From Candidatus Heimdallarchaeota archaeon (GTDB taxonomy: Archaea; Asgardarchaeota; Heimdallarchaeia; JABLTI01): a stretch of DNA of 32,000 nt. Where the stretch lies: the NCBI GenBank assembly GCA_030614005.1, contig JAUWKS010000032.1, positions 1-32,000 on the forward strand. Direction: 5' to 3'. The notes beneath the pieces are model-generated. The model was not told the origin of the DNA. It saw nothing but the letters and a program-made list of their open reading frames with translations, and made no database searches. The translations under genes were made by a program, and so were the position numbers. How positions within the stretch are numbered: position 1 is the first letter of the stretch; the number at the start of each line of letters is the position of its first letter. Below, in pieces: positions 1-32,000 of this stretch.

Positions 1-1
1 A

Positions 2-1018
2 ACCACCAGTACGTACGATTGGAGAGGATACACCTATGGTGGTGAAGAAGTTACTCACAATACTCCTGGCGCAGGTCGCTGGTATATTATGGTCCGAGAT
101 TACAGCGGAAGTGGTAATTATGAATTAGCTGTAACAATAACCTATAGTGGCCCAGATACTACCCCTCCAACAAATTCCATTACCAGCCCAAGCAATGGTG
201 CAACAGTAACTACTGCTGATGTTGCTGTTTCATGGTCCGGTTCTGATGCTGACAGTGGTATAGATTACTACGAAGTACGCATTGATTCAGGTTCATGGAT
301 AAACAAAGGAACAGGAACAAGTCACACCTTCACCGGTTTATCTGATGGAAGCCACACGGCAGAGGTTCGTGCTGTGGACAAAGCTAGCAATAGCAACACT
401 GACACTGTTACTTTTACAGTAGATACAACTGCTCCCGTTGGAGAAAAAATAGCTATTTTCTTCTGGGCAACTGATGCTGGAACACAAACAGTAACTAACA
501 AATACATTGACTATTTGCAAGATGAAGGCTATACAAAATTCTTTGATTTCAAAGATAGTACAAATGTCCAATCAGATTGTCAATCCATTGATGATTATGA
601 GGATAGTGACGATACTATTTTCGTTTACATCATCGGACATGGTAATAATAATGGTGCACACTCATATACCGCATTCCAACCAAGTGGTTCATATGTTTAC
701 TCAAATACCTTTAGAGGTTATATGGATGCTTGGGAAGCTACTCGAAAATGTATTTTAGTAGAATCTTGTCATTCAGGTGATTGGGCAGATGATTTTGCTG
801 CTAGTCCATACTTGGCAATGTCTACCTCTGATGAAACTCATAATTCTTATGCTTACGCTACTCTTCCTGGTGAAGGTAAATTCTCTTACTACTTCTTCCA
901 ACACGTTCACAATGGTTACAATGCAGTTGACTCATTCTACTATGCAAAAAGTTATGTTAGCTCTCCAGTTCAAAATCCAAAGATACGTGATTATTCCTCG
1001 TATGTTTGGTTTGTCTAA
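2..1018 (+). CDS. 5'-truncated multidomain secreted protease: PPC domain, Ig/FN3-like domain, C-terminal caspase/legumain-fold (C13/C14-like) domain
   Basis: Frame is open from base 2 (TTSTYDWRGYTYGGEEVTHNTPGAGRWYIMVRDYSGSGNY, PPC-like), so the ATG at 89 is internal. An Ig-like repeat follows (PTNSITSPSNGATV...GLSDGSHTAEVRAVDKASN). Dyad motifs IIGHG (His 638-640) and VESCHSG (Cys 767-769). Confidence 0.75.
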   Translation, partial: TTSTYDWRGYTYGGEEVTHNTPGAGRWYIMVRDYSGSGNYELAVTITYSGPDTTPPTNSITSPSNGATVTTADVAVSWSGSDADSGIDYYEVRIDSGSWINKGTGTSHTFTGLSDGSHTAEVRAVDKASNSNTDTVTFTVDTTAPVGEKIAIFFWATDAGTQTVTNKYIDYLQDEGYTKFFDFKDSTNVQSDCQSIDDYEDSDDTIFVYIIGHGNNNGAHSYTAFQPSGSYVYSNTFRGYMDAWEATRKCILVESCHSGDWADDFAASPYLAMSTSDETHNSYAYATLPGEGKFSYYFFQHVHNGYNAVDSFYYAKSYVSSPVQNPKIRDYSSYVWFV

Positions 1019-1246
1019 TAGCTTACAATTAACATGTTAGAAATAACATTATTTCAAATTAACAGATATACCTTATCGAATTTTGGTATATTTGTTAGTT
1101 CATTTTTTTTCTTTTATTTTTGTCCCTATCAAAGCACTCTTATAGTCGACCGACAAAATTATGTCTTAGATTGGTTGGAATTGCAGATTTATTGAGGGTA
1201 AAAACCAACCGATATTAGAATTACTTTAAATTGGGTGTAAATTAAA

Positions 1247-1603
1247 ATGAAAATAATGATTGTGGAAGATGATCCACTTATTAGACAATTATACGTTGAA
1301 GCTCTATCAAAGAATGGATACGAAGTAATTGCTGTTGCTTCAGATGGTGCCGAAGCAGTATTAGTATATAACAACCTCAACCAAAAACCGGATATTATTA
1401 TTTTAGATTTCCGTTTACCACAGAAAAATGGTTTTGAGGTTTCCCAAGAAATCTTAGCAGCCAATTCTTCTGCTGTAATTCTTATGATTAGTGGTGACCC
1501 AACTTTTGATCGAAAAGCGGTTATTAGTCAAGGTATTAGTATTATGCAGAAACCAGTTGAGATAAACGCAATTATAAGTGAAATATCTTTAATTTGTGGA
1601 TAA
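1247..1603 (+). CDS. Stand-alone response regulator receiver (CheY-like)
   Basis: IMIVEDD, phosphoacceptor IIILDFRLPQKNG, MISG, KP motif; no output domain. Confidence 0.93.
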   Translation: MKIMIVEDDPLIRQLYVEALSKNGYEVIAVASDGAEAVLVYNNLNQKPDIIILDFRLPQKNGFEVSQEILAANSSAVILMISGDPTFDRKAVISQGISIMQKPVEINAIISEISLICG

Positions 1604-1707
1604 TCGTAAAAACAATGGTCATTTTTTTCTCCAAAAGAAACTAATAGTATAGTTTGTTTACTAATCTAGAATATACATGGTATTGAGTTGATCTTTGGGG
1701 AAATAAA

Positions 1708-3117
1708 ATGAACGTTCTTGTGTTAAGTTTTCTTGTTGTTTCATCTGTTTTACTTCTAGTTTTAGTGGTCATTTCACTATCCTTTCTAGGGTTATATCTC
1801 TCAGAATTAGGTTTGTGGTTTTCTTGGATGCCAATTGGTTTAACTATTGCTTCTATTCCTTTTTTGATTCAATTTTCTGCAGAACCTCAACCAAGTGTCA
1901 ATTTCTTTTTATTATTGGTAAGTGTGATATTTAACATCGGAACATTTCTTAGATTGATTATACCCTTTCTAATGATCTTTCGAACAAATAGAGCATTCCG
2001 AGCTCAAATGAAGCAATCATTAGGAGTAGATTATTTATTGTATATAGCCCCTTCAATTAAATCTCGCTTTTTCAGGGATGTTCACTTTCGATTAAAGCAT
2101 TATTTCTGTGGAATACGAGAAAAAAGTCTTCTTCAGAATCTTGAGATACACGAAGATATTGTTTACAGAACAATTGGTGGTGAGGAACTAAAATTAGATG
2201 CTTACTATCCAAGAAAAGATGGAACTTATCCGATTATTATTTTTATTCACGGTGGTGGATGGATGAGAGGTTCAAAAGATGTAGGTACGAATGAAAAAGT
2301 TGCAATGCTGTTAGCTACCTATGGTTATTCTGTTTTTAATATAGATTATCGGTTATCTCCGTCAGAACCTCTAACTCATAATATCAAGGGTCCTCACGAA
2401 CACCCGACTATTCTCGAAATGGTCTCAGATGTAAAATCAGCAATTTCGTTTACTTTGAAAAATGGCAATCAATACAAAGGTGATACTGATAACATTTTCC
2501 TATTTGGTAGATCCGCTGGTGCACACTTGTCTCTTTTAGCAGCATTTAGTTTTGATGAAAGTTTCTTTGATGATGGTAATGATAATTTCTCTTTAGCTAA
2601 TTCTCCTATAACAGGTGTGATAGCATTCTATCCCATAACTGATATGGAAGATTTAGATGAATTCTATGATGATTTAAATCCTCTAAAATTAGCCCTTGTA
2701 AGGGGTACTGGTGGAACACCTGAAGAAAAACTCAATTTATATGAATTGTTCTCTCCAATAAAATATGTGACAGAAGAAAATGCATCAAAGCTTCCCCCCG
2801 TTTTTCTTGCAGCGGGAAAATATGACCGAATTGTCGATGTCTATCAATCAGAAGAATTATCTGAAGAGCTTGCAAAATTGACTATTCCTAATGTGTACCT
2901 TGAACTTCCTTGGGCAAATCATGCATTTGATTTGATGCTTTCCGGACCAGGAGGACAATTGGTGATAAAATATATGACCCAATTTTTAGTTTGGAGTCTC
3001 TCGAGAAAGAATTTACTACAAATTGAGGAGCTTGCAAATGAATCGGGGTTAAAGAATATTGTTTCTTTTGCCAAGATGAAATCAATTCAGCAATCGAAGA
3101 AAAGAAATTCAGATTAA
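1708..3117 (+). CDS. Membrane-anchored alpha/beta hydrolase, HSL-family esterase/lipase
   Basis: N-terminal hydrophobic helices, HGGGW, FNIDYRL, GRSAG nucleophile, GKYD Asp, ANHAF His. Confidence 0.9.
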   Translation: MNVLVLSFLVVSSVLLLVLVVISLSFLGLYLSELGLWFSWMPIGLTIASIPFLIQFSAEPQPSVNFFLLLVSVIFNIGTFLRLIIPFLMIFRTNRAFRAQMKQSLGVDYLLYIAPSIKSRFFRDVHFRLKHYFCGIREKSLLQNLEIHEDIVYRTIGGEELKLDAYYPRKDGTYPIIIFIHGGGWMRGSKDVGTNEKVAMLLATYGYSVFNIDYRLSPSEPLTHNIKGPHEHPTILEMVSDVKSAISFTLKNGNQYKGDTDNIFLFGRSAGAHLSLLAAFSFDESFFDDGNDNFSLANSPITGVIAFYPITDMEDLDEFYDDLNPLKLALVRGTGGTPEEKLNLYELFSPIKYVTEENASKLPPVFLAAGKYDRIVDVYQSEELSEELAKLTIPNVYLELPWANHAFDLMLSGPGGQLVIKYMTQFLVWSLSRKNLLQIEELANESGLKNIVSFAKMKSIQQSKKRNSD

Positions 3118-3208
3118 GTTTAGAATAATTTATCTAAAATTGTTGAATTGAATGATATTGATTGAATTATTGATCAGCATTTACCAAATCGATTTTTTTA
3201 TCAGATTT

Positions 3209-3229
3209 ATGTACTAATATATAGTACAT
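3209..3229. promoter_or_regulatory. Perfect 8-bp inverted repeat around an AT-rich core upstream of the second esterase; possible operator
   Basis: ATGTACTA-ATATA-TAGTACAT. Confidence 0.3.
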
Positions 3230-3244
3230 TATGCCATAGTTCAA

Positions 3245-4711
3245 TTGTGTATAGTAGTACTAGTGGGATGGACAAATTATTTGATAGCACAAGCAATAAT
3301 ACTCTTAGTATTTGCAGTAATTTTATTCTTATTACTTGTACCAATTTCTTATTCCATTATTGGAATTTGGTTATCAGAAATAGGTTTCTGGATTGCTTGG
3401 ATCCCGCTAGGAATGATTGTTTATGAAATATACCAAATTTTAGCAATAGAATCACAAAATGATTTACTGTCTGTTCAAGGGATATACTTCGTCTGTATCA
3501 TCTTTAATTCGATATCCTTTGTAAGAATGATTATTCCATTCTTTAGAGTTAAATCTACAAATAACCGTCTTTCAAAAACAATGAATCAATATCTTGGGTC
3601 TGACTATCTTCATTATATTGCTTCATCAAATTGTGTTGGATTCTCTAGTTGTATAAAATTCAAGTTGTTTTATTATTTCACAAGTTTACAACGTAAGAAT
3701 TTAAATAAGCGAGTAATAACGGCCAGAAATCTAACTTATCGTGTGATCGATGGAAATGAATTGAAATTAAATGTTCATTATCCAAAAACCGAAGGGATAA
3801 ATCCTATCATTATATTCATCCATGGTGGAGGGTGGATAATAGGCTCTAAAGACAAACCAGCCAATGATCGAATCTGTAAATTATTAGCAAGTTTTGGATA
3901 TACTGTATTCAATATCAACTATCGATTGATACCTCCTGAATATCTTTTCTCAAAAAAACCGCTAATGATTGAAAATCCCCGGTTAATTGATTTAGTTTCA
4001 GATGTTGATAGCGCAATATCTTTTGCAAGAAAAAACGCTCAAGAATATAATGGGAATTTAAACAGTTTATTTCTATTTGGGCGCTCTGCAGGAGCACATT
4101 TAGCTTTGTTGAGTGCGTTTCTACCTGAAACATATTCAAAAATATCTGGTGTAATTGCCTTTTATCCAATTACGGATCTTGAAGGATTCTATGATTTTTA
4201 TCAAAAAAATCACAAGCGAAAAATCTCTTTGGTCAGAAGTACAATTGATAATTCAGATGATCACAAAATGTTATACAGACTCTTCTCACCATTGAGCTAT
4301 GTTAATGAAGATACAAGTGACAATATTCCACCAGTTTTCTTGGCTACAGGAGATAGAGATCGGCTTGTAAATCCTGAACAGTCAAAGAAATTATTCAATC
4401 GAATGCAAGAATTGGGAATACGAAGTGTGTTATTAGATCTTCCTTGGGCAAATCACGGTTTTGATCAAGTTCTTCTTGGTCCGGGAGGACAATTGATGTT
4501 CAAGTATGTCCTTCAATTTTTGGCTTGGGTTATAGCTCAGCAAGAACTGGACGATATAGAATTTAAAGCGAAAGAATATGGCTTAGATTCTATTGTCTCT
4601 CGAGAGAAAATTCACTCTATACATAGTTCTGATGATACAAGAAAAGCTAGGGAAGAGACTATTGTGAATATTGTCTCAACGAATAAAGAACGCTACAGAA
4701 ACGATAAGTAG
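3245..4711 (+). CDS. Membrane-anchored HSL-family alpha/beta hydrolase, tandem paralog of 1708-3117 (start uncertain)
   Basis: HGGGW, FNINYRL, GRSAG, GDRD, ANHGF; shared C-terminal GPGGQL motif. Confidence 0.9.
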   Translation: MCIVVLVGWTNYLIAQAIILLVFAVILFLLLVPISYSIIGIWLSEIGFWIAWIPLGMIVYEIYQILAIESQNDLLSVQGIYFVCIIFNSISFVRMIIPFFRVKSTNNRLSKTMNQYLGSDYLHYIASSNCVGFSSCIKFKLFYYFTSLQRKNLNKRVITARNLTYRVIDGNELKLNVHYPKTEGINPIIIFIHGGGWIIGSKDKPANDRICKLLASFGYTVFNINYRLIPPEYLFSKKPLMIENPRLIDLVSDVDSAISFARKNAQEYNGNLNSLFLFGRSAGAHLALLSAFLPETYSKISGVIAFYPITDLEGFYDFYQKNHKRKISLVRSTIDNSDDHKMLYRLFSPLSYVNEDTSDNIPPVFLATGDRDRLVNPEQSKKLFNRMQELGIRSVLLDLPWANHGFDQVLLGPGGQLMFKYVLQFLAWVIAQQELDDIEFKAKEYGLDSIVSREKIHSIHSSDDTRKAREETIVNIVSTNKERYRNDK

Positions 4712-4748
4712 TTATTCATATTAAATAAGCAAATAATAGGACGTAAGT

Positions 4749-5318
4749 GTGATGGTTAATCGTTGCTGGTGGGCTGGGACAGACAAAATGTATAATGATT
4801 ATCATGATATTGAATGGGGTGTTCCTGTTCATGATGATAGAGTTCTTTTTGAGTTTTTAACTTTGGAAGGGGCACAAGCTGGTCTCAGCTGGAGAACAAT
4901 ACTCGAGAGAAGAGAGAACTATCGACTGGCATTTGACAACTTTGATTACAAGAAAATTGCACAATACAGTGAAAGTAAAGCTGAAGAACTAAGAAATAAT
5001 GCTGGAATCATTAGAAACAAATTGAAAATTCGTTCCACCATTACAAATGCAATTGCTTTTCTTGCAGTGCAAAAGGAATTCGGTTCTTTTGACGCATATA
5101 TTTGGGGTTTTGTTAATAATAAACCAATTCAAAATAATTTCAAAGAACCAAAGGATGTTCCCGCTAAAACTGAACTATCAGAGGATATTAGCAAAGATTT
5201 GAAAAAACGAGGTTTCAAATTTGTGGGACCAACGATTGTTTATGCTTACATGCAAGCAGTTGGTTTGGTGAATGATCACACTATGGATTGTTTTCGATAC
5301 AAAGAATTGTTAGAATGA
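4749..5318 (+). CDS. tag: DNA-3-methyladenine glycosylase I
   Basis: RCWW, YHDIEWGVP, LEGAQAGLSW, IIRNKLKI, GFKFVGPTIVYAYMQAVGLVNDH, C-terminal CF zinc ligands. Confidence 0.96.
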   Translation: MMVNRCWWAGTDKMYNDYHDIEWGVPVHDDRVLFEFLTLEGAQAGLSWRTILERRENYRLAFDNFDYKKIAQYSESKAEELRNNAGIIRNKLKIRSTITNAIAFLAVQKEFGSFDAYIWGFVNNKPIQNNFKEPKDVPAKTELSEDISKDLKKRGFKFVGPTIVYAYMQAVGLVNDHTMDCFRYKELLE

Positions 5319-5335
5319 CTTTTTGGTTAATCAAT

Positions 5336-5929
5336 TTATTTTCTTTTCCTTCGAGCAATTATACTAAAAAAGGCAAAAGCAAGTATCCCAGTAATAATCG
5401 TTATTGGCATTTCAAAACCAATATTTCCTGTAGGTACTAATCCATCATCGATTTGATAGTATTCTAGAGAAAGGTAGAGCGTATCTTGGATTGCACTAGT
5501 TAAGCTTTGATCATTGTCAACTTCAAAGAAGAATTTCAAAGGGAGGCTGTATTCCTCTGTCTCTGAAGCATTAATATTGATACTAACATTTCCACTACTT
5601 TCTTGGCAGCGAAGAATGCGTAAATGTCCTAAATTGCCAAATTCACTTTGCTCTACATCGGATAATACTCCATAACTCCAAAAATTAATCACCGCTGCAG
5701 AACATGTTGCTCCTACAGTTCCAGGCCAATCAAAATAGGCAATAAATTCTCCATTCCCGGATACTTCAAAGATTTCAATTGGTGTATCTTTTGAAGTGCT
5801 TTCTGATATCTTAAATGAAGTAGTATAGGTTGGTGTAACTTCTAAACTAGTAAGAGATTGTAAGTTTAGAGAATTTATACTTAGAGCAATCAGTAAAATA
5901 ATGGTTGCACTCTTTAACGATTTGGACAT
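5336..5929 (-). CDS. Hypothetical exported protein with signal peptide and C-terminal TM anchor
   Basis: Hydrophobic N-terminus; C-terminal hydrophobic helix followed by RRKRK. Confidence 0.75.
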   Translation of the reverse strand: MSKSLKSATIILLIALSINSLNLQSLTSLEVTPTYTTSFKISESTSKDTPIEIFEVSGNGEFIAYFDWPGTVGATCSAAVINFWSYGVLSDVEQSEFGNLGHLRILRCQESSGNVSININASETEEYSLPLKFFFEVDNDQSLTSAIQDTLYLSLEYYQIDDGLVPTGNIGFEMPITIITGILAFAFFSIIARRKRK

Positions 5930-6045
5930 TATTGATTCACCAAGTAATTAGCTGCACGGCACGGTTTTAGTCTATTCATTAAAAAAGTAACAAGAAGGGA
6001 GGAAAAAAAGTTAGAAATGAAAGAATTTCCCAACAATCACTATAC

Positions 6046-6627
6046 CTAGAGTGTTGGGATATCTGCAATAGTGTATAATCTTGCTAAAGCCAGTAACAGA
6101 CCCATACAAACACAGAGAAAAGCATTGCCTAAAAGCCATCTTTCAGTCCATTTAACATTAAGAGTTCTGCGTTGCTTTCCATTCCTATCTTTGTAAATAA
6201 AAGGAACATGCATAAGAAAAGTGCCTTTTTTCTGACCAATGCGAAGCACTCCATTTCTCAAATCTCGAACATTGATATTCGGAAAATAGTCTAAGAAAAG
6301 ATGTGAACCATATGCAATAATGAACGGGATAAAACAACTAATGAGAGGATCATTAACTGTTACCCTCCACCACATACTTAACCCGAAAACAATTCCAGGG
6401 TAAAAGGATGAGTGGGATACAATATCTCTGTGAGACATAAAGCTAAAGAGAACATCAAAATCCGGTCCTTCAGCCCCAAGAATCGCTAATAATAATGCAA
6501 TAACCCAATAAAGCCAAATATCCGAAAATCCCGCACCAAATTTATTGTTAATAAGGATGAAATCAATGGGGATATATGCTGCGCCTAATACTATACCAAC
6601 TGTTACATGAGCAGTTCTGTTTGCCAA
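6046..6627 (-). CDS. Membrane-bound metal-dependent hydrolase (YdjM-like)
   Basis: TAHVTVG, GPDFD, HRDIVSHS, GSHLFLD motifs. Start reassigned to TTG at 6627, which follows an AGGTGG Shine-Dalgarno (SD)-like motif. Confidence 0.8.
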   Translation of the reverse strand: MANRTAHVTVGIVLGAAYIPIDFILINNKFGAGFSDIWLYWVIALLLAILGAEGPDFDVLFSFMSHRDIVSHSSFYPGIVFGLSMWWRVTVNDPLISCFIPFIIAYGSHLFLDYFPNINVRDLRNGVLRIGQKKGTFLMHVPFIYKDRNGKQRRTLNVKWTERWLLGNAFLCVCMGLLLALARLYTIADIPTL

Positions 6628-6778
6628 TAAATTCCCACCTGTGTTTTTTTTTCTTTTAAGAGAAATATGGTGGTTAGCGCTCAAAGATGTAAAAATCTTT
6701 TGGGGAAGAAACGCACTTCAGAATTCAAAAAAAATTGATATAGGGGAATAATACATCGAACACACGAGGAAGCAATAT

Positions 6779-7756
6779 TTGACAATTCAGGATGATAAGA
6801 ATAATACTGCTGGTTTTAAGGAATTATCATTCAAATATGATGGTCCAAAATGGGATGCTCATGTTCACCTCTACAAACTAGATGATGTTCGTGAATTTGT
6901 TAAGTATTCTAAAGGGTACAACGTCCAAAAGATGACTGCTATTGTAAGAGACGATTGGAAAACTTATGAAAAAGAATTTCCCGAAACATTCGCATTCGCT
7001 CGTTTCATTATGTCTCAGGATCTTTTTACAGGTGATATTCAAGCAGTTGTCAATGATGTGCAAGAAATGCATGACTCTGGCTATCCTATAGCAAAATTCT
7101 GGTATGCCCCTAGATGGAGAAAATATGTAGAAGAGAAGTATCAAGCTAATATTGAAGGATTTAGAATTGATAATCCAGATTTAGACCCAATCTTTTCCAA
7201 AATCGAAGATTTAGGACTAACGTTACTTTTTCATATCTCTGATCCAGACATTTTTTATGATACTAAATACCAACCAACCAATTATTACGGGACAAAAAAA
7301 CAACACCTGGAAGAATTTGAGAATATTATCTCGAGACACCCAAATATGAACGTCATTGGTGCACACATGTCCGGACAACCGGAACACTTGGATGATTTAG
7401 GCAAGTGGTTTGAAAAATACCCTAACTTTTATGTTGATACTTCATCTGCAAAGTGGATGGTCCGTGAATTTTCCTATGATCCAGATGGAACAGCTGAATT
7501 TTTTGTCAAGTATCAAGACAGAATAATGTTCGGTACAGACATTGTAACAGGAAGAACTGATCGCGAACCAATTCCAGGATACTATTACAAGCGCTATCTA
7601 TCTCTTTTAGCATTATTGGAAACAGATGTGAGAGATTTACCATTGCCCGTTGAAGATCCTGAAAATAATAATAAAACGGTTATTAATGGTTTAGACCTTC
7701 CAATGAATGTTTTGAGAAAAATCTACTGGGAAAATGCCAAACAACTTTTTGGTTAA
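6779..7756 (+). CDS. Amidohydrolase family 2 protein
   Basis: DAHVH, LLFHISDP, IGAHM, YVDTSS, IMFGTD, IYWENAKQLF. Confidence 0.9.
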   Translation: MTIQDDKNNTAGFKELSFKYDGPKWDAHVHLYKLDDVREFVKYSKGYNVQKMTAIVRDDWKTYEKEFPETFAFARFIMSQDLFTGDIQAVVNDVQEMHDSGYPIAKFWYAPRWRKYVEEKYQANIEGFRIDNPDLDPIFSKIEDLGLTLLFHISDPDIFYDTKYQPTNYYGTKKQHLEEFENIISRHPNMNVIGAHMSGQPEHLDDLGKWFEKYPNFYVDTSSAKWMVREFSYDPDGTAEFFVKYQDRIMFGTDIVTGRTDREPIPGYYYKRYLSLLALLETDVRDLPLPVEDPENNNKTVINGLDLPMNVLRKIYWENAKQLFG

Positions 7757-7886
7757 TCAAGTCCAATTTTCAATTTGGTTATTAGCTTTATATACTCGAT
7801 TGTTCCGTCCACATTCAGCGGTCGAAAAAACTGTTAGTTTTAGCCTGTACCGCAAAACTCTGATATTTAGGCAGGGAGAAATAAAT

Positions 7887-9578
7887 TTGAAATTTATACA
7901 ATTAGATGATGGTGAATCTCAGCTACAAAAAGCTGTTAAACTACTAAAAAAGAACGGTTACAAAAGTTCAATCATAGAATTTGAAAGTGGAATCGAACAA
8001 ATAGTAGCAAATAGAATAAAACAATTGGAAAAAAATCTCGAGCAATTAGAGAGCAGCTATACACAATTGGCTAAAAGAATTAGAGGATTCTTTCGAATGG
8101 AATTACCAAGTGGTAAATTAACTTTGGTCGATCAATTTTTGTCCGAGTTGAGTGGGTACCCCCCAAATGTATGGACAGAAACACCAAATTTCATAGAGAA
8201 AATAATCCATCCAGATCATTCCTCTTATTATCAAGAAAATTTCCAGAATCTTTTGAATAACCAAGTGCCGAATCTTCTTGAATACAAAATCATTCGTGCA
8301 GATGGTGAAGTAAGATGGTGGTTGCAATTTTCAATAGGTGCTTTTAATTCCGACGGAAAATTGATCTCAATATCCGCAGTATTGATAGATAACACTGAAA
8401 ACAAAAAGAGAGAGATCAAATATAGTAATCTATGTGAAAGCGTAACAGCAGGTATTTTTGTTGTTAATTTTAAAACCGGTCAGATATTAGAAGCAAATCA
8501 AAAGGTGGTTGAGGGTTTGGGGTACTCTTCAGTTGAGGAACTAAAACAGAACAAGACATCTATTGATCATTATTACAATGCTTCTGATCGAGCACTAGTC
8601 ATAAAGAAACTCATAGATGAGACGAAAATAATTGATTACGAGTTGCCATTGAAGCACAAAGATGGGCACCCAATATGGGTTAGCCTTTCAGCCAAACTTT
8701 ATCCAAAAGAGGGTTACATTGAAGGAATAGCTATAAACATTTCTCAAAGAAAGATTACTGAGAGCAAATTACGTGAAAGTGAAGAGTTATTCCGAACTTT
8801 GGCAGAACAATCTGTAGCAGGGATTCTTTTAATTCAAGATGATAAGATAGTCTTTGCAAATGATGTAATAGCAAAGCACTCCGGATATACTTTGGAAGAA
8901 TTTCTGTCATTAAATGCCAATGATTTTCTTAAACTTGTCCACAAAAAAGACCAACCATTTTTTGAAGAACAATTGAACAAAGTAACTATTCAAGGCTCTG
9001 CTCCAGAATACTATATAAGAATTATCTCCAAATCTGGAGAAACTATCTGGGTATCAATGCAAATGAACAAATTTGAGTTTCAAGGTAGCTCAATGATTGC
9101 TGCAACAATTGTTGAAGTAACAAAAAGAGTTGCTTTTGAGCAAAAACTTCGTGAAGAACGTAATCTAGCTCAGAAATATTTTGATATTGCAGGTGTACTG
9201 TTACTCGTTCTCGATGTGAATGAAAATGTAGTTCAAATTAATGAACGCGGCTGCAAAATATTGGGTTACACAAAAGAGGAAATGATTGGAAAAAACTGGA
9301 TAGAGAATTTTCTACCTAAAAGAATAAGATCTATGGTCAGAACAACTTTTGGAAAAGTCCTCTCTGGTGAAATAACGCCTGATAAATATTACGAGAATTA
9401 TATTCTAACGAAAACGGGAGAAGAACGACTTATCACTTGGCACAATACTGTAATAAAAAGCGCAGAAGGAGATATTGAAGCGATAATCAGTTCTGGTGAA
9501 GATATCACTCAATGGCGATTGGCTGAAGAAATTTTACTAGATAATGATTTGAATATCAATAAAATGCTCAAAAAGTAA
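7887..9578 (+). CDS. Four-PAS-domain sensor protein without output domain
   Basis: Four PAS/PAC repeats (IHPDH..RADGEVRW; EANQ..HKDGHPIWV; FAND..SKSGETIWV; QINE..TKTGEERLITW). Start reassigned to TTG at 7887 after GGGAG, which removes the overlap with the upstream gene. Confidence 0.85.
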   Translation: MKFIQLDDGESQLQKAVKLLKKNGYKSSIIEFESGIEQIVANRIKQLEKNLEQLESSYTQLAKRIRGFFRMELPSGKLTLVDQFLSELSGYPPNVWTETPNFIEKIIHPDHSSYYQENFQNLLNNQVPNLLEYKIIRADGEVRWWLQFSIGAFNSDGKLISISAVLIDNTENKKREIKYSNLCESVTAGIFVVNFKTGQILEANQKVVEGLGYSSVEELKQNKTSIDHYYNASDRALVIKKLIDETKIIDYELPLKHKDGHPIWVSLSAKLYPKEGYIEGIAINISQRKITESKLRESEELFRTLAEQSVAGILLIQDDKIVFANDVIAKHSGYTLEEFLSLNANDFLKLVHKKDQPFFEEQLNKVTIQGSAPEYYIRIISKSGETIWVSMQMNKFEFQGSSMIAATIVEVTKRVAFEQKLREERNLAQKYFDIAGVLLLVLDVNENVVQINERGCKILGYTKEEMIGKNWIENFLPKRIRSMVRTTFGKVLSGEITPDKYYENYILTKTGEERLITWHNTVIKSAEGDIEAIISSGEDITQWRLAEEILLDNDLNINKMLKK

Positions 9579-9643
9579 AGAATTTTGAAGACCATTCATT
9601 TTAAAAAATTAAAAGAAGAAAGAACTTTCAGGTTCTTCTTCTA

Positions 9644-9898
9644 TTATGCTTTACTTCCAAAACGTGTTCTGAATCTTGAATATCCTCTCGAGTGATAATT
9701 TCTAAAAACTCCTTTTGAAAGGATGGTATCACCACACCTCGGACAAGAGTAGAAGTTTTGATAGTATTTGTGTTCTTTGAATTTCAATGTAATGAGTTGT
9801 CCACAGTTTGGACAAAATCTCAGTGTTTTCATTTCTTCACGCGCTTCTCGTTGCCAATCAATTAATGTATCTTCGTCAAACATTCTTATCGGAACCAA
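9644..9898 (-). CDS. Small zinc-ribbon protein
   Basis: CPNCG and CPRCG pairs. Confidence 0.7.
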   Translation of the reverse strand: MVPIRMFDEDTLIDWQREAREEMKTLRFCPNCGQLITLKFKEHKYYQNFYSCPRCGDTILSKGVFRNYHSRGYSRFRTRFGSKA

Positions 9899-10090
9899 TC
9901 GTTTTTTCTCTCAGTAGTGGTCCCAAAGTTTCCTGTTCTAAATTCAATTGGCAATTCATTTTACACAATATAAAACACTAGAAAAACAAATCTTTATCTC
10001 GTTTAAGAGAAAACTATGATAAAATGTATAATGAGAAATTTTTGCACAGAAAAATGCTGTTCAGTGCAAGAGCTTTGGTCTAATTCACTC

Positions 10091-10107
10091 AACTTAACCG
10101 TTAAGTT
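10091..10107. promoter_or_regulatory. Perfect 8-bp inverted repeat in a divergent intergenic region; possible operator
   Basis: AACTTAAC-C-GTTAAGTT. Confidence 0.3.
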
Positions 10108-10301
10108 CACAACATATACTGAATTAGTGTTTTTAAACCCAACAAATAGATTGTGAGAAAATAAACCTGATTTTTACAGATTAATCAAATTAAGTTTCTG
10201 AATACAAAATGATATAAATTCCTTTTTCTCATTCATTTTAAGGAAAAAGTAAATAGTTTTGCTAACGATAAATAACAATAAAATCACCAGAGTTTTTCAC
10301 T

Positions 10302-11441
10302 ATGCGCTCTTTCTCTGTGAACCTTCACGACAAAATGTGCTCTCTCTGCAAAAAATCTTCCAGTACAATATCTGCTAAACTCGGTGTTTGTAAGCAATGT
10401 ATCTTGACTGATTTTAATGAAGCAATGAAAATTGTTGATGTTAATCGTCTCAAGTTTCGCAAATTGTATAATCTACCTGTTTTGAAACCAAACTCAAAAG
10501 CTGGTGTAAGTTGTGGTGATTGTGTTAATAATTGTATGCTAGCAGAAGGTGAGTTTGGTTTTTGTAATCTTGTTACCAATATTAATGGTAGAAAAGTGCG
10601 TATTGCTGGTGATAACATTAAGGGTGGTTTCTTCAGTTTTTATTATGATCCTTTGCCCAGTAATTGTGTTGCCGGTCCTTTCTGTCCTGGTTGCACTTCA
10701 AGTGGTTATCCAAAATACTCATATGCTAAAGGCCCAGAAATCGGTTGGAACAATCTTTCTGTCTTTTATCAATCATGTACCTATGATTGTTTGTTCTGTC
10801 AAAATTACCAATATCGAAAAGGTGTTCATCTTACGAGCCTCTCAATGCCAGATGTGCTGATTAAAGCTTTAAAACAAAACACAAGTTGTATCTATTTTTT
10901 CGGTGGAGACCCCTCTTCACAAATTAGGCATTCTATTGCTGTTGGTAAATTAGCTTTGGAGAAAGCGAAAAAGGAAAAACGAATTTTGCGGGTTTGTTGG
11001 GAAACAAACGGAAGTGCTAGACCTTCTCTTATGAAGCAAGCAGCTGGGATTGCTTTGAAGTCAGGTGGATCTATTAAAATCGATTTCAAAGCTTACGATG
11101 ATTGCTTAGTAAAAGCTCTCTGTGGCTCCAGTAATAAATTCACAATTAGAAATATACGTAACATTGGTTCAATGACTAGAAAAAGACCTGAAACTCCCTT
11201 GCTGGTTGTTAGTACCTTGCTAGTTCCTGGGTACATTGAAAAAGATCAAATCGAAAAAATAGCCAAATTCCTAATGGAAATCAACCCATCCATTCCATAT
11301 TCCTTACTTGCCTTTTACCCTGCATTTGTTATTGATGATTTACCAACTACATCAAGAAAGCATGCTGAAGAATGTTTTGCTATTGCTAAAGAAGTTGGTT
11401 TAGAAAATGTTTGGATAGGTAATAAACATCTCCTCAGGTAA
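10302..11441 (+). CDS. Radical SAM protein, PFL-activating-enzyme-like / AmmeMemoRadiSam-like
   Basis: CTYDCLFCQN (CxxxCxxC), N-terminal Cys clusters, FFGGDP, WETNG, TLLVPGY. Confidence 0.9.
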   Translation: MRSFSVNLHDKMCSLCKKSSSTISAKLGVCKQCILTDFNEAMKIVDVNRLKFRKLYNLPVLKPNSKAGVSCGDCVNNCMLAEGEFGFCNLVTNINGRKVRIAGDNIKGGFFSFYYDPLPSNCVAGPFCPGCTSSGYPKYSYAKGPEIGWNNLSVFYQSCTYDCLFCQNYQYRKGVHLTSLSMPDVLIKALKQNTSCIYFFGGDPSSQIRHSIAVGKLALEKAKKEKRILRVCWETNGSARPSLMKQAAGIALKSGGSIKIDFKAYDDCLVKALCGSSNKFTIRNIRNIGSMTRKRPETPLLVVSTLLVPGYIEKDQIEKIAKFLMEINPSIPYSLLAFYPAFVIDDLPTTSRKHAEECFAIAKEVGLENVWIGNKHLLR

Positions 11442-11497
11442 CGAACTTTCGAAGGAGAAAATAAAAAGAAATAATAAAATGAAAAGAGGAAAGTTGA

Positions 11498-11743
11498 TTA
11501 TTTCTTTCCTTCTAAACCGTATATGCAGAAATAACCGCCTTGAAGTTTATCTCTTGTGTAGATAGGACATCCAAAGCAAGTGCATCCTTTGTCAACAATT
11601 TTATCTGCCATCTCTGATTTTCCTCGAGCGCAGAAAAGGGCATGTGGAGCAACTTCTTTCAGTTTATTTTCTTTGAATGTTGGACATATACCACAAAAAT
11701 CTTTACAGATCTTCATATTTTCTTGTGTATCTTCAACTGGCAT
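11498..11743 (-). CDS. Small Cys-rich protein, DUF2769-like
   Basis: CGICPTF, LFCARGKS, GCTCFGCPIY, GYFC pattern. Confidence 0.8.
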   Translation of the reverse strand: MPVEDTQENMKICKDFCGICPTFKENKLKEVAPHALFCARGKSEMADKIVDKGCTCFGCPIYTRDKLQGGYFCIYGLEGKK

Positions 11744-11870
11744 AATTACTCACTCGTTATCTAAACGATACAGAGATTTGTTATAAAGATGTCTCTTAAA
11801 TAAATAAACTATTATTTGTTAGGTTAACTAAACATTTCAGAATACTCTTTATTGAGTATTCATCAACTCT

Positions 11871-12080
11871 TTACCTATTTTTAGTTGAGTATTTCCTTTT
11901 AATTTTAACAATAAACGTTAGTATAAAAATCGATGTACACAGAAGTAAAAATTGATGAGTAATGGCTATATTTCGAACTGAGTTAATGCTAATACCTTCT
12001 TCCAATTCATAGATGCCGATGTTTCCTAAGACATCTTCTGCAATGATTCTCAATCTATAATTGCCAATTGGTACTTGTTT
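11871..12080 (-). pseudogene. C-terminal remnant of an Ig-domain surface protein with TM anchor
   Basis: Frame reads KQVPIGNYRLRIIAEDVLGN (Ig-like GxYxLxIxAxDxxGN), then a hydrophobic helix and KRK tail; a stop lies immediately upstream. Confidence 0.6.
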
Positions 12081-12302
12081 TTATCACAGATTCTTCGTAA
12101 TAACTGTAGAAACTCCGGTCTAAAATGATTATCTCCACCTTCTCCTTGGATTGGTTCAATAATTAACGAAGCAATGTCTTGACTTTTCTTAGCTAGTACA
12201 TCTTCAATTTCCTTTAATGCTTGTTCCTCTAATGATTTGACTGTTTCAAGATGTTTTTCAATTGGAAAAGTGATTATCGGTGCTTGTAATTCTTGGCAAA
12301 TC
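12081..12302 (-). pseudogene. lat: Internal fragment of L-lysine 6-aminotransferase (class III aminotransferase)
   Basis: IIEPIQGEGGDNHFRPEFLQLLRRICD matches the LAT motif. DLPRIT joins APIITFP only through a 1-nt frameshift. Both termini and the PLP-binding part are absent. Confidence 0.8.
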
Positions 12303-12373
12303 AATACGAGAGAAAAGAGCAAAACTAATCACTTCTTCAGATAAAACAATATCAAAAAAGGATTAATCCTTGG

Positions 12374-12724
12374 GTGAGTAAATTGAAATCAGTAAAAGAG
12401 ATACCAAAACTAGAGAAAAAAAGATTTGAAGAATGGGCGGAAGAAATAATAGAAAAATATGCTATAAAAGAAACAGATACTCTCGAGAATGTCACTGAAT
12501 ATATAGCAAAATTCTTTGATGAACTCTTTGTAAATTACAAAATATCTTTCTCAGATATCCATCCTGATGGCATTTTTCCATTTGCATTAAATAGACTGGA
12601 TAAAAAACCAAGTTATGCGGACGAGAAATTTTTCGACGAGCTTTTCGAAGTGGAGAATCATTTGAGATGGACCTATACAATGGTATTGACAAAGTTATAT
12701 CGAGAAAAAGAATGCCCGTTTTGA
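12374..12724 (+). CDS. Hypothetical protein
   Basis: 116-aa ORF with charged helical composition; no motif recognised. Confidence 0.55.
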   Translation: MSKLKSVKEIPKLEKKRFEEWAEEIIEKYAIKETDTLENVTEYIAKFFDELFVNYKISFSDIHPDGIFPFALNRLDKKPSYADEKFFDELFEVENHLRWTYTMVLTKLYREKECPF

Positions 12725-12792
12725 TCGTTAAGTAATAAAAAATAGAAAAGAGCAATAGTATAACTCTATTGTTGCTATTGTAAATCTGTGTT

Positions 12793-13203
12793 TTAGAACA
12801 TGAATAGTAAGAAGGATAATATTGCACCTGATTGTAATATTCCCAGAATAAGCCCAATTACTGCTTTATTTCTATTGTAAGGATTTGATAAACCAATAAT
12901 GCCGAAAATAATTGCTAACAATCCTCCAATACCAGGTATGACAAATAAACCAATTATAGCAAAAACTAGTGATAGATCTGCAGCTTGATTCTTCTGGATG
13001 GATGCTTGAGTACTAGTTTGTACATAGGTTGTTTGTGTTGGTGTTCCAAATTGGTGTGTTGGCTGGTGATATGGTTGAGTTGGTTGAGCTTGAGTTGGAG
13101 TGCTTGGAGATACATTGCTATCTAAACTTGCTCCGCAATTATTACAAAATGACTCACCTGGTTTTGATATACTCCCACAGTAAGGACAATATGATTCCGA
13201 CAA
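12793..13203 (-). CDS. Zinc-ribbon / Gln-Pro-Thr linker / two-TM (DUF4190-like) protein
   Basis: CPYCG..CNNCG, low-complexity linker, two hydrophobic helices; TTG start after GAGGAG. Confidence 0.85.
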   Translation of the reverse strand: MSESYCPYCGSISKPGESFCNNCGASLDSNVSPSTPTQAQPTQPYHQPTHQFGTPTQTTYVQTSTQASIQKNQAADLSLVFAIIGLFVIPGIGGLLAIIFGIIGLSNPYNRNKAVIGLILGILQSGAILSFLLFMF

Positions 13204-13345
13204 AGTTGATTTCTCCTCAAATGTTAGACTATTATGTTAATACTATCTCTTAAATATTATAAATATCCTCATTCAATAAATGTTTCTTATACAAAATAGC
13301 TAAAGATTAAGAAGAAAAAATAAAAAAAAGGAATGATAATGTTGA

Positions 13346-13822
13346 CTAATACATATAGGGATAGTATGTTGTAAAGACTAGTACTAATAGGACAATTACT
13401 ATGATAGAAAGTACAATTCCTATTATATTTAATATTAAACCAGCTATTGATAATCCTTTCTTCGTTGGCGACTTATTCATTCCTACAATACCTAATATTA
13501 CTCCTACTACATAAAATACTGGTGTAATAAAAGCAAAAATAAATATTGAAATAAATCCAACAAATGCCATTACTAGTGATATTATTCCAAATACATCAGT
13601 CTGACTTGATGCAGGTTTTCCCGGTTGAACATAAGTTGTTTGAGCACTTGCTCCATATTGCTGTGTTGGAGGAGGGTAATGTTGTTGTTGAGGTGGTGGG
13701 GCTGGATAGCTTTGACTTGGTGTAGAACCAGGTATCGACTCAACTCTTGAACCACAAGAATTGCAAAATTCATTATTGATCTCTATTTCACTTCCACAAT
13801 GGGAACAATATGATTTTGTCAA
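13346..13822 (-). CDS. Zinc-ribbon / Pro-Gln-Tyr linker / two-TM (DUF4190-like) protein, tandem paralog
   Basis: CSHCG..CNSCG, shared QTTYVQ motif, two hydrophobic helices; TTG start after GGAG. Confidence 0.85.
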   Translation of the reverse strand: MTKSYCSHCGSEIEINNEFCNSCGSRVESIPGSTPSQSYPAPPPQQQHYPPPTQQYGASAQTTYVQPGKPASSQTDVFGIISLVMAFVGFISIFIFAFITPVFYVVGVILGIVGMNKSPTKKGLSIAGLILNIIGIVLSIIVIVLLVLVFTTYYPYMY

Positions 13823-14035
13823 TAAGATCTCTCCGAAAGTTTTTAGTTCCTATGATTATCTTCTTCGATTGGCAATATAAAGATAATCATTTCTATAAAC
13901 ATTTTCTATCTACTCATGCAAAACAAAATTTATTGTTATTATTTTTTAAGTAGATTGTCTTTAACCTATCTATTTTTCAATTTCCTCGTAATTTAGAGAG
14001 AAGGAATTAGCTAACCACTCTTCTGCATCTTCACT

Positions 14036-14572
14036 TCACTCAGATTTGGGTGCTGAACCTTTACCGTAATTCTCCTCCCTTCTTCTAGCCATAATTTCTG
14101 ATTTATCAATTTCCTCTACTAATTTACCGTTTTCAATTTTGAGTTCAAGAACAGTTTCATAAGCCATAGGGTTCTGGAATCCCATAAGGGCACCCATAGC
14201 TTCTACAAAATCCTTGCCAATAAGAACTGTTCTTGTGAAAGGCAATTTCAAAAATAATTCTGAATAATAAAATTTGAAGAAATTCCAATTAGATTCTATA
14301 CCCGGAGGTTTATTGAAATCGGGTTTGCCTAGTACTTTAGGTTTTTTATCATTGATTTTCTTCTCTTCTTCAAGATTAATAAATAAGGTATCAATTACAA
14401 GATGATCATCAATAATATTGTAAAATGCTTGATACCCACGCCAACAAGCAGTCATCGAAGAGTAAGGATCTAAATCGTGTTCTTTTGGTGAAAATAATTC
14501 ACCACCTCTTATTCCACAGATAGCAAATTTCTCTCCTTTATACAAAAATTTATCAGAAATTTGAATGGTCAT
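14036..14572 (-). CDS. Conserved hypothetical protein
   Basis: MTIQISD start and TACWRGY motif resemble a widespread uncharacterised family (recognition only). Confidence 0.7.
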   Translation of the reverse strand: MTIQISDKFLYKGEKFAICGIRGGELFSPKEHDLDPYSSMTACWRGYQAFYNIIDDHLVIDTLFINLEEEKKINDKKPKVLGKPDFNKPPGIESNWNFFKFYYSELFLKLPFTRTVLIGKDFVEAMGALMGFQNPMAYETVLELKIENGKLVEEIDKSEIMARRREENYGKGSAPKSE

Positions 14573-14821
14573 TAAAGAATCACAAACTATTTTTCATTTT
14601 TTGCTATAAAATCCTTTCTAAAAGGCCATAACTAAATTAGCGTGCTCTTTTCAAAATGAATGAAATCAGAAAAGGAGCATTTTTTCTAAGAAATTGCTGT
14701 TTTAGAGTTTCTCCCTGCCGAAATTCTCCAAAATGGCTCCAGTGGTATGCTTTTTCCCTAATATTTATTTAGTGTTAAGCTAAAGAAATAAGAAACTTAT
14801 AAAGTTAAAAAGGTCTTAAAA

Positions 14822-15079
14822 ATGCGTCCCCCTGAATGTGTAATTTGTGGCAATGATTTTGAACCAGGAGACAAAGGTGGAGTTTTAAATTTTAAAAAAC
14901 GCTTCTCAGATTACGTTTGGGAGCGAAAAATGAAGAGAATAGGTGGGGTAGGACACCCTCCATATGCAGAATGGTTCTGTGAGGAACATTATACTCGAGC
15001 AGAAGAGCTCACTAGTATGACGATCAATAAAGCAATGGAGATTTTAAGAGAAGAGGAAGAACAAAAGAAATCAAAATAA
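14822..15079 (+). CDS. Small hypothetical protein, probable zinc-binding
   Basis: CVIC ... GHPP ... WFCEEH ligand set. Confidence 0.7.
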   Translation: MRPPECVICGNDFEPGDKGGVLNFKKRFSDYVWERKMKRIGGVGHPPYAEWFCEEHYTRAEELTSMTINKAMEILREEEEQKKSK

Positions 15080-15109
15080 AAAATAAATTGTTTGGTTCCT
15101 TTCTCAAAC

Positions 15110-17512
15110 TCATTTCTTTCTTTGTTTTTGAGCACTGTTCTTAGGTGAAATTCTAAGAACAATCGTATCATCTTTCTTAATTTTGAAGTTGATTCCTGAT
15201 CTCTGAAGCTTCTCAAGGGTTGTTTCTTTGACATCAATTTCTGATTTATGATATTTGTAAACAACTTCTATTTTTAGAGCTGTTTTCTTAGGGAGACGAG
15301 TTTTCGCTGGAATGAGCACTCTAAAATTACCGGTTTTCTTCTTACCACGATTTAAGAGAAAAACAAATAGTGATTTCTTTTCTTTATTGAATCGGCAAAC
15401 TATTTCGATCTCTACATCTGAATTGAAAGTTTTATGCACATTGTGAAGCGCTAACATATCCTCCAGGAATTCTCTATTTTGTTGTTTAATTTTCTTGGAA
15501 TCACGATAGAAACTATCGATGACATATCTAGCACCAAGTGGGGTACCAAAGACAGTATTTGTTCCTTTCCCTATAGAATTCCTATAAGCAATCACTTTGT
15601 TATTAAGCTTCAAAACAGGAACAACATCTTCACTCTGCCACATAAACTCTCGAGCGAGATAATCAATGTGTAGCTTTTTACCATATTCGGTGCTAGCAGT
15701 TGTGCCCCAGGGCTTCCAATTTCGAAGAACATTTTCTCTTTCAGTCATTCTCAAATGATAAAGAGCGTTTTGATTGTAATTTTTTAGCAGTCCCTTTTGT
15801 AATTGGAATGTTACGTAAGAGCGAATTACTCGCATAATAATCGCATGTCTACCGAAGACTTTCTGATTGATTACTACAGCCGGATAGAGTTTCTGGGTAT
15901 TAAGTGGCCAACCGTGTTCATTCATAACAGGATAGTTTGGTCCAGTGACTAAATTTCCACCTGATTTAACATAATCGAGAAGTTTAGTGTAATCTGCTTT
16001 TACGATTGCACCTCGGTTGTGAAAGAAAATTGTCCGTAATTTCTTCATCTGTTTTAGCGAAACCCTTTCAAGAGCAAGTGGTTTTGGATTGTACCCATTA
16101 GCAAATAACATTCCCAGAATACCATGCTCAGCTTGCATCATGACTTTTTTCATTGGTCGGAGGATCTTGCCGGATGGATCAAGATCACCAGGAATAATGC
16201 GGTGATTCATTGCATAAGTAGCAAAACCAATTTCATCGTAGATCTCTTCAGAAAGCGTTAGCTCTTCCTCGTATTTCTCAACGAATTCAAAGACACTTTG
16301 TACTGCATCGAATCTTGAAAGTTTCTTGCTTTTATGATTTAACATTGAGCGATAGAGATACTTTTCGCCATCAATATCTATACCATCTCGAACAACATAC
16401 ATATTGATACCTTTGGCTCCATGAGCAATTGAACCTAGCATCAGCTGAACTGTTTCTTCATTTTTAACTCTAACACGGGGATCAAACCAACCACAACCCA
16501 TTTCGGAAGCAAATAATGCTTGATATTCCGGTCGGAGATAGCCTTTGAAAATAGTTGGAGTAATTGAATTAGCAAAAGGACTGTCTTGCGTTGAACCTGT
16601 AAGAGCGCTTTTAGCAGAAATATTATAACCGTAGATTTCCACTATTTGGGATTTCTTGTGAGGATTCGAAGGGTTGAAAAAATTACTTTGTTCATTAATG
16701 GCAAATAATAATGGGATATCTAATTCTAAAACTAAATCGCGTAAAGTTTCGAGATATTCAACGATCCAGTCCTCAAAGAATGATTGCCAAATCATTGATT
16801 TAGCGATGTTTAAACCGTCTTTAGGAGGAGTAACATCCTCAAAACAAAGATAACTTTCGACACAAAAAACGCTTAAGGTTTGAGGGTCACCAAAGAATTC
16901 CTCTAGCCAATTATGGAATTGCTCAATCGTTTCTTCATTGAAATCAATGCGACCAAGATTAGAATTATACATTAAACCCGTTTCGTTATCCAATTGGAAA
17001 ATGATAATAGGGCTTTCAAAGAAATCGCGAAGCTCATTGGCAAGTGTTTCATACCATTTGCGAACTAAAAAGAGGTATTTGGGATGATTAAGACTGATGT
17101 TATAATAGTAATTTTCCTTATCCATAGATCCATCGACTTTTCGAACAACAACTTCAGGATAGAGTTCGCCAACCCAAAGTGGGATGCCAAATCCCCGATA
17201 CTCAGAATAAATAAAGGGACCAGGACGGAAAATAACAGGAAGCTCAAGTTTTCGGCAGATTTCCAGAAATAAAACAACGTTCCGTCTTGGATGCGTTTTG
17301 CCTTCAAAATCAAAGGCATCCTTGTAAATTTCATGAAAGATCCAAGGAATATATGTAGAAATACAATTTAGTTTGCCTTCTTCCTTCAATAAACGTAAAT
17401 CGCTCTCCCAATGTTGGGGGTCTACTCTAAAATAATGATATTCACCCGATCTGAGGAAGACTTCTTCGCCATTCAATTGGAAACGGCCATCAAAGGAAGT
17501 TAATTGAAACAC
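15110..17512 (-). CDS. GH35-family beta-galactosidase / exo-beta-glycosidase
   Basis: SGEYHYFR, TYIPWIFHE, FRPGPFIYSE, QLDNE (acid/base), ASEM (nucleophile); GTG start after GGAGG. Confidence 0.9.
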   Translation of the reverse strand: MFQLTSFDGRFQLNGEEVFLRSGEYHYFRVDPQHWESDLRLLKEEGKLNCISTYIPWIFHEIYKDAFDFEGKTHPRRNVVLFLEICRKLELPVIFRPGPFIYSEYRGFGIPLWVGELYPEVVVRKVDGSMDKENYYYNISLNHPKYLFLVRKWYETLANELRDFFESPIIIFQLDNETGLMYNSNLGRIDFNEETIEQFHNWLEEFFGDPQTLSVFCVESYLCFEDVTPPKDGLNIAKSMIWQSFFEDWIVEYLETLRDLVLELDIPLLFAINEQSNFFNPSNPHKKSQIVEIYGYNISAKSALTGSTQDSPFANSITPTIFKGYLRPEYQALFASEMGCGWFDPRVRVKNEETVQLMLGSIAHGAKGINMYVVRDGIDIDGEKYLYRSMLNHKSKKLSRFDAVQSVFEFVEKYEEELTLSEEIYDEIGFATYAMNHRIIPGDLDPSGKILRPMKKVMMQAEHGILGMLFANGYNPKPLALERVSLKQMKKLRTIFFHNRGAIVKADYTKLLDYVKSGGNLVTGPNYPVMNEHGWPLNTQKLYPAVVINQKVFGRHAIIMRVIRSYVTFQLQKGLLKNYNQNALYHLRMTERENVLRNWKPWGTTASTEYGKKLHIDYLAREFMWQSEDVVPVLKLNNKVIAYRNSIGKGTNTVFGTPLGARYVIDSFYRDSKKIKQQNREFLEDMLALHNVHKTFNSDVEIEIVCRFNKEKKSLFVFLLNRGKKKTGNFRVLIPAKTRLPKKTALKIEVVYKYHKSEIDVKETTLEKLQRSGINFKIKKDDTIVLRISPKNSAQKQRKK

Positions 17513-17804
17513 TAAATGAATGCCTCCGGTTAAGCACTAAAGGAAAAAATATTCTCCTATAAGAACTTTAACTCAAGCTGGATATACAAATTAATTGCTC
17601 TAAGTAATGACATAAAAGTTTTATCATTAAAAATGACTCACAAACAATCGATAAAAAAACACCCAAACTGAATGGGAAAGAAGAAATCGGTAAAAGCAAA
17701 CGCTCATACTACTCGAGATGAAGAAGTAGCTGTATTCTATAACAATCTAAATTGAAAAAACTAAATATTGGCAAAGCGCATCATAAATTACTAGGTGATA
17801 GTTC

Positions 17805-19127
17805 TTGAAAACGAAAATAAAGAAGAGCATACTCTTATCGTTGACGCTTATTATTGCTATATTAATCGCTGGACAGTTTTCAAGAGAAACATATTCTTTT
17901 TTTGAAAGCTCAGAAGAAACGAATAATTTGAGCATTATTTTGATGATCGGTGATGGAATGGGTTTTGAACAGGTGAAACTAGGAAGGTGGGTAGAAAAAG
18001 GAATAACAACCAATTTTACAATGGAAAATCTGCATCTGAAACTAAATGTTTCGACAGTAAATATTGATGGAGATACAACAGATTCAGCAGCTGCTGCAAC
18101 AGCAATGGCAACAGGAAAAAAAGTGCAAAACAAAGTTCTTTCAGTGGATGAAAACGGAACGATACTAACAACAATGTTAGAAATCGCTCAAGAAATGGGA
18201 AAAGCAACAGGAGTAGTAACAACGACGAGCATACAACATGCAACACCTGCAGGGTTTATGACACACGTAACAAGCAGATATCTAACAGCAGAAATTTCAA
18301 GGCAAATAATTGAAGAAGCAAATGTAGATGTATTGTTAGGAGGGGGAGATTCAGATTTCACAGTAGAACAATATCTGATTATGGAGACAAATAACTACAC
18401 TATTGTAAGGGATAAAGCTGCGCTGATAGCAGCACCAATAGGAAAACTGATGGGTATTTTTGCTGATGGACACCTCCCATACGAACAAGAACGAGATTTA
18501 GCACTAACTCCATCTCTGGCACAAATGACCAGAAAAGCAATAGAAATATTAGATCAAAATAGTAAAGGCTTTTTCTTAATGGTGGAAGGAGGAAGGATAG
18601 ACCACGGAGGACATGCAAATAATCAAGTGAATGTTGCTCTCGAGACAATTGCTTTTGCAAAAGCAGTAAGGGAAGCAATAGCTTATGTGAAATCAAATGA
18701 GAATACAATATTGATAATAACTGCGGACCATGAAACTGGGGGATTAATGGTACAAAGTGAAAAACTAGACAGCACTCTACCACTATTTGGGTATACCGAG
18801 GATCAAAACAGAACAATACAAATTACTCGAGCAAATCAGATAACAGTAGAGTGGAGTAGAACAGGACATACGTCAAAACCAGTGCCACTATTTGGATACG
18901 GGAACGTATTTACCAGTTTGGAAAACAATATTCTCATAGATAATACAGAGATATTTAGAATAATGAACGGTTATTTTAACGGGTCATTGACTCAGATAAA
19001 TAGTACAACATTTGAAATGAAGAATCGCAACATAACATTACTATTACTACTACCAACAATAACAATATTTACTATCAGCTATAGAAAACTAAAAAGAAGA
19101 AAAAATCAACAAGTCATTAATAAGTGA
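17805..19127 (+). CDS. phoA: Alkaline phosphatase, exported, with C-terminal TM anchor
   Basis: MIGDGMG, DSAAAATA (catalytic Ser), HATPA, MVEGGRIDHGGH, TADHETGG; TTG start after AGGTGA. Confidence 0.93.
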   Translation: MKTKIKKSILLSLTLIIAILIAGQFSRETYSFFESSEETNNLSIILMIGDGMGFEQVKLGRWVEKGITTNFTMENLHLKLNVSTVNIDGDTTDSAAAATAMATGKKVQNKVLSVDENGTILTTMLEIAQEMGKATGVVTTTSIQHATPAGFMTHVTSRYLTAEISRQIIEEANVDVLLGGGDSDFTVEQYLIMETNNYTIVRDKAALIAAPIGKLMGIFADGHLPYEQERDLALTPSLAQMTRKAIEILDQNSKGFFLMVEGGRIDHGGHANNQVNVALETIAFAKAVREAIAYVKSNENTILIITADHETGGLMVQSEKLDSTLPLFGYTEDQNRTIQITRANQITVEWSRTGHTSKPVPLFGYGNVFTSLENNILIDNTEIFRIMNGYFNGSLTQINSTTFEMKNRNITLLLLLPTITIFTISYRKLKRRKNQQVINK

Positions 19128-19425
19128 CCCGCAAATCGCGAGTAGCAGCAACACCACGATGGGTTTCTTTCATTTGTTTTTCAATTAAACTACCATAAGG
19201 ACCAATAAGAACACTACCAACAATAATGTGGGATTTATCATTCTTGGAGAGACCATCTTCGTTAAATAAATACTCAAAAGAGGCAGAGATGCTACCATCA
19301 TGTAATTCTTTCATCTCCATAATTGTAAGCTCCTCAATCTCATATTCAGGTTTCAAAGGGTCAGCCCAACCGGTTCTATCACGGATAAACCGAAGGATGA
19401 TTTTCTTGGCTTCATCGAAGTTAAT
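19117..19425 (-). CDS. Hypothetical protein; possible ATT start at 19425 (the ORF track uses TTG at 19356)
   Basis: Frame is open upstream (INFDEAKKIILRFIRDRTGW); GGAGGA lies 6 nt before the ATT. Confidence 0.55.
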   Translation of the reverse strand: MNFDEAKKIILRFIRDRTGWADPLKPEYEIEELTIMEMKELHDGSISASFEYLFNEDGLSKNDKSHIIVGSVLIGPYGSLIEKQMKETHRGVAATRDLRVTY

Positions 19426-19624
19426 AGTGATTCCTCCAATAATTACTATTGGTAATGAACAAATATAATTTTATCTCATAAATTAACTAGTAGATAAATG
19501 ATTTGAGATAAAAAAAGAACCATTCATATTGAGGAGAATAATGATTAGCTAGTTTTTTAAGTAAAAGTGCTAGTAGACAGTACAACGGAAACAATAAGGG
19601 AAACATTTCTCATTGGGATAAACT

Positions 19625-20275
19625 TTGGCAGAACGTAAAGAAGAAAATTTTTGGGAATCGGCATTAGAATTCTTTCAAAAACAATCATTAACATTCAAAG
19701 TAGCAATTATTGTTATTTATACCATAATATTTGTTGGGACCGTAGGAGGACTCATCTCATTAATTGTATTTGGAATAGTTGAAGATTATGTGGGACAAAT
19801 ATTAATATTTTTTGTAGTTGTAATTGTAATATTATCTGGTATTTCATTTAGTTTCTTTTTCTTTATAGATAAGTTGGACGATAAAGTTCAAAATAGAAGA
19901 CATAACCGAAAAAGAAGAAAACAAATAAGAGAGTTAGGTTTTGACAGATTAGAGGACGGAGAACAGGCATTATCTTCTGAGGAATTAGAAGAAAGATATA
20001 ACCAAAGGTTAGCAATGAGGCAAAATAGTGAAAGAAGAAGACCAGTAATAGCATTACTGAATGAAAGACCATCAAATGAAACTTTGCTGAAAAAAATGAC
20101 CTTCAAAGGAGATATTGCCGGAGAAAAATGTTCAATATGCAAATTGGATCTGAGGAAAAAACAGACTATTGTCCAATGCCCGAAATGTCATGCGCTGTTC
20201 CATAATGATCATTTGAGTAATTGGTTTGAAAAAAACAATGATTGCCCAGTATGTGATGAAATATTAGTAAAATAG
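19625..20275 (+). CDS. Membrane-anchored RING-type zinc-finger protein (putative E3 ligase)
   Basis: Two N-terminal TM helices, a charged linker, then C-x2-C-x12-C-x2-C-x4-H-x2-H-x10-C-x2-C with the RING Trp (HLSNWFEKNNDCPVC). Confidence 0.85.
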   Translation: MAERKEENFWESALEFFQKQSLTFKVAIIVIYTIIFVGTVGGLISLIVFGIVEDYVGQILIFFVVVIVILSGISFSFFFFIDKLDDKVQNRRHNRKRRKQIRELGFDRLEDGEQALSSEELEERYNQRLAMRQNSERRRPVIALLNERPSNETLLKKMTFKGDIAGEKCSICKLDLRKKQTIVQCPKCHALFHNDHLSNWFEKNNDCPVCDEILVK

Positions 20276-20486
20276 GAATTGCTTATTGAGAAGTGGGAAG
20301 ATAGTAAAAGCAACACTAGGCTTACCAGAAAAATTGATAATATTTTATGCAAAAAATAAGCAGTGCTATTGGAAGTACAAGTCTTTATTTGTTGGGAAAA
20401 ATAATTCTGGAGAGGGAAGAGCTGAGAAAGAAACAACAAATAGTGCAATTACAAATTCATAGTTATTTCAAGAAAGATTGTTCCTG

Positions 20487-20609
20487 TCATTCTAGACTTT
20501 GATGAACAAAATATTGATTGTAGAGTGAAGCATATTTTCCTTGTAGGTTTTAAAGATCATTATGGGTTCCTTCCTCAATAATATTACCATTATCCATTAC
20601 AATGATGGT
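20487..20609 (-). pseudogene. C-terminal remnant of an MsbA-type ABC transporter ATPase
   Basis: Not in the ORF track: TIIVMDNGNIIEEGTHNDL*NLQGKYASLYNQYFVHQSLE*, with an internal TAA. Confidence 0.75.
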
Positions 20610-20684
20610 CAAAACTCACATTTCTTCTTACAGGGCTAGTAGTCCAGTGTGGGAAGGACGCGCTTCCAGCTTAGATGCTTTCAG

Positions 20685-21776
20685 CTAAGATTCAGATGTT
20701 GTATTAGCAGTTTTGCTAGATTCTAATTGTTTGAAAGATTGATTAATAATTGTTATTTTGTTTGTTCTACCCCATCTATCACGTTTTAGAACTTTTTTTT
20801 CCTCTAATTTTGCTAATATTTTTGAAACTTTTGATTTAGAATAACCTGTCTTATCACAAATCCTTCTTTGAGTTGAAACACCACCATCTAAATTTATAGC
20901 TATGATTATTTCTTGCTCACTTTTACTGAGAAGTGAGGTAACCAAATCTTTCTCACGGGTTTTCTTACGCACTGAATAAAAGATGATTACTCCAAGTGAA
21001 CCTGACATTAGTCCAACGAATAGTGATAAGATGTTTAGGAAAACTTTGTTACTATTTTCACTAGAAAGTATTATTGATCCTGGAATGTATCTAATAAGGA
21101 AAAGGTCACTCTGGTTGATATTTCTATTAGTGTATTCCCAGCTAATCTTAATTATATCATTTTCTTCACTAATTTTTGAAGGTTTAGGAAAAAGAGGTTC
21201 AAGACGTTCTATATCTAGAATTTCTGCGTAAATTGGTAATAATAATTCAAGATTAAATGCAAGTGAATTTCTTGGATGATTGACCCCATAATTAAGCTCA
21301 AAATACTCAGGAATCCCCAATACACGATAGACAGTATCTTTAATTTTATATGAAACAGAGAAAGCATAAATTTCATCTTGTAATAAAGGGTATCGCAAGG
21401 TAACATTAATCAAATTACCTGTAACGGGATTAACAAGCCATATGAATTGTAATGAATCAATTAAATCAAAACAAAAAACTGAGTCTATCGTTTTATTAAT
21501 TATGAAAGTAAAGAAATTTAGTGGTTGAGTATCATTATTTATCAAAACAAAAGTAGAAGTAATTTCTAGGGTATTCTCTTGATTAATTTTCACTTTCATT
21601 TTATGAGTAAATAATGTTTCATTTATGATGGAATTGGATTCCAATGGACAAATAAAATCACTAGTAGTAGGAGATTTTGAAATAGGTATCTCACAGTTAC
21701 TATTTGACGATTTATGAATACTTAATGTTAATAATGTTAAGAAAACCAACATTTTGATATAACTGCGAGGATACAT
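20685..21776 (-). CDS. Membrane-spanning transcriptional regulator: exported domain, TM helix, C-terminal winged HTH (COG2512-like)
   Basis: Signal-like N-terminus, TM at VFLNILSLFVGLMSGSLGVIIFY, wHTH TQRRICDKTGYSKSKVSKILAKLEEK..RDRWGRTNKI. Confidence 0.85.
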   Translation of the reverse strand: MYPRSYIKMLVFLTLLTLSIHKSSNSNCEIPISKSPTTSDFICPLESNSIINETLFTHKMKVKINQENTLEITSTFVLINNDTQPLNFFTFIINKTIDSVFCFDLIDSLQFIWLVNPVTGNLINVTLRYPLLQDEIYAFSVSYKIKDTVYRVLGIPEYFELNYGVNHPRNSLAFNLELLLPIYAEILDIERLEPLFPKPSKISEENDIIKISWEYTNRNINQSDLFLIRYIPGSIILSSENSNKVFLNILSLFVGLMSGSLGVIIFYSVRKKTREKDLVTSLLSKSEQEIIIAINLDGGVSTQRRICDKTGYSKSKVSKILAKLEEKKVLKRDRWGRTNKITIINQSFKQLESSKTANTTSES

Positions 21777-21813
21777 TAAATTACTTCACCAACTATAACT
21801 ATTTTTTGAAATG

Positions 21814-22839
21814 TTAATTATTTTTAAGAAGGATGTGATTAAGGTAAATTCTATTATTATGTCCCTTAGAAGACCTATTTCGTTTTCTAGATAGTATACC
21901 AAACATTATCAAAGTAATTATTCCGCTAACTATAGATATAGAATGGAGTGAAAGAGAAAAATTCTCAGGATAAATACCGATTATTGGATCATGAACCATT
22001 TTCAAGGAATTACCATAATTTGGATAGGTTAAATATAGCGGAATTGTGTCCAAATCTATTGGAAGGTTTACTGGAATATCTTCGAGTATAGAAGCTTTGC
22101 TAACTGAAATATTATTAACTAAATCAAGTCCATCATAGATACTAGCGAAATTAGCCCATTCAAAAAAGGCTATCTTATTATCATTATATTCTTCACTCTC
22201 AATTTGTATTGATTGACTAGCATTACCATTTTCATTATATGTTCCATCTCGTATATTCATTCTGTGGTTTTGTTGAGATTCAAAAACATTAGTGAGAAAA
22301 GCAAGACCGGAAGCATTTTCAGTGAATTCCCAGTTATTAATTACAATGTCAAATTTCATTTCAGTCAATGCATCTACTAAATGATCGGTTCCTTGAATCA
22401 CTTGATTTTCATTATAGATGTTGAGAATAAATTGTATTTCAGCCCCGTTTGCCAAACCAGTTAGCGTAAATTCTATTGTTAGTGATGCATCATTCATTGT
22501 TATTTGATATGACCAATCACTTGAAGCTAGATCATAAGAAATACCACCGAGTTCAAGTGGACTATCTAGAACAGCATCATCACCAAAAAATTCCTTAATA
22601 GAAATAAACTTCACATTATACATTTCATTACTTGAAGATTGGTTGCCAACCCACCAAATAAAATGTGGACATATTTTAGCTATTTTTATAGTTATATAAT
22701 CAGTTGTAATAATTATGTCATTAATGTTTTCATTAAAATTAATGCCCTCAGGATTCGCATCCACATTTACAGCAATGGATGGAATTAAAATCACAATCAT
22801 AATTGCTAAACTAATCACCTGATTTTTACATTTTATCAT
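21814..22839 (-). CDS. Exported beta-rich hypothetical protein with C-terminal TM anchor
   Basis: Signal peptide, MVHDP motif before the C-terminal hydrophobic helix and RKR. Confidence 0.75.
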   Translation of the reverse strand: MIKCKNQVISLAIMIVILIPSIAVNVDANPEGINFNENINDIIITTDYITIKIAKICPHFIWWVGNQSSSNEMYNVKFISIKEFFGDDAVLDSPLELGGISYDLASSDWSYQITMNDASLTIEFTLTGLANGAEIQFILNIYNENQVIQGTDHLVDALTEMKFDIVINNWEFTENASGLAFLTNVFESQQNHRMNIRDGTYNENGNASQSIQIESEEYNDNKIAFFEWANFASIYDGLDLVNNISVSKASILEDIPVNLPIDLDTIPLYLTYPNYGNSLKMVHDPIIGIYPENFSLSLHSISIVSGIITLIMFGILSRKRNRSSKGHNNRIYLNHILLKNN

Positions 22840-23294
22840 TTCTTAAACCTTACTTTAAATTTATGAAACTTGACCTACTATCAATTCTAATTAATAATAT
22901 AATACTGATATCTTTAAACATTTATTAGCAACGGTTGCCTAACTGATTCCATAGTGTTTCGAATAATTAAATAGATTGAATCATTAAAGAAAATTCCAAT
23001 AAGCACAAAAATTGAAATTATAAGAAAAACTATCTAAAATTCATGACGTTTTTATTTCATTTTCATCTAAAGACATCTACCTGAATGCAATTATTAGTTC
23101 TAAAAGGATGAATGCACGAAAAAATTCAATTTAGATCTAATAAAATAGCTTTTGTTTTTTCTTGGAAACCTTTAGGAATCAATTAAGCAACCATTGCTTG
23201 AAATTGTTTTTAATTTATTCTGCTCTATATTTATTTAGATAAATAATCGATTAACGATTAAATATCAAAAAATAAAAAAATGAGGTAATGAAAA

Positions 23295-23852
23295 ATGAAC
23301 AAAAAATTAGTAGCAATAATAATCCCGATAGGAATTGTTGGTTTAGTAGTAGCGTCTATGTTTGTTGTCCCCATAATTAAATATGGAGGAGCCACTGTAC
23401 CAGTTGTAGAAGGTACTTTATCTTTCGATTGTACACAAGAAGAAACTTTGGATCTTTCGACTGAATTTATAACCCCTAATATCGGTAATGTAGATTTAGT
23501 CTTAGAAAATAAAAGAATAAGCGCAATCAATTATGGCTATGATGGTATCAATGGTAGAAATGAAATTGCGGATGATAATCCAAGCACAGATATTTCCCTT
23601 GAATTATCCATTGTGTTCGTGATAACCAAAGATGGTGAAGTAGTAAAAGAAATTGATATAGGTGTAATGCATGGCGAAGGTACGCACGATGTTACAATCT
23701 TGTTTGGTCCTGAAGAAGGATTAGATGTAGCTGGAACATATGAACTAACTATAAAAATTTCACTAAAATTACATACCCCTGGTACAGATTTAACTTTAGA
23801 CATTGAACTCGGACCTTTTACATTCGACTTTGACCCAGAGCAAGAGAGCTAA
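23295..23852 (+). CDS. Hypothetical protein with N-terminal signal anchor
   Basis: MNKK plus hydrophobic stretch, acidic beta-rich body; GAGGT SD-like motif upstream. Confidence 0.75.
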   Translation: MNKKLVAIIIPIGIVGLVVASMFVVPIIKYGGATVPVVEGTLSFDCTQEETLDLSTEFITPNIGNVDLVLENKRISAINYGYDGINGRNEIADDNPSTDISLELSIVFVITKDGEVVKEIDIGVMHGEGTHDVTILFGPEEGLDVAGTYELTIKISLKLHTPGTDLTLDIELGPFTFDFDPEQES

Positions 23853-23956
23853 AAACCAATTTCTCCTTTTTCTTTTTTTTTCTTTTATTGTTTAATAATA
23901 GTATATAATTAGAAATATACACCAAAAGATACATTTTGCAGTTCAAAGGGAATTAA

Positions 23957-24073
23957 GAATGCAACAAATGCTTGAATTTATTCCATAAAAAACTTTTAGA
24001 AGAATGGTTGGAAAAAAACGACTCTTGTCCAGTGTGCAGCGAGGATATAGTGGAAACAATAGCAGTCGTGTAA
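23957..24073 (+). pseudogene. RING-finger C-terminal remnant, paralogous to 19625-20275
   Basis: Not in the ORF track: *ECNKCLNLFHKKLLEEWLEKNDSCPVCSEDIVETIAVV* aligns with QCPKCHALFHNDHLSNWFEKNNDCPVCDEILVK; preceded by an in-frame TAA at 23954. Confidence 0.75.
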
Positions 24074-24276
24074 GACAGACTCATTAGCATATACATTTGC
24101 AAGATATGATGCAATTAATGCACACTCAGACCAAAATCCAATGAAAGACGACCAATGCTCATATACTTGGTTCCAATATTGGTAAGGGAATCACATACAA
24201 AAAAACAAAGGGAAGAATTTTTCTTCTCTCTTTTTTTTCACGAAATTTTTCGAAAGTGTTAATTAATTTAGCAGAA

Positions 24277-24546
24277 CTATTTTTCAACTTTAAGACCAAA
24301 ACTAGTACGATCAACAGAAGGCTCTTCTTGCTCCTTTGCAAAATTCCAAATAATGGATGTGGTGTCTTCGTAATAGATGCCATAAATAGTCCGTTCGGAA
24401 CCATCGGAAAAAACTGCTACTCCTTCAAAAACTCGAGCGGTAACAAAGCCATTCTCATCAATACGATACCCTAAAAGCTTCTGGGAGTCAAAACGAGTTA
24501 CTGGTATTTCACTATCAAAAGTCAAGATTGAGTTCACTCCAAACAA
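24277..24546 (-). CDS. Small acidic hypothetical protein, tandem paralog A
   Basis: Aligns with 24785-25042 with synonymous third-position changes (CGT/CGC, CAG/CAA, GGG/GGC); TTG start. Confidence 0.7.
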   Translation of the reverse strand: MFGVNSILTFDSEIPVTRFDSQKLLGYRIDENGFVTARVFEGVAVFSDGSERTIYGIYYEDTTSIIWNFAKEQEEPSVDRTSFGLKVEK

Positions 24547-24784
24547 ATATAGTATTTCATTGCTACTTTATTTACATTACTATTAAAGAGCGGTTTTCTA
24601 AAGAGAAAACTTTGAAAGAATAATTGACAGGAAAAAAATGACGTATACCCAACGCGAAAGGGGAAAAGTGTAGAGTCATTAGCAGACGAAGAATCAAAGA
24701 AAAAATGACAATCCTAATAAAAAGAAAAAATTATTTAACCCAGAAAGAAACTCTGGAGTAAATAATACGAAATTATTTTTGAAC

Positions 24785-25042
24785 CTAAAATCCAAAACAA
24801 TCTCGATCGATATGTGGTTGTTCTTGTCCTTCTGAATGATCCCAAGTAATAGAGGGGGCACCCTCATTTTGGATGCCATAAATTTTTCGTTCGGAACCAT
24901 CGGAAAAAACAGCTGCGCCTACAAAAATTTTAGCGGTGACAGCTCCACTGGCATCAATAGTATAGCCTAAAAGCTGTTGGGATTCAAAGCGAGTTACAGT
25001 TAAATTAGTATCGGGTGTCAATATGTTAGGAGCTCCAAACAA
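24785..25042 (-). CDS. Small acidic hypothetical protein, tandem paralog B
   Basis: Shared VTRFxSQxLLGY, AVFSDGSER, IYGI motifs. TTG start about 27 nt downstream of an AAAAAATATATA BRE/TATA-like element. Confidence 0.7.
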   Translation of the reverse strand: MFGAPNILTPDTNLTVTRFESQQLLGYTIDASGAVTAKIFVGAAVFSDGSERKIYGIQNEGAPSITWDHSEGQEQPHIDRDCFGF

Positions 25043-25753
25043 ATGTTATGAAACAGCGACATAAATAACAATATATATTTTTTCATTGTGGCAGTTAATG
25101 CATTACTTCTAAAGATTGAATACCTGACTTAGATAATGTTGAAAGAATGATCGGTAACTGTCTGATAAGAATGGAGCGAATCAGCAAGCACTGTTTTTTA
25201 TTAAATTATAGCGAGAAACACTCGAGAGTATCAATAAGTGAAAAAATTAAAACAGAGAAAGAAAGCAATTAACAGTTAACAGTTAAAAGACAGATAACAA
25301 ACACAAAGAAATTAACACCTCTGAGTGCCAAAAAAAGTTAAATAGAAAAAAGAGTACTATTAACTTTACCGAGGAATTTTGTGTCGAGTGAAAAGAGATA
25401 TTCTATCCTAGTAGCAAGATTTAAAACAGTCGGGCAAAACAACAAACCGCTCTGATAGAGCAGAACACTGAACAAAAAACAATACGAATGGGAATACAAA
25501 TCCTATCGGTATGTTTTTATAATGAAAAATTCAGTGAACAAAACCGCGAACAATCGCACAACAACAGCAATTGTTGAGCGAAAAGACGCAAAATTACGAT
25601 AATTGATTAAATTATTGATGCGCTTGGCGAGACAGTGAAGCTCGCTGAGTAAGAGGTAAAAAATGTGACCACCTGGCGCATCGGTATGGGAATAATGATC
25701 AAACATTTCTCTCAAACCGAACGCTAATTAAGACGTCTGTTTTTACCGTAGAA

Positions 25754-25788
25754 GGCCTCACTTCTTCAAGTGAAATCTAGATCTCCAT
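25754..25788 (+). other. 5' arm of the pre-23S processing stem with BHB-like motif
   Basis: CUUCUUC 25761-67 pairs GAAGAAG 29077-83; AAG(U)G pairs CCUU 29070-73; UCUAGA 25776-81 pairs 29064-69; UCCAU pairs AUGGA; A-rich bulges on both strands. Confidence 0.75.
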
Positions 25789-27810
25789 AGTAGGTTCCGA
25801 CACGCAAACGCCATCTGGGGGATGGATTGGCTCGGACGCCGATGAAGGACGTGGCTAGCTGCGATAAGCGCGGGGTAGCTGCAGGCAGGCATAGAACCCG
25901 TGATTTCCTAATGGGAACTCCTAATGCGAACCAATAAGTCGCATTACTCCGTAAGGAGGGGGAACGCACCGGACGGAAACATCCAAGTAGGTGCAGGAAA
26001 AGAAATCAACTGAGATGCCCAGAAGTAACGGCGAGTGAAATGGGCATAGGCCAAACTGAATCCCCATACGCAAGTATTGGGAAATGTAGTGTTACGGACT
26101 CTCTATTGAGCTCTGCGATGCGAAGCTGAATATTCTGGAAAGCTTAACTAAAGAGGGTGATAGTCCCGTAAGCGTAAACATCCCTGAGTGTGAGAGTATC
26201 CTGAATAGCGGGGGTTGGAAATCCCTCGTGAATGGGGCACAACGAGCTCCAAGCCTAAATACGTTCCGAGACCGATAGCGCAATAGTAACGTGAGTGAAA
26301 GCTGAAAAGTAACCCGGAAGGGTAGTGAAAAGTGCCTGAAACCAGATGGTTATAGACGTTTGTGGCCCGAAAGGTAAGATCCTCCATGAAGAGAAAGCTG
26401 GTGACAGCTAGATCGTTTGGAGGGGACCGGGGTCACAAGTTCCGTCTAGAAACACGGACCAGGGAGGTCATACTTGTGGCAAGCTTAAGTGATGTCAAAA
26501 ACACGCAAGCGTAGCGAAAGCGACATGCCCGCAGTTTACAAGGGGCGCCGTCTGAAAGGGCGGGAAGTCACAGGTGTGAGACCCGAAACCGGACGATCTA
26601 CCCCTGAGCAGGCTGAAGCCTAGGGAAACCTGGGTGGAGGGCCGAGCAAGTATTGACGTGCAATTCATGTTTGTTGACTTGGGGGTAGGGGCAAAAGACC
26701 AATCTAGTCCGGTGATAGCTGGTTCCCAACGAAGTGGACATAGGCCAGCCTGCTCTGAGATGGAGCATTCGGTAGAGCAATGATTGATGGTTACGGGAAG
26801 TAAAATTCTCGCCTGTCAGTCAAACTACGAACGGATGTTTATCGTAGAAGAGTAGAGTCGGGCGTGCGTGCGTAAGGCACGTGGCCGAAAGGGGAATAAC
26901 CCAGACTATGGTTAAGGTCCCTAAATCTCGATTAAATGCTAAAATTGGAAGGACGTCATTGGACTAAGACAGTAAGGCGGTAGGCTTAGAAACAGCCACC
27001 CGCTAAGAAAAACGTAACAGTTTACTTACCGAGTCCTTTGGCTCCGAGAATGGACGGGGCTAAATCGAGTACCGATACCTTAGAATACATTGAAAGATGT
27101 AATTTGATAGTTGGGCGATCTGGTTGGGCGGAAGCAGGGCAGTGATGTCCTGTGGACCGATCAGATTTGCAGATCCTGGCGGTAGTAACAGCAAAGAGAG
27201 GTGAGAATCCTCTCCGCCGAAAGGGCAAGGTTTTCACGGCAACGTTCGTCAGCCGTGAGTTAGTCGATCCTAAGGGCGCTCTTATCTGCGGCGCTCGAAA
27301 GGGAAACAGGTTTAAATTCCTGTACTGCGTGGATACGTCAGAAGCGGCAACGCGAAGATCATTTTCTGACGCGACTGGATAAGCTCTGTAAAGTTATCGC
27401 TTTATTTAACTATATAACCCTCAGAAGTACCGTGACGGTGAGAATGAGGTGAAATTAGGAATAGGCTGCCAATAGTGGCGGCTCGAGCTTTTTCCACTCG
27501 CCCATGAAAAGGAAAATGATAAGGATTCCACGTAATCGTACCCAGAACTGACACAGGTGTCCCAAGGTGAGAAGCCTAAGGCGTGTTCGATCAACGATGG
27601 TGAGGGAAATCGGCAAATTCGCCCCGTAACTTCGGGATAAGGGATGCCTGTGGGCTTGAAAGGGCTCGCAGGTCGCAGTGACAAGGAAGGAACAACTGTT
27701 CAATTCAAACATAGCAAACCGCAAGGGTGAAAACCTGTGAACGGTTTGTGAATCCTGCTCAATGCTGGTATGTGAAAGCCGGGTCCAACCGGTCCAAGCA
27801 CCAGTCAATA

Positions 27811-27850
<40 letters not shown>

Positions 27851-28377
27851 TGTCGGATAAGTACCGACGTGCATGAACGGATCAATGATTCCTTCGCTGT
27901 CCCCACCGTCGATCGAGTGAACCCACTAGCCAGCGAACAGTCTGGCACCAACCAGCGGGAAGAGAAGACCCCGTGGAGTTTTACTGCAGCCTGTGCCTGT
28001 TTTACGGGTAGTTATACATAGTGTAGTCAGGAGCGTCGAACCAAATTCTCAGGGATTTGGGAATGCAACAATGAAACACTGACTTTAACGGCTTGTTTGA
28101 CTAACTTCTACTTCTGTAGAAGGACAAGTATTGGTGGGCAGTTTAGCTGGGGCGGCTGCGCTTGAAAAGGTATCGAGCGTGTCCAAAGGTTAGCTCAGAA
28201 GGGACGGAAACCCTTCGTAGAGTATAAGAATAAAAGCTAGCTTGACAGGGTTCTTTCCCATAGGGAACTCTGCAACGAAAGTTTGGTCTAGCGATCTGTC
28301 GATGGATCTCGTTGATTCACGGCAGCGGCAGAAAAATTACCCCGGGGGTAACAGAGTCGTCGCAGGCGAGAGCTCAC

Positions 28378-28446
28378 ACTCTCCAGACAAAAAGTTACCT
28401 CGATATATAAAGAAAGATCTAGGTTTACGTTCTGGAGGAGGAGTAT
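28378..28446 (+). other. 69-nt archaeal BHB intron in the helix 89 loop (between E. coli-equivalent positions 2477 and 2478)
   Basis: Central helix GCUC/GAGU, 3-nt bulges ACA and AUA, inner stem CUC-UCCAGA/UCUGGA-G-GAG, outer stem is H89. Splicing gives GAGAGCUCAC-AUCGACC. Confidence 0.92.
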
Positions 28447-28534
28447 ATCGACCCTGCGGCTTGCTACCTCGATGTCGGCTCTTCCTCTCCTGGCGCCGCA
28501 CAAGACGCCAAGGGTAGGGTTGTACGCCCATTAA

Positions 28535-28577
<43 letters not shown>

Positions 28578-28628
28578 ATTCTTTCTACTGGTTGTGCTGG
28601 GAAATTGAGGGTAGGGCAGGGTCGGTAC

Positions 28629-28689
28629 ATTGTATGAGATGTACAGATTCAAACTACATGATTAGTTTAGTAATCTCTTATAAGCCAAA
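28629..28689 (+). other. 61-nt archaeal relaxed-BHB/BHL intron in the sarcin-ricin loop (between E. coli-equivalent C2658 and G2659)
   Basis: 5' bulge ACA, inner stem UUGUAUGAGAU/AUCUCUUAUAA (10 of 11 paired), central helix CGGU/GCCA (one C-A mismatch), 3' AA|G. Splicing gives GGUAC-GAGAGGA. Confidence 0.88.
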
Positions 28690-28818
28690 GAGAGGACCCC
28701 CCCGTCGGCGCCTCTAGTCTACCGGTTATCTGACAAGGTAACGCCGGGCAGCCACGCGCCAAGCGATAATAGCTGAAAGCATCTAAGCTAGAAACGCGTC
28801 CTGAAACGAATTTCCCAT

Positions 28819-28946
28819 TCTAACGAAGTTTCGACAATGATTGACTCTTACAAGCTGTTTAGAGTTGTGTTACAATTATGAAAAATTATTTTTTTAGTTG
28901 GTCGTTTCGAGCATGGGAATGGCGACATTAACATGTTTTCGTTGGA
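28819..28946 (+). other. ~128-nt expansion segment at helix 98 (ES39 position)
   Basis: Inserted between UUUCCCAU and CGAAGGUUCC; closed by UCUAACGAA/UUCGUUGGA; branched hairpins; no BHB bulges. Confidence 0.85.
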
Positions 28947-29055
28947 CGAAGGTTCCGATACAAGATCGGTTTGAAAGGAGTGCGGTGTACGCGTCGAGTC
29001 TTCGGGCGAGATGCTCAGCCGGCACTTACTTACCACCTAAGCGTGTCATTACCGA

Positions 29056-29092
29056 AATGGACTTCTAGACCTTAAAGAAGAAGCGAGGGCCG
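29056..29092 (+). other. 3' arm of the pre-23S processing stem
   Basis: Complementary to 25754-25788. Confidence 0.75.
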
Positions 29093-29119
29093 TAGATTCT
29101 ACAAAATAATTATCAGTTA

Positions 29120-29164
29120 TTTTTTCTTTTCTTTTATCCCCTACAGTCTCAGGTGAGACTAGGG
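29120..29164 (+). terminator. Oligo-T tract plus hairpin downstream of 23S; probable rRNA transcription terminator
   Basis: T-rich 29120-29135; AGTCTC-AGGT-GAGACT stem 29145-29160 extended by CCCT/AGGG. Confidence 0.5.
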
Positions 29165-29658
29165 TTACTGATTGAAAAATGGATCTACTTTATTTATTTA
29201 AAGTTAACTTGAAGAAGTAACCATTTTTGATCGGATATTTTAAGTTATTCTAAGATTTATTTCTAGTATTAATTTTTTCTCAGTAAAATAGTTAAATTTT
29301 TGTTGAATTTATGTATAAGGTATTTGTTTAGAAATTGGAAAAAAATTAGAGGGATAGGATATTTTACTTGCTGAATTACTAAAAATGGAAAACAAGTAAA
29401 TACCAGGTTATTCCAAGAAGATTCTGCTTAGAATATCTTTTTGGAATCTTTGGTTAATTTCTGTTTTAGTTTTTTCTTTGAACTTGAAGAGAAAGTGTGC
29501 ACAAAAACCATCTATTATTATTTCCTCTTTCTTATTTATTCGAATATCCCGCAATATCTATAATTCTATTGAATAAATTTAAATCCTAAAGTATGTTTTT
29601 GTTTAAAAGAACTTTTAAATCCTATAGAAGAGTATTAGATTTTGGTTTCACAAGATCA

Positions 29659-30825
29659 TTATTTTAAAATTTGATATAGTTTATTATATTTTTTAATTAG
29701 GTATTTATCATAAATTAATGAGTCTAAAGCTGTACTAGCTTTTTTACCCAAATGTATAAGTTCTATTTTTTTTATTTTTTTATTAATTATTTTTCTATTA
29801 ATTAATTTTTTATTAATAATTGAACCTAATTTTAAGTTATCAGTAATCTCTCTATAATTATTTTCATTTAAAAATTCAAAGAATCCTTTTACCAAATCCT
29901 TATTTTTAAAGAAATCGAGTATAATCTTAAATTCGAGTAAAGGTTCATCTGATTTCTCTTCAACAAGTTTCTTACATAATTTTATCAAATTATGACTTTC
30001 ATTACCAAAATTAAAGTCTATAAATTTTCTATGCAACTTGCTTATTAAATGAAGATCGATGAGTTTAATATCTGAATAATCACTTTTTCGACCAATTAAA
30101 TTTAAGATTTTCTTTATATCGGATATTTCTGAGATGAAGTTTTCGAAATCTACACTAAAATTTGATTTTGATTTATATTTATTTATGAAATTGTTTTTTT
30201 TCCATTTCTCTTGTACCAATTTAGTGATTTCTTCATTATTCAGGAATATAATTTCATCTATTGGTGTTCTAGTGTAGAAATGTGCTAATTTTCCAATGAT
30301 TACTTGTCTTGCGGGTTCAATTACTCTCGCCATCCAACAATTATTGAAGTTATTTTTCACAATTTTATATGGAATCGAAAATGGATTTTGAAAATCTATG
30401 TAAAAAGGACCTGCTGTTTTATTTTCACTAATTTTAATCTCAGGTAAATAGCAAATTCTAGTGGTATCTCTAATATTTTTCTTTGAAAATTCAACATAAC
30501 TTGTATTTCTAGATTTTATAGGTTTTGTATGATATAATGGATAGAACACAAGATTATATTTTGGTCTTATTTCACAATCTTGACTTGCTAAAATTCCATA
30601 AGTTGGTTTAAGGAAAGTTTCAATAAATATCGCTTCTCCTTCACCTATAACTCTAGATTGTAGTAACTCAGCTTCATTCTCTAAACTATCTCTACCAATT
30701 TTTGATTCAACCAAAATGTCATTTGTAATTATTGGTAAATTCCTAAATATATCTCCTTGTTTAAGTGAAGATTCATTTCTTTTCAATTTGTATTTATAAA
30801 TTATATCTATCATTGAAATACACAT
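29659..30825 (-). CDS. Hypothetical protein: N-terminal QGDIF..SQDC..IDF..GKLAHFYTR domain (possible PemK/MazF-like fold) plus K/N-rich helical tail
   Basis: Motif pattern recognised from a widespread accessory family; fold assignment is inference. Confidence 0.6.
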   Translation of the reverse strand: MCISMIDIIYKYKLKRNESSLKQGDIFRNLPIITNDILVESKIGRDSLENEAELLQSRVIGEGEAIFIETFLKPTYGILASQDCEIRPKYNLVFYPLYHTKPIKSRNTSYVEFSKKNIRDTTRICYLPEIKISENKTAGPFYIDFQNPFSIPYKIVKNNFNNCWMARVIEPARQVIIGKLAHFYTRTPIDEIIFLNNEEITKLVQEKWKKNNFINKYKSKSNFSVDFENFISEISDIKKILNLIGRKSDYSDIKLIDLHLISKLHRKFIDFNFGNESHNLIKLCKKLVEEKSDEPLLEFKIILDFFKNKDLVKGFFEFLNENNYREITDNLKLGSIINKKLINRKIINKKIKKIELIHLGKKASTALDSLIYDKYLIKKYNKLYQILK

Positions 30826-30835
30826 TTTCCTTTAA

Positions 30836-31407
30836 TCAACCAAAATTGGTATTTTTTGTAATGTTTGAAGCGAATAACACAAGCTTTCGTAATAAATATC
30901 TACACTCTTCAAATTCCTTTATTTTTGGAATTTCATCATAATACCCTTTCCAATAAACAACATCTAACCAATCATAGTAAAAAAAACCTTTAACAAAAGA
31001 GCTAAATAAATAATCATAAGTTAAACAAGAAACTTGAAAAGGAAGGTTAATAGTTAAAAAATTCTCAGAATCGGTCATTTTGCTTTCAAGAGCGACTGCA
31101 TTGAATCTTTCATAAAGTGTAGCCAAAGTTAATGGTGGATTTCTTATTTCACCTTTCATATCTAATATTTTCCTTATAAAGATAGAGAACATTTCAGGAA
31201 TTATATATTGAGCTTCTTTCTGTTCTAATAGTATTCTCTAAATACGCTATCTAAGTACTGATTGAAAAACTTTGCAGTTTTTTCAACGTTGAAGTCTTTA
31301 TTTTCCATACATTCTTTGGAATATAATATCTTCACGAATTCACTAGTTTTTGTTTTAAATTCAAATATAATTTCATCTCTTGATTTAGAAGTAAAAATTT
31401 TTGACAT
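30836..31407 (-). pseudogene. Two short ORFs (31225-31407, 30836-31192) probably one frameshifted gene
   Basis: The downstream frame is open back to 31237 (RILLEQKEAQYIIPEMFS) and overlaps the end of the upstream ORF (FREYY*); one indel at 31228-31237 would join them. Confidence 0.5.
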
Positions 31408-31418
31408 CTATATACCCA

Positions 31419-32000
31419 CTAAAATTCCTCATCCAATAATCCTAATTCTTCTTTATAATCTTCTGTTAGGAATTCGATAAAATATGTTACAATCATATTA
31501 TGCGCATTGTTTAGTTTCATTTCCAATTCATCTGAGTTTATGTTTATATCGAGATTTCCATTTATAAAAATACTTTCGATTTGAAATTTATAGAACTCAT
31601 CTCGTTCGGGAAGAGATTTAAATCTTAGAATTATCTTTTGGTGGTCTTCCATGGATTCAAATGCTTTAATACCAAAAGTTATATCATTGTATTTTATATC
31701 CCAATTGTCTGGTGTTTCAATAGATACAGTAAAGTATTTCTTAAAATTGAACCCTTCTTTTTGAATTGAAAATAAATCAACATAAATCAAATTAATTCCT
31801 GAAATAGCAGGAATTTTAATTATTTTATTTAAAATCCTTAGTGTTTTTAGTATCCTTTCTATTTCTCGTTGCCATACATCATAATTAGAAAATCCAAACA
31901 CTAAGAAATCTTTGCCTAATTCAAATCCATTTTTATTGTCCTTATCTAAGAATCGAATAGGTCCCAGTCCGAAATTTATCTCTCCCTGTCGTGGTACCAG
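31419..32000 (-). CDS. TIGR04255-like protein, 5'-truncated by the window edge
   Basis: Frame is open to base 32000 (LVPRQGEINFGLGPIRFLDKDNKNGFELGKDFLVFGFSNYDVW), then ISGINLIYVD and LNNAHNMIVTYFIEFLT, matching the Y..W / IGLRYIN / AH...F...IT pattern. Confidence 0.65.
   Translation of the reverse strand: MVPRQGEINFGLGPIRFLDKDNKNGFELGKDFLVFGFSNYDVWQREIERILKTLRILNKIIKIPAISGINLIYVDLFSIQKEGFNFKKYFTVSIETPDNWDIKYNDITFGIKAFESMEDHQKIILRFKSLPERDEFYKFQIESIFINGNLDININSDELEMKLNNAHNMIVTYFIEFLTEDYKEELGLLDEEF

Follow-up and report, generated by a model that had tools for sequence, protein, structure and literature searches.

Bulge-helix-bulge (BHB) introns, short ORF-less ones included, have been known from archaeal rRNA genes since about 1990. 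Short ORF-less introns of this kind were reportedly described by Kjems and Garrett in 1991 in the 23S rRNA of the Desulfurococcales and Thermoproteales, for example in Staphylothermus marinus. The 69-nt insert analyzed here resembles those introns in being small and ORF-less, in lying in a conserved functional region of the rRNA (domain IV/V), in a BHB motif built from exon and intron together, and in its predicted dependence on the tRNA splicing endonuclease. It differs in host and in site: those introns belong to thermophilic crenarchaeota, whereas this one belongs to a mesophilic-sediment archaeon of the Heimdall group of Asgard archaea, at the equivalent of position 2477/2478 of Escherichia coli 23S rRNA. 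Its layout is also that of the canonical archaeal tRNA intron at position 37/38, in which, as is well established, each strand of the central helix lies upstream of its bulge, the 5' strand contributed by the exon and the 3' strand by the intron.

Archaeal rRNA introns have so far come mainly from thermophilic Crenarchaeota and Aigarchaeota, and the hosts given for rRNA introns in a review of the 16S examples are the Desulfurococcales, Thermoproteales, and Aigarchaeota only (Jay and Inskeep 2015, PMC4496867). The 16S introns of the Thermoproteales and Aigarchaeota (PMC4496867) reside in the small-subunit rRNA, unlike the insert described here, but are otherwise similar: unrelated introns occupy conserved loci, the BHB cores at their junctions are conserved, forms with and without a homing endonuclease co-exist, and presence varies among close relatives. 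The BHB processing stems that give rise to circular pre-rRNA and circular 23S rRNA (PMC7714728, PMC12918454) are expected to involve the same enzymes and motif, and the flanks of the present gene can likewise form a BHB-like stem, as read by eye; in that process, however, the rRNA itself is excised and circularized, while here 69 nt would be removed from within and the rRNA halves joined. Asgard tRNA introns (bioRxiv 10.64898/2026.10.13.758758) and the (alpha-beta)2 form of EndA (PMC5829648) belong to the same splicing system, and the present genome has intron-bearing tRNAs and two EndA genes, but the host RNA here is an rRNA, and term counts find no use of the term rRNA in that preprint. A study of Asgard expansion segments (PMC7594248) says only that known intronic regions were removed. 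Within the papers that our literature search covered, nothing was found on Asgard rRNA introns or on an LSU intron at 2476-2478; "uncatalogued" is a provisional description of the site. The picture is one of an ordinary mechanism at a widely shared and apparently undescribed site.

The DNA analyzed (the window) is a 32,000-nt stretch, contig C95 of a 3.6-Mb metagenome-assembled genome (MAG) of 126 contigs that is 90% complete with 3.4% contamination. We consider its positions 28378-28446 to be, very probably, a genuine archaeal BHB intron in the apical loop of helix 89 (H89), at the point that corresponds to E. coli 2477/2478. The original prediction, made from the window alone, had proposed the same, and four lines of evidence now support it: the identity of the predicted junction with intron-less relatives, 24 introns at the same site, the EndA and RtcB enzymes encoded in the genome, and the junction found in three LSU contigs of congeners.

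The insert and its host gene

The host is an archaeal LSU (23S) rRNA gene on the forward strand (25794..29052) that matches Rfam model RF02540 over its full length with 2542.5 bits. At 3259 nt it exceeds the 2987 positions of the model, and no second LSU match occurs in the assembly; neither an SSU rRNA nor a tRNA was found within the window. When cmscan was run, and the model re-run on 28150-28700, the hairpin loop that closes helix 89 was found to hold 71 nt as compared to two in RF02540, with the insertion placed between GAGCUCA and UCGACC. The net insert is therefore 69 nt, 28378-28446, and both the coordinates and the letters given in the original prediction are correct. The cmscan structure line places the 5' strand of helix 89 at 28356..28371, ending in G28370 and A28371; downstream, the 3' exon (28448..28464) begins with their partners, UC, and continues as the 3' strand of the helix.

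The insert encodes no ORF and is present once, with no other copy detected in the genome by blastn. No Rfam family matches it at the gathering threshold within the window, and a search of 28372-28452 at E<=10 gave just two lncRNA fragments at chance level. A self-splicing group I or group II intron was rejected, as no Rfam intron family matches and 69 nt is below the size of either core. We likewise set aside a mobile homing-endonuclease intron, 69 nt leaving no room for a LAGLIDADG-type ORF, and an intron that houses a guide RNA: no C/D or H/ACA boxes are visible by eye, and Rfam gave only the chance-level fragments.

A BHB motif across the exon-intron junctions

The central helix of the motif pairs the exon nucleotides GCUC (28372..28375, E. 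coli 2472-2475) with GAGU of the intron (28441..28444), and its four base pairs are found in both the minimum free energy (MFE) and the constrained folds. The 5' bulge is ACA (28376..28378), with a predicted cut at 28377/28378 in the canonical frame, and the 3' bulge is AUA (28445..28447), which neither the MFE nor the canonical fold pairs and which has its predicted cut at 28446/28447. On the exon side, the outer pairs G28370-C28449 and A28371-U28448 are the two native closing pairs of H89; the outer helix of the motif is only 2 bp long and is followed by the native 3x3 internal loop of H89. On the intron side, CUCUCCAGA (28379..28387) forms the 5' strand of an inner helix and pairs with 28431-28440 in two alternative registers, the 3' strand, UCUGGAGGAG (28431..28440), being paired in the MFE and the constrained folds alike. 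The remainder of the insert folds in the MFE structure into an irregular interior hairpin (28394..28428) composed of GU, ACCU/AGGU, and GAU/AUC.

The MFE fold of 28354-28466 has a free energy of -36.9 kcal/mol (z = -2.7 against shuffled sequences) and contains the 4-bp helix together with the AUA bulge and the interior hairpin. In its register the 5' side falls into a 4x2 internal loop, the inner helix has 8 bp, and CGA/UCG pair outside. In the strict 3-nt/4-bp/3-nt form the inner helix consists of CUCU/GGAG, a bulged A, and then 5 bp; at -33.2 kcal/mol this form lies 3.7 kcal/mol above the MFE register. The elements of a BHB, GA/UC, GCUC/GAGU, ACA, AUA, and CUCU/GGAG, are all able to form, and the constrained fold accommodates the two 3-nt bulges around a 4-bp helix that had been proposed. 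The original prediction further described the geometry as textbook and exact. The frame is available and correct and the motif can form, but with an outer helix of 2 bp, a bulged A, and a better MFE register, "exact" is a slight overstatement for the naked RNA. That the insert is unlikely to be a chance insertion holds, on the other hand: four of four central and four of four inner pairs occurred in the required frame in only 0.017% (1.7e-4) of 200,000 shuffles of the 69 nt.

The predicted spliced loop

Cuts after the second nucleotide of each bulge yield GAGCUCAC-AUCGAC, a 14-nt loop that is the same as in intron-less relatives and fits the Rfam LSU model. The spliced 14-mer aligns to E. coli GAGUUCAUAUCGAC without gaps. 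In the annotated 2903-nt copy of the E. coli 23S rRNA, GAGTTCATATCGAC occupies 2469-2482; with GGGAUAAC as the anchor, this range corresponds to 2470-2483 in the standard numbering, the range named at the outset, and the alignment puts the intron site between the equivalents of 2477 and 2478.

Relatives whose H89 loop is uninterrupted show the predicted product or a one-base variant of it. The most direct comparison is between two loci of one genus, of which one (L031) is intron-less and reads GAGCTCACATCGACC, while its congener (L007) carries a 46-nt insert at exactly this point between identical flanks. The loci of family f2 are also intron-less at the H89 site (GAGTTCACATCGACC or ...CATATCGACC), as is L021.

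Circular LSU contigs that lack the insert

When the JGI metagenome collection was searched for the spliced junction predicted above, flanked by genus-specific sequence, three contigs matched, L035, L036, and L037 (Ga0316596_1004734, Ga0307926_100854, and Ga0307927_1001851, respectively). Each is about 3 kb long, contains nothing but LSU rRNA, and is circularly permuted, the equivalent of window position 29076 being joined directly to that of 25773 (...GACCUUAA-AUCUAGAUC...). L036 even exceeds unit length, running through model positions 1958-2987 and then 1-2153. This joint lies where cuts after the second nucleotide of each bulge would fall in a BHB-like stem formed by the gene flanks; the stem was read by eye, and one of its four central pairs is mismatched. 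Circular 23S RNA has been reported for Asgard and other archaea (PMC12918454).

All three contigs carry the exact predicted junction, CUCAC-AUCG, and precisely the 69 nt are missing from them. The alignment breaks from 28378/28379 to 28446/28447; 28378 and 28447 are both A, a 1-nt ambiguity that leaves the product the same. Over the 59 nt that precede the junction the window is 100% identical to L037, and over the 182 nt that follow it shares 98.4% identity with both L036 and L037. Overall identity to the window is 88-92%, which indicates that the contigs derive from other species. In a maximum-likelihood tree of the exon sequences they fall inside the clade of the genus (support 99/99), with L035 sister to the gene of G009 (98/98); that gene carries the H89 intron and another one, and L035 is without both. 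In make-up the contigs resemble circular 23S rRNA, as assembled from two additional species of the genus. No genome would hold a circular arrangement of LSU sequence alone, and we therefore infer that they are RNA-derived. The simplest reading would then be that these congeners excise the H89 intron and ligate the exons, although the genes behind the contigs could also lack the intron, as other intron sites are polymorphic in the genus. Among sequencing runs, 14 recorded as RNA and one guessed to be so contain 0.30-0.59 of the sampled words, shares that are no evidence of anything.

Splicing machinery and a proposed route

The genome encodes two EndA proteins (PF01974/PF02778), one of 239 aa on contig C82 and one of 193 aa on contig C9, each with an N-terminal domain and a C-terminal domain of the catalytic type; the shorter also has a weak Sen15-like match. 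A single gene for RtcB (PF01139) is found on contig C59. Two EndA subunits fit the reported Asgard (alpha-beta)2 enzyme with its L1 loop, a type of broad specificity that tolerates relaxed motifs (PMC5829648). Across the whole genome (G000), ARAGORN predicts introns in 13 of 24 tRNA genes, one of these introns having an implausible length of 1057 nt; many tRNA genes of this 90%-complete genome were probably missed by the program, probably because they are interrupted.

We propose that in the precursor the exon loop nucleotides GCUC would pair with GAGU, the last paired nucleotides of the intron, and that this 4-bp helix would be flanked by the inner helix of the intron on one side and by the two pairs that close H89 on the other, leaving one 3-nt bulge on each strand. 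A two-subunit EndA, presumably of the alpha-beta type, could then cut after the second nucleotide of each bulge, and RtcB could join the exons so that the 7-nt H89 loop (GAGCUCAC-AUCGAC) is restored; RtcB would probably also circularize the 69-nt intron. The insertion, the motif with its conservation and covariation, the intron-less junction, and the genes for the enzymes are shown by the present analysis; for this species, cleavage and ligation in vivo and circularization of the intron are expected.

An alternative is excision of the 69 nt at the BHB with no subsequent ligation of the exons, which would leave the mature 23S rRNA fragmented at the H89 loop in the manner of bacterial intervening sequences or split rRNAs. 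We think this very unlikely, as L035-L037 read straight across the junction and RtcB, for which the products of EndA are the normal substrates, is encoded. What speaks for fragmentation is that unusual topologies are known from archaeal rRNA processing (PMC7758197, PMC12918454).

The same site in other archaea

To place the BHB intron among other archaea, we surveyed about 186,000 species genomes with a pattern that represents the 3' splice context before the 3' strand of H89. The pattern gave 34 loci, and once the 5' exon was located, 24 distinct introns of 30-849 nt, the window and the loci of its class included, were found to sit at the identical position. The record labels comprise Heimdallarchaeota, Hodarchaeota, Thorarchaeota (30 nt), Helarchaeota (96 nt), Promethearchaeota (32-36 nt), and Caldarchaeum (849 nt). 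The same 3' context also occurs in a Nanoarchaeota MAG and in further Aigarchaeota loci, whose 5' exon the script did not locate. No H89-site intron was detected in the Thermoproteales or Desulfurococcales among the roughly 186,000 genomes. Bacterial matches to the pattern (Chloroflexota, Pseudophaeobacter, and Myxacorys) were discarded, as the archaeal 5' exon context is missing from them.

In a fixed frame consisting of the outer 2 bp, the 4-bp helix, the 3-nt bulges, and the inner helix, 93.4% of cells are paired across the 24 introns; shifting the 3' partners by 1-3 nt lowers this share to 36-50%. Some of the pairing in the central helix arises by construction, because G-R-R was specified for its 3' strand in the survey pattern; no constraint was placed on the inner helix, on the 5' side, or on the frame. 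At inner pairs 1-4, all four Watson-Crick types occur at each position, and central pair h2 is divided between C-G (10 introns) and U-A (14 introns). The exon and intron strands of the central helix covary accordingly, as GCUC with GAGU or GAGC, GUUC with GAAC or GAAU, and GUCC with GGAU. ACA is the commonest 5' bulge (14/24), and the 3' bulge is AAA, AUA, or ACA in 21 of the 24. Several of these introns are far below 69 nt: those of L045 (Thorarchaeota BC), L047, L049, and L066 (Promethearchaeota) occupy the H89 loop with 30-36 nt and clean BHB frames.

The survey bears on a further alternative, that the insert persists in the mature rRNA as a small expansion of helix 89 specific to the lineage, its BHB-like pairing being incidental. 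Asgard LSU rRNAs do have large segments of this kind, ES9 and ES39 (PMC7594248). Yet the conserved apical loop next to the peptidyl-transferase center is no known expansion site, and lengths of 30-849 nt (a 28-fold range) in unrelated sequences that share one conserved BHB frame argue against an expansion, as do presence and absence within one genus (L007 versus L031) and the circular LSU-only contigs of congeners that are without the insert. We regard retention as highly improbable. One genome used in the expansion-segment study itself, RS678, has a 451-nt intron at the H89 site.

At the other end of the size range, the 849-nt BHB intron of a Caldarchaeum MAG (L057:5590-6438, CALHAG010000016.1) contains a sense open frame of 267 aa with a weak match to LAGLIDADG_3 (E 0.0022, below the curated cut-off). 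This LAGLIDADG-like match hints, but no more than hints, that the H89 site may once have been the target of a homing endonuclease, in which case the mini-introns could be its ORF-less forms.

The intron within the class and genus

The region was matched in 31 of 60 related genomes. In other families of the class, the H89 site holds introns of 46, 186, 221, 224, 339, and 362 nt whose sequences are unrelated and whose BHB motifs are clean. Within the genus, all five genomes in which the region is assembled (G000, the source of the window, and G005, G007, G009, and G010) carry a homologous intron of 68-71 nt that is 69-97% identical to that of the window, and over a 551-nt query with the intron included, identity at these loci is 89-99%. 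The genus-specific spliced junction was absent from all species-representative genomes scanned, which thus yielded no intron-less allele of the genus. The intron is inherited vertically within the genus.

MAFFT misaligned the 5' side of the window's intron against those of its congeners, and pairs were therefore counted by a script in a fixed junction frame. The inner helix shows compensatory changes from A-U to U-A within the genus. In the canonical frame, the first inner pair is a mismatch in G005 and G009 and the second is one in G007, indicating that in these three the region of the 5' bulge is looser than 3 nt. The interior hairpin (ACCU/AGGU, GAU/AUC) that had been read from the window is present in its MFE fold but is lost from the genus consensus fold, which keeps just 3 bp there, and we rejected it as a conserved element. 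The block GATCTAGG (28410-28420) is nevertheless invariant in all five members, the surrounding hairpin not being conserved.

The four other MAGs with the genus-specific intron, three labelled Candidatus Heimdallarchaeota and one Bathyarchaeia, come from different submitters. That the insert is an artefact of assembly or binning, or sits in a dead gene copy, has next to no probability even in a MAG of 126 contigs, 90% completeness, and 3.4% contamination, as the gene is the sole LSU copy of the assembly, scores 2542 bits over the full model, and has homologous introns in these four independently assembled MAGs. The contig labelled Candidatus Bathyarchaeia (L040, DATKZI010000020.1) holds a genus-specific LSU gene of the Heimdall group with the intron and corresponds to the sequence of G009; probably its label is wrong or the contig is misbinned.

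Implications

How such introns are known to work is unchanged by the present result. The present analysis shows small BHB introns within the catalytic core of the LSU rRNA in the prokaryotes most closely related to eukaryotes, with the loop of helix 89 as an insertion site common to several Asgard lineages. Pre-23S rRNA would thus be an essential substrate of the tRNA-splicing machinery at up to three places per transcript. In practical terms, inserts that are not removed can distort Asgard LSU lengths, alignments, and measurements of expansion segments, as well as probe and primer sites.

A more far-reaching possibility is that 2477/2478 is an old and recurrently occupied BHB site of Asgard archaea, Aigarchaeota, and possibly Nanoarchaeota, where ORF-less mini-introns (down to about 30 nt) are selected rather than decaying relics and where splicing by EndA and RtcB acts as an obligatory late checkpoint. 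We consider this unlikely. Were it true, the intron would tie up four nucleotides of the H89 loop and, with the sarcin-ricin loop of this gene split too, the peptidyl-transferase and factor-binding regions would stay unformed until the subunit is assembled.

Other insertion sites and unusual LSU copies

The window contains a second insert, of 61 nt (28629-28689), which splits the sarcin-ricin loop between GGUAC and GAGAGGACC. G005 has a 62-nt homologue of this intron, and none is found in the genes of G007 and G009 or in L035-L037; the site is therefore polymorphic within the genus.

A third site lies upstream of helix 89 in the peptidyl-transferase ring, between GGGGUA and ACAGAG (E. coli 2450/2451). 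It is empty in the window and holds inserts of about 190-200 nt in L005 (G005) and L006 (G009) and of about 400 nt in family f2 (L008-L016 and L022-L026), two single-contig genomes included. By eye, these inserts have a BHB-like GGGG/CCCU(C) helix.

Compared to the RNA-like contigs, the LSU gene of G007 has an insertion of 888 nt (L004:298-1185) in the region of ...ACUAUGACUCU and ...CUUAAGGUAGC, around the E. coli 1920s, a classic intron site. Two open frames, of 205 and 204 aa, lie within it on opposite strands, and the insertion may represent an intron with a homing endonuclease.

Finally, a few LSU fragments in genomes of the class are unusual. Those of L030 (G041) and L029 (G054) look bacterial (GGTTTGGCACCTCG; GATAACAGGCTGAT), and that of L021 (G015) deviates at near-universal positions (CTTCGATGTCGTCT); all three may represent contamination or divergent copies.

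Follow-up and report, generated by a model that had tools for sequence, protein, structure and literature searches.

The 23S rRNA gene of a Candidatus Heimdallarchaeota archaeon raises the question of how a large ribosomal subunit can be completed when 61 nucleotides interrupt its sarcin-ricin loop (SRL) in the DNA. We analyzed a stretch of 32,000 nucleotides, hereafter the window (GenBank assembly GCA_030614005.1, contig JAUWKS010000032.1, positions 1 to 32,000), to which all coordinates given without a contig name refer. The archaeal 23S rRNA gene was delimited on the plus strand by a match to RF02540 at 25794-29052 (2542 bits, model positions 1-2987) and is complete. The first-pass annotation, made from the letters alone, had raised the concern that this might be a non-expressed pseudogene copy; the match is the single LSU rRNA match in the genome (G000; 3.6 Mb in 126 contigs, estimated to be 90% complete). 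Short pieces of 23S sequence occur elsewhere: 33 nucleotides with 94% identity lie 8 kb upstream on the minus strand (20655-20687), and a 92-nucleotide, 86%-identical copy of 28908-29000 lies on another contig (G000:C112:14809-14900).

The SRL region at 28619-28699 reads GGGUCGGUAC, followed by the 61-nucleotide insert (28629-28689, plus strand) and GAGAGGACCC. GGTAC ends at 28628 and GAGAGGACC starts at 28690, and from G28690 on the gene continues with the GAGA tetraloop and G2663-G2664 of the mature SRL. In the E. coli numbering, which we take to be established for the SRL, the insert lies between C2658 and G2659 in helix 95. The bulged G of this loop is G2655, ricin attacks at A2660 and alpha-sarcin at G2661-A2662. 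With its loop divided in this way, a subunit that has not been spliced should fail to activate translational GTPases, and splicing would thus be obligatory.

The bounds of the insert cannot slide, since the mature loop is GUAC-GAGA-GGAC and the insert both starts and ends with A. In BLAST comparisons with genomes of the same genus the alignment broke exactly at 28628/28690, where two congeners, G007 and G009, are contiguous. The first-pass annotation had described the loop as split into GGUAC, 61 nucleotides and GAGAGGA; the letters of the window read this way, and the intronless G007 and G009, together with nine intronless metagenome contigs, read GGUAC-GAGAGGA, so that removal of the intron restores the conserved sequence. 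A search of public archaeal 23S genes for insertions after C2658 had been proposed as a check; the BLAST comparison recovered inserts at the same site in two further congeners (65 nucleotides in G010 and 62 in G005). Among JGI metagenome contigs with the genus-specific 3′ exon there was one carrier (L050, 61 nucleotides, 96.7% identical to the 23S gene of the window) beside the nine intronless ones, and an ENA metagenome scaffold (L082) supplied a 64-nucleotide variant, the fifth known. The intron is ORF-less and single-copy, as no other copy of the 61 nucleotides was found in the genome. No Rfam family matched 28620-28700 up to E = 1, and no group I core was found. A C/D-box or other small-RNA function was considered and rejected, given this lack of an Rfam match and the fact that the box-like motifs seen by eye are not conserved in G005.

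Five divergent versions of the insert, 61-65 nucleotides in length, are thus known from independent assemblies and collections (G000, G010, G005, L050 and L082). At least half of the sampled 31-mers that touch the intron were also present in ten DNA sequencing runs from about nine further studies, possible source samples having been left out. The chance that the reads would show an intact SRL had been pointed out at the outset, and nothing beyond the general risk attached to MAGs favors an assembly or binning artefact; the five independent variants and the DNA runs exclude it for practical purposes.

Within the genus the intron is scattered. In a maximum-likelihood tree of the 23S exons, the carriers G000, G010 and L050 formed one clade (support 99/100), whose nearest neighbours, L046 and L047, are without the SRL intron, and the carrier G005 was placed elsewhere, beside the intronless L054 and G007. 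With carriers scattered in this way, at least two gains or losses are needed; patchy presence within a genus is typical of mobile or decaying introns. The SRL of the genus reads C-GGUAC-GAGA-GGACC (28623-28628 and 28690-28698), with G at 2654 and C at 2666, and that of relatives in the class reads AGUACGAGAGGAAC. The G2654/C2666 form is also present in the intronless members.

The insert was examined for a splice motif by fixing the cuts from the exons alone and then applying the canonical rule of the archaeal splicing endonuclease (EndA), according to which the cut falls after the second base of a 3-nucleotide bulge, the two bulges lie a 4-bp helix H apart and the inner helix h′ follows directly after the 5′ bulge. 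Here the bulge on the 5′ side is ACA (28627-28629), and the cut predicted from the intronless relatives, after C28628 (C2658), agrees with the second-base rule. It is followed by h′ (UUGUAUGAGAU/AUCUCUUAUAA; arms at 28630-28640 and 28673-28683), in which 10 of the 11 positions pair and one is a U.U mismatch. The exon strand GGU of helix H (28624-28626, G2654-U2656 of the mature SRL) pairs with 28684-28686 as G-C, G-C and U.G, and the fourth position, C28623.A28687, is a mismatch. The predicted 3′ cut, after A28689, is AA|G in the canonical register relative to H and lies in a loop of 8 nucleotides in the constrained fold (28687-28694; the 3′ splice-site loop as a feature was delimited at 28688-28695). 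This fold is closed by an outer helix of exon strands, GGGUC (28619-28623) with GACCC (28695-28699). With the cuts fixed by the exons, a register match as good as this was reached by 25 of 200,000 composition-preserving shuffles of the intron.

The strict hBHBh′ definition does not apply to this motif: H has three of four standard pairs, the 3′ cut lies in the 8-nucleotide loop and not in a 3-nucleotide bulge, and the adjacent outer helix is absent, being represented by one U-A pair. The relaxed class does apply, as the central helix, the canonical 5′ bulge AC|A and h′ are present in register. Given the three standard pairs of H and the position of the 3′ cut, we assign the intron to the relaxed HBh′/BHL class and not to strict BHB introns. 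The first-pass annotation had drawn most of this structure correctly. The long intron hairpin and its inner AAACUA/UAGUUU helix (28651-28668) were confirmed, with 10 of 11 and 6 of 6 pairs; the ACA bulge and the AA|G site are both there; the outer closure, proposed as GGGU/ACCC, is found as GGGUC/GACCC; and cuts in the EndA register regenerate the GAGA tetraloop exactly, within a relaxed geometry. Of its CGGU/GCCA central helix three pairs stand and the fourth is the C.A mismatch. Its classification of the insert as an intron of the archaeal endonuclease type is supported by the bulge-helix-loop geometry in register.

Comparison of the variants supported the same structure. All 27 pairs of the constrained structure were kept in the four aligned variants, where sliding the partners gave 32-51% pairing. 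No pair of h′ was broken; in two h′ pairs both partners had changed (U-A to C-G, A-U to G-C), and one-sided changes affected three pairs overall, two of them in h′. This covariation rests on effectively two to three lineages and was equalled in 42 of 500 shuffles. The introns of G000 and G005 are 73% identical: 10 differences are unpaired and 7 fall in paired columns, with all pairing kept. The intron strand of H, GCCA (28684-28687), the bulges and both cut sites are invariant among the variants, as are the five pairs of the outer helix in the four aligned ones. The six pairs of the apical hairpin are present in all variants, and its loop varies in sequence and is 4 nucleotides longer in G010.

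The minimum-energy fold is another one. It consists of two local hairpins, GUACAUU/GAUGUAC and UCUCUU/AAGAGA, in which both splice sites are buried, and its predicted stability exceeds that of the BHL form by 5-8.5 kcal/mol. This two-hairpin fold is conserved as well, with one-sided changes only. Judging from these predicted folds, either the RNA may undergo a conformational switch or proteins may select the cleavable form. The 5′ end of the intron (28629-28645; L003:1780-1797) also mimics the SRL (GUAUGAG in the window, GUACGAG in G005) and makes a perfect hairpin with the exon GUAC, and the intron UCUCUU can pair with the exon AAGAGA. This mimicry could have arisen through duplication of the target site, or it could be an alternative fold built into the intron.

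Genes for RtcB (L041) and for two homologues of EndA are present in the genome. EndA-1 (L039:1474-2193, minus strand), with an intact Tyr-His-Lys triad, is most similar to the catalytic alpha subunits of Crenarchaeota (2cv8, E 1e-36). The best alignment of EndA-2 (L040:1471-2052, minus strand) was with the M. jannaschii enzyme; in EndA-2 the catalytic His is replaced by Pro, and there is a further match to the Sen15 family. From their sequences, the two most likely form an (alpha-beta)2 heterotetramer. This architecture and other broad-specificity forms of EndA are reported to accept relaxed motifs (PMC3239211; bioRxiv 10.64898/2026.10.13.758758), and two EndA paralogues, consistent with (alpha-beta)2, have been reported in 44 of 60 Asgard genomes (bioRxiv 10.64898/2026.10.13.758758). 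The same study warns that relaxed motifs often arise by chance where boundaries are uncertain, a warning that carries less weight for the SRL intron, with its fixed boundary and long h′. A parallel with repair of the SRL by bacterial RtcB/PrfH was dropped, as the RtcB/PrfH work concerns the 16S decoding centre.

Splicing of this type could be followed in the same genus at a second intron of the 23S transcript. This H89 intron (28378-28446) is ORF-less, has 69 nucleotides, lies beside the peptidyl-transferase centre and was present in all DNA of the genus that was examined. Its motif is strict hBHBh′, with H formed by GCUC/GAGU (four of four pairs) and two 3-nucleotide bulges, AC|A and AU|A. 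Four JGI contigs (L049, L051, L052 and L053) have the structure of RNA-derived assemblies: the 69 nucleotides are precisely missing, and the 23S sequence runs from its 3′ end (about 29076) straight into its 5′ end (about 25760), as ...CUAGACCUUAAA-UCUAGAUCUCC.... The junction lies at L052:1130-1200 and L053:575-645, and the flanks in the window are identical there. L052 and L053 are 99-100% identical to congener DNA contigs (L047 and L055) that contain the 69 nucleotides; the DNA of this congener has no SRL intron. RNA-derived contigs without the H89 intron and with joined ends document endonuclease-type splicing and 23S circularisation in the genus, and indicate a circular 23S rRNA. For removal of the SRL intron they give indirect support. 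The H89 intron resembles the SRL intron in being ORF-less, in its 5′ bulge ACA and in sharing the transcript; the two differ in that the former has a strict motif and occurs in all members examined, whereas the latter is relaxed and patchy.

RNA-derived sequences were also searched for the SRL site itself. The 31-mers touching the intron (28599-28719) listed DNA runs and no RNA run, a result that carries no weight on expression either way; the RNA runs X13 and X16-X18 contain 0.28-0.49 of the words of the 23S exons. Spurious ORFs in the rRNA were used as bait for RNA-derived contigs: two ORFs in the exons gave no record, a 97-aa antisense ORF led to DNA contigs only, including L082, and a 268-aa antisense ORF of an Atabeyarchaeia 23S gene (see below) led to one Logan DNA contig only.

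Larger inserts are found in other 23S genes of the genus. An insert of about 880 nucleotides at the equivalent of 27830/27831 is present in G007 (L034:3539-4418) and G005 and absent from the window; in G007 it encodes a 185-aa LAGLIDADG_1 protein (PF00961, E 4e-19). At 28350/28351 (A2450/A2451), G009, G005, L046 and L082 carry an insert of about 185-190 nucleotides, of which the window has none, and a Heimdallarchaeum-like genome (G016) carries one of about 380 nucleotides at the equivalent position. As introns with homing-endonuclease genes colonise the 23S gene of this genus, the SRL mini-intron is plausibly what remains of a mobile intron that had homed to the SRL and later decayed.

In order to place the intron in a wider context, 399 Asgard genomes were surveyed, 205 of which had the SRL part of the 23S; 105 weaker matches were partly re-examined, and contig ends or masked bases cut some alignments short. 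Among the alignments listed, most crossed the SRL unbroken, and interruptions were seen only in three Heimdall genomes and in family f9, the Atabeyarchaeia. All three genomes of this family (G083, G084 and G085) read AGUACGAGAGG, about 34 nucleotides and then AAC (L063 in G083, L064 in G084 and L056, G085:C1:457600-458100, in G085; 34 nucleotides, HBh′ type). Two of the three are closed (2,756,679 and 2,808,651 bp), and two complete Atabeyarchaeia genomes have been published (PMC11291895). Five registers are possible for this insert, and only G2661|A2662 gives a perfect 4-bp helix H (UACG/CGUA) followed by h′; this register also fits the variant 3′ end of G084. The predicted cut coincides with the alpha-sarcin bond. 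The Atabeyarchaeia insert is, like the Heimdall SRL intron, an Asgard mini-intron of HBh′ form whose 3′ cut lies in the loop of the 3′ strand of the SRL. It differs in having half the length, another cut site and a perfect central helix and in being fixed in all three genomes. Since its sequence is unrelated to that of the Heimdall intron, it represents a separate acquisition.

The survey gave some further observations on this part of the gene. G085 has an extra insert of about 120 nucleotides upstream, which splits GUGAGAC|GAGACAGG. In a 23S copy of G336 (L061, G336:C43:1250-1900), the helix 93/94 region continues straight to GCUGAAUGCAUCUAAGC and the whole SRL domain is absent, which could mean that the copy is truncated, that the gene is split or that the assembly is at fault. 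Several copies of a 23S segment of about 100 nucleotides that starts at the SRL occur in genus g4 of family f3 (G019:C65, G017:C70, G033:C8, G015 and G073), some of them kilobases apart on one contig.

We assign a probability of about 0.8 to the reading that the SRL insert is removed by EndA/RtcB splicing as a degenerate intron of the relaxed BHB class, considering its exact bounds and conserved motif, its patchy distribution, the enzyme genes, the splicing of the sister intron in a congener and the independent parallel in Atabeyarchaeia. Another route of removal, in which a different RNase would act on the local hairpins or on the long hairpin, with or without rejoining, seems unlikely to us. 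It would be in line with a minimum-energy fold that consists of two conserved hairpins and not of the BHL form, and with a motif that falls outside the strict BHB definition. On the other hand, the EndA register fits far better than chance would have it, and the same register rule, applied to the unrelated insert of Atabeyarchaeia, leaves a single cut site. Moreover, removal without rejoining would leave the 23S rRNA broken inside the SRL, and the GAGA tetraloop would not survive a nick at C2658/G2659. A single alpha-sarcin cut in the SRL inactivates ribosomes. Rejoining therefore seems to be necessary, and in archaea the ligase known to act on ends of this kind is RtcB. An intervening sequence of the bacterial type, excised and not religated, was likewise rejected because the site is in the stem of the universally conserved GAGA tetraloop and not in a variable helix.

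Two other explanations concern the fate of the gene and of its product. The interrupted 23S gene might be a dead or rarely used copy, with an intronless working copy left unassembled, as can be imagined for a genome in 126 contigs, about 90% complete, when rRNA genes often assemble poorly and intronless alleles occur in the genus. We consider this improbable, because the genome has one LSU match and the nearest complete Heimdall genome searched is also single-copy, the rest of the gene is intact, and both of the closed Atabeyarchaeia genomes have their SRL intron in a single 23S gene. The SRL halves and the splice motif have, in addition, stayed invariant while the introns diverged to 73% identity with compensatory changes, which is unlike the evolution of a dead copy. 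That the mature rRNA keeps the 61 nucleotides, as an enlarged helix 95, could be suggested by the unusual expansion segments for which Asgard 23S rRNAs are known (PMC7594248). The insert, however, lies within the pair that closes the tetraloop, among the most conserved rRNA elements and at no known expansion site (PMC7594248); close relatives function without it, its presence is patchy within one genus and not clade-wide as in an expansion segment, and its geometry is that of a splice motif and not of a simple helix extension. Retention is therefore very improbable.

According to the preferred reading, splicing by EndA and RtcB, exon GGU would pair in the pre-23S rRNA with GCC near the 3′ end of the intron, and the intron ends would form the 11-position helix. 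The 3-nucleotide bulge, AC|A, would thereby present the 5′ site, and a larger loop formed by the 3′ strand of the SRL itself would present the 3′ site (AA|G) at a distance of one helical turn. Both sites would be cut by the tRNA-splicing endonuclease, most likely as an (alpha-beta)2 heterotetramer, RtcB would join the exons and restore GUAC-GAGA-GGAC, and the intron would be set free, probably as a circle.

BHB-type 23S introns of archaea occur in Desulfurococcus, Pyrobaculum and Aeropyrum. Archaeal BHB rRNA introns, such as the short ORF-less 16S introns of Thermoproteales (PMC4496867), share with the Heimdall intron a conserved insertion site in rRNA, a helix of exon and intron strands with bulges in the EndA register, a patchy occurrence and the absence of a self-splicing core. 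The Heimdall intron is set apart by its position in the SRL, its relaxed motif, its length of 61 nucleotides and its host, an Asgard archaeon from a mesophilic habitat. The relaxed tRNA introns of Crenarchaeota and Asgard archaea (HBh′, hBH and BHL; PMC3239211; bioRxiv 10.64898/2026.10.13.758758) have the same substrate geometry and the same enzyme architecture as is probable here, but are hosted at non-canonical positions of tRNAs and not in a functional centre of the 23S rRNA. The first-pass annotation knew of no catalogued intron at this position. As a general statement this did not hold, because group I introns, often with LAGLIDADG_1, are catalogued for CPR bacteria at position 2657 of the 23S (site 23IS14; Tsurumaki et al., 2024, PMC11270868); for archaea none was found described. 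Position 2657 was obtained by alignment to E. coli and the present insert follows C2658, so both are in the same loop and at practically the same position. The CPR introns are, in contrast, self-splicing and hundreds of bases long, whereas the Heimdall insert has 61 nucleotides and no group I match and would need protein enzymes. They show that homing can use SRL DNA as its target and that an intron at this place is tolerated by ribosomes. Full-text literature searches found no archaeal SRL intron, papers on Asgard rRNA were likewise silent, and the CRW catalogue lay beyond their scope, so an earlier description is possible. As far as we found, this endonuclease-type SRL intron is at a site new for archaea.

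A more far-reaching view would see the Asgard SRL mini-introns as a recurrent, selected feature, acquired independently at least twice, at C2658|G2659 in this Heimdall genus and at G2661|A2662 in all Atabeyarchaeia. Large subunits would be built in an inactive form, their GTPase-activating loop disabled, until splicing turns them on, so that EndA and RtcB would perform the last licensing step; the conserved fold that hides the splice sites would act as a switch, and the occupied site would shield the rDNA from homing endonucleases that target the SRL. We regard this as doubtful. The significance of the intron would be greater if the alternative fold gates ribosome activation.

Inserts in the SRL break SRL-based probes, primers and automated 23S annotation for the Heimdall and Atabeya lineages. 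The SRL intron would offer a natural test substrate for the recognition of relaxed motifs by a two-subunit EndA. Together with the group I introns of CPR bacteria, it indicates that the SRL has been colonised by different mechanistic classes of introns in separate domains of life. If the intron is spliced as proposed, the reach of the tRNA-splicing machinery would be wider in this genus, beside removal of the H89 intron and circularisation of the 23S rRNA, and the ribosome of an Asgard archaeon, close kin of the eukaryotes, would be inactive until that machinery repairs its GTPase-activating loop.
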